From the NCBI GenBank assembly GCA_037380845.1, contig JARRRI010000004.1, positions 78,281 through 142,280 of the forward strand: a stretch of 64,000 bases of DNA. Direction: 5' to 3'. A program made the translations under genes and the position numbers. Shown here in pieces: positions 1 through 64,000 of the stretch. The notes beneath the pieces are model-generated. The model worked only from the letters and a program-made list of their open reading frames with translations. It made no database searches and was not told the DNA's origin. The stretch comes from Candidatus Sulfobium sp. (GTDB taxonomy: Bacteria > Nitrospirota > Thermodesulfovibrionia > Thermodesulfovibrionales > UBA6898). Numbering within the stretch: position 1 is the stretch's first letter; every line of letters begins with the position of its first letter.

Positions 1-1337
1 TTCAGGATATTATAACGACGGTTGGAACATATCAATGTAGTTATGTTTAAGCCCTGCCTGGCTTGGGTCCATAATGCCTGCACAGTATACATGGCGCTTC
101 CATCGGCCTCCAGGTTGATAACCGGCCTGTCCGGACACGCCACGGCCGCGCCTGTTGAACATGGCATGCCGTGCCCTATGGCGCCGCCGGCGATAGTCAT
201 CATCGTATGCGGCAGTAAGCCACAGCTTAAAGAGTAATAGGGAAAGGCAGATGACACTCCCTCATCTACGATGATCGCCCCTTCAGGCTGCACCGCCGCA
301 AGCGTCTGACACGCCTTTTCGGCTGTAAGCTCTCCCCTGGCTAAAGAGGGATAGTTCCGTGCCGCCGTTGTTTCCGGTGTAATATTCCTGGAGCAGCCCA
401 GGGCGTCGGCCAGACATTCCAGGGCCTCAATGGTGTTCTGTTTACCGGAATCTATAAGAACCCGGGGCTGATCCTCGGAAAGCAATCTGCCTCTGATGCC
501 CTTGTAGCCGAAAAATCCTACCGGCTCCCTGGTACCGCATATCACCACGGCTTCATAGCCGGAAAGGAGCTCTATTGCCGGTTCCGGGAAATAGGGGATA
601 CGGGTTATTTCAGGCAAACCCACGCCTCTTTCCATATAGCCCGGCAGGTAATCAGTGAGAAGGTCGCATCCCTTAAGCGCCCTGATACGCGCCGCAGCCT
701 CAAGACCCCGCTTGCGCAAAGCCCTCCCCCCTATAATTAGTGCCACCTTACGGTTTTTCGTCATGATCTGAACCGCTTTTTCGATGCTGCCGGTCTCGAT
801 CCGTTCGAATTCAAAACCGGGAATGGCGACCTTATCGTCTGCAATTTCTGCCTGTTGATAGTCGTTGGGTATTATCAGGGTGGATATTTGTCCATAGAGG
901 GAGGCTTCAAAGGCGTCAGCCAGATCCCGTGATAACTCCCGGGAAGACCGGCTCGTCTTGTACCATCCCGATATCGTACCGGCAAGGGCCTCGATGTTCA
1001 TTGCAAGAGGGGCATCCAGAGGGATATGCTCCATAGTATGTTCGCCGACCAGATTCAATAATGGAGTTTTTGCCCTTTTGGCGTTGTGCAGGTAGGCAAC
1101 TCCGTTGGCAAGGCCGGGACCCAAATGAAGCAGGGTCATGGCCGGTTTATCCATCATCCTGCCGTAGCCATCTGCCGCCCCGGTACAGACACCTTCAAAC
1201 AGCCCCAATACAGGTTTAACACCCGGTTCCGTATCAAAGGCCAAAGCCAACGGCGTCTCCGTAGTCCCGAAGTTACTGAAGCATACTTCAATACCAGCCT
1301 TCCTGGCCGTTCTCATTATCATCTCTGCACCGTTCAT
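1..1337 (-). CDS. Thiamine pyrophosphate-dependent enzyme, acetolactate synthase large-subunit-like; 3' end runs off the window
   Basis: Manual translation from ATG at 1337 (GGAGG upstream): MNGAEMIMRTARKAGIEVCFSNFGTTETP...LGLFEGVCTGAADGYGRM...LHLGPGLANG, typical TPP-enzyme N-terminal domain. Not in the ORF track because there is no stop in the window. Confidence 0.85.
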   Translation of the reverse strand, partial: MNGAEMIMRTARKAGIEVCFSNFGTTETPLALAFDTEPGVKPVLGLFEGVCTGAADGYGRMMDKPAMTLLHLGPGLANGVAYLHNAKRAKTPLLNLVGEHTMEHIPLDAPLAMNIEALAGTISGWYKTSRSSRELSRDLADAFEASLYGQISTLIIPNDYQQAEIADDKVAIPGFEFERIETGSIEKAVQIMTKNRKVALIIGGRALRKRGLEAAARIRALKGCDLLTDYLPGYMERGVGLPEITRIPYFPEPAIELLSGYEAVVICGTREPVGFFGYKGIRGRLLSEDQPRVLIDSGKQNTIEALECLADALGCSRNITPETTAARNYPSLARGELTAEKACQTLAAVQPEGAIIVDEGVSSAFPYYSLSCGLLPHTMMTIAGGAIGHGMPCSTGAAVACPDRPVINLEADGSAMYTVQALWTQARQGLNITTLICSNRRYNIL

Positions 1338-1734
1338 GGACAACCTCCGCTTTTCTCCGGATCATTACACCTATCTGACTGCCGGGATCTCCTTAGTCCG
1401 GATTCTCTGCTTTGTAACCAAAGAAGACAATATGGGCGTGCATCGTCGCACCTCCTTTTTTTACCTGATGAAAGCTGTCGGTCCCCTCGTGATGGATTTC
1501 ATCTTCCCCGATGGTCCTTTTTTGAACTGACTTGTCCGGAAACGGACTATCTTACTCAAAATGTAACGCGAAGGATGGAGACTGTCAAATCAGCTGTTCA
1601 CAGGACGTTCCGGACACATCTTTTGGGACACATCCCATTTTTCCTGACCTTTCAGAAAAAGACAGTCTTTAAAAATCCTCACCTGTTTTTGTATCCTAAT
1701 TAAGGATTTTATAAAGGAAGAGGCACAGATCCGT

Positions 1735-1768
1735 CTCCTCCCTTTGAGAGAAGGGGAGGAGGCGTTGC
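1735..1768. repeat. Degenerate copy of REP-like hairpin family A
   Basis: ctcctccctttgagagaaggggaggaggcgtt resembles the copies at 3085 and 6975. Confidence 0.4.
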
Positions 1769-1795
1769 CACGACAAGCGCTTAAGAGGAGGTTTC

Positions 1796-3052
1796 ATGGA
1801 CATTGCTGCATACGTTCGTTCGAAGGCCGGGGAGGCGAAAAACGGGGCCCGTTCCCTCGCCAGGCTTTCTTCGACTCAGAAAAATAGCGCCCTGACGAGG
1901 ATGGCCGGGGCGATAAGGAGGCGCGGGAAGGAGCTTCAGAAGGAAAACAGGAAGGACCTTGAGTATGCCCGCAAAAAAGGTCTTTCGAAGGCGATGATAG
2001 ACAGGCTGACTCTCACCACAAAGAGGATAGAGGAGATGGCCCGGGGGCTCGAGGAGGTTGCCGCATTGCCGGATCCGGTCGGCGAGATCATCGGGATGAG
2101 GCAGCGTCCCAACGGGATGACCCTCGGAAAGATGCGCGTTCCTATAGGGGTGATCGGCATCATATACGAATCGCGGCCTAACGTCACCGCAGATACCACG
2201 AGTCTCTGCCTGAAGTCCGGCAACGCGGTAGTGCTTCGGGGAGGCTCCGAGGCCATCAACTCCAACAGGGCGATTGTGAAGATCCTGAGGGACGCCGTAA
2301 AGGCGGAAGGCATCCACGAAGGCGCCGTTACCTTTATTGATATCCCCGACAGGGAGGCGGTCATGGAGCTCCTGAAGCTGGAGGGTATAGTGGACCTCAT
2401 CATCCCCCGGGGCGGAGAAGGGCTGATACGGGCGGTGACCGAAAATTCGCGCATACCCGTCCTGAAACACTATAAAGGGGTCTGCCATGTCTTTGTAGAC
2501 AGCGATGCAGATCTGTCGATGGCGGAAGACATATGCTTTAACGCGAAGGTGCAGAGGCCGGGGACCTGTAACGCGATGGAAACCATGCTGGTGGACAAAA
2601 AGGTCGCAAAACGTTTCCTCCCCGGGATGGCAAAGAGGTTCCGGCAGGCAGGCGTAGTCATCAAGGGATGTCCGGAAACGAGGAAGGTCGTCCCTTCTGT
2701 CGACAGGGTCAAGGAGGAGGATTATTATCGCGAATACCTGGACCTGGTCCTTAACGTCAGGGTAGTGAAGGACATCGATATCGCTATGGAGCATATCGCC
2801 CGATACGGTTCGTCCCACTCCGACACGATCGTCACCAGGGATTATGCAAAGGGGATGAGGTTTTTGAGGGAGGTAGATTCTTCGGCAGTTTTCATCAATG
2901 CCTCCACCCGGCTCAATGACGGCTACCAGTTCGGTTTGGGGGCCGAGATCGGGATCTCCACGGACAAGATACACGCCAGGGGCCCGATGGGTCTTGAGGA
3001 ACTTACCTGTACAAAGTTCATCGTCCTTGGCAACGGACAACTGCGTGAGTAG
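1796..3052 (+). CDS. proA: Glutamate-5-semialdehyde dehydrogenase
   Basis: VPIGVIGIIYESRPNVT, CNAMET, NASTRLNDG, GAEIGIST..HARGPMGL motifs; SD GAGGAGG. Confidence 0.97.
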   Translation: MDIAAYVRSKAGEAKNGARSLARLSSTQKNSALTRMAGAIRRRGKELQKENRKDLEYARKKGLSKAMIDRLTLTTKRIEEMARGLEEVAALPDPVGEIIGMRQRPNGMTLGKMRVPIGVIGIIYESRPNVTADTTSLCLKSGNAVVLRGGSEAINSNRAIVKILRDAVKAEGIHEGAVTFIDIPDREAVMELLKLEGIVDLIIPRGGEGLIRAVTENSRIPVLKHYKGVCHVFVDSDADLSMAEDICFNAKVQRPGTCNAMETMLVDKKVAKRFLPGMAKRFRQAGVVIKGCPETRKVVPSVDRVKEEDYYREYLDLVLNVRVVKDIDIAMEHIARYGSSHSDTIVTRDYAKGMRFLREVDSSAVFINASTRLNDGYQFGLGAEIGISTDKIHARGPMGLEELTCTKFIVLGNGQLRE

Positions 3053-3084
3053 CTTTGTCAGGGGTAGAAATACCGTCTCTCTTC

Positions 3085-3146
3085 GGGTGACGCCCCCGCC
3101 TCCGGCATCCCCTCTTAAGACGAGAGGGGGGGAGTTATGATCCCCG
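3085..3146. repeat. REP-like palindromic repeat, family A
   Basis: gggtgacgcccccgcctccggcatcccctcttaagacgagaggggg..ggagttatga, near-identical to 6975-7041. Confidence 0.8.
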
Positions 3147-3192
3147 GCTTCCTGACAGCGCCGCGTCCGGGCGCTTTCCACATGAAGGTGAA

Positions 3193-3861
3193 ATGAAGAT
3201 CGGCATATTAGGGGGGACCTTCAACCCTGTTCACTTCGGACATCTCAGGGCCGCCGAGGAGGTGCGGGAAGTCCTGGGCCTTGAAAGGGTCCTCTTTATC
3301 CCTTCAGGCAACCCACCCCTCAAGACGGAGGGGCTCGCGGATGCTTCACACCGGTACGGGATGGTGAAGCTGGCTGCGGCCGGCAACCGGTTTTTCGATG
3401 TCCTCGATATCGAGTGCGCCAGGCCGGGGAAGTCCTATACCGTCGATACTGTGAAGACGCTGAAAGAGCAATATAGCGGCGCGGACCTGAATTTCATCCT
3501 GGGCATTGATGCATTTCTGGACCTGCCCAACTGGTATGAACCCGAAGAGCTGGTTTCCCTGGTCGATTTTGTCGTCCTGTCGAGGCCGGGGGCACTTTTT
3601 GCCGACCTGCTCTCTTCGCCCTATCTGTCCGCGGGGAGGGAATGCCTGGCGGACCTTGATAACGGCGAGGTCGTGTCATGCACCCTGAAATTGCGCTCTT
3701 CAAGGGACATCATATTGACCCGGGTAACGCCCATGGCGATATCTTCGACGGACATCAGAATGCGTGTCAAAAAGAGATTGACCGTAAAATACCTGTTGCC
3801 AGAGAATGTCGAATCCTTTATAATTTCTAACAGGCTGTATTCGGCCAAAGAAGACGCTTGA
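3193..3861 (+). CDS. nadD: Nicotinate-nucleotide adenylyltransferase
   Basis: GILGGTFNPVHFGH, SYTVDT, ISSTDIR motifs. Confidence 0.96.
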   Translation: MKIGILGGTFNPVHFGHLRAAEEVREVLGLERVLFIPSGNPPLKTEGLADASHRYGMVKLAAAGNRFFDVLDIECARPGKSYTVDTVKTLKEQYSGADLNFILGIDAFLDLPNWYEPEELVSLVDFVVLSRPGALFADLLSSPYLSAGRECLADLDNGEVVSCTLKLRSSRDIILTRVTPMAISSTDIRMRVKKRLTVKYLLPENVESFIISNRLYSAKEDA

Positions 3862-3883
3862 AATCAGGACCGAAAGAGAGGAT

Positions 3884-4279
3884 ATTTCCTTAGAAAGTAA
3901 AGAAATCGCGCTTGAAGCGGCAAGACAGGCGCTCAGAAAAAAGGCTGCAGATCTCATCATACTCGAACTGACCGGGCTCACGGTAATTGCCGATTACTTT
4001 GTGATCTGCTCGGGAGAAAGTGTCACGCAGGTAAAGGCTATAGCCGAATCCATAGAAGAGGAATTTGCACGGAAGGGGATAAGGCCCCTCGGGATAGAAG
4101 GGCTGGATTACAGTCACTGGGTGCTCCTGGACTACGGCGACGTCATCATCCATGTTTTTGAAAAAGAGACACGGTCCTACTACGCACTCGAAAAGCTCTG
4201 GATGGACGCAAAGACCATAGAGGTACATGAAGATACACCTGATATGGGTGGGAAAGACAAAAGAGCAGTTCGCTATTGA
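3884..4279 (+). CDS. rsfS: Ribosome silencing factor; start uncertain, possibly non-canonical
   Basis: ADYFVICSG, WVLLDYGDVIIHVF..R.YY.LEKLW. Family-like sequence extends upstream of the ORF-track start at 4001 to about 3884-3893 with no ATG/GTG/TTG. Confidence 0.9.
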   Translation: MSLESKEIALEAARQALRKKAADLIILELTGLTVIADYFVICSGESVTQVKAIAESIEEEFARKGIRPLGIEGLDYSHWVLLDYGDVIIHVFEKETRSYYALEKLWMDAKTIEVHEDTPDMGGKDKRAVRY

Positions 4280-4667
4280 GGGAGTTCGGAAGTATCTCGG
4301 GCGGTTGAAGTCTTATGCTGACGTGAGAGTGACGGAGATCAGGGAAGAAAAGGTAAAGGACTCGCACAGGATGCTGGAACGGGAAGGAGAGAGGATCCTC
4401 AAACTCCGGACGCCTTACGTACTCCTTGACGAAAAGGGAAAGATGCTTACATCCACACGTTTTGCTGAATTTGTCTTTTCACACGGGCCGGAAATCAGTT
4501 TTGTGGTCGGGGGCGCATACGGGGTTTCTGAACAGGTGAAAAAGGCGGCGCGGGAAACTGTCGCGTTGTCGAAGATGACATTCACTCATGATATGGCGCG
4601 TATTTTTCTTTTGGAACAGATATACAGGTCTTTTACGATTGTTAACAGGAGGGGTTACCATCACTGA
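4227..4667 (+). CDS. rlmH: 23S rRNA pseudouridine1915 N3-methyltransferase
   Basis: MKIHLIWVGK, FVVGGAYG, LSKMTFTHDMARIFLLEQIYRS...GYHH. Confidence 0.95.
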   Translation: MKIHLIWVGKTKEQFAIEGVRKYLGRLKSYADVRVTEIREEKVKDSHRMLEREGERILKLRTPYVLLDEKGKMLTSTRFAEFVFSHGPEISFVVGGAYGVSEQVKKAARETVALSKMTFTHDMARIFLLEQIYRSFTIVNRRGYHH

Positions 4668-6001
4668 TGGGTAAGCTTTCGGTCTTCATATTCGTGCTCT
4701 TCCTGGCGGCCTTGGCGGTATTCGCCATTCACAACAAGGAACTGACGACGGTCACCATTCCTTTTGATGCCGTCTATGAGCTCCCCAAGATTGCCCTGAT
4801 CCTCCTTTCCAGCGCAGGGGGGGCGCTTGCCATGCTGCTGATATTCGCATTCCGCGACACCAAGAAATTCATCGACAATATACAGTTCCAGAAGAAGCAG
4901 AAGCGTGACATCAAGTTCCAGGAACTTTATTCAAAGGCGCTCAACTCGATCCTGGCCCATAAGGAAGACACGGCCAGGGAAGCCCTTGGAGAAATACTCG
5001 CCGAAGAGCCCGACCACATCGATTCCCTGCTCCGGCTGGGGGACATCTATGCCTCCGAGGAAGACTACCAGAAGGCGAACACCTATTACCAGAAGGCGAG
5101 AGCGGTGAATCCGCGGAATATCGAGACGCTCTTCGCCATCGAGGAACTGCTCGAAAAAGGCGGCAGGTGGTCGGAAGCGCTGAAGTATGTAGAGGACATC
5201 CTGGAAATAGATGAAGACAACCTTACCGCCATGTACCGAAAGAGGGGACTGCTTGAAAAACAGTCGAAGTGGGACGACCTCGTATACCTGCAGAAGGCGA
5301 TCCTCAAGCATGAGCACAGCGAAAAGGACAGGAAACGTGAACACCAGAACCTGATAGGATACAAATACGAATACGGCCGGCACAGTCTCGAAAACAACCA
5401 GCTGGAGAAGGCAAAAAAGGCTTTCAAGACGGTCCTCCGCCTGGATAAGGACTTCACGCCTGCAACCCTGGGCATTGCGGAGGTGATGCTGAGGGAGGGG
5501 GAGAGTGAGGAAGCGGTCAACCTGCTGGAAAAGGCTTACGAGAGCACGTCTTCCGTCATCGTTCTTGCCAGACTGGAGGACCTGCTGATAAGTCTGGGAG
5601 AGCCTTCCAGGATAATCCGCATCTATAAGAGCGCCATTTCCAGGCGTCCCAACGACCCGACAGTCAGATTTTTCCTGGCCAAGCTCTTTTACAGGCTCGA
5701 AATGATCGACGATGCAATCGACACCCTGTCGGGCCTGGATATCGCCGGCCTGCCCTATCCCGAACTTCACCAGCTCATGGGCAGTCTTTACATGAGGAGA
5801 AACCAGCCTGCGAAGGCGGTCGAGGAATATCAGAAGGTCGTGGAGATCAGGAAATCGCTCATGCTGGCCTATTGCTGTAAGGAATGCGGGTTTAATGCCG
5901 AAGAGTGGTCCGGAAGATGCCCCGACTGCGGCAGCTGGAATACATACCAGTTCAACCTTGACGGTACGTGTTCGACCCTGGGCGCCGGACAGCCCGCATG
6001 A
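4667..6001 (+). CDS. LapA-like membrane domain fused to a LapB-like TPR and rubredoxin-type zinc-ribbon protein
   Basis: Two N-terminal TM segments, multiple TPRs, C-terminal CKECG...WSGRCPDCGSWNT. Confidence 0.75.
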   Translation: MGKLSVFIFVLFLAALAVFAIHNKELTTVTIPFDAVYELPKIALILLSSAGGALAMLLIFAFRDTKKFIDNIQFQKKQKRDIKFQELYSKALNSILAHKEDTAREALGEILAEEPDHIDSLLRLGDIYASEEDYQKANTYYQKARAVNPRNIETLFAIEELLEKGGRWSEALKYVEDILEIDEDNLTAMYRKRGLLEKQSKWDDLVYLQKAILKHEHSEKDRKREHQNLIGYKYEYGRHSLENNQLEKAKKAFKTVLRLDKDFTPATLGIAEVMLREGESEEAVNLLEKAYESTSSVIVLARLEDLLISLGEPSRIIRIYKSAISRRPNDPTVRFFLAKLFYRLEMIDDAIDTLSGLDIAGLPYPELHQLMGSLYMRRNQPAKAVEEYQKVVEIRKSLMLAYCCKECGFNAEEWSGRCPDCGSWNTYQFNLDGTCSTLGAGQPA

Positions 6002-6759
6002 AGGCGGTCCACTTGGGAAAACTGGTCTCCCTGCTCGACAGTGAACTCTGCCTTGATGAATTTCCGGATGACGAAAGCAGTAACGGCCTTCAGGTCGGGG
6101 GCCGCGAAACAGTCCGGAAAATCGGGGTCGCGGTGGACGCCTGCGGCAGCGTTTTCGAGAAGGCCGCCGACAGGAAGATCGATTTTCTGATCGTTCACCA
6201 CGGACTGATCTGGGGCGGAATCAAATCCATAACAGGGGTGATGAGAAGAAGGATAGGGATGCTCCTCAGTTCGGAGATGTCCCTTTACGCATGTCACCTC
6301 CCCCTTGACTGGCATCCTGAATATGGCAACAACGCCGGACTCCTGAAGACCCTTTCCGTCAGGAAAGCCGGGGAATTCGGTTCGTATCACGGAAAAAGGA
6401 TAGGATATTGGGGAAAGACCGCGAAAGAGACGTCCGTCGAGAAGTTCGTCTCGACCGTCGACAGCAGGCTGAAGACGACCTCTTCATGGATAAGCTTCGG
6501 CCGGAAGGTGAGAAGCGTGGGTGTTGTCTCGGGGGGAGGATGGTCGGCCCTGGCCGACGCCGAAAAGATTGACATCGATACGTTCCTGACGGGAGAGCCC
6601 TCGCATAGCGGATACAGCCTTGCAGAGGAGATGGGAATAAACCTCATATTCTCGGGCCATTACGCCACGGAGACGCTGGGCGTTAAGGCGGTGGGGGAGA
6701 TGCTGAAAAAGAAATTGGGCCTGCCGGTCGAATTCATCGACCATCCTACGGGGCTTTGA
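5998..6759 (+). CDS. Nif3/YbgI-like dinuclear metal centre protein
   Basis: NGLQV, VHHGLIW, HLPLDWHP..GNN, GHYATE motifs; ATGA overlap with the previous stop. Confidence 0.93.
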   Translation: MKAVHLGKLVSLLDSELCLDEFPDDESSNGLQVGGRETVRKIGVAVDACGSVFEKAADRKIDFLIVHHGLIWGGIKSITGVMRRRIGMLLSSEMSLYACHLPLDWHPEYGNNAGLLKTLSVRKAGEFGSYHGKRIGYWGKTAKETSVEKFVSTVDSRLKTTSSWISFGRKVRSVGVVSGGGWSALADAEKIDIDTFLTGEPSHSGYSLAEEMGINLIFSGHYATETLGVKAVGEMLKKKLGLPVEFIDHPTGL

Positions 6760-6784
6760 CATATTGACCTTACAGTTGCAAAAT
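6756..6784 (+). promoter_or_regulatory. Putative sigma70 promoter with no downstream + strand CDS
   Basis: TTGACA-17 nt-CAAAAT. Confidence 0.45.
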
Positions 6785-6790
6785 TTTTCA

Positions 6791-6972
6791 CACAGATACG
6801 GCAAAGACTTGAATGACGGGGCTTTTCAAGCATGCTGAGACTACCGAATCCACAGGATGTTAAGGCCAGGTTGAGCCTCTTTTCCGTCATGCGCGGGGTT
6901 CTTAGTCGGGCATCCAATCTGTCTGAAAACCTGGATACCCGATTGCTACCTAGGGATTGACGACTTTTTCTT
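6791..6972 (+). ncRNA. Candidate small structured RNA, unassigned
   Basis: Promoter upstream, two long hairpins, ends in a T tract, lies between convergent genes. Confidence 0.35.
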
Positions 6973-6974
6973 TA

Positions 6975-7041
6975 GGGTAACGCCCCTGCCTTCGGCATCC
7001 CCTCTTAAGATAAGAGGGGGAAGGAGGAGTTATGATTCCGG
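6975..7041. repeat. REP-like palindromic repeat, family A
   Basis: gggtaacgcccctgccttcggcatcccctcttaagataagaggggg..ggagttatga. Confidence 0.8.
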
Positions 7042-7053
7042 GGGGCTCGTGTG

Positions 7054-7869
7054 CTATTTCTCGACCGTGCCCCTGAAGACATCCTTTATCTTCTTAAGAA
7101 TCTCCGGATGGACATACCTGTTTCCCGCAACCACATTCCCTGTCGAAAGAAAATCGGTCCCCCCTCCAAAGTCGGTGATCATCCCTCCAGCCTCGGCTAT
7201 CAGAAGGCTTCCGGCGGCTATGTCCCAGGGACTCAGCTTCAACTCGAAGAAACCCTCGAACCTGCCGGCTGCCACGCAGGCAAGGTCGATGGCGGCCGAA
7301 CCGGCGCGCCTGATGTCGCTCACCTCTTCGAATACCCGTTTGAATGCCCTCAGATAGAGGTCGATCATCTCCTTCGCCCTGAAGGGGAAGCCGGTGGCGA
7401 TGAGGCTTTTTTCGGGTTCTGTTGTCTCAGACACCCATAATTTTCGGTTGTTGAGGAACGCCCCTTTCCCATTCACAGCGTGAAACAACTCGTCTCTCAC
7501 CGGGTCGAAGACCACGCCGATGACCAGCTCCCTTTCGTATTCGAGCGCGATTGAGACCGAAAACATCGGATATCCATGGATGTAGTTCGTCGTCCCGTCC
7601 AGCGGGTCTATGATCCACCGGAAATCTCCCGTGTCATCCTGCTTCAGCGTCTCCTCCGTGAGAAAGCGGTGCGACGGGAATTTCTCCCTTATCGTCTGCA
7701 TGATCACCGCCTCGGACCATCTGTCCACCTTTGTGACGAAGTCGAAGGCCTGCTTGTTCTGCACGTCTTCCTTAGAAAGACCGCCAAGGTTTTTGATGAT
7801 GATGTCGCCCGCAAGCCGCGCAGCGGAGACGGCGATCTTTAGAAACTTGTCAGGGAGGTTATCCGTCAT
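7054..7869 (-). CDS. suhB: Inositol monophosphatase family protein
   Basis: WIIDPLDGTTNY, RRAGSAAIDL, PWDIAAG motifs; probable ATG at 7869. Confidence 0.92.
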   Translation of the reverse strand: MTDNLPDKFLKIAVSAARLAGDIIIKNLGGLSKEDVQNKQAFDFVTKVDRWSEAVIMQTIREKFPSHRFLTEETLKQDDTGDFRWIIDPLDGTTNYIHGYPMFSVSIALEYERELVIGVVFDPVRDELFHAVNGKGAFLNNRKLWVSETTEPEKSLIATGFPFRAKEMIDLYLRAFKRVFEEVSDIRRAGSAAIDLACVAAGRFEGFFELKLSPWDIAAGSLLIAEAGGMITDFGGGTDFLSTGNVVAGNRYVHPEILKKIKDVFRGTVEK

Positions 7870-7950
7870 GATTAAAATGATATCACATCTGTGACCGGCC
7901 ATCCTGTCTGCCTGGTTGACAGTCAGAGCCCCTTTATCGGAAAATCACTC

Positions 7951-8361
7951 ATGAAGCTCCTCATGTTCTACACAAAGGAATGGTGGTACAGGACGGCGGC
8001 AAAGACGCTCGAAGAGATGCCCGACCTTGACAGGGAAGAGAAAATTGAATACGCCGCCGTCATATTCTTTCACTGTGAAGCAGAGGATGAAAATGACTTT
8101 GACGGCATCGTCAAGAAGTTTGCAAAGAACACAAAATGGCTTGCCGGCAAGTTTGATACGAAGAACGTTGTCCTCCATTCCTTCAACCATCTCTCGTCAA
8201 GCAAGGCCCCTCCTTTTATTGCGAAGAGAGTGCTCGATGAGGTGAAGTCGAGGCTGGAAAAGACAGGATACCGCGTAATGACGACCCCCTTCGGGTACTT
8301 CAACGAGTTCAGGATGCACGTCGCCGGCGACTCTCTGGCGAAGGTCTTCAAGGAGTTTTGA
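7951..8361 (+). CDS. Free-standing archaeal-type threonyl-tRNA synthetase editing domain protein (tRNA-Thr_ED-like)
   Basis: MKLLMF..., HCEAEDE, VVLHSFNHLSSSKA, TPFGYFNEFRMHVAG resemble the archaeal ThrRS N-terminal editing domain (AHLSS..A, PFGYYK.F). Confidence 0.8.
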   Translation: MKLLMFYTKEWWYRTAAKTLEEMPDLDREEKIEYAAVIFFHCEAEDENDFDGIVKKFAKNTKWLAGKFDTKNVVLHSFNHLSSSKAPPFIAKRVLDEVKSRLEKTGYRVMTTPFGYFNEFRMHVAGDSLAKVFKEF

Positions 8362-8436
8362 ACGGATCATCCCTGAACATGAAAGTTCGCTGCAGAAACT
8401 CAGATGTCTTCCGTAACCGGCGGATTCGTAGAAAAT

Positions 8437-8519
8437 CGTCATACCCGCGAAGGCGGGTATCCAAGTCAGATAGAACGCTTGAAAGAATGGATTCCCGATT
8501 GAGGACTTCGGGAATGACG
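8437..8519. repeat. Double-hairpin repeat resembling dRS3/REP (family B)
   Basis: cgtcatacccgcgaaggcgggtatcca...tggattcccgattgaggacttcgggaatgacg between convergent genes. Confidence 0.75.
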
Positions 8520-8557
8520 GCTCAAAAAAAGAGGTTCACATCCGCTGAAAGGCCTTG

Positions 8558-9175
8558 TTATCTCCGGCCGGCGCTTCCTCTCTGTCTCACCGCCTCGTAA
8601 AGGCAAATGGCTGCCGACGAGGCGACGTTGAGGCTCTCAGCACCTCCGTAAATGGGTATTTTGACCGTAAGGTCGGCCTCTTCCTTCAATTCCCTGCTTA
8701 CCCCGTGCGCCTCGTTCCCGAAGGCAAAGGCACCAGGATACGTAAGATCGGCATCATACAAAATATCGGTTGCATCGGGGGAAGTGACGGTCATTTTAAT
8801 GGAACGCTCCTTCATCCATTTCATGAGCGGCGCAATTTCTGTTTCCACCACCGGGATGTTGAAGACGCTGCCGGCCGAGGCCCTCAGGGGCTTGGGCATG
8901 AAGGGGTCGCATGTCCCCGGCAGGAGGACCACGGCGTGGGCACCGGCGGCGTCGGAGGTCCTGATGATAGTGCCCAGGTTTCCGGGGTCCTTTATCCCGT
9001 CCAGAACGACGACCATAGGCGGACCCGACGTTTTCACTCTTTCCAGCCGGAGCGGCCGATATGAAACGACCGCGCTGCCACTTTCCGGACGACTGAGGTA
9101 ATTGTCCCCGTCCCGGCAGGGTCTTGTATCGTCTTCCGGCGAAAGCCGACGGAAACACTTGGGACCGTCGATCAT
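8558..9175 (-). pseudogene. TrmH/SpoU RNA methyltransferase lacking its normal N-terminal substrate-binding domain (truncated or chimeric)
   Basis: LDGIKDPGNLGTIIR, FGNEAHG, ESLNVA motifs intact; the first ~35 aa do not resemble SpoU. Confidence 0.65.
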
Positions 9176-9254
9176 AAATTGCTGTCATAACAGGGAAAAT
9201 TGACTAAATCTGCGGTATTATTTTAGAGTAGATAAATACCACAGGAGGGCGAAA

Positions 9255-10547
9255 TTGACGAGCGCAGTTGAAAATATCAGCGGTACCAAGAAACGTCTGA
9301 AGATAGAAATACCGACCGACGTTGTGGAGAAAGAATACACGGAGTCGATCGACAAGGTGAAACAGAGGGCCAGGATACCGGGTTTCAGGCCGGGCAAGGC
9401 CCCCTCGAGCCTGATCGAGAAAAAATTCGGAGAAGACATAAAGGCTGAAATCATTGACAAGCTGGTACCCCGGTACTATTCCGATGCCTTGAAAGAAGCG
9501 GAACTGGTTCCGGTGACGATGCCGGAGTTCGAGACGGCGGTTGAACTGAAGAGGAACGAGCCCCTTTCCTTCGCCCTTACGGTTGAGGTGAGACCGGCGG
9601 TGCCTGACTTCGAATATACGGGACTCGAGGTGGAGGAGTCCGTCCCGGAAGTGGAAGAGAAAGAAATAGACGAGATGATCGAGGGGTTGCGGGAAGAGAG
9701 GGCGATGTTCGAGGCCGTGGACAGGGAGATCAGGAAAGACGATCTCCTGGTAATCGATTACGTTAAGCTCGATCCCTCCGGCGAGAAGGAACTGTCTTCA
9801 GCGAAGGAGCAGGTAATGGACCTCGGCAACAAGCTGGCCCCCCCGGCAATACTCGAATCCCTGGTAGGCAGAAGGAAAGGCGATTTGGTGGATATATCGG
9901 TGCCCTCATTCGAAAAGGGTGAGGCAAAGGAAGAAGAGCCGGGCGGCGGGAGCCTCGTCAGGATAACCGTCAAGGAGGTCAAGGAAAAGAAGTTGCCTGA
10001 GGTAGACGACGAATTTGCCAAAGATTTCGGCAGCGAAACGATCTCGGCCTTCCGGGAGAACGTCAGGGAGAAGATCGCGCAGGCAAAGAAGGACAAGGCT
10101 GCGGCCGGGCAGAAGGAGAAGCTCCTCGACAGGCTGGTCGAGAGTCATGAATTCGAAGTCCCCGAGGCGCTTCTTGAACATGAGCTTGACAAACTGGTGG
10201 TGAATGAAAAGCATTCCCGAAATAAGCCGGGGGCACCCGGTGATGAGAAGCCCGTTGAAGAGGAAGATTCCGCCATAGCCGAGAGACTGAGACCGAAGGC
10301 CGTACACAACGTGAAGGCGGGAATTCTGCTGGACATAATCGCGGAGAAGGAAGGCATCACAGCCACCGAAGAAGAGATGAAGACGAGGATAGGTCTTCTG
10401 GCCAGACATCTGCAGACTACACCAGACGCTGTGATCAACCTCTTTGTCACCAGGGACGGATCACTTGATACGTTCAGAAGGACGATCAGAGACGAGAAGG
10501 TCATGGACCTCGTTTTATCGAAAGCTGAAAAGGTAAAAGGAGCATAA
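9255..10547 (+). CDS. tig: Trigger factor
   Basis: IPGFRPGKAP motif; upstream of clpP; SD AGGAGG with TTG start. Confidence 0.96.
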   Translation: MTSAVENISGTKKRLKIEIPTDVVEKEYTESIDKVKQRARIPGFRPGKAPSSLIEKKFGEDIKAEIIDKLVPRYYSDALKEAELVPVTMPEFETAVELKRNEPLSFALTVEVRPAVPDFEYTGLEVEESVPEVEEKEIDEMIEGLREERAMFEAVDREIRKDDLLVIDYVKLDPSGEKELSSAKEQVMDLGNKLAPPAILESLVGRRKGDLVDISVPSFEKGEAKEEEPGGGSLVRITVKEVKEKKLPEVDDEFAKDFGSETISAFRENVREKIAQAKKDKAAAGQKEKLLDRLVESHEFEVPEALLEHELDKLVVNEKHSRNKPGAPGDEKPVEEEDSAIAERLRPKAVHNVKAGILLDIIAEKEGITATEEEMKTRIGLLARHLQTTPDAVINLFVTRDGSLDTFRRTIRDEKVMDLVLSKAEKVKGA

Positions 10548-10550
10548 ATA

Positions 10551-11147
10551 ATGAGTGTAATACCTATCGTAATAGAGCAGACCGGGAGGTCCGAAAGGGC
10601 CTATGACATATACTCGAGACTGCTCAAGGACAGGATAATCTTTCTGGGCACCGCCATAGACGATATAGTGGCTAACACGGTGATCGCCCAGATCCTCTTC
10701 CTGCAGACGGAAGACCCGGATAAAGACATACACATATATGTGAATTCACCCGGAGGGGTGGTGTCGTCGGGGCTGGCCATATACGACACCATGCAGTACG
10801 TCAAACCCGACATCTCCACTTACTGCATAGGACAGGCGGCGAGCATGGGGGCGCTCCTCCTGGCGGCCGGCACGAAGGGCAAGAGGTTCGCCCTCCCCCA
10901 TTCTCGGGTCATGATCCACCAGCCGATGGGAGGGTTTCAGGGCCAGGCAACGGACATCGAGATCCATGCCAAGGAAATACTTAAGATGAAGGATACGCTT
11001 AACAGGATAATTTCGAACCACACGGGTCAGTCTCTCGAAAAGATACAGACCGATACCGACAGGGACTTCTTTATGTCGGGAGAGGAGGCGAAGGCCTACG
11101 GAATAGTGGACGAGGTGATCCATACCGTCAAGAAAAAGGAAGGATGA
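10551..11147 (+). CDS. clpP: ATP-dependent Clp protease proteolytic subunit
   Basis: [32 protein letters not shown]. Confidence 0.98.
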
Positions 11148-11218
11148 CCGGAGGTCTGTGCACCAACTGTTGAAGAACGTTAAACGTCAATGAAGTTTTT
11201 TATTCAGTGGAGGATTAG

Positions 11219-12460
11219 ATGGCAAGAAAAGATGAGGAAGCTCTGAAGTGCTCATTCTGCGGCAAGGGACAGGAGGAAGTCAAGAAGCTTATCGCCGGTC
11301 CCACGGTTTATATTTGTAATGAGTGTATCGAGCTTTGCAATGAAATAATAGCGGACGAACTCTATGTGGATGCGGGGAAGGAGCTGCTTCCGAAGCTCCC
11401 TACCCCAAAGGAAATACACGCCGTTCTCAATGATTTCGTGGTAGGGCAGGAGAAGGCGAAGAAGACACTTTCCGTGGCGGTTCACAACCATTACAAGAGG
11501 ATTTACAACCCTTCGGAATCGGATATAGAGCTCCAGAAGAGCAACATCCTTCTGATCGGGCCTACCGGCACGGGCAAGACCCTTCTGGCCCAGACCCTGG
11601 CGAGGATCCTCGACGTCCCCTTCACCATTGCGGACGCTACGACCCTCACCGAGGCGGGCTATGTAGGCGAGGACGTGGAGAATATCATACTGAAACTCCT
11701 TCAGTCGGCCGATTACGACGTCGAAAAGGCTCAGAGGGGCATAGTTTACATCGACGAGATAGACAAGATCAGCAGGAAATCGGACAACCCCTCGATTACC
11801 CGGGACGTATCCGGCGAAGGTGTGCAGCAGGCCCTGCTCAAGATCGTGGAGGGTACTATTGCGAACATCCCTCCGCAGGGAGGCCGCAAACACCCCCAGC
11901 AGGACTTCATCCAGGTGGACACGTCGAACATCCTCTTCGTCTGCGGGGGCGCCTTTGTGGGCCTGGACGGCATTGTGGAGCAGAGGACGGGGAAGAAGAC
12001 CATGGGTTTCGGGTCCAATGTGGTGAGCAGGACGGAGAAGAAGGTCGGCGATGTCCTGAGCATGACGGAGCCGGAAGACCTGATCAAGTACGGGATGATA
12101 CCCGAATTTGTCGGGAGGCTCCCAGTGGTTACGACGCTGGAGGAACTCGACGAGGCCGCTCTCATCAGGATACTGGTGGAGCCCAAGAACTCGCTCATAA
12201 AGCAGTATCAGAAGCTTCTGTCCTTCGATAACGTGCGGCTGAAGTTCACTGACAGTGCGCTTCTGGCGGTCGCAAAGAAGGCGGTACAGCGGAAGTCCGG
12301 CGCCCGGGGCCTGAGGGCCATTCTCGAGGAGATCATGCTGGAGGTGATGTATGAGATACCCTCCCAGAAGGGGATCAAGGAATGCATGATAACCGAGGAA
12401 ACAGTGACCAGGAAGGAAAAGCCCATCCTGATTTATGAGCAACAGGCGGAATCCGCCTAG
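11219..12460 (+). CDS. clpX: ATP-dependent Clp protease ATP-binding subunit
   Basis: CSFCGK zinc finger, [22 protein letters not shown]. Confidence 0.98.
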
Positions 12461-12472
12461 CATGATTGAGGA

Positions 12473-12500
12473 GCCGGGGAACAGAACCTGTTCCCCGGTC
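12473..12500. terminator. Hairpin after clpX
   Basis: ccggggaacag-aac-ctgttccccgg. Confidence 0.55.
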
Positions 12501-12899
12501 ATCTCAACTCATTGCAGTATATGCTCCGCGTTTGGGTAAACTCAGACGTTGCAAAACAGCCCGAAAGGAGCGCCGAAAAAGTTTTGTAATGACGACAGGA
12601 TTTTATTTATCTCCCACATAAATGAGCACTCAACGCCCGTTGGCCGCCGGAAAAAAGGCCGGCCGCCATTCTATACGGCTGTGAGGTGTCGCTACAAGAC
12701 ATTTTCCAGCGCCCCTTCCGGGCTTTCGGGAAATCTTTTTGCAAAAGTAAGGTAAACCTGCCGGCCTGCGCCGGAATCCGTTCTATACATTCCCTGCCCG
12801 GCAATAAGTTGCGGGAAGGAGTTTCACCTCTCCCGGATTAGTGGTAGACTTTAATGGAAGGCGTTTGAAGTTCCAACCGGATAATTAAGGAGGTACACA

Positions 12900-13523
12900 A
12901 TGAGAATGCGGGTGATTTCTCTTCTTACACTGGTCATGTTTGTCATTGGGACCGCCGGGTGTGCCAGCGTAAGCCAGCAGACACAGGAGCATCCGGGCGC
13001 GGCGACCGGAGCGGCGGTGGGAGCCGCGGGCGGGGCCGTGGCGGGGTCCCTGATGGGTGCTCACGGCGCCAGGACGGAGACTGCCATAATAGGAGGACTC
13101 CTCGGCGCGCTCGTCGGGGGACTGATCGGGCATTATGCGTATGATGTAAAAAGGTCGAGACAGGAGACGGACAGGAAATATAACTATCAGCCCTCTGCAG
13201 GAGTCTCTATGAGGCTGGAGGACACGTCGGTCGAACCCCGGACGACAAGACCGGGGCAACAGGTGGAACTCCTGGCCACCTATGCCATCATGACTCCTTC
13301 ACCGACGGAGGAGGTCCCCGTTACGGAGACGCGGGAGATCAAGTTCGGAAGCCAACTGGTTGGGAAACCGGAGGTGACGGTCAGACGCGGCGGCGGTACA
13401 TATACGTCCCGGGTGCCCCTTACACTCCCTTCCGATGCGAAATCCGGAAAGTACAAGGTGTACACGACCATTGCAATCGCCAATTCAAAGGATACCCGGG
13501 AGACGACTTTTGAAGTCAGGTAG
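12900..13523 (+). CDS. Glycine-zipper lipoprotein
   Basis: Lipobox TAGC followed by repeated GxxxG zipper; SD AAGGAGG. Confidence 0.8.
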   Translation: MRMRVISLLTLVMFVIGTAGCASVSQQTQEHPGAATGAAVGAAGGAVAGSLMGAHGARTETAIIGGLLGALVGGLIGHYAYDVKRSRQETDRKYNYQPSAGVSMRLEDTSVEPRTTRPGQQVELLATYAIMTPSPTEEVPVTETREIKFGSQLVGKPEVTVRRGGGTYTSRVPLTLPSDAKSGKYKVYTTIAIANSKDTRETTFEVR

Positions 13524-13536
13524 AGGGAGGCAGAAG

Positions 13537-13989
13537 CTATGTTTGGTCTTCTGTCCTGCGGGCGGAGCATCTCATCGATTTTTCGGCCGCGCTCCTGATC
13601 GCCTGCCTCAGGTCCTCATCGTCCACGTCTGAGACAAGGGTCTCAACGAAGGAGGCGTCTTCCGCTGAAAGGCCGGCTGGCTCCCGGACGACCGGTCCGG
13701 GAGTTCTGACCCTGTATATCCTTCCGATCCTGAAACGTACGTCGCGGACTCCATGGTGCCTCAGCTTCTCAACGATCTGCCGTTTATGGAAGGTGAGTTG
13801 CTGCATCCATATCGGCTGATCGACGTTCACGAGGAGTTCGCCTTCCGCGAGCTTCGACGGCGACATATGCATCGAGAGGGTCGGGCCGAAGAGGGTATCC
13901 CATTCGCTTCTTATCCGGCCCAGCCGGACCCCGGCCGTCAAGCCGAGCCTCCTGATCAGCGGCGACAGCGCATGAGACGCCTTTTCCAC
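13537..13989 (-). CDS. DUF721/DciA family protein
   Basis: W..LFG..LS.H..P.KL..GELLV.VD.PIWMQQL...K..I...L...VRDVRFRIG pattern; GTG just after rpmB. Confidence 0.75.
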   Translation of the reverse strand: MEKASHALSPLIRRLGLTAGVRLGRIRSEWDTLFGPTLSMHMSPSKLAEGELLVNVDQPIWMQQLTFHKRQIVEKLRHHGVRDVRFRIGRIYRVRTPGPVVREPAGLSAEDASFVETLVSDVDDEDLRQAIRSAAEKSMRCSARRTEDQT

Positions 13990-13991
13990 CC

Positions 13992-14180
13992 CTAGACCAC
14001 TTTCTTTACGGCGCCGGAGCGGAGACACCTGGTGCAGACATAGGCCCTCTTCACCCCGCTGGATGTGGCGATTCTGGTCCTCTGAAGGTTGGGCAGTACC
14101 TGTCTCTTCGTCCGGTTGTTGGCGTGGCTGACATTGTTGCCGACGGTCTTCTTCTTTCCACATGCGATACAGCTTGCCAA
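13992..14180 (-). CDS. rpmB: 50S ribosomal protein L28
   Basis: [20 protein letters not shown]...PNLQ...VCTRCLRSG. Confidence 0.97.
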
Positions 14181-14302
14181 TTGAGGTTCCTCCTTTCAGA
14201 AATTGCATAATAAGGCTTTTTTATGATAACATTTTAAGATTAACGAAACAAGAATGAAGCGCCCCGGTTTTTAGAGTGCAGGGGCGGGTTAGGCATCTGA
14301 TA

Positions 14303-16654
14303 ATGGCGAAAATAAGAGTATACGAACTGGCAAAGAAGCTCAATCTCCAGAGCAAGGAGATTGTGGAGGCGCTTTCCTCTATGGGCCTGGAGGGCAAGAC
14401 CCATTCTTCGAGCATAGAAGAAGACATTGCCGAGAAGGTCTCAAAGGCCCTGAAAACAGAGGGCGCTGCCGGGGAGAAGAAGACGCCTTCTGCCCGGGAG
14501 GGCGGAAAAGCCGGCAAGGCCGCAGGCGTCCGGGAAGAAAGGGCGGCCCGGCCTGAAAAAGCTGCGGCTGAGGCCGGCCGGAAAGGCCGGGCAGGGGAAG
14601 AAAAACGAAAAGGCGGGCAGGAGAAGCAGGCTGCAGAGAAGGAGAGGCCCCCGGAAGAGAAGACCCCGTCAGCGGCCCTCGAAGCCGAAGAAGAGATAAA
14701 ACTGCCCGACAGGTTCAAAAAGGATATCGAGGCGGAAAAGATCGAGAAGTTCAAGGCCAAGCCCGGTCTTCAGAGGGCTTTTCAGTCCATCAGGAAGATA
14801 GAGCCCAAGAAATGGCATGAAGTCAGAGGCGGCAAGAGGGGCGGTTCGAAGTTCGCGCCGCGGCAGGAACAGAAACCTCAGATACAGTCCACAATGCCGC
14901 GGAAGAAGGTCATCAAGCTCCGCGAGGGTACAACCGTCAAGGAGTTCTCGGAACTGCTGGGGCTCAAATTTTCCGATGTGATAAAGAAGTTCATGGAGTT
15001 GGGCTACATGCCTACCATCAACCAGCCTGTGGACCCTGATGCCGCCCTTCTAGTTGCTGAGGGTTTCGGCGTCAAGATGGAGTTGTCGTCCGTAGAGGAA
15101 GACGTCCAGGTCGAAGAAGTCGAAGAGGACGCCGCAAAACTGCAGCCGAGGGCCCCTGTCGTGACTATCATGGGCCACGTCGACCACGGCAAGACGTCTC
15201 TCCTGGACGCGATACGAGAGACAAAGGTCACCGAAACCGAGGCGGGGGGAATTACCCAGCATATCGGGGCTTACAAGGTTAACCTCAAGGGGAAGGACAT
15301 TGTCTTTCTCGATACGCCGGGTCACGAGGCGTTCACTTCGATGAGGGCCCGGGGGGCGAAGGTTACCGACGTCGTTGTTCTCGTTGTGGCTGCCGATGAC
15401 GGCGTGATGCCTCAGACTGTTGAGGCGATCAACCATGCCAAGGCGGCGAACGTCCCGATCGTCGTGGCCGTAAACAAGATAGACAAGCCTGAAGCGAATG
15501 TGGACAGGGTAAAAAACGAGCTTTCCGAGCAGGGGATTATCTCCGAGGAATGGGGCGGACAGAATATATTTGTTGAGGTCTCGGCGAAGAAGCGGATGGG
15601 GATAGAGAACCTCCTTGAGATGATCCTCCTGCAGTCCGAAATGATGGAATTGCGTGCGAACCCCGAAAGACAGGCGAGGGGAACGGTCGTGGAGGCGAAA
15701 CTGGACAAGGGGAGGGGGCCAGTCGCTACGCTTCTCGTTCAGACCGGCCGGCTCCGGATCGGCGATGCGCTTTTGTCGGGGACCCATGTGGGCAAGGTGA
15801 GGGCATTGATCGACGACAGCGGCAAGAGGGTAGAGGAGGTCGGTCCTTCAACGCCCGTGGAAGTTATAGGCTTCTCCGAGGTCCCCAGCTCCGGCGATAT
15901 ATTTACAGTAGTCGAGGACGAAAAGCGAGCCCGGCAGATAGCGCTGTCCAGGCAGCAGAAGCAGAGGTCGCTGGAGATAGCAAGAGCGAAAAAACTGACC
16001 CTCGACGAACTTTATACCAAGATAAAAGAGGGGCAGATAAAGGAGCTGAACATCATCATCAAAGGTGACGTGCACGGTTCCGTGGAGGCGATCAAGGACG
16101 CCCTTGAGAATATCACCCATCCGGAGGTGAAAGTGAGGGTTATTCACACCTCGGTGGGGGGGATAAACGAGTCCGATGTGATGCTTGCTACGGCTTCCAA
16201 TGCCATCATTATAGGGTTCAACGTAAGGCCTGAGGTGAAGGCCTCGCAGACCGCCGAAAAAGAGGGGGTTGATATCCGGCTCTATAACGTTATCTATGAG
16301 GCGATAGAAGACGTCAAGAAGGCTTTGGAGGGGCTGCTGGAGCCGACCCTGAAGGAGAAGGTGCTCGGCCGGGCGGAAGTCAGGCAGCTGTTCCCCGTAT
16401 CGCGACTCGGCACCATAGCCGGCTCCTATGTTACAGACGGCTATATATCCCGTGCCAGTGACGGCATCCGCGTTCTCAGGGACAACGTGGTTATTTACGA
16501 AGGCAAGATAAGCACGCTGAAGCGGTTCAAGGACGATGTCAAGGAAGTTCAGGCCGGCTACGAATGCGGGATCCTCGTCGAGAATTTCAATGATCTCAAA
16601 GTCGGGGACATCCTGGAGAATTTCATAATCGAAAAAATAGCAGCAAAGCTGTAG
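14303..16654 (+). CDS. infB: Translation initiation factor IF-2
   Basis: [32 protein letters not shown]. Confidence 0.98.
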
Positions 16655-16838
16655 CAGATCCTGCCGCGGATAGCCCTCAGTTCCGTGGAACCTGTCCGGG
16701 GACTTCCGACGACGCGGGGGGAGGAAGACGGAGGTTCTACCAGACAAAAACCCATGGCCTCTTGTTGCCGTTACTTCCCTGACCCGATCCGGCAGGACAA
16801 ACAATAACCGGAAGAATCCGGCATTTCAAAGGTGAAAT

Positions 16839-17195
16839 ATGCTTCCATACAAACGTTCGGAAAGAGTGGCCGACCTTATCAGGGAGGAGATCGCCGATCT
16901 GATCATGTACAAACTTAAGGACCCCCGGATCGGCTTCGTTACCGTGACAGGGGTGGAGATGACCCCGGACCTGAAGATGGCCAGGGTATTTGTGAGCATT
17001 CTCAGGGAGGAAGAGCGGGAGGGCACGCTCGAAATACTGAACGCATCAAAAAGTTTCATCCGTTCGTCTCTCTCAAAGAGACTGAGACTGAAATTCATCC
17101 CCAGCATTGAGTTCAGACTGGATACCTCGATCGACTACGGCTTCAAGATAGACAGGCTCCTGAAGGAGATAAAGAAAGATGATGAAGGCTCCTAA
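16839..17195 (+). CDS. rbfA: Ribosome-binding factor A
   Basis: RSERVADLIREEI..KDPRIGFVTVTGV. Confidence 0.96.
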   Translation: MLPYKRSERVADLIREEIADLIMYKLKDPRIGFVTVTGVEMTPDLKMARVFVSILREEEREGTLEILNASKSFIRSSLSKRLRLKFIPSIEFRLDTSIDYGFKIDRLLKEIKKDDEGS

Positions 17196-18132
17196 AGAAA
17201 TTCTTTCGGTCTTTAAGAGGGAGAAAAGGTTCCTTGTGGCGACGCACATCAGCCCAGACGGCGACACGATCGGCTCGGGGCTGGCGCTCGCGGCGGCCCT
17301 GGAGGCCATGGGGAAGGAAACCGCCGTCTACTGCCGGGACCGGATCCCGAAGTACTACCGCTTCCTCCCGGGGCAGGAGAAAATTGCCCGCGGGCTGAAG
17401 GAAGTGACGAAGACCGCGCGGGTACTGGTCCTCCTTGACTGCAACAGCGCGCAAAGGGCCGGGGTCGAGAGACATACGTTTCCGCTTTCGGTGGTGATCG
17501 ACCACCATGAAACCGGCAGCGACTTCGGGGACTTGAGATGGATTGAGCCGGGTGCCGCTGCGACCGGGTTAATGGTCTATCATGTGATAAAGGCCATGGG
17601 TGTGCGTTTCACGCGGGAGATGGCGGTCAATCTCTACACCGCAATCGCCGTCGATACCGGAACGTTCCGCTTCAGCAATACGTCTGCGGAAGTGCTTGCT
17701 GCCGGCGCTGAACTTGTCAGATACGGCGCCGACCCGGGACACATCTCCCGGCAGTTGTATGAATCCTGGGAGGAGAAGAGGTTCAGATTGCTCATGATGA
17801 CCCTCGACACTCTGGAAATAAAGGACAGGATGGCCATTGTTTTTATCACGCGGGAAATGTTCGACAAGACCCGCACCAGGGCCGCCGACACCGAAAATTT
17901 CCCTAATTTCCCCAAGATGATCGGCGCGGTCGAGGTATCGGCGTCGTTCAGGCAAAAAGGTGCAAAGACCTGGAAGGTCAGTCTGAGGTCAAGGGGAAAA
18001 GTAAACGTTGCCGGGATAGCCGAACTCTTCGGCGGCGGAGGACATGCCAATGCCGCTGGTTACGAAACGGAGGGAAGCGCAAGGACTGTAAAAGACGCCC
18101 TTTTCAGGGCGTACGAAGGCCACCGGAAGTAA
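17179..18132 (+). CDS. nrnA: DHH/DHHA1 oligoribonuclease / pAp phosphatase
   Basis: THISPDGD, IDHH, DTGTF, GGGGHANAAG. Confidence 0.9.
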   Translation: MMKAPKEILSVFKREKRFLVATHISPDGDTIGSGLALAAALEAMGKETAVYCRDRIPKYYRFLPGQEKIARGLKEVTKTARVLVLLDCNSAQRAGVERHTFPLSVVIDHHETGSDFGDLRWIEPGAAATGLMVYHVIKAMGVRFTREMAVNLYTAIAVDTGTFRFSNTSAEVLAAGAELVRYGADPGHISRQLYESWEEKRFRLLMMTLDTLEIKDRMAIVFITREMFDKTRTRAADTENFPNFPKMIGAVEVSASFRQKGAKTWKVSLRSRGKVNVAGIAELFGGGGHANAAGYETEGSARTVKDALFRAYEGHRK

Positions 18133-18153
18133 TCCGGCCGGGAGAAGGGACTG

Positions 18154-19095
18154 TTGCCGGACGGCGCCAATATAATAATCAACCTTAACAAGCCCCGGGA
18201 TATAACTTCCCAGGGGGCGGTTTCGCGGGTGAAGAGGCTGCTGGGGGTGAGGAAGGCGGGGCACGCCGGAACACTCGATCCCCTTGCCACGGGTATTCTT
18301 CTGGTCTGCCTGAATGAGGCCACCAAAGTCACCAGGTTCCTCATGGACATGGACAAGGAGTATGTGGCCCGGGTAAAACTGGGGGAAAGAACGGATACCT
18401 GTGATTCCCGGGGCACGGTGATCGAAAAGAGACATGTGCCTCCGCTGGAGAAAGCGGCGATCGAAAGTGTCGCCTCGATGTTCCTGGGCACGATCAGTCA
18501 GAAGCCTCCGATGTATTCTGCCGTCAAGATCGGCGGCAAGACTCTCCACAAACTCGCACGCAAAGGAATCGAGATCGAGAGACCGGAACGGCGGGTCGAG
18601 ATCCATGACATCCGCGTGCTGGAAGTGGAACTTCCTTATTTCGACCTCTCTGTTTCCTGTTCCAAAGGGACTTATATCAGGACGCTTTGCGACGATATGG
18701 GGACAAGGCTCGGTACGGGGGCGCATCTTACGGCGCTGGAAAGGACAAGGGTCGGGTTCTTTTCAGTGGATGACGCAGTGAGCCTCGAGGGGTTGGGCGG
18801 AGAGGGAAGTGTCTTTTCCCGAAGGTCTTTTTGTTCAATAGACCAGGTGCTCTCAGGACTGCCCGAAATAATATTCTCCGACCAGGAGTACAGACTGATA
18901 AAAAACGGAGTCCGTATAAGATCGCCGAAAGTCAACGAATTGGCGGACGGATCCCACGTAAGATTGAAGGCCCCCCGGGGAAAACTTTTCGGCATCGGCA
19001 GGATAAACTCCGGCGTAATACGGGTCGAGAGACTTCTTCATCTCCCACCAAATTCCGAGCAGGAATGTGATCTAGATCACAAAACCTTAAACTAA
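18154..19095 (+). CDS. truB: tRNA pseudouridine55 synthase
   Basis: KAGHAGTLDPLATG, PPMYSAVK, CSKGTYIRTL. Confidence 0.97.
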   Translation: MPDGANIIINLNKPRDITSQGAVSRVKRLLGVRKAGHAGTLDPLATGILLVCLNEATKVTRFLMDMDKEYVARVKLGERTDTCDSRGTVIEKRHVPPLEKAAIESVASMFLGTISQKPPMYSAVKIGGKTLHKLARKGIEIERPERRVEIHDIRVLEVELPYFDLSVSCSKGTYIRTLCDDMGTRLGTGAHLTALERTRVGFFSVDDAVSLEGLGGEGSVFSRRSFCSIDQVLSGLPEIIFSDQEYRLIKNGVRIRSPKVNELADGSHVRLKAPRGKLFGIGRINSGVIRVERLLHLPPNSEQECDLDHKTLN

Positions 19096-19158
19096 TTTCT
19101 ACATATTAGATTTGAACTGTCTGATATAACAGAATTATTTTGTCAAAAAAACCTTGAC

Positions 19159-20199
19159 GGCAGGGGGCCCATAGGCCTGGACATAGGATCGAGCTACATC
19201 AAGACTGTCAAGCTGAAAGAATCAAAGGGCGGCTATGAACTTGAACTATTCGACATCCATCCCCTTCCGGCCGAGCTCATTGTCGACGGCGCCATAATAG
19301 ACTCCCTCCGGCTGGTCGACTCGATAAAGGAGATGATCGAGAAGGCCGGATTAAAGTCGAAGGAGGCTGTTATATCGATTTCCGGCCACTCTTCAGTGAT
19401 CATCAAACGGATCTCTTTGCCCGAAATGTCCGAGGAGGAACTTTCAGAGTCCATAAAATTCGAGGCCGAGCAGTATGTGCCCTTCGACATTGAAGACGTG
19501 AACCTCGATTTTCAGATCATCGGACCGAAGGAGGAGCCCGGCCAGATGGACGTCATCCTTGTAGCGGTTAAGAAGGAGATAATCAACGAATACACTTCCG
19601 CTGTCAAAGATGCCGGCCTTACGCCCGTTGTCGTGGATATAGATTCCTTTGCCCTCGAAAACATGTACGGCATAAATTACGAAGTCGAGGCTGGAAGAAA
19701 TGTTGCCCTGGTGAATATAGGGGCAAGCACAATAAATGTGAGCATCCTCAAAGGAGGCATTTCGGTCTTCACGAGGGACAGTTCTCTCGGCAGCAATGTC
19801 CACACGGAGGCGCTGCAGAGAGAATTCAACATCCCGTACGAGACGGCGGAAAGGCTGAAAAGAGGGGAGCCGGTCGAAAACATCGCGCAGGAGGACGCCC
19901 TGTCGGTTATCGGATCGGCCTCGCAAGAGATACTCGGAGAACTAGTCAGGTCTTTCGACTACTATCGTACCACCACCCTCCACGAGGATATTTCAGAGGT
20001 TATACTAAGCGGGGGCTGCGCCCTGCTCGGGAACTTCGCATCCATGATCGCCGAAAAAGCGGGCGTGGAGACGAGATTGGCCGAGCCGTTCCGCAACATC
20101 AAAATACCGAAGAGCTTCGACAGGGTTTACGTAGAAGAGATCGCCCCCATAATGGCGGTCGCCGTCGGGCTGGCCCTCAGAAAGCAGGGAGACAGATGA
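19159..20199 (+). CDS. pilM: Type IV pilus assembly protein PilM; native start codon and RBS missing
   Basis: Frame reads GRGPIGLDIGSSYIK from 19159, then actin-like PilM motifs; no ATG/GTG/TTG between the stop at 19093 and 19333. Confidence 0.9.
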   Translation, partial: GRGPIGLDIGSSYIKTVKLKESKGGYELELFDIHPLPAELIVDGAIIDSLRLVDSIKEMIEKAGLKSKEAVISISGHSSVIIKRISLPEMSEEELSESIKFEAEQYVPFDIEDVNLDFQIIGPKEEPGQMDVILVAVKKEIINEYTSAVKDAGLTPVVVDIDSFALENMYGINYEVEAGRNVALVNIGASTINVSILKGGISVFTRDSSLGSNVHTEALQREFNIPYETAERLKRGEPVENIAQEDALSVIGSASQEILGELVRSFDYYRTTTLHEDISEVILSGGCALLGNFASMIAEKAGVETRLAEPFRNIKIPKSFDRVYVEEIAPIMAVAVGLALRKQGDR

Positions 20200-20735
20200 T
20201 AAAGGTAAACCTACTCCCGGTAAAGAAGAAGAGAAGGGCAAAGCCGGTACCCGGCTTTCTCGTCGCGGCCGTAGTATTGCCAATAGCGACGGCGGCAGTG
20301 CTCGTCTATGTCATCTATTCGATGAACGCCGCGCTGACCTCAAGGAAGGACCTGGTCGCGAAAAACGACAAGAAGATCGCCCAGCTGAAGGAGAAGATCA
20401 AGTCTGTGACGGATTACGAAAAGCGGAACGCGGAGTACAAGAAGCGGAAGGAACTTGTAGAGAAGCTGAGCAGGAACAGGACCCTTCCCGTCAAGGCGCT
20501 CGACGAGATAAGCTCCCTCCTGCCTGCGGGAGTATGGCTCAATTCGCTGAAACTCAGCGGCGACAATATCAGTCTGTCGGGGACGGCGTTTACGAACACC
20601 GACGTAGTCAACTATGTCAACAACTGCAAGAATTCCCGGATGTTTACCAATGTATACCTGGGAGAATCGGTCCAGACCAGTATTTCGGGATTTTCCGCTT
20701 ATAACTTCAGATTGACGTTCAAGGTGAAGTCATAA
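20196..20735 (+). CDS. pilN: Type IV pilus assembly protein PilN
   Basis: MIKVNLLP motif, TM segment, coiled coil. Confidence 0.93.
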   Translation: MIKVNLLPVKKKRRAKPVPGFLVAAVVLPIATAAVLVYVIYSMNAALTSRKDLVAKNDKKIAQLKEKIKSVTDYEKRNAEYKKRKELVEKLSRNRTLPVKALDEISSLLPAGVWLNSLKLSGDNISLSGTAFTNTDVVNYVNNCKNSRMFTNVYLGESVQTSISGFSAYNFRLTFKVKS

Positions 20736-21346
20736 TGGCCAGACCGGATATAAGAAGCCTGCCGTCCTATGCCCGGATAATAATAGCCGTGCTCCCGGCA
20801 GTGCTTATCTCTGCGATTGTCATTATATTCATGGTGATGCCCAGGCAGAAGGAGATTAAGCAGCTCGATGCCAGGCTGGACAAACAGAACAACGAGATAG
20901 CCGCAGCCCAGGCCAAGGTGGCGAGACTCGACGTTCTCATAAAGGAGAACGAAAGGCTCAAGGTCAGGTGGGACGAATTGAAACAGCAGCTGCCGGAGGA
21001 GAGCGAGGTCTCGGGGCTTCTGAAGCAGGTGTCGGACAAAAGCCTCGCTTCGGGACTCGATATGCGTTCCTGGAGGCCGGGCTCCAAAAGGGTGTATCCC
21101 GGCGGCGTCGTTTACGAAATACCGGTTTCAGTACAAGTAAGCGGTACTTTTCACAATTTCGGCGGATTCCTTGGCAGCCTGACCCGGCTTAACAGAATTG
21201 TGAATGTGAACAACATACAGATGGGGAGCCCGAAGTTGAAGGGAGGAAGCAGTATCCTGCAGATATCCTTCACGGCGGCAACTTACTCGGCCATTCCTGA
21301 AAAAGAGATCGGGAAGGGCAAAAAAGGCGGGAGGGGCAGGAAATGA
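20735..21346 (+). CDS. pilO: Type IV pilus assembly protein PilO
   Basis: TM, coiled coil, LPEESEVSGLL, L.RIVNV; operon position. Confidence 0.92.
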   Translation: MARPDIRSLPSYARIIIAVLPAVLISAIVIIFMVMPRQKEIKQLDARLDKQNNEIAAAQAKVARLDVLIKENERLKVRWDELKQQLPEESEVSGLLKQVSDKSLASGLDMRSWRPGSKRVYPGGVVYEIPVSVQVSGTFHNFGGFLGSLTRLNRIVNVNNIQMGSPKLKGGSSILQISFTAATYSAIPEKEIGKGKKGGRGRK

Positions 21347-21864
21347 GGCGTCCGCTGGGGATACTTGCCTGTCTTCTGCTGGCCCTCTCACTGGCCGTTT
21401 CCGGGGGATGCGACAAGGCGCCTGTCCAGAGCAGGAAACAAGTGGCTAAAAAAGCAAAGCCGGCGCCCCGGGTTGTTGCCGTGCAGAAGCAGGAAAAGAA
21501 ACAGCAGCCGGAGGTCTACGAATATGAACCGGCGGGCAGGAGGGACCCTTTCACCTCACTCATCGCGATAGCCAAGGAGAAGCAGCAGCAGAAAAAGTCG
21601 CCCAATCCCATGGAAAATTTCGATGTCAGTGAAATAAGCTTGACCGCCATCGTATGGGCCGGGGACCATTATTACGCGCTCATTACACTGCCGAACAACA
21701 AGTCTTATACCATAACTAAAGGGATGACGCTGGGCCTTTACGGCGGCAAAGTCGAGAAGATTACAAGGGATTCCGTCCTGGTCAGGGAACAGGTGCGGGA
21801 TTACAGGGGGCGACTCAAAACTAAAGACACTATATTGAGACTCCGCAAGGAGGGAGAACAATGA
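21343..21864 (+). CDS. pilP: Type IV pilus assembly lipoprotein PilP
   Basis: Lipobox SGGC, Y.P.GRRDPF motif. Confidence 0.9.
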   Translation: MRRPLGILACLLLALSLAVSGGCDKAPVQSRKQVAKKAKPAPRVVAVQKQEKKQQPEVYEYEPAGRRDPFTSLIAIAKEKQQQKKSPNPMENFDVSEISLTAIVWAGDHYYALITLPNNKSYTITKGMTLGLYGGKVEKITRDSVLVREQVRDYRGRLKTKDTILRLRKEGEQ

Positions 21865-24182
21865 AAAGATATATCCTCTTGAGACTACTTCTGCCTGTCA
21901 TACTGGTGGCGTTGGCCGCAGGGTGCGCGACGTCTTCCAATGTGCGGCAGTCCGCCACTGAAGATGAAGCGGTAATCACGGGCATAAACCTTGGGGACAA
22001 CAGTCTCGCGATCAGCAGTAACAAACATTTTACCTATACGATCTACTCCACCGATGACCCCTACAGGATCACCGTGAACATCCCCGACATGTCGGCCGGC
22101 GGTTTTACCAGCAGGATAGTCTCGGAGAAGGCCGGTTTTACGGAGGTCATTCCCCGGCAGACCCCCGGCTCGGTAAAGATCGATGTCGTACTTCAGTCTC
22201 CGGTTCCGGTAGAGCCTTCTTACAAGGACAATACCCTCACCATCCGGGTGAAGGCGGAAGAACCCGCGGGCGCCGAAGGGCCTGCCACCTCAAAGGAGAG
22301 CATGAAGGCTGCGGACGAGCCGACCGCAGAAGCTGAATCCGCAGCCGGGGGCGAACCGATGGGCACGCCTCTGCACGAAGACAAAATATCCGGCGAAGAT
22401 GAACCCGCTAAGGCGACTGCTGAAGCAGCCGGAGAGACGTCCGAAGCCCGGCCCGAAAAGGCGGCGGATGAAAGTGCCGGGAACGGCGCTCCCTCGAAAC
22501 AGAAGGCGACCGAGATCACGGCGGTGAAACTCGAAAGGTCGGGTGCGGCGGTGAAGGTCGTCATCAGCGGCAACGGGACCATGGTCCCCAATGTCTTTCC
22601 CCTTGGCAAGAGGATAGTTATCGACATCCCCGCCGTTACCATGAATGCCTCGCTGCCTGAAAGTGTTATTTCTCCTCTTACCGGCATACGGGCCGGAAAG
22701 CACAGGCATAAGATAAGGGTGGTGCTGGACCTTAAGGAAAAAACAGGTTTTGAGGTCGCGGCAGTCGGAGACTCGGTCGAGATTTTGCTGGAAAAGAAAG
22801 GCATGGTCGCGGAGGCCACGCCTTCTGCTGAAGCCGAAGCCCCCGGCGAGGCCGCCTCAAAGGCAGCCACACCTCCGCCGCTGGAGACCCCGGTGGGGAA
22901 GATAGCGGCCGGAGAGACTGCGGCAACCGGCGGCGCGATGGCTAAGGCCGGTGTGAAGGCATTGGGCGGAGGCAAGTACAAGGGGAAGAAGATATCCCTT
23001 GATTTTCAGGACGCGGAAATAGGGCCTATTTTCAGGCTGCTGGCGGACGTGAACGGCTACAACCTCGTCCTCGACCGGTCCGTACACGGGCGGATCACGA
23101 TCAAACTTATGAATGTCCCCTGGGACCAGGCACTGGAGATTATACTGAACAGCACGACGCCTCCGCTGAGTTACAGGCTGGAGGGTAATATCCTGTGGGT
23201 GGCGCCCGTGAGCAAATTCGAGGCGCTGGTTAAAGAAAAGGAAAAATTGAGGAGCGCGGAGGAGAACGTCGAACCGCTGAAACAGGAGATCATACGGGTG
23301 AATTACTCCTCGGCGTCTGCTATCCAGTCCGCCATCAGCAGTGGAAAACTGCTGAGCCCGAGGGGGAGCATAACCATCGACAGCAGAATGAACACCCTCA
23401 TCGTGAAGGACACCCAGAACAGCATCGACAAGATGAAAGACCTGGTAAAGATAATGGATGTGGCTAAGCCCCAGGTCATGATAGAGGCCAAGATTGTGCA
23501 GGTCTCGAACGACTACAACCGGTCGCTCGGCATAAGGTGGGGCGGGTCCTTTACTACCCAGACGTTCCCGAATGTCGTAGACGGCAATTTCTCGGTCAAC
23601 ACCCCGACCGTGACGGGGGGTCCTGATCAGAACAGTCCCGGCGGCACTATGGGCATGACCGTCGGCCACGCCAATACCCTTCAGGTGAAGTTGTCCCTGG
23701 AGGCGCTGGAATCCATAGGCAAGGCGAAGACCCTGTCGAACCCGAAGATCCTGACGATGGATAACGAGTCGGCGACTATCCAGCAAGGTAAGACATTCTT
23801 CATCCCGCTGACGAGCCAGGCCGGCCCCACGACCCAGACGCAGCAGGCGACACTTAGCCTCACCGTCACCCCGAAGATCGCCCCCGACGGCTATGTCCAG
23901 CTGAAGGTGAATGCAACCGACAACAGCCTTGAGCCCGGGACGGCCGGGGCCCAGGCGGTGGTCGATACGAAGAGCCTCACTACCCAGGCGCTGGTGAGCA
24001 ACGGAGAGACGCTGGTTCTGGGCGGCATCTATACCAACGTCGAAACTGATAGTAGAGACCGGGTCCCTCTGCTGGGTAAAATACCTGTAATCGGATGGCT
24101 GTTCAAAACAGATACGAAGGTAGAGAGTGTATCGGAGTTGTTGATCTTCATAACACCGAGGATAGTCAAGCATGAGATGTAA
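21861..24182 (+). CDS. pilQ: Type IV pilus secretin PilQ with AMIN domains
   Basis: ISLDFQDA, VPWDQAL, QVMIEAKIV, VPLLGKIPVIGWLFK, ELLIFITPRI. Confidence 0.96.
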   Translation: MKRYILLRLLLPVILVALAAGCATSSNVRQSATEDEAVITGINLGDNSLAISSNKHFTYTIYSTDDPYRITVNIPDMSAGGFTSRIVSEKAGFTEVIPRQTPGSVKIDVVLQSPVPVEPSYKDNTLTIRVKAEEPAGAEGPATSKESMKAADEPTAEAESAAGGEPMGTPLHEDKISGEDEPAKATAEAAGETSEARPEKAADESAGNGAPSKQKATEITAVKLERSGAAVKVVISGNGTMVPNVFPLGKRIVIDIPAVTMNASLPESVISPLTGIRAGKHRHKIRVVLDLKEKTGFEVAAVGDSVEILLEKKGMVAEATPSAEAEAPGEAASKAATPPPLETPVGKIAAGETAATGGAMAKAGVKALGGGKYKGKKISLDFQDAEIGPIFRLLADVNGYNLVLDRSVHGRITIKLMNVPWDQALEIILNSTTPPLSYRLEGNILWVAPVSKFEALVKEKEKLRSAEENVEPLKQEIIRVNYSSASAIQSAISSGKLLSPRGSITIDSRMNTLIVKDTQNSIDKMKDLVKIMDVAKPQVMIEAKIVQVSNDYNRSLGIRWGGSFTTQTFPNVVDGNFSVNTPTVTGGPDQNSPGGTMGMTVGHANTLQVKLSLEALESIGKAKTLSNPKILTMDNESATIQQGKTFFIPLTSQAGPTTQTQQATLSLTVTPKIAPDGYVQLKVNATDNSLEPGTAGAQAVVDTKSLTTQALVSNGETLVLGGIYTNVETDSRDRVPLLGKIPVIGWLFKTDTKVESVSELLIFITPRIVKHEM

Positions 24183-24251
24183 ACATGGCAACGAAATTTA
24201 TCGGGGTCTGATTTCGGTATTGAGGAATAGAGAAAAAAGCGAGGAGGAGTG

Positions 24252-24884
24252 ATGAAGGACATATACCTTGGATTCATATCGATATTATTATTCCCGTTGC
24301 TGCTGGCGGGCTGCGGGGGCGGCTCGGGCGCTCCGGGTTCCTCGGGCAGCGCCGATACGGGTGTTCTTGTGCAGTCTGTCGGTGCGGTCGTCTCCACCCC
24401 TACGTCGAGTGGAGGTACGGCGGGCGGTGGCGGCACCTCAAATCCCGACATCGACACGGCCATTCACCTCTGCCCGGGCGGGGAGCCTGAGGCCGGCCTT
24501 TTCAGGACGGACGCCATACTCACGGTCTCGACCGCAGCGCTTAATCCTGATACGGCTTCAGACCCTTTTCCTGCCAGCGTAGAAAGGTGCACTATCACTT
24601 ACAAAAAGGCCGATGAAGACCCGGCGGCGCCGATCATCCCGGAATTTACAGCGTATCCTAACTGCCCGCTTATCGATGGTGAAAATACATGCATAATGAC
24701 GTTCATGGACATCCAGAGGAAGGTCGATTTCTGGGACGCCCTCGTGGGGGCAACCAATTACCCCGCTACTTATCCGACCCACTATATTGGGGTGATCAAC
24801 TGCTCATACATGAACGCCTTCGGCAAGAGCGGCAATTTCCAGACCGAAGTGGACGTCTGGCTGGCCGATTTCGATTTGTGCTGA
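24252..24884 (+). CDS. Hypothetical lipoprotein, Cys-rich
   Basis: Lipobox LAGC, Gly/Ser linker, six further Cys; SD GAGGAGG. Confidence 0.8.
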   Translation: MKDIYLGFISILLFPLLLAGCGGGSGAPGSSGSADTGVLVQSVGAVVSTPTSSGGTAGGGGTSNPDIDTAIHLCPGGEPEAGLFRTDAILTVSTAALNPDTASDPFPASVERCTITYKKADEDPAAPIIPEFTAYPNCPLIDGENTCIMTFMDIQRKVDFWDALVGATNYPATYPTHYIGVINCSYMNAFGKSGNFQTEVDVWLADFDLC

Positions 24885-24898
24885 TAGGGGAGGAGAAG

Positions 24899-26296
24899 AT
24901 GAAAAAATTTTTCTTGATTGCGATTCTTTTTACACTTTCCATAGCGATGGCGGGCTGCGGGGGAGGCACAGGGTCTTCGAGCCAGCCCTCGGGTGTCAAC
25001 GGTGGGACGCCATCCGTCATCCAGCTGCTGCCTATCCAGACCATTGCCCAGACCAACTCATCCATCTCCCTCAAGGCCAAGGTCCTTGACGGCAACGGGA
25101 ACCTCCTCCCCAGCGTCCCCGTCACGTTCACAAACCTCTCGACGGTCGGCAGTCTGAGCTCAACGACCGCCAATACGGACCGGAATGGCATTGCCACCGT
25201 AAGTCTGTTTTCTTCCACGTCGGGTTTTTCCACCGTCCAGTCCGAAGTCAACACCGGGGCAGGGATGGTGAGGGACAAGCGGACCGTATTTTTCTCGAAC
25301 TTCGACCTTACGGTGCCGTCGCCCACCCCGGCGCCTGCGCCAGTGCTCACCCTCGATGTGGACGGGAACAATAACGGCATATTTAATGAGCCCAGCGACT
25401 TCATTCTTTTTGAAACCCCGGAGGACAACGAGGTGATTGTCCGGGCGACTCTCACGACGGGAGATATACCGATACCCGGGAGCCTGATTACCTTCGGCTC
25501 CGACACGGAAGAGGGGACGTTCCCACTCGGCGACACCGTCCTTACCGACGTCAACGGACAGGCGTCCGTTCTGGTGAAGGTCGACCCTGTTGTGCTGAGG
25601 AACTTCAATACAGTCCTTAATATCACCGCGATGTCGGATGACGGGGCATCGAACCTTGTTTCCCTGTTCCTTGACCCCGTGCTTATCGATACACTATCCG
25701 TATCCTCGGACCTGCAGACGGTGGATTCCGGAGGGACCGCAAATATCTCGGCCCTGTTGATGACAACGGCGGGTACCACGGCCCCGGATGGAACGGCGGT
25801 GAGCTTCATGACCACCACCGGCGGGGTGACGCCCTTCAGCCAGACAACGGACGGGATCGCAAAAGCCACGTTTACGGCGCCCACACTTGTCCCGGGTTCC
25901 TTCGGCCAGCAGGCCACAATAACGGCTTCATCGGGAGGGAAATCCGATACTGTAAAGATTACAATAGTGGCGCCGCCTGCACCGACGCCCGCACCGACGC
26001 CCACACCGACGCCGGTGCCTGCACTGGTGGTTACGCCGCCTAATGCAACGATTCCGTGCGAGGGTGCCACTGCAATTTTCTTCGTGACCGGGGGTGTTTC
26101 GCCTTACGCGGTACAGCCGGCAGTGACAACGACACTTGTCACTCTCGATAAAACTAATTTGTCAGCTAACGGCTCGTTTACAGTGAAATCGAATGCTTGC
26201 GCATCGGTTCCTGTGGGAAACAATACGGTGAACATCTTGGTCAGCGATAGTGGTGGTACCGTTCTCACCGTTCCGGTTACGGTGACAAACCCGTGA
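24899..26296 (+). CDS. Lipoprotein with Big_1/invasin-like Ig domains and Pro/Thr linker
   Basis: Lipobox MAGC; VLDGNGN..VPVTF..ANTDRNGIATV and similar repeats; PAPTPAPTPTPTP linker. Confidence 0.8.
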   Translation: MKKFFLIAILFTLSIAMAGCGGGTGSSSQPSGVNGGTPSVIQLLPIQTIAQTNSSISLKAKVLDGNGNLLPSVPVTFTNLSTVGSLSSTTANTDRNGIATVSLFSSTSGFSTVQSEVNTGAGMVRDKRTVFFSNFDLTVPSPTPAPAPVLTLDVDGNNNGIFNEPSDFILFETPEDNEVIVRATLTTGDIPIPGSLITFGSDTEEGTFPLGDTVLTDVNGQASVLVKVDPVVLRNFNTVLNITAMSDDGASNLVSLFLDPVLIDTLSVSSDLQTVDSGGTANISALLMTTAGTTAPDGTAVSFMTTTGGVTPFSQTTDGIAKATFTAPTLVPGSFGQQATITASSGGKSDTVKITIVAPPAPTPAPTPTPTPVPALVVTPPNATIPCEGATAIFFVTGGVSPYAVQPAVTTTLVTLDKTNLSANGSFTVKSNACASVPVGNNTVNILVSDSGGTVLTVPVTVTNP

Positions 26297-26324
26297 GGAC
26301 TGAAGACCTTTGGCTTGAGCAACA

Positions 26325-26351
26325 GGGCGGGCGAAGGCCCGCCCCCTTTTT
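26325..26351 (+). terminator. Rho-independent terminator-like hairpin
   Basis: gggcgggc-gaag-gcccgccc followed by a T tract. Confidence 0.7.
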
Positions 26352-26369
26352 ATAAGGAGGAAGAGGCAG

Positions 26370-28280
26370 ATGATGAAAAGGTTTATCTATATTTCTATCG
26401 CACTCATACTCGCGTCGTGCGGGAGCCAGAAGTCCGGCGACATATCCCTGAATTCCGTCCAGCAGGCCCCCGCCAAAGAGGCGGCTTCCGTAGCGGCCCC
26501 TTCGGTCAAGGCCCCTGTTGCGACGGTCCAGTCCATACTTGCCGAGGCTGAAAAGGGCGGATACAGGAAGGGGGAACTCCTGGTCCGTTATAAAACAGGA
26601 ACAGCCGCCGCTGCGTCCGCCAGGATGAACTCGGCAGTCGGGGCAAAATCCGTGAGGAAGTTCCCTCTGGTCAACGCCGAACAGGTGAAGCTCCCGGAAG
26701 GCGTTTCAGTAAAGGACGCCGTCTCCCGGTACATGCAGGACCCGGACGTCCTCTATGCCGAGCCTAATTACCTGAGATACCCGATGATGACCCCCAACGA
26801 TACCTATTTTAACCCCCAGCAGTGGGCATTAGATAATACCGGAACATACGCAAGCGGTACAGTGGGCGATGATATCGGGATGCCGCAGGCGTGGGACCTG
26901 ACTCAGGGAAGCAGGGACGTTATCGTGGCCGACATAGACAGCGGCGTGGATTACAACCATCCCGACCTGGTAAACAACATATGGATCAATACGGGCGAAG
27001 ACTGCAACAACGGCATCGATGACGACGGAAACGGCTACATAGACGATTGCCAGGGATGGAACTTTCCGGCCGGTACGAATGATCCCATGGACGACTTCGG
27101 ACACGGCACCCATGTCGCCGGCATTATCGGCGCCGTCGGCAACAACGGACAGGGCATAGCCGGCGTCATGTGGAACGTGAGGATCATGCCCCTGAAATTC
27201 ATATCTCAGCTGGGTCCCGTTGCATGCGGGGGAGAAGAAGGATTCTGCGGCGACGTCGCGGACGAGGTGGCTGCGATCCAGTATGCGGTGGACAACGGGG
27301 CGAAGGTCATTAACGCCAGTTACGGGGCAGAGACTTTTTCGCAGGACGAGCACGACGCAATCAGTGCGGCAAACGATGCCGGAGTGCTCTTTGTAGCCGC
27401 CGCGGGCAACGGGAGCCTCGACACGGCGGGGGACAACAACGACATCATGCCGGAATACCCGGCCGGCTATAATCTGCCGAACATAATAGCTGTTGCGGCC
27501 ACCGACCAGAACGACGAGAGGGCGTCTTTCAGCAACTTCGGGCCGAACTCGGTCCAGGTCGCCGCGCCGGGGGTCTATATCCTGAGCACGGTGCCCACGA
27601 TGGGCGTCGCGGGTTCCTTCAGTTCCTTCTGCACGTCTTCCTTCTTTACAGGGTATGAAATCTGCAGCGGCACTTCCATGGCCGCGCCGCACGTCGCAGG
27701 GCTTGCCGGTCTTCTGGAGAGTTACTACACTAATTTCGACTATGGGCAGGTCCGCTCCACGATCCTCAGATATGTGGACGGACGCCCCACTCTTAACGGC
27801 TGGGTCAAGACCGGCGGAAGGGTGAACGCCTACAAAGCTCTTTCCTCCCTGCTTGCACCGACGGACTTGGATGCCTCGTCGACACTGCCTTCTGAAGTCT
27901 CGCTGTCCTGGTCCGACAACGCGACGGGGGAGGACGGTTACACGGTTGAGAGGAAAACGGGCGACGGCGGCTATGCCGTGGTCCAGACGCTCGGGCCGGA
28001 CGCAGCCGGCTACACCGATTCCGGCCTCGTCGCGGGCACGACATACACTTACCGGGTGAGGGCGTTCAACAATATCGGAGAGTCACTGGACGGCCCGGGC
28101 AATGTGGCTACAGTGACTACGCCCGGGTCGGCCCCCTCTGCGGAGACCGGAGGGAGCGGAGGAGGGTGCTCTGTCGCCACCCGTCCCGGCGACTCCACGG
28201 CCCCCGGGGACATCGCCGTGTTCCTGCTCCCCCTGGTTGTGCTCTTCGTTATTAAAAGGGTCAGGCGCAGGAAGGCATAA
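26370..28280 (+). CDS. S8 subtilisin-family serine protease; lipoprotein with Fn3 domain and C-terminal Cys-containing sorting signal
   Basis: Lipobox LASC; triad motifs DIDSG, HGTHVAG, GTSMAAPHVAG; Fn3 (W.DN...Y.Y.VRAFN); tail GGSGGGC...TM...KRVRRRKA. Confidence 0.93.
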   Translation: MMKRFIYISIALILASCGSQKSGDISLNSVQQAPAKEAASVAAPSVKAPVATVQSILAEAEKGGYRKGELLVRYKTGTAAAASARMNSAVGAKSVRKFPLVNAEQVKLPEGVSVKDAVSRYMQDPDVLYAEPNYLRYPMMTPNDTYFNPQQWALDNTGTYASGTVGDDIGMPQAWDLTQGSRDVIVADIDSGVDYNHPDLVNNIWINTGEDCNNGIDDDGNGYIDDCQGWNFPAGTNDPMDDFGHGTHVAGIIGAVGNNGQGIAGVMWNVRIMPLKFISQLGPVACGGEEGFCGDVADEVAAIQYAVDNGAKVINASYGAETFSQDEHDAISAANDAGVLFVAAAGNGSLDTAGDNNDIMPEYPAGYNLPNIIAVAATDQNDERASFSNFGPNSVQVAAPGVYILSTVPTMGVAGSFSSFCTSSFFTGYEICSGTSMAAPHVAGLAGLLESYYTNFDYGQVRSTILRYVDGRPTLNGWVKTGGRVNAYKALSSLLAPTDLDASSTLPSEVSLSWSDNATGEDGYTVERKTGDGGYAVVQTLGPDAAGYTDSGLVAGTTYTYRVRAFNNIGESLDGPGNVATVTTPGSAPSAETGGSGGGCSVATRPGDSTAPGDIAVFLLPLVVLFVIKRVRRRKA

Positions 28281-28341
28281 GACGGGCTGCGGTGAACAAG
28301 TGACTAAGAGGGGCTCCGGCCCCTCTCTTCTTTTCAGCCGG

Positions 28342-28881
28342 ATGAAGAAAAAGGCGGTCATTGCGTACGCAGCTCTTCTCGTCATCGTCTTTCTCTCCCA
28401 CGCCTTTCCCGCCCGCGCCTTTGCCTATGCGATCCCGATCTTTCTGGCGGGCGTTCCCGTGCTCCTCAGGGGCAGGATCAACTTCTCCTTTTCCATGAAG
28501 GACCTTATGACCGGTGTCCTCGCTTCTCTCCTTATCCTCACCCCGGTATTCGTCTGGCTGCATGTGCAGAAGGGGTCCCGGCCCCTGTCCCTGCATATGG
28601 TCATGACGCAGCTCTTTCTCGTCTCCTTCCCGGAAGAGGTCTTCTTCAGGGGGTTCCTCCAGGACGTTCTTGGAAACAATATCGCGGGGGTCGTGATCGT
28701 GAGCCTCATGTTTTCCCTGTCCCACCTTGCCTCTTTCCTGTTCGGAGGAGATATCTATGCCCCCCTTACCTTCTTCCCGTCGCTCGTAATGGGCCTCCTC
28801 TACCTGAAGACGTCCAACGTCCTGCCTTCGACCGTATTCCACTTTCTGGCGAATGTGGTCTTTCTGGGAGTTATGATATAA
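28342..28881 (+). CDS. CPBP (Abi/CAAX, Rce1-like) glutamic intramembrane protease; candidate myxosortase-type sorting enzyme
   Basis: EEVFFRG, FSLSH, HFLAN motifs in a multi-TM protein; alternative GTG start at 28300. Confidence 0.9.
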   Translation: MKKKAVIAYAALLVIVFLSHAFPARAFAYAIPIFLAGVPVLLRGRINFSFSMKDLMTGVLASLLILTPVFVWLHVQKGSRPLSLHMVMTQLFLVSFPEEVFFRGFLQDVLGNNIAGVVIVSLMFSLSHLASFLFGGDIYAPLTFFPSLVMGLLYLKTSNVLPSTVFHFLANVVFLGVMI

Positions 28882-29032
28882 TCTAAGACGCCGGAATGTA
28901 AGAGAGGCGGACGGCCACAGAGGGCGCAAAAATCACGGAGAGAAGAAAAGGTTTGATTTTTTGTGTTATATGCGCCTGTTGCGGCCGCTGTTCTTGCAGG
29001 TTAAAAATGCATTTGATTGTGAGGCCCCTGAT

Positions 29033-30190
29033 ATGACAAAGCTGCGGTTCCTGACATCGGGTGAATCGCACGGGCAGGCGCTGGTAGGGATCCTTGAAGG
29101 CATACCGGCGGGGGTGCCCGTTTCGCCGGAAGACATAGACCGCCAGCTGCGCAGGCGGCAGCAGGGATACGGAAGGGGCGGGAGGATGAAGATAGAGTCC
29201 GACAGCGCCCGGATAATGGCCGGGGTCCGCTGGGGCATGACGATAGGCTCTCCCGTAAGCATCCTTGTCGAGAACAGGGACTGGCAGAACTGGCGGGAGG
29301 GTATGTCGCCGGATGCCGGGAGCCTGGATTCGATCAAGGCCGTGACGCGGCCCAGACCCGGCCACGCGGACCTGGCGGGCGTTCTCAAGTACGGACGAGA
29401 AGATATACGCGACGTCCTCGAAAGGTCGAGCGCCCGGGAGACGGCCATGCGGGTGGCCCTGGGGGCGGTGGCCCGGAAGTTCCTCTCCCTGTTCGATATC
29501 AGGGTGGGGAGTTACGTGACCGGAATCGGGAAGGCAAAGGCCGCCGCAAGCCCCTCTCCGGAGGAGAAAGTCTTGTCGGGGATGTTTGAAAAGGCGGAGA
29601 AATCCCCGGTCAGGTGTCCCGACCCCGAAGTCTCAAAAAAGATGATAAGGGCGATAGACAAAGCAAAAAAAGAGGGCGACTCACTCGGCGGAACGTTCGA
29701 TATCTTCGTTACCAAACTCGACGGACGGCTGGCCCAGGCGGTGATGAGCATACAGGCGATCAAGGGTGTCGAAATAGGCGCCGGTTTTGAGGCGGGCGGG
29801 CGGCCCGGGTCGGAAGTGATGGACGAGATATTTTTCGGCCGGAAGAGAAACGAGAAAAACCGCGCCGGGGGCTTCTATCGCAAAACGAACAACGCCGGCG
29901 GAATCGAGGGGGGGATGACAAACGGGATGCCTGTGATCGTCAGGGCGGCCATGAAACCCATCCCCACGCTGAGGAGGGCGCTCCGCTCCGTGGATATCAG
30001 GACGGGCAGGCCCTTCGAGGCCGCTTATGAGCGCTCGGACGTCTGCGCCGTACCCGCCGCGGCAATAGTCGCGGAGGCGATGGCGGCCCTTGTGGCGGCG
30101 GATGCATTCCTTGAGAAATTCGGCGGCGACAGCGCCGAAGAGACGGTGCGGAATTTCGATTCCTACCTCACCTCGATGAAAAGGCTATAG
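29033..30190 (+). CDS. aroC: Chorismate synthase with an apparent in-frame internal deletion
   Basis: LTSGESHG, RPGHAD, RSSARET, AMKPIPTL, ERSDVCAVP; the GxPxGLG segment before KLDGRLA is absent. Confidence 0.92.
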   Translation: MTKLRFLTSGESHGQALVGILEGIPAGVPVSPEDIDRQLRRRQQGYGRGGRMKIESDSARIMAGVRWGMTIGSPVSILVENRDWQNWREGMSPDAGSLDSIKAVTRPRPGHADLAGVLKYGREDIRDVLERSSARETAMRVALGAVARKFLSLFDIRVGSYVTGIGKAKAAASPSPEEKVLSGMFEKAEKSPVRCPDPEVSKKMIRAIDKAKKEGDSLGGTFDIFVTKLDGRLAQAVMSIQAIKGVEIGAGFEAGGRPGSEVMDEIFFGRKRNEKNRAGGFYRKTNNAGGIEGGMTNGMPVIVRAAMKPIPTLRRALRSVDIRTGRPFEAAYERSDVCAVPAAAIVAEAMAALVAADAFLEKFGGDSAEETVRNFDSYLTSMKRL

Positions 30191-30301
30191 CACCCAATCG
30201 CCCGACATACGAGTGCTGTACGGCCGATATTAAAAAAGTAAAAGTCCACCGCGCGGCTCTGCGGTGAGAATATTTTGGTACCGGCTCCGCCGGGCCGGGG
30301 G

Positions 30302-30829
30302 ATGATGATGAAATGCGGGGCAAAAAATATCGTGCTTACGGGCTTCATGGGTACCGGCAAGACCGAGGTCGGCAAGGAACTCTCCCGGATGCTCGACATG
30401 AAGCTGATAGACATAGATACCGAGATTGAAGCCGGGCAGGGCATGAAGATTACCGATATCTTCGGGGCCTTCGGGGAGCAGCGCTTCAGGGAGATTGAGA
30501 GCGAGATGATCAGGAAGATAGGGGAGATGGAGAAGGTGGTCATCTCTGCCGGCGGAGGGGTGGTCCTTAGAGAAGAAAATATGGAGGCGCTGAGGAGGAA
30601 GGGGATGATCTTCTGCCTGCGCGCCCGTCCTGCCACTATTTTGGACCGTACAAGGGGCAGCGCCGGCAGGCCTCTCCTTAATGTCGAGGACCCTCTGGCC
30701 AGGATAAGGGAGCTGCTGGAATTCAGGCGGCCTTTCTACGAGAAGGCAGGAAAGGTCATAGATACCGAAAGCAAGACGCCGCTGCAGGTCGCCCGGGAGA
30801 TCGCGGAGATATTCCAGTGCAGAAAATAA
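30302..30829 (+). CDS. aroK: Shikimate kinase
   Basis: GFMGTGKT, GEQRFRE, GGG, RPLL; start at one of three tandem ATGs. Confidence 0.95.
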   Translation: MMMKCGAKNIVLTGFMGTGKTEVGKELSRMLDMKLIDIDTEIEAGQGMKITDIFGAFGEQRFREIESEMIRKIGEMEKVVISAGGGVVLREENMEALRRKGMIFCLRARPATILDRTRGSAGRPLLNVEDPLARIRELLEFRRPFYEKAGKVIDTESKTPLQVAREIAEIFQCRK

Positions 30830-31890
30830 GGGTCGAGCTGGCTGACAGGAGTTACAATATCGCGATAGACAGCGGGATGCTTGCAGGAATCGGGAGGGCT
30901 CTCGAAAAATTTGAATTCAGCGCAAGGCTGGCGCTGGTGAGCAACCCCACGGTATACGGGCTTTACGGGCAGACCGTTTCGGACTCGATGAGGGCTTCGG
31001 GCTTCGAACTCATCGAAATAATCATCCCCGACGGTGAGGAGTACAAGAACCTCGCCTGGGTGGAAAATATATACGGGGAACTGCTGAAGGCCCGGCTGGA
31101 CAGGAAATCTGCCGTGGTGGCCCTCGGAGGCGGGGTGATAGGCGACATCACCGGGTTTGCGGCATCGACTTATATGAGGGGGGTGGATTTTGTCCAGGTG
31201 CCTACGACCCTTCTCGCCCAGGTCGACAGCTCGGTCGGCGGGAAGACCGGGGTGAACCATCCCCTGGGTAAGAACATGATAGGCTCCTTCTGGCAGCCCA
31301 GGCTCGTTTGGATCGACACCGACACCCTAAAGACCCTGCCCCGGCGGCAGTACCTGGCCGGGATCTCAGAAGTCATCAAGTACGGCGTAATCTGGGACGC
31401 GGATTTTTTTGCCTTCCTGGAAGAAAACAGGGACAAGCTCCTGGACATGGAAGGTGACACCGTCGCCCATGTCGTGAAGAGGTCCTGCGAGATCAAGGCC
31501 GATGTCGTCTCCAGGGACGAGAGGGAAGCCGGGCTGAGGGCGATACTGAATTACGGACACACGATAGGCCACGCCATAGAAACGGCAAGCGGCTACGGTA
31601 AGCATCTTCACGGTGAAGCGGTGGCTATGGGAATGTGCCTCGAGGCCAGGCTGGCTCAGGCAAAGGGACTTGTGGGGGCGGAGGATGCCGGGCGCATAGA
31701 GGACCTTGTCAGGTCTTACGGACTTCCGGCGGAACTGCCGGCCGACGCCGACCCGGCCGTACTTTTTTCTTCCATGCAACTCGACAAGAAGGCGGTATCG
31801 GGAGAGCTGAGGTGCGTACTTCCCGAGAGGATAGGCAGGGTGAGGATAGAGAGCGGCCTTACCCGCGAAGATATGGAAAGGGTTTTGTGA
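30817..31890 (+). CDS. aroB: 3-dehydroquinate synthase
   Basis: GGGVIGD, PTTLLAQVDSSVGGKTG, LNYGHTIGHA. Confidence 0.97.
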   Translation: MQKIRVELADRSYNIAIDSGMLAGIGRALEKFEFSARLALVSNPTVYGLYGQTVSDSMRASGFELIEIIIPDGEEYKNLAWVENIYGELLKARLDRKSAVVALGGGVIGDITGFAASTYMRGVDFVQVPTTLLAQVDSSVGGKTGVNHPLGKNMIGSFWQPRLVWIDTDTLKTLPRRQYLAGISEVIKYGVIWDADFFAFLEENRDKLLDMEGDTVAHVVKRSCEIKADVVSRDEREAGLRAILNYGHTIGHAIETASGYGKHLHGEAVAMGMCLEARLAQAKGLVGAEDAGRIEDLVRSYGLPAELPADADPAVLFSSMQLDKKAVSGELRCVLPERIGRVRIESGLTREDMERVL

Positions 31891-31924
31891 TCCGGCGAAC
31901 CGGTTTCTGCGTGGACAGCGGACA

Positions 31925-33667
31925 ATGAAAAAAGGTGTATTTCGCCGGTTTTTCGCCCTCTATGCCGTCGTCTTCATCCTCGCCGTTTTCTTCATCGAAA
32001 TTTACATCACTGCCGCCGTCGGGAGACGCTATAAGGACGACCTCAGAAGTGATCTCCTGACGAGGATAAACCTGATATCGGATTCCATACCCTTCGATAA
32101 GACCGACATCGATGCCCTTTGCAGACGGATAAAGGAAAAGATGGCCAGTACCAGGATCACTGTCATAAAGCCGGACGGCAGGGTGATCGGAGACTCCGAC
32201 ACGCAGTCGCGCGGGATGGAAAACCATTCCCACCGTCCCGAGATCGAGCAGGCGCTGGTTTCCGGAAGCGGCTCCTCCGAACGGTCGAGCCGCACGCTTC
32301 ATCATGACTTTCTTTACGCAGCAACAAAAATCGTGAGAGACGGCAGTTTAGTGGGGTTTGTGAGGCTTGCAGTCCCCCTGAGGAAGATAGACGAGGCGGT
32401 CGGCGGGTTCCGGATAAAGATGGTCCTGGTAGTGGCCGTCATTTTGCTGGCGGCCTGGCTGTTTTCCGTGTGGCAGACTGAACACCTCAGAAAGTTGTGC
32501 GGACAGCTCACGGATTTTTCAAAGTCTCTTGCCCTGGGGCAGATCGACAAACGTCTTCACCTCCGGGAGATCGGGGAGTTCGATGAGATCGCCAGAAATC
32601 TCAATGCGATGTCGGCACGCCTCCAGGGCACCATAGCGCACAGCGAAGAGGAAAAGAAACGTTTGAACGTGATCCTGGAGAGCATCCCGGACGCCCTGCT
32701 CATTATCGATTCGAAAGGTCTGGTCCAGCTTTCGAGTTCTTCCGCCAGGGAATTTTTTGGCGAGGGGGTCCTTACGGGGAAACAATTCATCGAGGTGGTG
32801 AGAAACCGGGACTTCTCCGATGCGATGGACGAGGTCCGCAGGGAGCTGCAGCCGGTGACCGCGGAAACCCGGATCGACCTTCCCGAAGAGAGGTATTTCG
32901 TAGTCCGGATATCACCGCTATTTTACAGAGAGGGTGAATTGTCGGGTTTTATAGCCATATTCCACGACATCACTGAGCGCGAGAAACTCGAGCAGGTGCG
33001 CAAGGACTTCGTGGCAAACGTCTCCCATGAAATTAAGACACCCATCACGGCGATTCAGGGCTTTGCCGAGACCCTGCTGGAAGGGGCCCTCGACGACCGG
33101 GAAAATGCCGCCAGATTTCTGAGGACGATAAAGTCCAACAGCGAGAGGATTAACTCCCTGGTCGACGACCTGATGACGATCTCGAAGATAGAGCTCGGCG
33201 TAATAAGGGTGGAGAAGTCTGAAGTGGATGTCGGGGATGTTATCGAGAACGTGAGGGCGCTGTTAAAGGACAGGGCGTCGGAGAAGGGACTTTCCCTTGA
33301 AGCGGCGGTTACGGAAGATGTCCGCATCATCAAGGCCGACAGAAACAGGCTCACGCAGATATTGACCAACCTGGTGGATAACGCGATAAAGTTCACGGAG
33401 GAGGGAGTGGTGCGAGTCGGCACGGGCGGGGAGGAAGGGGAAAGGGCCTTCATCTTCGTCGAAGACACCGGCATCGGGGTCCCGCGGAAACACCTGTCGA
33501 GACTGGGAGAGCGTTTTTACAGGGTCGATCCTGCGCGTTCCAGAAAACTTGGGGGTACCGGTCTCGGCCTGGCGATCGTCAAACACCTTGTCAGGGCTCA
33601 CGGATGGGACATGCAGATCGAGAGTGTGCAGGGAAAGGGGACGAAGGTGAAGATCTTTGTATCATAA
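31925..33667 (+). CDS. phoR: PhoR-like sensor histidine kinase (HAMP, PAS, HisKA, HATPase)
   Basis: MENH..RPE periplasmic motif, FVANVSHEIKTP, ERFYRVD..RSR..GGTGLGL; adjacent to phosphate genes. Confidence 0.85.
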   Translation: MKKGVFRRFFALYAVVFILAVFFIEIYITAAVGRRYKDDLRSDLLTRINLISDSIPFDKTDIDALCRRIKEKMASTRITVIKPDGRVIGDSDTQSRGMENHSHRPEIEQALVSGSGSSERSSRTLHHDFLYAATKIVRDGSLVGFVRLAVPLRKIDEAVGGFRIKMVLVVAVILLAAWLFSVWQTEHLRKLCGQLTDFSKSLALGQIDKRLHLREIGEFDEIARNLNAMSARLQGTIAHSEEEKKRLNVILESIPDALLIIDSKGLVQLSSSSAREFFGEGVLTGKQFIEVVRNRDFSDAMDEVRRELQPVTAETRIDLPEERYFVVRISPLFYREGELSGFIAIFHDITEREKLEQVRKDFVANVSHEIKTPITAIQGFAETLLEGALDDRENAARFLRTIKSNSERINSLVDDLMTISKIELGVIRVEKSEVDVGDVIENVRALLKDRASEKGLSLEAAVTEDVRIIKADRNRLTQILTNLVDNAIKFTEEGVVRVGTGGEEGERAFIFVEDTGIGVPRKHLSRLGERFYRVDPARSRKLGGTGLGLAIVKHLVRAHGWDMQIESVQGKGTKVKIFVS

Positions 33668-33783
33668 AGACCGGGTAAAGCGCCGGTTGTCGTTGCCGGC
33701 GGAAGATAAGCGTCTTTTAAAACTGACACGGCTTTATTTGACATGTCACTTTTCCTTCTTATATCCTATGTGCGGCACGAGTC

Positions 33784-34401
33784 ATGAGACTGTTTCCCAA
33801 GGAAATAGATTTTTTTGAGATATTCGACAGGGCCTCGCTGAATCTCACCAAGGCCGCCGCACTCCTTGTTTCGCTCATGGAGAACTTCGATAATATCGAG
33901 TCCCGGGTAAAGGAGATCTATGAGGTGGAGCAGGACGGCGACATCCTCACCCACGAGATCATGAAAAAGCTGAACAAGACATTCATAACTCCCATCGACA
34001 GGGAGGACCTGCACGCGCTTGCCTCCCGCCTGGACGACGTCCTCGATCTGATATGGGGCGCAGTGGACAGGCTGCTGGTGTTCAAGGTGAAAGAGTCGAC
34101 AAAAGAGGCGATCTCCATGTCGAAGGACCTCCTTGCCACCGCCGAGGTGATACACAAGGCGATCCACAAACTGAAGGAAAAGAATTATTCACACGTCCAG
34201 GAATACTGCATCGAGATCAACAGACTCGAAAACAGGGTGGACAGGGATTTCAGGGACGCCCTCGGGAGGCTCTTTGACGAGGTCCGGGACCCCGTTCTCA
34301 TCATAAAATGGAAAGAGATCTACGAGCACCTCGAAAACGCGTCGGACAAGTGTGAAGACGTCGCAAACGTCCTGGAAGCCATAGTCCTCAAGTATGCATA
34401 A
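33784..34401 (+). CDS. DUF47 phosphate transport regulator (Pit accessory)
   Basis: FITPIDRED, IIKWKEIYE.LE.A.D.CEDVAN. Confidence 0.92.
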   Translation: MRLFPKEIDFFEIFDRASLNLTKAAALLVSLMENFDNIESRVKEIYEVEQDGDILTHEIMKKLNKTFITPIDREDLHALASRLDDVLDLIWGAVDRLLVFKVKESTKEAISMSKDLLATAEVIHKAIHKLKEKNYSHVQEYCIEINRLENRVDRDFRDALGRLFDEVRDPVLIIKWKEIYEHLENASDKCEDVANVLEAIVLKYA

Positions 34402-35386
34402 CACCTTTTCCCTGCTTGTCCTGGTGATAGTCCTCTCGACGGTCTTCGATTTTATAAACGGGTTTCACGATACTGCCAATGCTATCGCCACGTCGGTTTC
34501 CACAAGAGTCCTGTCCCCGAAGGCGGCCGTTGCCATGGCAGCGGTTTTGAACATGGTGGGGGCGCTCACCGGCACCGCTGTCGCGAAAACGGTCGGGGCG
34601 GGGCTGGTAGAGGCGTCCGTCGTTACCCAGGTCACTGTCATATCCGCACTCCTTGCCGCGATAATCTGGGATGTATTCACCTGGTATTTCGGCCTTCCTA
34701 CTTCTTCCAGCCACGCCATATTGTCGGCCCTCGTCGGGGCCGGGGTGGCCACGGCCGGGTCGGGCATCATCATAATGAAAGGCGTTTACAAGATCCTTTT
34801 CGGGCTTTTTTTCTCTCCCATTGCCGGACTGATCCTGGGTTTTCTTCTGATGATGCTGCTATACAGGCTGTTTAAACACGTTTCGCCCTCCAGGGTCAAC
34901 AAGACCTTTAACAAGCTCCAGGTGGTCTCGGCGGCCTACATGGCATTCAGCCACGGCAACAACGACGCCCAGAAGACGATGGGTATAGTCACGATGGCCC
35001 TTGTCAGTTACTATAAGCTCCCGACCTTTAATGTGCCGCTGTGGGTCATATTCCTCTGTGCGACTGCGATGGCCCTCGGGACCGCGCTGGGGGGCTGGAG
35101 GATCATAAAGACCCTCGGCGTGCGGCTGGTAAGCCTGAGACCGATTAACGGATTTGCCGCCGAGGCGGCCGCCGGCACGATCATAGAGATTGCCTCCAGG
35201 ATCGGCCTGCCCCTTTCGACGACACATGTCATCTCCTCGACGGTCATGGGCGTGGGGGCCTCGAAGAGATTGTCCGCCGTGCGATGGGGCATCGGGAGCG
35301 ATATCGTCGTCGCGTGGATCGTTACCCTCCCGGCCTGCGCCGCCCTCGCGTGGGTGATCTGCAAGACAGTGATATTCCTGACCTGA
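34394..35386 (+). CDS. Inorganic phosphate transporter, PiT family
   Basis: NGFHDTANAIAT, HGNNDAQKTMG, PLSTTH. Confidence 0.95.
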   Translation: MHNTFSLLVLVIVLSTVFDFINGFHDTANAIATSVSTRVLSPKAAVAMAAVLNMVGALTGTAVAKTVGAGLVEASVVTQVTVISALLAAIIWDVFTWYFGLPTSSSHAILSALVGAGVATAGSGIIIMKGVYKILFGLFFSPIAGLILGFLLMMLLYRLFKHVSPSRVNKTFNKLQVVSAAYMAFSHGNNDAQKTMGIVTMALVSYYKLPTFNVPLWVIFLCATAMALGTALGGWRIIKTLGVRLVSLRPINGFAAEAAAGTIIEIASRIGLPLSTTHVISSTVMGVGASKRLSAVRWGIGSDIVVAWIVTLPACAALAWVICKTVIFLT

Positions 35387-35504
35387 TTGCCTGCCCGGCG
35401 CCCCCATTTTCAAGTCCGCGATTATCCGTCCTGCCTGCATTTCCGTCATCGGCCCGATGCTTTGCTTCCGGGCAATTGGGGGATATAATTCGGTAAGGCG
35501 AGAC

Positions 35505-35545
35505 GGTAACGGAAATTTCACGTTGCTGTAACATTGTTGTAACAA
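35505..35545 (+). promoter_or_regulatory. Pho-box-like array of 11-bp-period direct repeats upstream of pstS
   Basis: gtaacg (35506), ttcacg (35517), gtaaca (35528), gtaaca (35539). Confidence 0.7.
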
Positions 35546-35590
35546 TAGTTGGTTATCCTTAATTAATCCGGGAATTTGAAAGGAGAAAGG

Positions 35591-36598
35591 ATGAAAAACT
35601 TTGTGCGATTGGCGGTTCTGTGTGCAGCGGTCCTCTTTTTCTCGACGTCCGAGGCGGCGGAGATCATCAACGGAGCGGGCGCCTCTTTCCCCGCGCCGGT
35701 TTACCAGGCATGGGCATACGATTATAACCGGGCCACCGGCGCGCGGCTCAATTATCAGTCGATCGGCTCCGGCGGGGGGGTGAGGCAGATCACGAGCAGG
35801 ACGGTGGATTTCGGTGCGTCGGACGCACCGGTAGAACCCCGGCTGCTGTCGAAAGAAAATCTTCTCCAGTTCCCGGCGGTTATCGGGGGTGTCGTCCCTG
35901 TCGTAAACATCAGGGGCATCAGGCCGGGCGCCATGAAACTGGATGCCGGCGCCCTCTGCAAAATATTCCTCGGGGATATCACCTCCTGGAACGACTCCGA
36001 AATAAAGAATCTCAATCCCGGTCTGGCCCTGCCGGCCGGCAGGATAACGGTTGTACACAGATCGGACGGTTCGGGCACGACCGCGATATTTACGAACTAT
36101 CTGAGTGCGACCTGTCCCGCCTGGAAGGCCCATGTCGGAGAAGGCAAGGCGGTAAACTGGCCGGTGGGGATAGGCGGCAAGGGCAACGAAGGGGTTGCCA
36201 ATTATGTGAGGAGAAGACCGAACTCCATAGGGTATGTGGAATTCGCTTACGCGAAACAGAATAAGCTCGCTTACTGCAGCCTGAAGAACGCTGCGGGGGG
36301 CTTCGTGGAGCCGACTTTCAAGTCCTTCGAGGACGCTGCAGCATCCGCACATTTCGATCCGAAGAAGGGTTTTTACCTCTGGCTTACGGATGCGCCGGGA
36401 AAGAATTCCTGGCCTGTAGCAGGGGCGACGTTCATACTCCTTGCGAAGGAGAAGAAGACCGCGAATAAAAAGACCGTCCAATTTTTTGACTGGGCGTTCA
36501 GGAAGGGCGACAAAAGGGCCAGGGCCCTTGTCTATGTGCCCCTGCCGCCGTCCCTGAAGGCGAAGGTCAGGGCATACTGGAAGGCCAACGGCCTGTGA
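35591..36598 (+). CDS. pstS: Phosphate ABC transporter substrate-binding protein
   Basis: GAGASFP, YQSIGSGGG, DFGASD, RSDGSGTT. Confidence 0.97.
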   Translation: MKNFVRLAVLCAAVLFFSTSEAAEIINGAGASFPAPVYQAWAYDYNRATGARLNYQSIGSGGGVRQITSRTVDFGASDAPVEPRLLSKENLLQFPAVIGGVVPVVNIRGIRPGAMKLDAGALCKIFLGDITSWNDSEIKNLNPGLALPAGRITVVHRSDGSGTTAIFTNYLSATCPAWKAHVGEGKAVNWPVGIGGKGNEGVANYVRRRPNSIGYVEFAYAKQNKLAYCSLKNAAGGFVEPTFKSFEDAAASAHFDPKKGFYLWLTDAPGKNSWPVAGATFILLAKEKKTANKKTVQFFDWAFRKGDKRARALVYVPLPPSLKAKVRAYWKANGL

Positions 36599-36669
36599 CG
36601 TATCACGGCGGAGGGCAAGAGTGAGGCTGGATAGTACCGGTATCCCGCTGCGAAGGGGCGCGTGATCTG

Positions 36670-37611
36670 TTGGCTGCCCTGCGGACAAAAAATATCGGCG
36701 ATTTTTCTTTTTCACTGGTTACCGCCCTAGCGTCTCTCACCGTCGCCCTGCTGATAGCCGGCATACTCGCGGTGCTCCTCCGGGAATCCTGGCCGGCGAT
36801 AGAGAAATTCGGTGTTGCCCGCTTTCTGGCATCGACCGACTGGGACCCGGTTAAGCAGTCCTTCGGTGCGGCCACCACGATTTTCGGGACCTTTGTCACC
36901 ACCTTCATCGCCCTCCTGATCGCGATACCCGCCGCAGTGGGCATCGCCATTTTCGTTACGGAGATATCCCCCAGCTTCCTGAAGGGTCCCATAGGCGTGG
37001 CAATAGAACTCCTGGCGGCCATACCGAGCATCATTTATGGAATGTGGGGCCTGTTCGCCCTGGCGCCGATCATGTCGGAGCATATAGAACCGGCCCTTCA
37101 GGCCACGGTCGGGAAGCTGCCTCTCGTGGGGGTATTGTTCCAGGGGACACCCATGGGGATAGACCTCCTCACGGCCAGCGTGATACTGAGCATAATGATC
37201 ATACCCTTTACCGCCAGCATCTCCCGTGACTCTTTCCGGCTCACTCCGCCTGTGGTCAAGGAATCGGCCTATGCCATGGGCGCGACGAGATGGGAGGTCG
37301 TTAAGAATGTGGTTCTTCCCTATTCCAAGCTGGGGGTATTCGGAGGGGTGGTGCTTTCCCTCGGCAGGGCGCTCGGCGAGACCATGGCCGTGGCCTTTGT
37401 GCTGGGCAACAACCATCAGATAACGTCTTCGCTCCTTGACGCAGCCGCAACCATCACCGTAACGCTCGCCAACGAATTCACTGAAGCGGACACGGACATC
37501 TACCTTTCATCCCTCTTCTATCTGGCGCTTGTGCTCTTCGTGCTCAGCTTCATTATTCTCGCTATCGCGAAGATATTCCTGCTCCGGGCTGAAAGGAGAT
37601 ATTCGAGATGA
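36670..37611 (+). CDS. pstC: Phosphate ABC transporter permease
   Basis: ELLAAIPSIIYGMWG, GRALGETMAV. Confidence 0.96.
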   Translation: MAALRTKNIGDFSFSLVTALASLTVALLIAGILAVLLRESWPAIEKFGVARFLASTDWDPVKQSFGAATTIFGTFVTTFIALLIAIPAAVGIAIFVTEISPSFLKGPIGVAIELLAAIPSIIYGMWGLFALAPIMSEHIEPALQATVGKLPLVGVLFQGTPMGIDLLTASVILSIMIIPFTASISRDSFRLTPPVVKESAYAMGATRWEVVKNVVLPYSKLGVFGGVVLSLGRALGETMAVAFVLGNNHQITSSLLDAAATITVTLANEFTEADTDIYLSSLFYLALVLFVLSFIILAIAKIFLLRAERRYSR

Positions 37612-38447
37612 ACTACGAGAGGAGAAGAAAGGTGGAGAGTTTCATCGCCCTGTCTTTCAGCACCCTGGCGGCCGTCTTCGGGCTCTTCTGGCTGGTCTTC
37701 ATCCTCGGTGATGTCCTTATCCACGGCATCGGGGCCCTCAGCCCCGGTTTGTTCACGCATGACCCGACCCCGCCGGGCATCGAGGGAGGGGGGCTGAGGA
37801 ACGCCTTTGTCGGACAACTGCTGATCACTGCATGCGCGACGCTTATCGGCGTCCCGGTGGGCATACTCGGCGGCACGTTCCTGGCCGAATATGCCCGCGG
37901 CACCCGGTTTGCCAGGGTGATCAGCATACTTTCCGATATTATGGTGAGCGTGCCCTCCATAGTGATCGGTACGTTCATATATGCCATCCTGGTGCGGCCG
38001 GTGGGTCATTTCAACGGCTGGGCCGGCGCTGTTGCTCTGGCGGTCATCATGATACCCGTCGTACTCCGGACCACGGAGGACATGCTTTCCCTCGTACCCT
38101 GGACACTCAGGGAGGCCGCCTTTGCACTCGGGGCCCCTTACTATAAAGTGATAGTGCAGGTGGTCTATCGGGGGGCGGCGGCGGGGATACTCACCGGCAT
38201 CCTGCTTTCGATAGCGAGGGTGGCCGGTGAAACCGCGCCCCTCCTGTTTACGTCGTTCAATAATTCCTTCTACTCACTCAACATGAACGGCCCCATATCG
38301 TCCCTGACCGTCACCATATTCCAGTACGCCATGGGTCCCTACGACGACTGGCATGCCCAGGCGTGGGCCGCATCGTTCGTAATTACTTTCTTTATACTCA
38401 TCCTGACCATATTGGGGAGACTGATCGTGAAATGGAGGTATAAGTAG
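37608..38447 (+). CDS. pstA: Phosphate ABC transporter permease
   Basis: [20 protein letters not shown]. Confidence 0.96.
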
Positions 38448-39208
38448 TGCAGGAAGTCGAACTGGAGACCAGGAGCCTTAATTTCTATTATGGCGGAAAT
38501 GTCCACGCCCTCAAGCAGGTGAATCTCACCGTGTTCAGGAAGGGCGTCACTTCCCTGATCGGCCCCTCGGGATGCGGAAAGACCACACTCCTGAGGTGCT
38601 TCAACCGGATGCACGACCTCTATCCGGGCAACAGGTATGAGGGCGAGATACTGCTTCGGGGCCGGAACATACTTTCCGGCGGAATCGACGTTATAAGGCT
38701 GAGGAGCAATGTGGGGATGGTCTTCCAGAAACCCACGCCTTTTCCCATGACCATATTCGATAATATCGCCTACGGCCTCAGACTGAAGGGCATCAGGAAA
38801 AGGGCCGACCTTTCCGAAAAGGTGGAGAAGGCTCTCAAAAATGCGGCGATCTGGGATGAAGTCAAGGACAAGCTGAACGTCAGCGCCTACGACCTTTCCG
38901 GCGGCCAGCAGCAGCGGCTTGTTATCGCCAGGGCACTGGCCGTAGAGCCGGAGATACTTCTCTTCGACGAGCCGACTTCAGCCCTCGACCCCATATCCAC
39001 CGGGAAGATAGAGGAGCTTGTGGTACAGCTCAGGAAAGACGTTACCATCATCATCGTCACCCACAACATGCAGCAGGCCGCCCGGATTTCGGACTGGACC
39101 GGGTTCATGATGCTTGGGGAGTTGATCGAATTCGACAAAACTGATAAGATGTTCACGGCTCCGACAGAGAAGCTTACTGAGGATTATATTACGGGGAGGT
39201 TCGGCTAG
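38447..39208 (+). CDS. pstB: Phosphate ABC transporter ATP-binding protein
   Basis: [26 protein letters not shown]. Confidence 0.97.
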
Positions 39209-39876
39209 TGTCCGTCTTTGACGAAGAACTTATGCAGCTAAAGGAGAAGGTTCTGAAGATGGGCGGCATGGTCGAAGAAGCGATCAAGGATTCGGTGCGC
39301 TCCCTCGTCGACAGGGACAACGAAATTGCACGGCTCGTGATTGAACGGGATCACCAGATAAACGCCCTCGATGTGCAGATAGACGAGGACTCGATCAGGC
39401 TTATCGCCCTGAGGCAGCCGAAGGCCAGTGATCTGCGGTTCATCACTACCGCAATGAAGATAACCACGGATATCGAGAGGATGGGGGACCTCGGTGTAAA
39501 CATTGCGGAAAGGGCACTCGAACTGAACGAAGAACCTCTGCTCAAGCCCTATATCGACATACCCAGGATGAGGGAACTGGCCCAGGGCATGATAAGGGAT
39601 GCCCTGGATGCCTTCGTGAGAAGGGACAAGAAACTGGCGATGGACGTGATAATGCGCGATGACGAGGTTGATGAACTCAAGCACAGCGTCCTTCAGGAAC
39701 TCGCCTTCTTCATGGTCCAGGACCCTACGACCGTTTCACGTGCGATGAAGATCAGTTTCGTGGCCCAGTACCTCGAACGCTTTGCCGACCACGCAACAAA
39801 CATCGCGGAGATGGTGATCTACCTCGTTGAGGGGAAGATCATAAGACACATGGCCCACCCCGAAGAAACCCCTTAA
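39208..39876 (+). CDS. phoU: Phosphate signalling protein PhoU
   Basis: QPKASDLR, ERMGD, ERFADHATNIAE. Confidence 0.96.
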   Translation: MSVFDEELMQLKEKVLKMGGMVEEAIKDSVRSLVDRDNEIARLVIERDHQINALDVQIDEDSIRLIALRQPKASDLRFITTAMKITTDIERMGDLGVNIAERALELNEEPLLKPYIDIPRMRELAQGMIRDALDAFVRRDKKLAMDVIMRDDEVDELKHSVLQELAFFMVQDPTTVSRAMKISFVAQYLERFADHATNIAEMVIYLVEGKIIRHMAHPEETP

Positions 39877-40187
39877 AACCTCAATCGTCTTTCCGACTGA
39901 GCTTTTAACATACAGTCCCTTTTTTTCGGTGACAGCACGCCCTGCCTTCTTAGGCAGCGCCGGGAGGTGGGTGCTCCCGGTTTTCCCGGAACCTCAGAAA
40001 AAGGTGGAAGAAGAGGTCCGGCCTTTTAAGAGATCAGGCAGAAACTGTTCGAAGCAAGATCAGCCCCTTTTTTGTCGGCATTTCGCAGGACTCATCGTTT
40101 CAGGCGGGCGGTTGACAGTCGAAAATATCGCCGTCGGCGGTCCTTAACAAGGCGACGTTTCGCCGGACTGAGAACCCCGAAGGAATT

Positions 40188-41075
40188 CTATCTGTCCAGT
40201 GCAACGACGGTGTTGCGGATTGTTCCGATCCGGTCTATCTCGACCTCGACGACATCTCCATTTTTGAGAAAAACAGGGGGCTGTCGTTTGAACCCTACTC
40301 CGGCGGGGGTGCCCGTGGCGATAAGGTCGCCGGGCTCAAGGGTCATCAGCGAGCTGAGGAAGGCGATGGTCCGGGCCACCGGAAAGATCATGTCCCGCGT
40401 GTTTCCGTGCTGCAGAGTGGCGCCGTTGACCCGCGTAATGATTTCCAGGTCCTGCGGGTCGGGAATCGCCGATGCCGGGACTATCCCCGGTCCGGTAGGC
40501 GCAAAAGTGTCGAGGGTTTTTCCCGCTGTCCACTGACTGGTCTGAAACTGAAGGTCGCGGGCGCTGACATCATTCATGACCGTATATCCGGTGACACATG
40601 TCATAGCCTCCTCTACGGAAACGTCCTTGCACCTCCGGCCGATGACCACCGTCAGTTCTCCTTCATAGTCAACCTCCGCGCTTACCCGCGGCAGGATTAT
40701 GTCGCCGTACGGACCGCATAAGGCGTTCCGGAATTTGGCGAAAAGCGAGGGGACGCCTGCCGTGCCGATATTTACTTCCCTTGCATGCTCGGAGTAGTTC
40801 AGGCCCAGGCAGATGATCTTGTCAGGGTCGGGGACAGGCGGTCCGAGTTCTACTTCCTCGAGGGGCACAAGGTCCTCGCCGCCTCCGGCGAGGGCATTTT
40901 GAGCGCCCCGCAGGATTTCCTCAACGGCAGGTTGCCCCCTCTCGAGAAGGTCACGCACTGTCGAAACTTTCCCGGGAATCGACGATGGAGCCAGCGCCGT
41001 AACGTCGGCAAGGAGCGGACCGAGTGCGATCCCGGCCCTCCACGGGCCCTTTTTCCGGTAGCTGACTATATACAT
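40188..41075 (-). CDS. Fumarylacetoacetate hydrolase family protein
   Basis: KIICLGLNY, DYEGEL, NDVSARD, GDLIATGTPAGVG. Confidence 0.93.
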   Translation of the reverse strand: MYIVSYRKKGPWRAGIALGPLLADVTALAPSSIPGKVSTVRDLLERGQPAVEEILRGAQNALAGGGEDLVPLEEVELGPPVPDPDKIICLGLNYSEHAREVNIGTAGVPSLFAKFRNALCGPYGDIILPRVSAEVDYEGELTVVIGRRCKDVSVEEAMTCVTGYTVMNDVSARDLQFQTSQWTAGKTLDTFAPTGPGIVPASAIPDPQDLEIITRVNGATLQHGNTRDMIFPVARTIAFLSSLMTLEPGDLIATGTPAGVGFKRQPPVFLKNGDVVEVEIDRIGTIRNTVVALDR

Positions 41076-41252
41076 GTTGTTAATGTAGCATAAAATGTAA
41101 GAATGGTACGTCGAAGTTGCCCTAACAGACAGGTCCGCCTCCGGCTTACCCTCCCTGTTCTTATCCGCTGCTTTTGAGATATAATAAACTCTTCATACTT
41201 TGTATATGTATTACTATTATGGCGGCTGCCGCCGGGTAGAAAGGGGTCTGCA

Positions 41253-42446
41253 ATAAAGCGTTTACCTGACAAGAAGGGATATTTCGGAGGATACGGCGGG
41301 CGTTTTGTGCCCGAAACGCTGATGCCCGCACTGGATGAACTCCAAAAGGCATATTATGCGTCCAGGAAGGACAGGGAGTTCCAAAAGGAGCTTGCCCACC
41401 TCCGGAAGACATATATAGGCAGGCCGACCCCCCTTTATTTCGCGAAGAGGCTGACGGACTCGCTGGGCGGGGCGAAGATTTATCTCAAGCGTGAAGACCT
41501 CGCCCACACCGGCGCCCACAAGATCAATAACGCCCTCGGACAGGCCCTTATGGCGAAGAAAATGGGCAAAAAGAGGCTGGTCGCCGAGACCGGCGCGGGA
41601 CAGCATGGAGTTGCCACGGCTACGGGTGCTGCTTTCACCGGTCTGGAGTGTGACATCTATATGGGCTCGGATGATATGGCGAGGCAGTCTCTGAACGTCT
41701 TCCGGATGAAGTTGCTCGGCGCCAGGGTTGTCGAGGTTTCTATCGGGTCCCGTACGCTGAAGGATGCAATCAACGAGGGGCTTCGGGACTGGACAACGAA
41801 TGTGCGGACGACCCACTATGTCATGGGTACGGTCTTCGGCCCTCACCCGTTCCCGGCGATGGTGAGAGACTTTCAGTCGATAATCGGAAAAGAGGCAAAA
41901 AAACAGGTCCTGGAAGAGGAGGGCAGGCTGCCCGACTGTCTGATAGCATGCGTAGGAGGGGGAAGCAATGCGATGGGCCTGTTCAACGAGTTCCTTGAAG
42001 ACGAGGGCGTCGAAATGGTGGGCGTAGAGGCCGGCGGAACAGGCATAGCGGGCGGGGAACACGCCGCCCGGTTTGCCGGCGGATCGATCGGAGTTCTCCA
42101 GGGGGCGAAGAGTTACCTCCTGCAGGACGCTGACGGAAACGTCCTCGGCACTCATTCCGTATCAGCCGGGCTGGACTATGCCGCAGTGGGCCCCGAGCAC
42201 GCCTTCCTCAAAGACTCCGGCAGGGTAAGGTATACCTATGCAACTGACGAGGAGGCGCTGTCGGCCTTTGAGCTCCTCTCAAGGACGGAGGGCATAATCC
42301 CCGCCCTGGAGTCGGCTCATGCCGTTGCAGAAGCGGTGAAGACGGCACCGGGTTTTTCGAAGGAGAAGACAATAATCGTCAATCTCTCCGGAAGGGGCGA
42401 CAAGGACGTGCAGCACGTGGCCAGGCTCAAGGGGATAGAACTCTGA
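41253..42446 (+). CDS. trpB: Tryptophan synthase beta chain; probable ATA start
   Basis: [18 protein letters not shown] lies upstream of the ORF-track [31 protein letters not shown] 6 nt before ATA at 41253. Confidence 0.95.
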
Positions 42447-43222
42447 TGTCGCGTATCGGCAGGACGTTCAAAAAGATAAAAGGGGGGAACGGCAAGGCCT
42501 TTATCCCCTATATCATGGCCGGGGACCCGGACCTGAAGAGGACGCGGCAGCTGGTGAAGATGCTCGCGGAATGCGGGGCGGATATCATAGAACTGGGTGT
42601 GCCTTTCTCCGACCCTCTGGCCGACGGACCGACTATACAGAAGGCCGCCCAGCGTGCTCTTCATGGAGGCATAACGCTGAACGGTGTTATAGGATTCGTG
42701 GCTGAACTGAGAAGGGACACAGAGATACCGATAATCCTTATGACTTACTACAATCCGGTGTTGAGATACGGGGAGGAAAGGTTTGTCCGTGACGCCTCTG
42801 CTGCAGGCGTCGACGGAATGATCGTGCCCGACCTTCCCCCAGACGAGGCGGGCGTCCTGAGAAAGAGCGCCAGAAAGGCCGGCTTCGATACCATTTTCCT
42901 CCTAGCCCCCACATCTACGGAGGAGAGGATCAGGACCGTGGCCAGGGCTTCGACGGGCTTCATCTACTACGTCTCGATCACGGGCATTACCGGGTCGAAG
43001 CTTTCCATGGACATCGCAATTGAGTCCCATATTTCAAGGATCCGGCAGGAGAGCGGGACGCCGGTGGCCGTTGGTTTCGGCATATCGACGCCCGAAGAGG
43101 CGTCGGCCGTTTCAAAGTTTGCCGACGGCGTTATCATAGGGAGTGCGATCGTGAAGCGTGCAGGAGATGACGACGAAGACCTGAGGGCATATCTCCTTTC
43201 CCTGAGGAGTGCGATCGTCTGA
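42446..43222 (+). CDS. trpA: Tryptophan synthase alpha chain
   Basis: ELGVPFSDPLADGPTIQ, VGFGIS. Confidence 0.97.
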   Translation: MSRIGRTFKKIKGGNGKAFIPYIMAGDPDLKRTRQLVKMLAECGADIIELGVPFSDPLADGPTIQKAAQRALHGGITLNGVIGFVAELRRDTEIPIILMTYYNPVLRYGEERFVRDASAAGVDGMIVPDLPPDEAGVLRKSARKAGFDTIFLLAPTSTEERIRTVARASTGFIYYVSITGITGSKLSMDIAIESHISRIRQESGTPVAVGFGISTPEEASAVSKFADGVIIGSAIVKRAGDDDEDLRAYLLSLRSAIV

Positions 43223-43261
43223 GTGACGACCGCTTTATCCTTTTGAAGGGCTGTCAAGATC

Positions 43262-44095
43262 ATGGCTTGGTTTAAAAAAGACAGAGAGCTGAGAGCCGAC
43301 AAGAAGGTGAAGATCCCGGAAGGGCTCTGGGTGAAATGCGAGAGCTGCAGGGAAATCATTTACAGGAAGGAAATCGACAGGAACCTCAGGATCTGCCCGA
43401 AATGCAATTACCATTTCAGGATCAGTGCGCGGGAAAGGATCAAGCTCCTCGTTGACGAAGGGAGTTTTGCAGAGATGGATGCGGGTCTGTCTTCGAGCGA
43501 TCCGCTGAATTTCAGGGACAAGATTTCCTACAGGGACAGGATCGAGGAGAACAGAAAGAAAAGCGGACTTGCTGACGCGGCGATTTCGGGGGAGGCGACA
43601 GTCGGGGGTCATCCGGCTGTTATTGCCGTCATGGATTTTTCGTTCATGGGCGGGAGTATGGGTTCCGTGGTAGGGGAAAAAATACTGAGGGCGGCGGAAG
43701 CGGCGGCGGAACTGAAGAGACCTCTTATTACGATAGCGTCCTCGGGCGGGGCAAGGATGCAGGAAGGCATATTTTCCCTCATACAGATGGCGAGGGTATC
43801 CGCTGCCATTGCGAGGATGAAAGAGACGGGGATGCTCTATATCTCGATTCTTGCGGACCCCACATTCGGAGGAGTAACCGCAAGTTTCGCCATGCTGGGG
43901 GACATCATCATTGCCGAACCGAAGAGTCTTGTGGGGTTCGCAGGCCCGCGGGTTATCGAACAGACTATAAAACAGCAGCTGCCCGATGATTTCCAGAGAG
44001 CGGAGTTCCTTCTCGAACACGGCCTTATCGACAAGATAGTCGACAGAAAGAATATGAAGGAGACCGTGGCGAAGGTTATCGAACTGCTGGCATGA
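43262..44095 (+). CDS. accD: Acetyl-CoA carboxylase carboxyltransferase beta subunit
   Basis: WVKC..C...CPKC zinc finger, GGSMG, SGGARMQEG. Confidence 0.97.
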   Translation: MAWFKKDRELRADKKVKIPEGLWVKCESCREIIYRKEIDRNLRICPKCNYHFRISARERIKLLVDEGSFAEMDAGLSSSDPLNFRDKISYRDRIEENRKKSGLADAAISGEATVGGHPAVIAVMDFSFMGGSMGSVVGEKILRAAEAAAELKRPLITIASSGGARMQEGIFSLIQMARVSAAIARMKETGMLYISILADPTFGGVTASFAMLGDIIIAEPKSLVGFAGPRVIEQTIKQQLPDDFQRAEFLLEHGLIDKIVDRKNMKETVAKVIELLA

Positions 44096-45399
44096 GATAT
44101 AAGAGATCGATCGAATATCTCTACGGGCTCCAGAAGTACGGAATGAAGTTCGGTCTCGATAATATCACGAGACTCCTTTACGCTCTCGGCAATCCCCATC
44201 ATTCTTTCCGCTCCGTCCATGTGGCCGGTACGAACGGGAAGGGTTCTACGGCAGCGATGACGGAATCGATCATACGGACCTCGGGAGGCAGGACCGGCCT
44301 CTTCACATCTCCTCATCTTGTGAGCTTCACTGAAAGAATACGGATCGACGGCCGGGAGATAAGTCAGGAGGAAGTGTCCGGACTCGCTGAGGAAGTGAAA
44401 GGGGCTGTGGAAAGAATCGGGGACTTTTCTCCCACCTTTTTTGAAGTCGTTACCGCAATGGCCTTTCTCTGCTTCAGACGGAATAATGTAGGGTGGGCGG
44501 TCGTTGAAGTCGGACTCGGCGGGAGACTGGATGCCACAAACGTGATCCTGCCGGAGGTAACGGTGATAACGGCAATAGCTCTCGACCACCGTGAGTTCCT
44601 CGGGGATACGGTACGCGAGGTGGCCGCCGAAAAGGCCGGGGTAATCAAGCCAGGGGTTCCGGTCGTTTCAGCCCCTCAGGGACCGGAGGCAATCGAGGTC
44701 ATTGAGTCCCGGTCTTCGGAAAAAGGGTCTCTTCTTTTCAGGTGCGGCCGGGATTTTTCGTCCTCGCAGGTGCGGGAGGATGCTGAAGGCCTTTCTTTCA
44801 GTTACCGGGGAGAAAGGGAATATGACGGTCTGCGCCTTCCTCTCGCCGGTGAGCACCAGGCGATAAACGCGGCGCTGGCTGTCAAGACGACAGAGATATT
44901 GACGGGGAAATATCCGGGGATGAGATGCAACATAAGGAAGGGGCTCGGCATGGTAAGATGGCCGGGAAGGATAGAGATTGTGAGGAAAAATCCGACCATA
45001 TTGATCGACGGCGCCCATAACCCGGACGCGGCGTCGGCCCTGTCGGTCCATCTCGGCAGGATGACCTCCGGGGGGCGGAGAAGGATCATCATGGTTGTCG
45101 GGATAATGGGGGACAAAGACATCGACGGCATACTCAGGCCCCTGCTTCCCCTTGCCTCAACACTGATATTTACTTCCCCCTCATACAGCCGCGCCGCCTC
45201 CGTTGAGGTGCTATCCGCCCGTGCCGCCTCGCTGGGACATCCCTGCGTTGCATCGACCGGCGTAGCCGACGCCCTTCGAAAGGCGGAAGCGCTGTACTTA
45301 CCGGGAGATATCATCGTTGTAACCGGTTCTTTTTACACCATCGGAGAGGCGAAGGAGATCCTGAGCGGCAGGGGAGTCCTTTCGAGGCTGAGGGAATGA
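44092..45399 (+). CDS. folC: Folylpolyglutamate synthase / dihydrofolate synthase
   Basis: HVAGTNGKGST, EVGLGGRLDATN, DGAHNP. Confidence 0.96.
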   Translation: MRYKRSIEYLYGLQKYGMKFGLDNITRLLYALGNPHHSFRSVHVAGTNGKGSTAAMTESIIRTSGGRTGLFTSPHLVSFTERIRIDGREISQEEVSGLAEEVKGAVERIGDFSPTFFEVVTAMAFLCFRRNNVGWAVVEVGLGGRLDATNVILPEVTVITAIALDHREFLGDTVREVAAEKAGVIKPGVPVVSAPQGPEAIEVIESRSSEKGSLLFRCGRDFSSSQVREDAEGLSFSYRGEREYDGLRLPLAGEHQAINAALAVKTTEILTGKYPGMRCNIRKGLGMVRWPGRIEIVRKNPTILIDGAHNPDAASALSVHLGRMTSGGRRRIIMVVGIMGDKDIDGILRPLLPLASTLIFTSPSYSRAASVEVLSARAASLGHPCVASTGVADALRKAEALYLPGDIIVVTGSFYTIGEAKEILSGRGVLSRLRE

Positions 45400-47408
45400 A
45401 GCCGGCGAGGTGCCGGGGGGAGGGAACAGAAAGCTCGTGTTGTTATCGACAGGTGGTCGGCCTCATCGCATGCATCCTGTGCCTTTTCAGCGTTGCCGAC
45501 ATTTCCTTCGCCGCCGGGAGACGGACGGTCATTACCGCCGACAAACTGGAGTATTTCGCGGACAGGAAAGAGTATGTGGCGACCGGCTCGGTGGAGGTTA
45601 AAAGAGACGACGCCGTCATACATGCCGACAGGATCGTCTATCACGAAGATACCTCGGAGACCGTTGCTACGGGCCACTTTACTTATGACGACAATGAGAT
45701 GTCCATCACTGCCGAAAGGGCGGAGATGAACCTTGATGGAAAAACGGGGAGACTCCACAATGCCAGGCTGCTTTACAGGAAGGACAACTACCGTCTTTCA
45801 GCGGCTGAAATAGAGAAAAAAGGTGAGAATTATTACTACAGCCCGGAGGCGAACTTCACTACCTGCGATGCTCCCTTGCCGGCCTGGTGTTTTAAAGCAA
45901 AAAAGGTGGATGTGCTCGTCGGCCGGGAAGTCAGAGCGCGGGATGCATCCTTTCGTATAAAAGGGCTGCCTGTTTTTTATACGCCGTATATCTGGACGTC
46001 GCTCACCTCCGAGCGGAAGACAGGTTTTCTGACACCGACTGTCGGGTATACGAGGGAAAGGGGAGTAGAAGCGGGTATCCCCTTTTACTGGGCGATATCC
46101 GACGGCAGCGATGCGACATTTGTACTGGATGCCTACGGAAAAGGCGGGTTGGGCACGGGCATTGAATATCGCTTCGTTCGGCCCGGCGTTCAAAAGAGCA
46201 ACTGGTGGGCTTACCACATAAAAGACCCGCTGACCGATAAGGACTTCTGGCAGGTAAAGACCTTGCATGAGCAGCGCAGTTCCGGCGCCGCCGGCGGCTT
46301 CCTTGATATAGATTACGTCAATGAAAAGGACTTTTACCGCCAGTTCAGCACACACTATCAGACCACTACGCTCCGGTTTCTCCAGTCGACAGGTGAATTC
46401 AACCTCCCCCTTTACAATTCGCGGCTCTATCTCCTGTCCCAGTACTGGGTGGACCTGCTGGACGATACGGGGAAGGTACCACAGAAACTTCCTGAGGCGG
46501 GCTACGTACTGAACTATACAAGGGCCGGCGACTTTCTGGTTTCAGCCGACCTGAGTGCAGCCAATCTTTGGCGGGAGAACGGTACGTCGGCGCGCAGGAT
46601 GGATATTTATCCCCGGGTGCTGCATTCCGTGGGCAGAGACTTCGTCCTTACCCAGATGGCTGCCGTACGGGCCACAGGGTACTCCTTTTATAAAGACCAG
46701 GATGAAAAAGATCTTGTCAGAGGTGCCTTCGAATACGATATAGCCGGTCACACACGGTTATACAGGACCTATTCATATTTTACCCACGTCGTAGAACCGT
46801 CGATCAGGTATCATTTCATCTATTCTTCGGGGAAAGATCTTCCCGTGTTCGACTCTACCGAACTCTTCGGCAAGACTTCGAACATCGAGTTGAGCGTCCT
46901 CAATCGGGCCATCGTGAAGGGCGGGGAGGTGGCCATCTTCAGGTTGACCCAGTCGTTCGATACATACAGCGGCGACCGACCTTTTCTTCCCTTGGAGATG
47001 GAACTCGGGATCAAGTATCCCTTTTCCCTCCTTCTTGACGCGACTTACAATTTCTACGACGGCCGGTTCGACACGATAACCTCCGACCTGGGCTTTCAGG
47101 TGAAGGACTCCTTTATATCGGTAGGACAACGCTATAACAGGGCTGAAGATATCCTCATGTACACTGCTGGTGTCTTGTTCAAGCCTGTCAAGGCGGTCCA
47201 GATGACAGGAAGCCTGTGGTACGACGCCAGGGGGGGAGGGCTGAGAGATATGAACTTTGCCCTGAGGTATATGCGTCAGTGCTGGGGGATACGCCTTGAG
47301 GCGGACAAAAAGCCCGGGGATTTCAGCATGAAGGTGATGCTCGAACTGGCCGGTCTTACCACCAGACCCTCCGAGACGACCGGACCGGGTGGCGTATCCG
47401 CCTTCTGA
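45396..47408 (+). CDS. lptD: LPS assembly protein LptD
   Basis: OstA-like N-terminus, FTTCD..P.W, RKTGFL.P, C-terminal beta-barrel with QCW. Confidence 0.88.
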   Translation: MKPARCRGEGTESSCCYRQVVGLIACILCLFSVADISFAAGRRTVITADKLEYFADRKEYVATGSVEVKRDDAVIHADRIVYHEDTSETVATGHFTYDDNEMSITAERAEMNLDGKTGRLHNARLLYRKDNYRLSAAEIEKKGENYYYSPEANFTTCDAPLPAWCFKAKKVDVLVGREVRARDASFRIKGLPVFYTPYIWTSLTSERKTGFLTPTVGYTRERGVEAGIPFYWAISDGSDATFVLDAYGKGGLGTGIEYRFVRPGVQKSNWWAYHIKDPLTDKDFWQVKTLHEQRSSGAAGGFLDIDYVNEKDFYRQFSTHYQTTTLRFLQSTGEFNLPLYNSRLYLLSQYWVDLLDDTGKVPQKLPEAGYVLNYTRAGDFLVSADLSAANLWRENGTSARRMDIYPRVLHSVGRDFVLTQMAAVRATGYSFYKDQDEKDLVRGAFEYDIAGHTRLYRTYSYFTHVVEPSIRYHFIYSSGKDLPVFDSTELFGKTSNIELSVLNRAIVKGGEVAIFRLTQSFDTYSGDRPFLPLEMELGIKYPFSLLLDATYNFYDGRFDTITSDLGFQVKDSFISVGQRYNRAEDILMYTAGVLFKPVKAVQMTGSLWYDARGGGLRDMNFALRYMRQCWGIRLEADKKPGDFSMKVMLELAGLTTRPSETTGPGGVSAF

Positions 47409-47575
47409 TAACGCGGAGCGGTCTGTATTCAACTGTGAAATATGACAGCCGCCCGCACCGTCTGACTATATAAATTTCTGGAACAGGATATGTAAAAATT
47501 ATATAGCGGGGCCTTCACGCCAGGGAATCGGGTACTGATTCCCTGGAAACTCACCTTTTTTCTTCACTTATCGCC

Positions 47576-47591
47576 TGGCATACGTATTGCT
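47576..47591 (+). promoter_or_regulatory. Sigma54 (-24/-12) promoter
   Basis: TGGCATA-CGTA-TTGCT matches TGGCACG-N4-TTGCW spacing. Confidence 0.7.
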
Positions 47592-47821
47592 GCATTGACT
47601 CGTCAGGTTGGGGCCAGGTTATGAGGCGATATGCACAAGGCCGGCGCTGTACTTAATGCAAAAAACACAAAGATGTCCTGCAGTCTGCTCAAATCCGGCT
47701 CGTCTAAGGCAGCCTTTACAACCCCTACCAAAGGAGGATTGACAGGAGAGTCCTCCTGGCTTAGACTGCTGAAACAGGTTCTTGTGCTTTAAGGACCGAG
47801 ACAGAAATAACAGGAGGGGCC

Positions 47822-48118
47822 ATGGAATCGTTGGTTTTCTTTCTTTTTGGTGCTTCAATATGCATATTGATCTATGCATTTCTCAAAGCGGTCAGCCTTA
47901 ACAGAAGAATCCCCGGAGGGATTGTCAAGAAGACCTGGCAGCTTATGTATTATCTGATTGGGCTGCTTGTTGCCGGATATCTGGCGACCCTGCTTTTCCC
48001 TTCGCTGCCCGACACTTCCAGACAGATTATCGTGGGTATTATCCTGCTGGCGGGAGCGGTCTTTATAGTGAAGGTCATAAATCTGCTTTACAGAATTATT
48101 GTCGACCTGGGGTTGTAG
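47822..48118 (+). CDS. Hypothetical small three-TM membrane protein
   Basis: SD AGGAGG; three hydrophobic segments. Confidence 0.75.
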   Translation: MESLVFFLFGASICILIYAFLKAVSLNRRIPGGIVKKTWQLMYYLIGLLVAGYLATLLFPSLPDTSRQIIVGIILLAGAVFIVKVINLLYRIIVDLGL

Positions 48119-48121
48119 CTC

Positions 48122-48355
48122 ATGGATATAAAACATGACTTGCAGACACTCATAAACGAGGCCCTGCACGAGAAGGCGAGCAGCATCTTTCTGGAGAGGG
48201 CGTCGGCCAGAATTGCCGAATCCGGAAAGGACAGGGAGAGTCTGGCCGCCGCCGCCGACAAAATCGGCAAAATGGTGGCTCTGTTTATCGATGAGGACCT
48301 GGCGAAAAAAGTGGTATGGGATATGATGTCGAGAATCCACGAAGGCGGCTCATGA
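48122..48355 (+). CDS. Hypothetical small helical protein
   Basis: ATG 3 nt after the previous stop; plausible amphipathic composition. Confidence 0.65.
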   Translation: MDIKHDLQTLINEALHEKASSIFLERASARIAESGKDRESLAAAADKIGKMVALFIDEDLAKKVVWDMMSRIHEGGS

Positions 48356-48445
48356 CAATGAAATCCGGGAGGCGGGACAGCTGAAAGCAGAAATTATGAT
48401 TACGGCCGGCGACGGGTGCGCGAGGGGACGCCGCGCAATCGGAAC

Positions 48446-48538
48446 ATGAGACGCGGACACAGATATTCCGCGTATATATCGATAGTCCTGCTCCTCGCCT
48501 TTTTCCTCACCTTCTTCAACTTCGCCTTAAGCTTCTAG
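48446..48538 (+). CDS. Candidate 30-aa single-TM microprotein
   Basis: MRRGHRYSAYISIVLLLAFFLTFFNFALSF*; below the ORF-track cutoff; weak SD. Confidence 0.4.
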   Translation: MRRGHRYSAYISIVLLLAFFLTFFNFALSF

Positions 48539-48821
48539 TGGCTTATCCTGCCAGGGATTTCATGCACCTGTTAACGGGCGGAGAGGACGGCGGGAAAAGC
48601 CTCCCCGCGGGAGTTTCCGCCGGCAGCATCCCGATGCCGATTGCGTCCTGGTTGAGCTAATTTCGATGCCGTTATTTCGTGTCGGGCAGTGGTGGCGGCC
48701 GACAAACAAAGACCGCCCATCGGATAGAGCGATTGGAAATCTGCCCGAAAAATAATATCATATAAACAGAAACTTAAACATGTTGGCGACTGCGGATTCC
48801 GCGGACCTCAAGGAGGAATAC

Positions 48822-49556
48822 GTGAACAATGCGGGTAAGCGTTCCCTGATATCGATCCTTCTTCTGGCGTCTGCGATCATCGCTCTGGTTATCGTTCTGT
48901 GGCCGTCCAGGGTGAAGCACGAGGCTCCCTCCATTCTGGTATCAGAAGGGCCTGTCGTAAAGCTGCCCTCTCCGGCATACACCAGCCGGACCCCGGTCGA
49001 AAAGGCCCTGTCTGAAAGAAGATCGGTCAGGACGTATACGGACAGTGCGCTTACCCTGTCGGAAATTTCACAGCTTCTCTGGGCCGCCCAGGGGATAACG
49101 CAGGACAGGAAAGGGCTGCGTGCAGCACCTTCGGCCGGCGCGCTATATCCGCTTGAGGTGTATGTCTTATCCGGCAACGTGAAGGATCTCCCAGCCGGAA
49201 TTTACAGGTACAGGCCGCTTGGGCATGAACTCGTGAATACGGCGGACGGGGACAAACGGCAAGAACTTTATAGTGCTGCCCGCAACCAGACATCGGTAAG
49301 GGAGGCCCCGGCGGCCATCGTCTTCTCGGCGCGCTACGGACGGACAAATGCCAAATATGGCGAAAGGGGCGTACGGTATGTCAACGCAGAGGCCGGCGCA
49401 GCGGTCGAGAATATCTATCTGCAGGCGGTGTCGCTGGGTCTGGGAACCGTCGTAATAGGGGCCTTCGGGGAAGGCGATGTGAAAGCTGTTATCAGAATGA
49501 CGGCGGAAGAGGAGCCGCTTTACATCATGCCTGTGGGGAGGAAGGGCGGCAGGTGA
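48822..49556 (+). CDS. SagB/ThcOx-type nitroreductase-family oxidoreductase with N-terminal TM anchor
   Basis: RRSVR, LLWAAQG, APSAGALYPLE, EAG..ENIYLQA; SD AAGGAGG with GTG. Confidence 0.88.
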   Translation: MNNAGKRSLISILLLASAIIALVIVLWPSRVKHEAPSILVSEGPVVKLPSPAYTSRTPVEKALSERRSVRTYTDSALTLSEISQLLWAAQGITQDRKGLRAAPSAGALYPLEVYVLSGNVKDLPAGIYRYRPLGHELVNTADGDKRQELYSAARNQTSVREAPAAIVFSARYGRTNAKYGERGVRYVNAEAGAAVENIYLQAVSLGLGTVVIGAFGEGDVKAVIRMTAEEEPLYIMPVGRKGGR

Positions 49557-49566
49557 AGGAGAGCGG

Positions 49567-50097
49567 TCAGTCCTTGAGTATTCGTTTCAGGGAGTCGTCT
49601 ATGAGCCTGACGGTATCTTCTGCAGATGAGCAGGTCGTTTCGATTTCGACCTCGGGATTGAGCGGCTCTTCATAGGGGACGTTTACGCCCGGTACCGGCC
49701 ACCCAGCCTTTCCTTTACCGTATATGCCGGCCGGAGCCCCGCGCATGTCGGTCCTCTTCTTTTCCCGTACACCGCACTCTTCAACCGTGCACTTCAGGTA
49801 GACCTCGATGAAGTCGGGTATCAGTCTGCGCGCCAGATCTCTCCAGTCTCTGCGGTTTCCGGTGGCGTCGATGATCACGTTGTGGCCGAGTTCAGTTAGC
49901 ATCCGGGCGAAATATACGAGGCTTCTGTAAACGACTTCCCTCTCAGTATGTGAATAAGCGGGGTCGGGCGTTGCTACCTTTCTCAGTTCATCCATCCTGA
50001 GGATGACAAAGTCAGGGTGAAGTCTCTTTATCCCGTCCGCGGCCGTGCTCTTTCCGCTGCCGGGCAGCCCTGTTATCCATACGGCAAGGCCTCCCAT
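49567..50097 (-). CDS. Adenylyl-sulfate kinase-like P-loop kinase
   Basis: WITGLPGSGKST, FIEVYLKC, PGV..PYEEPLNPE. Confidence 0.8.
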   Translation of the reverse strand: MGGLAVWITGLPGSGKSTAADGIKRLHPDFVILRMDELRKVATPDPAYSHTEREVVYRSLVYFARMLTELGHNVIIDATGNRRDWRDLARRLIPDFIEVYLKCTVEECGVREKKRTDMRGAPAGIYGKGKAGWPVPGVNVPYEEPLNPEVEIETTCSSAEDTVRLIDDSLKRILKD

Positions 50098-50166
50098 AGA
50101 CAAAGCTTAGTCTTTCAGGGCAGGAAGATCAAGAGAGCCCGTCCCGGACGTCCACAAAGCCGACGG

Positions 50167-51117
50167 CTAGGCGGAAAGAGAAGGCATGCGCGCGTGTTCT
50201 GCAAGCATCTCTTTCGCAGTCCTGATATCCGAAGTTATCTGCCGCACCAGATCGTCGGCACTTTTGAACTTCCGTTCTTCGCGGATCTTCCCGATAAAGT
50301 AAAGCGATATCTCCTCACCGTAAATATCTTCATTGAAGTCCAGAACATGCACCTCGATGGTCAGTCTGTTTTCATCGAATGTGGGCCTCAGCCCGATGTT
50401 GGCAACGCCGTCGTAGAACTTTTCCCTCACGAAAAACCTGACCGCGTATACCCCGTTGGCGGGAATGATGGAATGCTTGGGCGCGATGTTCGCCGTTGGA
50501 AATCCGAGGCCTTTCCCCCTGCTGTCCCCCTTCACGACTACCCCTGTGACGGCATAGATTCTCCCCAGGAGGCGCGCCGCGTGCTCGACGTTGCCTTCGG
50601 CCAGCAGTTTCCGTATCTTCGTGCTGCTGATGACCTCTCCATCCAACGATATCTGCTCTACTTCCCTCACCAGAAACCCGTACCTCTCCCCCAGTTTTTT
50701 CAGTGTAGCGACCGTGCCGGTCCTGCCTTTTCCGAACCGGTAATTGTACCCTACGAATATTTCCTTTGCCCCGAGCAGGTCGCAGAGGATTGTTTTCGTG
50801 AAATCCTCCGGAGACATGGAGGAGAAATCCAGTGTAAACGGGATCTTGACGAGGACATCGAGGCCCAGTTTTTCGAAGAGGGCTATCTTTTCTTCGTAGA
50901 TACTTATAAGTGGCGGACATCTTTCCGGGCAAAGAATCTTCAGGGGATGGGGTCTGAACGTCACCACCATGCTGACCGCACCCGTCTCACGCGCCCTCTT
51001 CATCACCATCTTTATCAGTTCCTGATGCCCGAGGTGCAGACCGTCGAAATTTCCGAGGGTAAGGACGGTGTTGGTGAACTTTGCAGTAATGCGGCTCAAA
51101 TCCGTAATTAATAACAT
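50167..51117 (-). CDS. ribF: Bifunctional riboflavin kinase / FAD synthetase
   Basis: GNFDGLHLGH, ISSTKIR, GFPTAN, NIGLRPTF. Confidence 0.97.
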   Translation of the reverse strand: MLLITDLSRITAKFTNTVLTLGNFDGLHLGHQELIKMVMKRARETGAVSMVVTFRPHPLKILCPERCPPLISIYEEKIALFEKLGLDVLVKIPFTLDFSSMSPEDFTKTILCDLLGAKEIFVGYNYRFGKGRTGTVATLKKLGERYGFLVREVEQISLDGEVISSTKIRKLLAEGNVEHAARLLGRIYAVTGVVVKGDSRGKGLGFPTANIAPKHSIIPANGVYAVRFFVREKFYDGVANIGLRPTFDENRLTIEVHVLDFNEDIYGEEISLYFIGKIREERKFKSADDLVRQITSDIRTAKEMLAEHARMPSLSA

Positions 51118-51121
51118 GACC

Positions 51122-51874
51122 TCAGTCCCCTAATATTTTCCCGAGTTCCCGGTAAATGACATTCCCGATTTCCATCCCCATATTTATAAATTCCGGTCCG
51201 TATTTCCTGCCCGTTTCGGTCCTGAAAGTGTCCCCGATTCGGGCGATGACCTCCATTTTTTTCCTGAATACGCAGTATAAAGTCTCCGCCGGCATTCCTG
51301 AAGATTCTGTGATGAGCCAGAGGGTGGTGGTGAAATTGTCCGGTCCCCACCTGAACTTGTCGGCATCATACAGGGAATCGCATACCAGCCTGCAGGCTTC
51401 CTCATCCGACGCAAGTACAGACTTGAAAGCCTCATGGTTCCTTATAGCCGCGATAATATATCTTTTGCCGGCCTCACTTATATCGAAATCCCGGAGGATC
51501 AACGCCGCCTCGATGCTGCCGGTGACGGCGTGGTCTTTACCGTTGCGGGTTATGTCATGGAGCAGCCCGGCGATCTGGGCGCAGAGCATCAGCTCTCCGG
51601 TATCCCGAACATGGCTCCCGTAATTCTCACTCTCCGTCTGAACAAGAGCGCCCGCTTCCACTGCCACTTTCTCCAGGTGAATAAATCCGTGCGCGGGATG
51701 GAGATTCGCTTCATCGAGACAGGACCTGCACCTGCGGATCGCATCGCTTACTGAAAACGAAAAACGTGAGATATCCAGCTCCTTCCGGAAAGCCTCATAA
51801 AAAGAGGGAGCGCCCAGCTTCTCGCTGGTCTTTACGGCCTTATCTTTTAATCTCCGGTAAATCGAGTTGTTCAA
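51122..51874 (-). CDS. HD-domain protein
   Basis: AHG..H, AGLLHDI, DHA..G, IRNHE, LYDADK. Confidence 0.8.
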   Translation of the reverse strand: MNNSIYRRLKDKAVKTSEKLGAPSFYEAFRKELDISRFSFSVSDAIRRCRSCLDEANLHPAHGFIHLEKVAVEAGALVQTESENYGSHVRDTGELMLCAQIAGLLHDITRNGKDHAVTGSIEAALILRDFDISEAGKRYIIAAIRNHEAFKSVLASDEEACRLVCDSLYDADKFRWGPDNFTTTLWLITESSGMPAETLYCVFRKKMEVIARIGDTFRTETGRKYGPEFINMGMEIGNVIYRELGKILGD

Positions 51875-52145
51875 AAGGAAGCCCTTTGATGACCTGTATC
51901 AAACGGAAAAACCGGGCTCATCCGCGAATGCAGAGACCTCGCCATGGTTTACATCTATAATAATTCGTCGCTCCCCCTTTGTTCAAGTTCGACGGACAGG
52001 AAAGCTGTCACCGGGGAGTCCGTATGACTGTGCGCGACTCAGACAGCGCCGGGGAAACGGTCCCGCGAACTAAGACCCTGACTGAAAACCAGGTGAAGGC
52101 TCGGGATATGACGACTCCGGGAGGTCTCTTCGGAGCAACAAAAGA

Positions 52146-52170
52146 AAAGGCCGTGTGAACACGGCCTTTT
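52146..52170. terminator. Terminator after atpE, possibly bidirectional
   Basis: aaaaggccgtgt-ga-acacggcctttt. Confidence 0.8.
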
Positions 52171-52192
52171 CCGGTAATTATCATAAGCGCCG

Positions 52193-52543
52193 CTATATGC
52201 CGAACGGGTTGACGAAGAGCAGGATCAGGGCGACAACGAGAGCATAAATACAGAGCGACTCAACCATGGCGAGACCGATGATCAGGGTCGTGGTGATCTT
52301 TCCTGATGCGCCCGGATTCCTTGCGACGCCGTCGCAAGCACCTTTGAGGCCCATTCCCTGGCCGATGCCCGTCCCGAGGGCGGCAATCCCCACGCCGATG
52401 CCGCAGGCGATGGCGGTGAGGGCATAGTAGTTCAACTTGGCTGCATCCGGAGCCGTTGCCGCGGCTTCCTGGGCGAAGACTACGGGAGCAAGCAGGACTA
52501 CCAGCATCAGTGCCAAAAATACGACTGAAAGTTTCTTCTTCAT
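52193..52543 (-). CDS. atpE: ATP synthase F0 subunit c with N-terminal signal-like extension
   Basis: GxGx[22 protein letters not shown]. Confidence 0.96.
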
Positions 52544-52575
52544 TCTTTCTTCCTCCTTTCCAAAGGACTTATGAA

Positions 52576-53262
52576 TTAATGTGCCTCTTCAACGGCACCA
52601 GCGAGATACAGTGCTGAAAGCAGGGTAAAGACGAACGCCTGGATGACGCTCACCAGCACGCCAAGGGCCAGTATGGCCGAAGGGACTACCGGCGCTATCA
52701 ATATCCCCAGCACCAGAAGCAGATAGTGCTTCGCGCTCATATTACCCAGGAGCCTGACCGAAAGTGTCATCGGCCTGGCGAGATGTCCGATTACCTCGAT
52801 AACGAACATGAGTAACATGAGCGGCAGTGCGGCTATGGAGCGTATGGGGCCGAGAAAGTGTTTGATATAACTGAAACCGTGAACACGAACGCCGTAAATA
52901 TGGGTCGCCAGAAAAACCGGGACCGCCATGGCGGCGTTGACGTTGACATTGGCGGTCGGAGATGTGGAAGCGGGAATGAGCCCCAGGAAATTGCCCACAA
53001 CGATAAACAGGCCTATGGTGGCGATCATGGGAAAGAGGTGTCTTGCCCAGTGGTGGCCGATATTTTCTTCGCAGAGGTTAAGCAGCGACTCTACGACTAC
53101 CTCCATGAAATTCTGTGTGCCTCTTGGAATCAGCTTGATCGAAGCACGTACGATCAGGGCGACCACTATCAGTATGACCGAAACAAGCAGGGAATACGAA
53201 ACAAAGTGCGGCATGGTATGCGGATTGACGATTACGTCGAGGAAGAGTTTTTCTTCGTGCAT
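52576..53262 (-). CDS. atpB: ATP synthase F0 subunit a
   Basis: [32 protein letters not shown]. Confidence 0.96.
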
Positions 53263-53414
53263 TTAAGATTCCTCCTTCGTGGAAATCGCAGTATCATACA
53301 TGACTACGTTCATCAAAGTCAACGTCAAATAAAAAAACTTGCATTTTTCAATTCATAATGGCTTAATAATTATAATTATTAAAGAAAATACGGTTGGATT
53401 TTGACAGGATAGGC

Positions 53415-53852
53415 ATGGCGAAAGGCAAAATGAAAAAAGACCTGAGTGACGAAGAGAGAAAGGAGATGCCTCTTTACCCGATCGGCATAGTCGCCGAATT
53501 GATCGGGACCACTGATCAGACACTGAGGCTCTATGAGAAACACGGGCTGATAAAACCCGCCAGAAGGAACAAGAACAGGTACTATTCCGAAAACGACATC
53601 AAGTGGCTCAGGTGCGTCAGGGAACTGATCCACAACAAGAAGATAAGCATAGAAGGAATAAAGAAACTCCTGGATTACGCACCCTGCTGGGAAATCACCG
53701 CGTGCTCCGAAGAAAGAAAGAACAAGTGCTCGGCTTACATAGACAGGACCAAACCTTGCTGGGAACTGAACAGAATGATATGCAACACCCAGTCCGGCAG
53801 GATTTGTGAAGACTGCATAGTCTACATTTCGGGCAAGTCAAAGAAGAAGTAA
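53415..53852 (+). CDS. MerR/HspR-like transcriptional regulator with C-terminal Cys-rich CW-repeat domain
   Basis: YPIGIVAELIG...QTLRLYEK.GLI.PAR....RYYS; tail with two PCWE motifs and seven Cys. Confidence 0.85.
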   Translation: MAKGKMKKDLSDEERKEMPLYPIGIVAELIGTTDQTLRLYEKHGLIKPARRNKNRYYSENDIKWLRCVRELIHNKKISIEGIKKLLDYAPCWEITACSEERKNKCSAYIDRTKPCWELNRMICNTQSGRICEDCIVYISGKSKKK

Positions 53853-53999
53853 TCCCGTCCTGCACAAAACGACGGGAAGAATAACCACAGAGACACCGGG
53901 ACGCTGAGAACGCGCTATCTTCCTGTTTATCTCTATTTTCTTCTGTGCCTCTTATGGTGAAATTCTTTGTTTGTTTACCCTTTGGCCGGGTTAGTCCGG

Positions 54000-56303
54000 C
54001 TAGTCGAAATTGAATTTCGACGGGTCTCTGATCTCCCAGATTGTCCTCCGGCGGGCAAAATCCTTCGGCTCGGTCCCCTCCTTGAAGAATTCCCGAAGGT
54101 CCGTAGGGTAGTGCGAAAGAAGACCCGTCGCCGGGTCTATGAAATAACTGACAATACCTTCGGGCTGTCTGAATTCTTCCGCCCCCGATCTCGCAGCGCC
54201 GTTCATGAAGGACACCCATATCGGAGAGGCCGCCCTTGCCCCCGTTTCCATGGACCCCAGGGTCCGCGAGTTGTCGAAACCGACCCAGACGCAGGCTGCC
54301 AGGTTCGTTGTGTAGCCGACAAACCAGGCGTCCCGGTAGTCGTTGGTGGTTCCGGTCTTGCCCGCTACCGGAACCCCCAGGGCCTTTGCGCGCCATCCAG
54401 TGCCGTACTTTACGACATCTTCCATCATGGAAGTGGTCAGGAACGAAGTCTGGGGGCTGATCACCTGCTCCGTTTCGGGTTTGTTGCTTTCAATGATCCT
54501 CCCTTTGCCGTCGGTGATGAATTTGACGGAAACGGGCCTGACCTTCTGTCCTCCGCTGGCGAAGACATTGTAGAGCATGGCCATTTCAAAAGGCGTGATA
54601 TCGAACGAGCCGAGTGCGATACTGAGGTTCCTCGGCATCTCTCCCTGGAAGCCCAGCGTCCTTGCGAAGTCCCTGACGGTATCTATCCCCATGGAATCAA
54701 CGAGTTTAACGGTGACGACGTTCCGGGAAAAGGTGAGAGCCTCACGGAGGCGGGTAGGGCCGTGAAACTTGTGGTCATAATTTTCAGGGCTCCACTCCCC
54801 CTTCGGGCCGCCCGCATATGTCACAGGTTCGTCATCAATAACGCTCGCCGGTGTAAAGCCGTGATCCATCGCAGCAGCGTAAATTACCGGCTTGAACGCC
54901 GAGCCGGGCTGCCGCTTTGCCAGAACGGCCCTGTTGTAAGCGCTTTTTGTGAAGTCGTATCCTCCGACCATTGCCCTTATGAAACCTGTGTAAGGTTCGA
55001 CGGCTACCAGGGCCCCTTCGACCCGCGGTTCCTGTTCCAGCGCAAGTCTGACATTCCTGCCGCTCACGCTCATTACCCTGACTTTTACCACGTCGCCCGG
55101 CTTCAGTATACGGCTCAACCTGAATTTCCTGTAAAACTTTGTCCAGCCGGTCTTGACATCCAGGGTTTTGGCCGCCCATTGCGCGTCCTTCAGTGAAAGC
55201 TTCCCTATGGTCCCTCTTGTTTTTATAAGGGCCTCTTTTGGAAAGACTTTCAGCACGAGGCCGGTATATATGTCACCCGGCACGCTTATCACGCTGGTGG
55301 CAGGCAGCGCATCCCCCGGTTCCTTTTCGAAGCCGACGCCTGTCTTATGCTCAACCGGACCCCGCCATCCCTGCCGTTTGTCCACTTCTCTCAGCCCGGA
55401 CTGTACGGCCCTTACCGCTGCCGCCTGCATCCTTGTGTCGAGGGTGGTATAGACCTTCAACCCCCCCTTGTAAACGGCATCTACGCCATACTTTTCCTCC
55501 AGGTACTTCCTGATATATTCAATAAAATAATTGTATGCATCCATCCCGTTCTGCGGGCTGGACAGGTGCAAAGGCCTGCGGTAGGCGTCTTCCCTGTCCT
55601 TCCTGGTGATATAACCCTCCTCCTGCATGCGCGCCAGGACGATATTCTGTCGTTCCTTTGCCAGCGTGAGACTGTTGTAAGGCGAGTAACGCGTGGGGGC
55701 CTTGACCAGACCGGCGATCATGGCAGCCTCGGCGAGATTGAGTTTCTTCGCCGGTTTTCCGAAGTAGGTCCGGGCGGCCATCTCCACGCCGTAGGCGCCG
55801 TGTCCGAAATACACCCTGTTGAGATAGAGTTCAAGGATCTCCTTTTTGCTGAGGGTTTTTTCCATCTTGATCGCCAGGAACGCCTCCATCAATTTCCTTT
55901 TCAGGGTCTTTTCAGGACTCAGAAAGACGACCTTTGCAAGCTGCTGGGTAAGGGTGCTCCCCCCTTCCCTGAGACTCCTGTAGGCCGCATCCTTCAGTGC
56001 CGCGCGAAGCACGGCTATATAATCTATGCCCCTGTGTTTCCAGAACCGGGAGTCTTCCACGGCCACCACCGCATTAATCATGTCCTTCGGGATCTTGTCG
56101 AGAGGCACGAAGATTCCCTTGTCTATCTTGAGCTCGCCAATAAGGGTGTCGTCATCGGCATAAATTTTTGTGCCCGCTGCGGGCTTATACTGTTTCAGTT
56201 CGTCTATGGAAGGAAGGCCCCTTGACAGGGCAAGATAAGCGCCCCCGGCCCCGCCCGCGAGCAGGGAGAGGAACAAAACGGCGATTATGAGCTTTATCTT
56301 CAT
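54000..56303 (-). CDS. mrcA: Penicillin-binding protein 1A (class A)
   Basis: EDSRF..H.GID, GGSTLTQQ, RQPGSAFKP, SRN, KTGTT. Confidence 0.93.
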   Translation of the reverse strand: MKIKLIIAVLFLSLLAGGAGGAYLALSRGLPSIDELKQYKPAAGTKIYADDDTLIGELKIDKGIFVPLDKIPKDMINAVVAVEDSRFWKHRGIDYIAVLRAALKDAAYRSLREGGSTLTQQLAKVVFLSPEKTLKRKLMEAFLAIKMEKTLSKKEILELYLNRVYFGHGAYGVEMAARTYFGKPAKKLNLAEAAMIAGLVKAPTRYSPYNSLTLAKERQNIVLARMQEEGYITRKDREDAYRRPLHLSSPQNGMDAYNYFIEYIRKYLEEKYGVDAVYKGGLKVYTTLDTRMQAAAVRAVQSGLREVDKRQGWRGPVEHKTGVGFEKEPGDALPATSVISVPGDIYTGLVLKVFPKEALIKTRGTIGKLSLKDAQWAAKTLDVKTGWTKFYRKFRLSRILKPGDVVKVRVMSVSGRNVRLALEQEPRVEGALVAVEPYTGFIRAMVGGYDFTKSAYNRAVLAKRQPGSAFKPVIYAAAMDHGFTPASVIDDEPVTYAGGPKGEWSPENYDHKFHGPTRLREALTFSRNVVTVKLVDSMGIDTVRDFARTLGFQGEMPRNLSIALGSFDITPFEMAMLYNVFASGGQKVRPVSVKFITDGKGRIIESNKPETEQVISPQTSFLTTSMMEDVVKYGTGWRAKALGVPVAGKTGTTNDYRDAWFVGYTTNLAACVWVGFDNSRTLGSMETGARAASPIWVSFMNGAARSGAEEFRQPEGIVSYFIDPATGLLSHYPTDLREFFKEGTEPKDFARRRTIWEIRDPSKFNFD

Positions 56304-56525
56304 ATCTTCCGGTTCCCTGAAAAAGCTTTAACTGCCGGCCAAAACCGGCGGCTACGGATTTCAGGGACTCTGAGGTTTAACATAAGACTTGCCCGAAAGA
56401 GGGTCTCCGCAGGTCTGCAGACTTGTTTTCATCCGTGTTTATCCGTGTCCATCAGTGGTTAATTGCCGCTTACTAGGATTATAACCCCGCTCAAAAAATG
56501 CTGTCAAAAAGATGGGGTGATGCTT

Positions 56526-58493
56526 TCAATAGAAGACGTTCAGCAGCAGATTTATTCCCGTGCCGATCGCAAGGGCGAAGGTGGTAATAAGAACGAACAT
56601 CGTGAAAGCTGTCCTCGCCCCCCTCTCCTTGATGATCATGAAGAAGTTCGCCAGACACGGTATGAACAGGGTCAGAGTTATTATGCTCACTATGACCTGC
56701 CTCTCGTCCATCAGCCCCTGTTTGGACAGTTCGAAGAGACCGGCAGCGCCGTAGTCTCTCCTGAGAAAACCCATAAGGAGAGCCGCGGTCGCCTTTTCAG
56801 GCAGCCCCAGGAGATTGACAACCACAGGAGACAGTGCCTTTTCTATCCAGCCGAGCAGTTTTGTCTTGTCCAGCACGAAGAGAATAAAAGTGCCGAGTAT
56901 GAACAGGGGCACGGCTTCCCTGAGATACCATTCGATCCTGCTGAGGGTCTTCATCATTATATTGCCCATCCGGGGGCGCCTGATGGGGGGGAGTTCGAGG
57001 AAAAAATCGGCCTTCTCCCCGGGAAGCACCTTGGACGCTATGTACCCGGTGAGGACAAGGACCAGGAACACCGTTGCCACCCACCAGATCGCCACTTTCG
57101 CCGGGAAGGCGCTGACCATGCCGAGCATCACCCCCAGCTGGGCCGAACAGGGGATGGCAAGCGCGATGAGGAAGGTCGCGATGACCCTCTCCCTCTTTGT
57201 CTCGAGTATCCGTGTCGTCATGGTGGCCATTGTACCGCAGCCCAGACCGAGCACCATGGGGAGCACCGCCTTTCCGTTCAGTCCTATCTTGGCGAAGGCG
57301 CTGTTGGTGAGAACGGCGATCCTGGGGAGGTACCCGCTGTCCTCAAGAACGCCGAAGGCCATGAAGAAGGTTGCGGTGATCGGCAGGATGATCGCCACCG
57401 CATAGGTGATGGCCATCGTAAAGATGCCGTACTGTCCGACCAGGAGATCCTGGAGCAGGGGGACCGGGATAAGGTAGTGAACGACCTTTTCCAGGCCGGG
57501 ACTCAGATACTGTCCGAATATGATATTTTCAAGGAAATCGACCATTATCCCGGCCCCGAACTTTCCGACAAACTCATAAAATCCGAAGAGGACGAAAATG
57601 AGAAAAAAGATGCCCCAGAAAGGATGCATGGTCCATCTGCCGAGCCATCGCGCCAAGCGGCCCGATTCTCCGCCGCTCTTCCTGAGAACTGCGTTGACCA
57701 CCGCCCCCGACAACTCGATCCGCTTTCTTGCGATCATATGTGACAGGGGTTCTTTCAGCTTTACCTGTGCTTCGTCACGCACTTCCTCTATCTCCTTTAT
57801 CCTTCCGGCATCCAGGTTTGCCACGAGCCATCCTTTAAGGCTGTCGTCTCCGGAAAGGATCATGAGGGAGATTGATCTTCTGGAGATACTGGAAGAGGGC
57901 AGCACGGCCGAAATCCTGTCGATGTAAGGCTCGATGACATCCCCGTAGTTCGTCTTTATCCGGGGGACAGCCGGTGAGGCGATAACTTCCTTCAGCTGTG
58001 AAATGCCCTTCCTCTGTGGGGCCACCGTACCGATCACCCTGACGCCGAGAACTTCTTCAAGCCCCTTGTAATCTATCTCCAGTCCACGGTCCTTCGCCTC
58101 GTCTTCCATGTTCAGGGCCAAAACGCAGGGCAGTCCCATCTCCGCCAGCTGAAGCAGCAGCATAAGGCCGCGCTTGAGGTTTTTGGAATCTGCGACCAGC
58201 ACGACACTGTCCGGTCTTTCTGAAAGCAGGATGTCCCGAGTAACACGCTCGTCCTCGCTCATGGGGGTGAAGCTGTTAACGCCCGGGGAATCCACGACCA
58301 GGAATTTTTTGCCGTCCAGAGAGATATTGCCGTGCGAGACTTCCACCGTTGTGCCGGGGTAATTTGAAACGGTAACGTATTTCCCGGTTAGCAGCCCGAA
58401 AATGACGCTCTTGCCGACGTTGGGGTTACCTACGAGCACTATCCTGTTATACTTCTGTTTCTTCTTTTCTTCCGTCTGCCTTACTTCCTGCAT
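56526..58493 (-). CDS. feoB: Ferrous iron transport protein B
   Basis: GNPNVGKS, VSNYPGTTV, DSPG, EDSGYLPR, PCSAQ, ELPP. Confidence 0.95.
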   Translation of the reverse strand: MQEVRQTEEKKKQKYNRIVLVGNPNVGKSVIFGLLTGKYVTVSNYPGTTVEVSHGNISLDGKKFLVVDSPGVNSFTPMSEDERVTRDILLSERPDSVVLVADSKNLKRGLMLLLQLAEMGLPCVLALNMEDEAKDRGLEIDYKGLEEVLGVRVIGTVAPQRKGISQLKEVIASPAVPRIKTNYGDVIEPYIDRISAVLPSSSISRRSISLMILSGDDSLKGWLVANLDAGRIKEIEEVRDEAQVKLKEPLSHMIARKRIELSGAVVNAVLRKSGGESGRLARWLGRWTMHPFWGIFFLIFVLFGFYEFVGKFGAGIMVDFLENIIFGQYLSPGLEKVVHYLIPVPLLQDLLVGQYGIFTMAITYAVAIILPITATFFMAFGVLEDSGYLPRIAVLTNSAFAKIGLNGKAVLPMVLGLGCGTMATMTTRILETKRERVIATFLIALAIPCSAQLGVMLGMVSAFPAKVAIWWVATVFLVLVLTGYIASKVLPGEKADFFLELPPIRRPRMGNIMMKTLSRIEWYLREAVPLFILGTFILFVLDKTKLLGWIEKALSPVVVNLLGLPEKATAALLMGFLRRDYGAAGLFELSKQGLMDERQVIVSIITLTLFIPCLANFFMIIKERGARTAFTMFVLITTFALAIGTGINLLLNVFY

Positions 58494-58903
58494 TTTTCAC
58501 AGATCCCTCTTATCTCAAGGGTATGACTGACCCCTTTGAATTTGTTGCTGTCGCAGATTTCATCCTGGATGTTTTCGAGCTTTTCAGAATAAAACTCGAT
58601 GATCTCCCCGCAGGAATCACAGATCATATGGTCGTGGTGGCCGTGGCCGAACCGGTGTTCGTACACATTTCCCCTTTCCGTCCTCATCGCCTTCCGGACC
58701 AGGCCGCTTTCGACCAGGAGGCTCAAAGTCCTGTAAACGGAAGCCCGTGACGCCTTCAGCCCCGATTCCCTTATCCTCATATAGAGGTTTTCCGGCTCGA
58801 AATGATCGTGAAATGAAAAGACCTCTCTCAGAACAGACATCCTCTCTCTGGTGAGTTTGAGACCTCTTTGTCCGAGAAAATCCCGGAAAATTTTCTGTTC
58901 CAT
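58481..58903 (-). CDS. fur: Ferric uptake regulator family protein
   Basis: SRASVYRTL, HHDHMIC..CG, C-terminal CxxC. Confidence 0.92.
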   Translation of the reverse strand: MEQKIFRDFLGQRGLKLTRERMSVLREVFSFHDHFEPENLYMRIRESGLKASRASVYRTLSLLVESGLVRKAMRTERGNVYEHRFGHGHHDHMICDSCGEIIEFYSEKLENIQDEICDSNKFKGVSHTLEIRGICEKCRK

Positions 58904-58909
58904 CGGGCT

Positions 58910-58941
58910 AGTCTAACTGAAATTGAGATTAAATTTCAATT
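58910..58941 (-). promoter_or_regulatory. fur-feoB promoter with overlapping Fur-box-like palindrome
   Basis: Minus strand TTGAAA-18-TAGACT-6-ATG; palindrome aattgagattaaatttcaatt at 58921-58941. Confidence 0.7.
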
Positions 58942-58982
58942 AACTCCCGGACCTTTTCCGGTCGCTGTATCGGCAAAAAAAC

Positions 58983-59046
58983 CGTCATACCCGCGGAAGT
59001 GGATATCCGGCGCAGGTATAACTGCTTGAAAAGAATGGTTTCTCGG
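58983..59046. repeat. Degenerate copy of repeat family B
   Basis: cgtcatacccgcg.a.g.g..tatcc...gcttgaaaagaatgg shared with 8437-8519. Confidence 0.65.
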
Positions 59047-59272
59047 TGTGAGTTTCCAAAGCGGATCTCCGCGCAGGGTCGCTGCAACTTCGCAGCGATC
59101 CGCTTCGACCCGGCTGATAACTTCAGGAATTACGACCTCAAAAAAGACTTTTTACAACAGGTCGATGCAAATTTACATTTATTCCGGTTTTGTGCTATGG
59201 TTAGAAATTGTAGCCGGGAGCCACCGTTGACGACCGGCGGCTGTACTGAAACTTTCACATCGGAGTGACGAA

Positions 59273-60475
59273 ATGGTCAACAGAATAGTCCTTGCCTACT
59301 CGGGCGGGCTGGATACGTCGGTAGCGATAGAGTGGCTGAAAGAGACATATGGTGCGGACGTGATCGCCTTTTGCGCTGACCTGGGACAGGGCGATGACCT
59401 CGGGAAGGTAAGAAAGAAGGCCGTGGAGACCGGTGCTTCAAAGGTATACGTCGAAGACCTTAGAGAAGATTTCGTCAGGGATTATATCTTCCCGATGCTG
59501 AGGGGGAACGCTGTCTATGAGGGGTTTTATCTTCTGGGGACATCGATCGCCAGGCCGCTTATCGCAAAGAAACAGGTGGAAATAGCCGAAAAGGAGGGCG
59601 CCGACGCGGTGGCGCATGGCGCCACGGGCAAGGGTAATGATCAGGTCAGGTTCGAGCTGACATATTACGCGCTCAGGCCCGACATAAAGGTCATCGCACC
59701 CTGGAGGGAATGGTCTTTCGATTCGCGGCAGTCGCTCATAGATTACGCGAAAGCCCATTCCATCCCCGTCACGGCGACGAAGAAGAAGCCGTTCAGTACC
59801 GACCGGAACCTCTTCCATATAAGTTATGAAGGGGGGGTGCTTGAAGATCCCTGGACTGAACCCCCTTCGGATATGTATACGATGACGAACCCTCCGGAAA
59901 AGGCCCCGGACAGGCCGGTCTATGTCGAGGTCGGTTTCGCGGAGGGAGATCCGGTCACAATTAACGGTAAAAAGCTTTCACCTGCTGTTCTGATGGAGAA
60001 ACTCAACGCTATCGCCGGTAAGCATGGCATCGGCAGGGTCGACATCGTTGAAAACAGGTTTGTGGGCATGAAATCGAGGGGGGTATATGAGACCCCGGGG
60101 GGGACTCTCCTGCATGTTGCCAGGAAGGCCGTCGAATCCCTCACCCTGGACAGGGAGTTGGCGCACATGCTCGATTCGCTGAGCCCGAGGTATGCTGAAA
60201 TGATTTATTACGGCTACTGGTTTTCGCCCGAGAGGATCGCCCTGCAGAAGATGATCGATGAGGCGCAGAAAAACGTGACCGGAACGGCGCGCCTGAAACT
60301 TTATAAGGGGACCTGTCTCACGGTGGGCAGAAAGTCGCCCCTTTCGCTGTACGATGAGCGGCTGGCGACGTTCGAGGCCGAGGACGTTTATAACCAGAAG
60401 GACGCCGAGGGCTTCATAAGACTGCAGGCCATCCGTCTGAAGGCCAATAGGAGTCTCAGGGAACAGGATGTCTGA
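59273..60475 (+). CDS. argG: Argininosuccinate synthase
   Basis: [35 protein letters not shown]. Confidence 0.98.
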
Positions 60476-61553
60476 GGCAAGGTACTGGATAGGGCTCTCA
60501 CTCGTCCCGGATGTCGGACCGGTCACGTCGCGCAAGCTGCTTGCCGTCATGGGGACCCCCGAGAATATATTCAGGGCCGGGACAAAGGATCTTCTCTCCC
60601 TCAAGGGCTTCAGGAAGGAAACGGCCGATAATATAAGGAACTTCCGGTTCTGGGACGAAGTGGAGCGATATGAGAGGGAAACAAGAAAGAAGGGCATAAG
60701 GGTTGTGGGATTAGACGATCCACTCTATCCCGCGCCACTGAAAGAGATTGAAGGCGCCCCTGTTGTCCTTTACATGACGGGCGAATACCAGCCGGACGAC
60801 AGGTTTGGTATCGCTGTCGTAGGGTCGAGAAAATATACGTATTACGGGGAGTCGGTGACCCAGAAGATCGCGGGGGAGCTTTCTGCTGCGGGTTTTACAA
60901 TCGTCAGCGGTCTGGCCAGGGGGGTGGACACCCTTTCCCACAAGAGCGCGCTGGCGTCGGGCGGCAGGACGATAGCGGTGCTGGGATCGGGCTCTGACAT
61001 ATGTTATCCTTCAGAGAACAGGGGCCTCATGGAAAAGATTGCATCATCAGGGTGCGTGATAAGCGAGTTCCCCCCCGGTACCGCTCCGAACAGGGAGAAT
61101 TTCCCGAGGAGGAACAGGCTGATCAGCGGGCTTGCCCTCGGAGTGCTGGTCGTTGAGGCCGCTCCCGAAAGCGGCTCCCTCATAACTGCTAATTATGCGC
61201 TCGAACAGAACAAAGAAGTCTTTGCCGTACCCGGCAATATAACGTCCCCCAATTCGGAGGGCACGAACAGGCTTATCAGGCAGGGGGCCAAGCTGGTGAT
61301 GAAAGCGGGCGATGTTATAGAAGAACTCGCCCCGGTCCTGAAGGGATTCATCACCGCCAGGAAGGAAGAATCGGTTGAGTTGTCCGAAGAGGAGAGGAGT
61401 CTGTGCCGCGCGCTGTCACGGGAGCCCAGGCATATCGACACGGTGACCAGGGAGGTTTCGCTGCCTGCCCACAAAACCCTGGAAGTAATGCTTTCGCTGG
61501 AACTGAAAGGCGTTGTAAGACAGTCCGGCGGCAAGAGATTTTATCTGGCGTGA
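60468..61553 (+). CDS. dprA: DNA-processing protein DprA
   Basis: [33 protein letters not shown]. Confidence 0.96.
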
Positions 61554-61554
61554 G

Positions 61555-61845
61555 GTGAATTTGTCAAAAAAACTGTTGCAGATACTGAAGATGCTGACCA
61601 AGGATGTGAAAGACGTCGAATTCTATTCGGAGGAGATGCTAAACACCTTCTCCTATGACGAACAGGAGCTTCTCGATCTGGGAGAAGAACTGGCAGAGAT
61701 CGAAGCCGGAAAGGGAGTGGACGAGGACGAACTTGACATACTGAAGTCGCTTCTTGTTTATATATTATTGAAGAAAAGTTCGTTCGAGAAGGAAGATATT
61801 TATTCTCTCGTTTTCGGAGGAGGCAGAAGGATTATATGGAATTAG
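61555..61845 (+). CDS. Small acidic hypothetical protein in the Smg/DUF494 position
   Basis: Tightly coupled between dprA and topA. Confidence 0.6.
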   Translation: MNLSKKLLQILKMLTKDVKDVEFYSEEMLNTFSYDEQELLDLGEELAEIEAGKGVDEDELDILKSLLVYILLKKSSFEKEDIYSLVFGGGRRIIWN

Positions 61846-64000
61846 GGAAATCCCTGGTAATTGTCGAATCTCCGGCAAAGGCCAAAACTATAAGCAAGAT
61901 CCTGGGGAAAGATTTCGAGGTGAAGGCATCGGTGGGCCATGTAAAGGACCTGCCGGTGAAAGAGATGGGCATCGACATCGAGAACGATTTCGAGCCGAAT
62001 TTCCTGATCATTCCGGGCAAGGAAAAGGTCATAAGGGAACTGAAGAAGGCCTCGAAAGGGGCTGCGGCGGTTTACCTGGCCCCTGACCCCGACCGGGAGG
62101 GAGAGGCTATCGCCTGGCATATCGCCGAAGAGGTAGACGGCAGGAAGAAGAGTATCTTCAGGATCAGGTTTAATGAGATAACGAAAGACGCAGTCAGGGA
62201 GGCGATCAGGAATCCCGGCAGCATAGACATGCAAAAGGTGGACGCCCAGCTGGCGCGCAGAGTGCTCGACAGGCTGGCCGGATACGAGCTTAGCCCTCTT
62301 CTCTGGAGAAAGGTCAGAAGGGGGCTAAGCGCCGGAAGGGTGCAGTCGGTGGCGGTCCGTCTTGTAGTGGACAGGGAGCGTGAGATAGAGGCCTTCAAGC
62401 CGGAGGAATACTGGTCCATCAATGCGGAGTTCGAAGGCTCAAGCAGGCCGCAGTTCTGGGCGCGGCTTGCCAGGTATGACGGGCGGAAGGCGGACATAAA
62501 GGATTCGGATACCGCCCAGGGAGCGGTCGACGGCGTCCGGAACGGCGAATTTGTCCTTACAAAGATAGAACGTAAAGAGAGGAAGAGGATGCCCTCTCCC
62601 CCTTTCATAACCAGCACCCTCCAGCAGGAGGCTGCGAGAAAGCTGCGCTTTACGGCAAAGAAAACGATGACAGTGGCACAGCAGCTCTATGAAGGCGTGG
62701 AACTCGGCGAGGAAGGGTCGACCGGCCTCATTACTTATATGAGGACGGATTCGATAAGAATAGCGGAAGAGGCACGGAACGGTGCGAGAGAGTTTATCGG
62801 GAAAACCTACGGCAGTGAATACATCCCGGAGAAGCCGAACGTCTTCAAGAGCAAGGCAACGGCCCAGGAAGCCCATGAGGCTGTCCGCCCCACTTATCTT
62901 AGCAGGGGGCCGGAGGATATCAGGCAGTTCCTGAGCAAGGACCAGCACTCACTGTATAAGCTGATATGGAACAGGTTCATAGCAAGTCAGATGGCGCCGG
63001 CGAGGCTTGAGCAGACGACCTTCGAGATAACCTGCGGAAAGACGGCCTGCGGCAGGGAAACCGTATTCAGGGCCACCGGCACCGTGGTCAAATTCCAGGG
63101 GTTCATGGCCCTTTACACGGAGGGGACGGATGATCTCCTGGACGAAAATGAGGCGATTCTTCCCAACCTCAGGGAAGGAGAGCGGCTTAAGCTCCTGCAG
63201 ATCCAGCCGAAACAGCACTTCACGCAGCCCCCGCCGCGTTACAGCGAGGCCACTCTGGTGAAGGCCCTTGAAGAGAAGGGGATAGGCCGGCCGAGCACAT
63301 ACGCGGCCATTCTGTCCACCATTCAGGACAGAAAGTATGTCCACAAGACGGACGGCAAATTCGCTCCGACCGAGCTCGGGGCGGTGGTCAATGACCTGCT
63401 GGTCGACAGGTTCAGCGAACTCATGGACGTGGGGTTTACGGCCAGGATGGAAGAGCATCTCGACAACGTGGAAGAGGGCAAGCTGGAATGGGTTAAGGTG
63501 GTCAGGGACTTCTACAAGCCCTTTCATGAGAAGCTGACCGAGGCCCTTGCCATTCCGGGCAAGGTGAAACCCCAGGACATACCGACCGAGGAATTGTGCG
63601 AGAAATGCGGCAAGCCGATGGTCATCAGGTGGGGCCGGCATGGGAGGTTCATGGCTTGCTCCGGCTTCCCCGAGTGCAAGAACACCAAGCCCCTGGAAGG
63701 CGAAAAGCAGGCGGCGCAGGCCATAGAGACGGACGAAAAATGCCCGAAATGCGGCTCGCCGATGGTGCTTAAGTCCGGCCGTTTCGGCAAATTCTTTGCG
63801 TGTTCGCGTTACCCTGAGTGCAAGACGACAAAACCGGTTGCCACGGGTGTAAAGTGTCCCCAGGACGGCGGCGACCTCGTGGAGCGGCGCTCGAAGAGGG
63901 GCAAGCCCTTCTGGAGCTGCAGCAATTATCCTGAATGTACCTTTGCCACCTGGTACCAGCCGGTCCCCGAGAAGTGCCCGCAGTGCGGGGCGGAGTTCCT
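61836..64000 (+). CDS. topA: DNA topoisomerase I; 3' end runs off the window
   Basis: Manual translation from ATG at 61836: MELGKSLVIVESPAKAKT, DPDREGEAI, SAGRVQS, LITYMRTDS, IGRPSTYA, C-terminal C4 zinc ribbons. Confidence 0.97.
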   Translation, partial: MELGKSLVIVESPAKAKTISKILGKDFEVKASVGHVKDLPVKEMGIDIENDFEPNFLIIPGKEKVIRELKKASKGAAAVYLAPDPDREGEAIAWHIAEEVDGRKKSIFRIRFNEITKDAVREAIRNPGSIDMQKVDAQLARRVLDRLAGYELSPLLWRKVRRGLSAGRVQSVAVRLVVDREREIEAFKPEEYWSINAEFEGSSRPQFWARLARYDGRKADIKDSDTAQGAVDGVRNGEFVLTKIERKERKRMPSPPFITSTLQQEAARKLRFTAKKTMTVAQQLYEGVELGEEGSTGLITYMRTDSIRIAEEARNGAREFIGKTYGSEYIPEKPNVFKSKATAQEAHEAVRPTYLSRGPEDIRQFLSKDQHSLYKLIWNRFIASQMAPARLEQTTFEITCGKTACGRETVFRATGTVVKFQGFMALYTEGTDDLLDENEAILPNLREGERLKLLQIQPKQHFTQPPPRYSEATLVKALEEKGIGRPSTYAAILSTIQDRKYVHKTDGKFAPTELGAVVNDLLVDRFSELMDVGFTARMEEHLDNVEEGKLEWVKVVRDFYKPFHEKLTEALAIPGKVKPQDIPTEELCEKCGKPMVIRWGRHGRFMACSGFPECKNTKPLEGEKQAAQAIETDEKCPKCGSPMVLKSGRFGKFFACSRYPECKTTKPVATGVKCPQDGGDLVERRSKRGKPFWSCSNYPECTFATWYQPVPEKCPQCGAEF

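Follow-up and report, generated by a model that had tools for sequence, protein, structure and literature searches.

A candidate cysteine tag and CPBP protease pair of the myxosortase type in a Nitrospirota bacterium

Four Cys-containing tripartite tags are described in the account by Haft (bioRxiv 10.1101/2023.06.07.544157), all of them paired with CPBP enzymes, and one of these systems, JDVT-CTERM/MrtJ, is presented there as a dedicated pair of adjacent genes. The same account describes many CPBP proteins of unknown role, some of which adjoin bacteriocin genes as immunity factors. For MYXO-CTERM, cleavage of the tag by MrtX is reported in both M. xanthus and E. coli, with the Cys being needed, and some surface localisation is reported to remain in M. 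xanthus without MrtX (PMC11980579).

Here we analysed a 64,000-nucleotide stretch of the genome of a Candidatus Sulfobium species (hereafter the window), in which a subtilase gene is followed by a short CPBP gene. Our comparison indicates that the two genes probably encode a myxosortase-type pair, consisting of a tagged substrate and the cognate protease that processes the tag. In the literature, we found no paper that ties a myxosortase to the Nitrospirota.

The subtilase and its C-terminal tag

This uncultured marsh bacterium encodes a secreted subtilisin-type protease with a conserved Cys tag, a membrane helix and a basic tail at the C-terminus. The features of the gene are as follows.

26370..28280, + strand: S8 subtilase gene, the predicted substrate (ORF of 636 aa plus stop; Pfam Peptidase_S8, 184.5 bits, residues 182-468)
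26403..26420, + strand: putative N-terminal lipoprotein signal with the lipobox LILASC (Cys17), read by eye
26529..26768, + strand: Fervidolysin-type N-terminal prodomain, residues 54-133 (Pfam PF22148, Fervidolysin_NPro-like, 62.6 bits)
26913..27773, + strand: S8 catalytic domain, residues 182-468 (DIDSG 188-192, HGTHV 245-249, GTSMA 434-438)
27855..28085, + strand: fn3 domain, residues 496-572 (Pfam PF00041, 34.6 bits), with a low-complexity linker after it
28149..28172, + strand: tag signature GGSGGGCS, residues 594-601, whose Gly run ends in GGCS (Cys600 at nt 28167-28169)
28173..28211, + strand: polar spacer linking the Cys motif to the helix; its last residue is Asp at Cys+14 (alignment of orthologous tails)
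28212..28253, + strand: single, hydrophobic TM helix of the tag, residues 615-628, with Pro at Cys+21
28254..28277, + strand: basic, predicted cytoplasmic tail KRVRRRKA, residues 629-636 (from sequence)

The motifs of the D/H/S triad (DIDSG, HGTHV and GTSMA) are all found in the window subtilase. LILASC is read from the sequence as a putative lipobox, and a lipobox-like L-x-[SA]-C occurs in 15 of 17 S8 N-termini (13 by script pattern, and two with LFSC by eye). At the opposite end, the protein is built exactly as the initial annotation had read it, with a Gly run, a Cys, a spacer of 14 polar residues (601-614), one TM helix and a basic tail. In an alignment of orthologous tails, G-G-C-S is invariant in 15/15, including the tag Cys, whose conservation had been named beforehand as a check on the proposed sorting signal. 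The position Cys+14 is D or N, the Pro at Cys+21 is kept in 13/15 tails, and the Leu after this Pro is invariant. A whole-genome search with a profile of the 15 orthologous tails recovered the window tail with an E value of 1.4e-23, indicating that it is not a chance feature, and found one such tail only in the 3.18-Mb assembly. The proposed proteome search for further tails thus left the window tail as the sole one of its genome, and relatives possess one or two clients each.

The tag is also carried by proteins other than subtilases. A scan of 16 proteins with the tail showed 13 S8 proteases and three of other kinds, namely two Temptin_C-like proteins and one with Ig repeats. The invariant-Cys signature, the TM helix and the terminal basic cluster recur together on these unrelated proteins, as in a tripartite tag. 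By comparison, the S8 homologues of relatives that lack the CPBP are without a GGCS tail; a CFI-box region was seen in 5/10 inspected loci, and the CFI-box-CTERM model (NF041770) matched 4/4 tested S8 homologues at 106-108 bits, against a cut-off of 40.

The window tail was scored on a set of CTERM models that included those proposed in the initial annotation. It matches MYXO-CTERM (TIGR03901) at 13.3-13.7 bits, below the cut-off of 20, and at E <= 10 neither JDVT-CTERM (NF033191), Synerg-CTERM (TIGR04564) nor any of the GlyGly-, PEP-, IPTL- and CFI-box-CTERM models matches the tail. Among the 15 orthologous tails at the same threshold, MYXO-CTERM matches five (best E value 0.0014) and JDVT-CTERM weakly matches eight (best 0.015). 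As a positive control, the IPTL_CTERM model found two of three other tails of the genome over its cut-off.

The CPBP protease and its linkage to the tag

The gene downstream of the subtilase encodes a short CPBP protein in which all three catalytic motifs are intact, as had been claimed from the first reading.

28342..28881, + strand: CPBP/Rce1-like glutamic intramembrane protease, the predicted tag-cleaving enzyme (179 aa plus stop; Pfam PF02517)
28630..28653, + strand: motif 1, PEEVFFRG (E98, E99, R103; EExxxR), from sequence and orthologue alignment
28711..28725, + strand: motif 2, FSLSH (F124, H128; FxxxH), from sequence and orthologue alignment
28837..28854, + strand: motif 3, FHFLAN (H167, N171; HxxxN), from sequence and orthologue alignment

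A TTG start at 28237 was rejected for this gene, as the ATG at 28342 is the start shared with the orthologues. The protein scores 61.6 bits on Pfam PF02517 (Rce1-like), well over the cut-off of 22.4, and the residues E98, E99, R103, F124, H128, H167 and N171 are invariant in 18/18 CPBP orthologues. An AF2 model (pLDDT 93.3) predicts the Rce1 fold, with chains of MmRce1 (4cad) as the top Foldseek matches (probability 1.00, TMq 0.67-0.73, E value 8e-3). When the PDB was searched by sequence with a profile of aligned CPBPs, no match appeared at E <= 1, and Rce1 was found by the fold search only. In public databases, such CPBPs carry generic names.

The seven best NCBIfam matches of the window CPBP are all Mrt models, and every one falls below its curated cut-off. 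The top curated model is MrtS (NF040589; 72.1 bits against a cut-off of 130), and the scores on Mrt_core (NF040914; 55.5 against 100) and MrtJ (NF033192; 42.7 against 75) are likewise short of threshold. The same holds for MrtX, MrtC, MrtP, MrtZ and MrtA, with 31.2, 41.7, 54.3, 29.1 and 20.3 bits against cut-offs of 180, 195, 250, 325 and 200, respectively. None of 13 CPBPs tested, comprising the window protein and 12 relatives, reached any Mrt cut-off, and the 12 relatives scored 58-76 bits on Mrt_core. Sub-cut-off Mrt_core matches are unspecific, as they also occur in 9/14 control genomes. The other CPBP of this genome reaches 38.9 bits on Mrt_core as compared with 55.5 for the window CPBP, scores lower on the Mrt models and has a non-Mrt model as its top match. 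The suggested comparison with myxosortase models therefore favours the window protein, whose best matches are of this type and exceed those of the second CPBP.

Specific linkage between the CPBP and the tag is also observed across related genomes. Among 41 related Thermodesulfovibrionales genomes, of which 18 contain the CPBP and 23 do not, the tail profile matches 18/18 positives and, after inspection, 0/23 negatives, and in 15/18 the gene with the tail immediately precedes the CPBP gene on the same strand. The co-occurrence anticipated in the initial annotation is therefore seen, both in shared presence and in adjacency. The one match outside the positives, in the CPBP-negative G017 (E value 0.0044), was dropped on inspection, as it lacks GGCS and does not have the form of a tripartite tail at the C-terminus; a match in G156 (4.4e-4) was judged in the same way. 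The profile was made from the CPBPs' own neighbours, which renders 15 of the 18 positives circular and leaves three positives and the 23 negatives as the independent part; in these three CPBP-positive genomes (G020, G031 and G035), whose tails are outside the profile, tails are all present elsewhere in the genome. The genomes are related MAGs and hence not independent samples.

In a phylum-wide sample of 301 genomes, the CPBP was found in 19, the tail in 22 and both in 16. Three CPBP-positive genomes of this sample (G214, G287 and G291) yielded no tail at E <= 0.001, and four tail-positive genomes of other orders (G041, G067, G052 and G061) yielded no CPBP at E <= 1e-20; G233, which also counts among the six genomes with the tail only, has a weaker CPBP (60 bits) directly beside it. 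Among the best 80 GTDB species-genome loci, a tail gene lies within the fetched locus (flanks <=3 kb) in 45, placed upstream in 33, downstream only in three and convergently in nine, and no tail gene lies within the fetched locus, with the same flanks, in the remaining 35. Beside more distant CPBPs (L129-L146 and others), a generic tripartite-tail scan found no Cys tail in the fetched flanks; GGGC[SA]-type tails occur elsewhere in 5/5 tested genomes of these distant CPBPs, a count without a negative control.

One relative separates the tag from the protease that carries it here. In G032, the immediate neighbour of the CPBP is the Ig-repeat tail carrier, and this genome lacks S8 proteins that match the window protease at E <= 1e-40. 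The CPBP therefore follows the tail and not the subtilase, and on this ground a role for the CPBP as an immunity factor or regulator of the subtilase was rejected. The CFI-box-CTERM was likewise rejected as the client of the CPBP, as it occurs in 3/18 CPBP-positive and 9/23 CPBP-negative relatives and the two are distributed independently.

The surroundings of the pair, which are conserved on both sides, and the gap between its two genes show the following features.

19333..24182, + strand: pilM-pilN-pilO-pilP-pilQ, type IV pilus alignment complex and secretin, conserved upstream neighbour
24249..24884, + strand: Lpp1, conserved predicted lipoprotein of 211 aa (ORF; no Pfam family)
24899..26296, + strand: Big1, predicted lipoprotein with a Big_1 Ig-like domain (Pfam Big_1, 57.6 bits)
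28307..28336, + strand: terminator-like GC hairpin (28307-28326; 8 pairs, of which 6 are GC) with a T-rich run, in the 61 nt that separate the S8 gene from the CPBP gene (consensus match only)
28961..31890, + strand: aroC-aroK-aroB, conserved downstream neighbour (synteny in relatives)

The pil genes were assigned by Pfam matches to PilM_2 (210.9 bits), PilN (68.3), PilO (101.2), PilP (59.6) and Secretin (159.2) plus AMIN. G001, G016 and G020 all retain Lpp1 in the interval from pilQ to the S8 gene, and Big1 adjoins the tail-bearing S8 gene in the same three genomes as well as in G006, G011, G031 and G035. The hairpin between the S8 and CPBP genes counts against assuming strict co-transcription; across the scanned region, six terminator-like sites were found against 4.6 expected.

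Proposed processing and alternative explanations

All computational checks suggested in the initial annotation were favourable. The invariant Cys, the affinity of the CPBP for Mrt models, the co-occurrence and the adjacency together support the reading of the two genes as an enzyme-substrate pair, which the initial annotation had advanced, and we consider this reading likely. Its further suggestion of a possible lineage-specific variant proves the accurate form, in that neither the CPBP nor the tail reaches a curated NCBIfam cut-off. The individual chemical steps are less certain than the pairing itself: tail cleavage, Cys lipidation and surface export are proposed by analogy with MrtX. In such a scheme, the pre-pro-subtilase would be exported by Sec via its putative N-terminal lipoprotein signal, as the sequence reading suggests, and the C-terminal helix, by its tripartite design, would first hold the protein in the inner membrane, the Lys/Arg tail being on the cytoplasmic side. 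A modification of Cys600 within GGCS may follow, probably a lipid added by a separate enzyme, as proposed by analogy with MYXO-CTERM and CAAX processing. Recognition by the CPBP would involve this motif as well as the conserved Asp/Asn and the helix Pro, and the enzyme would cut distal to the Cys, removing the spacer, the helix and the basic tail. Autocleavage of the prodomain would deprive the mature protease-fn3 form of its N-terminal lipid, and the C-terminal Cys anchor would then retain the protease at the envelope or the cell surface once it has passed through a secretin.

A different reading takes the tail as a permanent stop-transfer anchor that is never cleaved, the CPBP serving quality control, immunity or protease regulation instead. 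A single helix with a basic tail does suffice to anchor a protein, the hairpin separates the two genes, and CPBPs of unknown role, including bacteriocin immunity factors, are described as numerous (bioRxiv 10.1101/2023.06.07.544157). This reading nevertheless leaves unexplained why GGCS is invariant at a distance of 14 residues outside the helix and why, among the 41 relatives, the CPBP is restricted to genomes with the tail; the invariant catalytic residues of the CPBP and its position beside a non-protease with the same tail in G032, where it follows the tail, also argue against it, and we regard it as improbable. Alternatively, the tail may be a true sorting signal handled by another processor, such as an exosortase, a rhombosortase, Lsp or a periplasmic protease, with the CPBP linked through shared regulation only. 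The IPTL-CTERM-type tails of the genome make another sorting system likely to be present, and the partial persistence of surface localisation in M. xanthus without MrtX (PMC11980579) is in line with this view. However, the tail matches none of the PEP-, IPTL- and GlyGly-CTERM models at E <= 10, even though the IPTL model works in this genome, all four Cys tripartite tags described in the Haft account (10.1101/2023.06.07.544157) pair with CPBP enzymes, and co-occurrence and adjacency point specifically to the window-type CPBP, which makes a separate processor very improbable.

The question of family membership is distinct from that of pairing. The pair could be a diverged member of a described family, of the MYXO-CTERM/MrtX type or JDVT-CTERM/MrtJ, that curated thresholds miss, as the weak MYXO-CTERM match of the window tail, the JDVT-CTERM matches of orthologous tails and the CPBP matches to MrtS, Mrt_core, MrtP, MrtJ and MrtC would suggest. 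Against this stand the failure of all 13 CPBPs to reach any Mrt cut-off and the features of the tag itself, with no DP at Cys+9 as in JDVT-CTERM, a spacer that sets it apart from Synerg-CTERM, and a helix Pro and single Cys that differ from typical MYXO-CTERM. We therefore hold such membership to be quite improbable and retain the reading of a cognate pair outside the described families.

Beyond the window, there may be a much wider uncatalogued Cys-tag family in Nitrospirota, Thermodesulfobacteriota (including Dadabacteria) and Spirochaetota, of which the GGCS tag with its CPBP would be one part. This family would have an ancestral form within a pilus secretin operon (pilMNOPQ-lipoprotein-Big_1 lipoprotein-subtilase-CPBP), PilQ and not a type II secretion system as the outer-membrane exit, and a subtilase lipid-anchored at both ends that passes on maturation from the lipobox anchor of its N-terminal prodomain to the C-terminal Cys anchor. 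We put this forward as a speculative extension that is, as a whole, unlikely.

To our knowledge, MrtX of Myxococcus is the sole myxosortase tested at the bench, and we know of no member of the whole class for which the Cys-modifying enzyme or the exact cut position is known. The pair described here would make a convenient second model, with an enzyme of 179 aa, one or two clients next door and, as the client, a subtilase with assayable activity. The homologous subtilases of sister genomes, which have a CFI-box-CTERM or no anchor, provide natural controls. In addition, the range of Cys-tag/CPBP sorting would come to include Nitrospirota, and probably Thermodesulfobacteriota, and annotation would become possible for hundreds of genes that at present are called no more than 'CPBP family intramembrane metalloprotease', 'Abi' or 'YdiL'.

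Comparison with described systems

Both the GGCS tag and MYXO-CTERM, the latter with MrtX, MrtC and MrtP (NF040593, NF040594 and NF040674), combine a Cys-containing tripartite tag with a CPBP glutamic protease, and MYXO-CTERM is presented as the only class member with experimental proof (PMC11980579). MYXO-CTERM has dozens of clients per genome and an unlinked enzyme, whereas the pair described here has one or two clients and an adjacent enzyme. MYXO-CTERM is further described as having no Pro or charge in the helix and a frequent second Cys (GCGC) (10.1101/2023.06.07.544157), while the GGCS tag has a single Cys and Pro in the helix of 13/15 tails.

The similarity to Synerg-CTERM/MrtS lies in an enzyme of ~170-180 aa, a Gly/Ser-rich run that ends in one Cys, and a Pro in the helix. 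Synerg-CTERM is confined to Synergistales and has no spacer between Cys and helix, as compared with 14 polar residues here; the length of this spacer exceeds that in described Cys tags, so that any predicted cut position is tentative. CFI-box-CTERM is likewise a Cys-containing C-terminal module that follows a Gly run on homologous subtilases of the same order, but it spans 69 positions, has another motif, was not found in this genome and is distributed independently of the CPBP. As for the enzyme, MmRce1 (4cad) is the best structural match and shares EExxxR, FxxxH and HxxxN with the window CPBP; Rce1 removes three residues past a prenylated Cys, whereas removal of a membrane-spanning tail of ~36 residues is predicted here.

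The closest parallel in working is JDVT-CTERM/MrtJ. In each of the two systems, the tripartite tag contains one invariant Cys, past which acidic and Pro positions are conserved, and the client gene adjoins a short CPBP gene; both also have one or two clients per genome (one in this genome) and a sporadic distribution among related genomes, although the shared adjacency and client number are a likeness in working and not membership. JDVT-CTERM contains a nearly invariant DP nine residues past the Cys and occurs in Pseudomonadota, while the GGCS tag has D/N at +14 and Pro at +21 and its pair occurs in Nitrospirota. The pair thus appears to work as JDVT-CTERM/MrtJ does, as a dedicated low-copy pair, but outside the described families, and would therefore represent a so far uncatalogued version of Cys-tag anchoring.

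Architecture of the subtilase and the CPBP protease

The subtilase carries its Asp, His and Ser motifs in full (DIDSG, HGTHV and GTSMA). Its C-terminal end is exactly as the initial annotation had described it: a Gly run that includes Cys600 (nt 28167-28169), then 14 polar residues as a spacer, then a hydrophobic helix of equal length, and finally KRVRRRKA. The genome encodes three S8 proteases, and the GGCS-type tail is found on this one only.

Features of the subtilase
26370..28280, + strand: S8 subtilase ORF, 636 aa (ORF scan)
Residues 54-133: Fervidolysin-type N-terminal prodomain (Pfam, 62.6 bits)
Residues 182-468: Peptidase_S8 domain (Pfam, 184.5 bits)
Residues 496-572: fn3 domain (Pfam, 34.6 bits)

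The N-terminal signal peptide closes in LILASC, which we read from the sequence as a lipoprotein lipobox with Cys17; 17 S8 N-termini were examined, and 15 show a lipobox-like signal (13 flagged by script, and two with LFSC added by eye). Because this signal sits upstream of the prodomain, which subtilases normally cut off, we infer that the C-terminal anchor would be what keeps the mature enzyme in place once the prodomain is gone. In the tail-bearing subtilases of two relatives, a metallo-beta-lactamase-fold domain (Lactamase_B_2, 75-80 bits) is inserted inside the S8 catalytic domain, with Peptidase_S8 covering residues about 196-724.

Subtilases with a Lactamase_B_2 insert (Pfam)
L049:10371-13064, - strand: 898 aa, genome G016
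L058:3919-6594, + strand: 892 aa, genome G020

The CPBP gene follows the subtilase gene after 61 nt and starts with ATG at 28342, giving 179 aa, with orthologues starting likewise. The protein scores 61.6 bits on Pfam Rce1-like, and the reported EExxxR, FxxxH and HxxxN motifs are confirmed as intact and are invariant in the alignment of 18/18 orthologues. The AlphaFold2 model, built from the orthologue alignment, is of high confidence and has eight helices (pLDDT 93.3, pTM 0.89), and its top PDB fold matches are the four MmRce1 chains of 4cad (probability 0.99-1.00, TMq 0.51-0.73, best E 8e-3), followed by SpdC (6u0o). The CPBP profile gave no match to PDB sequences at E <= 1.

Association of the tail with the CPBP protease

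Of 41 related genomes, counting that of the window, 18 have the CPBP protease, and 15 of these carry, immediately upstream in the same orientation, an ORF with a tail of the same kind; the exceptions are G020, G031 and G035. In the alignment of the 15 orthologous tails, G-G-C-S is invariant, so the tail Cys is conserved; D or N occupies Cys+14, and Pro at Cys+21 (13/15) is followed by an invariant Leu. The tail profile matches 19/41 relatives at E <= 0.01, namely all 18 CPBP-positive genomes and G017, whose match was dropped because it has no GGCS and does not form a tripartite tail at the C-terminus. After inspection, the tail is thus found in 18/18 CPBP-positive versus 0/23 CPBP-negative relatives, one or two per tail-bearing genome; since the profile was built on neighbours of these same CPBPs, 15 positives are circular, and the independent tests are the 23 negative genomes and the three positive genomes outside the profile, all three of which have tails elsewhere in the genome. 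The data show the anatomy, conservation, linkage and co-occurrence of the pair, and support the proposal of a cognate substrate-enzyme pair.

In 301 genomes drawn evenly across the phylum Nitrospirota, where the counts overstate independence because the sampled genomes are related MAGs, the CPBP (E <= 1e-20) is present in 19, 18 of them in the same order as the window, and the tail (E <= 0.001) in 22, with both together in 16. Three genomes have the CPBP without a tail (G214, G287 and G291) and six a tail without the CPBP (G233, G041, G067, G052, G061 and G156); G233 has a weaker CPBP, of 60 bits, right beside its tail, and the match in G156 is false. The remaining four belong to other orders and carry tripartite tails of other kinds, Gly-run-CGV and Gly-run-CSV, without a close CPBP homologue at E <= 1e-20, and may represent further Cys-tag systems.

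Cys-tail carriers in other orders
L170:5970-6725, - strand: genome G067
L168:5804-8296, + strand: genome G052
L173: genome G041
L171: genome G061

With each GTDB species represented by a single genome, at least 536 relatives were found; of the 80 best loci, 45 have a tail gene inside the retrieved flanks (33 upstream, 3 downstream only and 9 convergent) and 35 have none, 18 of the latter belonging to the lower-scoring group L129-L146. A quick tree of 78 CPBPs and an outgroup, the very long branch of which makes the root unsure, requires at least three changes of the tail-adjacency label and places 15 rows in one clade (SH-aLRT 100), with record titles of Thermodesulfobacteriota, Dadabacteria, Spirochaetia, delta proteobacterium or uncultured bacterium. 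The retrieved flanks of this clade contain no tail gene (0/15), and GGGC[SA]-spacer-helix-basic tails occur elsewhere in 5/5 of its genomes, a count covering clade genomes only.

The tail follows the CPBP rather than the subtilase. Of 16 tail carriers scanned, 13 are prodomain-S8-fn3 proteases, and three are other proteins, two of about 410-440 aa with weak Temptin_C matches and one Ig-repeat protein. The latter is the immediate CPBP neighbour and the sole tail of its genome, G032, where a search with the window subtilase gave no match at E <= 1e-40. Conversely, S8 homologues of CPBP-negative relatives align to the window subtilase only in the prodomain and catalytic part; among ten such loci inspected, five have a CFI-box region, two have anchorless ends and three run off the locus. 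All four CFI-box regions tested score 106-108 bits on CFI-box-CTERM (NF041770, cut-off 40). As a second anchor with a Cys in this order, CFI-box-CTERM does not follow the CPBP: it occurs in 12/41 relatives (3/18 CPBP-positive and 9/23 CPBP-negative), and a search of the window's genome did not find it. On the five subtilase homologues (L192, L193, L194, L190 and L200, from G004, G039, G019, G025 and G030, respectively), it stands after a Gly run and Cys, which looks like a natural swap of C-terminal anchors, CFI-box versus GGCS tail, on one protease family. Both Temptin_C-like carriers are non-proteases with ordinary signal peptides lacking a lipobox Cys and with Cys-rich N-terminal parts.

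Temptin_C-like tail carriers (26.9 and 23.7 bits in listed order, cut-off 27)
L059:5986-7296, - strand: genome G006
L057:5279-6514, + strand: genome G020

Genomic neighbourhood of the pair

The source assembly comprises 3.18 Mb in 104 contigs, of which the window is C4:78281-142280. The genes are ordered pilMNOPQ, two predicted lipoproteins, subtilase and CPBP, followed by aroC-aroK-aroB; this order is repeated in G001 and G016 and partly in G006 and G011. In G020, G031 and G035, the CPBP is relocated and the tail-bearing subtilase stays beside pilQ and the Big_1 protein.

Genes upstream of the subtilase
19333-24182: pilM-pilN-pilO-pilP-pilQ (Pfam)
24249-24884: predicted lipoprotein, 211 aa, without a Pfam family
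24899-26296: predicted lipoprotein with a Big_1 domain

Both lipoproteins are kept between pilQ and the tail-bearing subtilase even where the CPBP of relatives lies elsewhere, and may act with the subtilase as partners or be its substrates. Strong GC hairpins with T-rich runs, resembling terminators, occur at 26325-26344 and 28307-28326 (+ strand), in the gaps before and after the subtilase gene, in a scan that overall was not above chance (6 sites versus 4.6 expected). They count against strict co-transcription with the CPBP gene, and may set the subtilase transcript level separately.

Comparison with described Cys-tag families

The class of Cys tags and their CPBP proteases is defined in the preprint of Haft (bioRxiv 10.1101/2023.06.07.544157), and cleavage of MYXO-CTERM by MrtX is reported to be Cys-dependent and to occur in E. 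coli too (PMC11980579). By analogy with the MYXO-CTERM model, the subtilase would be exported by Sec and held transiently in the inner membrane by its C-terminal helix, Cys600 would be modified by a separate, possibly Lgt-like, enzyme, and the CPBP would cut distal to the Cys; the protease would then pass to the surface through a secretin, of which the genome has four.

The window CPBP misses every cut-off of the NCBIfam myxosortase (Mrt) models, as do 12 relatives spread over its family, but scores higher on Mrt_core and MrtS than the genome's other CPBP (38.9 and 35.7 bits, respectively), whose best match is a non-Mrt model. Given this control, and Mrt_core matches below cut-off in 9/14 control genomes, the Mrt affinity is real but modest.

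Window CPBP against the Mrt models (bits; cut-off)
MrtS: 72.1; 130
Mrt_core: 55.5; 100
MrtP: 54.3; 250
MrtJ: 42.7; 75
MrtC: 41.7; 195
MrtX: 31.2; 180
MrtZ: 29.1; 325

The window tail matches MYXO-CTERM weakly (13.3-13.7 bits) but under the cut-off of 20, and among the 15 orthologous tails JDVT-CTERM matches eight (best E 0.015) and MYXO-CTERM five (best E 0.0014). Short-tag models do function on this genome: of three other tails, two score 32.8 and 22.4 bits on IPTL-CTERM (TIGR04174, cut-off 20.5) and the third, under the cut-off, 17.2. All three proteins also weakly match the midcut-by-XrtH model, and with these tails the genome probably also runs an exosortase-type sorting system.

IPTL-CTERM-type proteins, outside the window (genome G000)
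C73:2-1705, + strand
C47:37716-38414, - strand
C8:2695-3525, + strand

In public sources, the 120 listed homologues carry, where named at all, generic names (CPBP family metalloprotease, Abi, YdiL or Rce1 family). A full-text literature search returned no paper combining myxosortase with terms beginning Nitrospir, and one on CPBP, subtilisin and C-terminal sorting returned myxosortase papers and unrelated work only. By curated cut-offs and tag features, the pair falls outside all the families described so far, in line with the suggestion of a lineage-specific variant. The GGCS tag is a hybrid by its features: its single Cys and the acidic position ahead of the helix resemble JDVT-CTERM, and the Pro within the helix resembles Synerg-CTERM. 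Its 14-residue spacer is absent from all described tags. In its manner of working, the window pair is like JDVT-CTERM and MrtJ.
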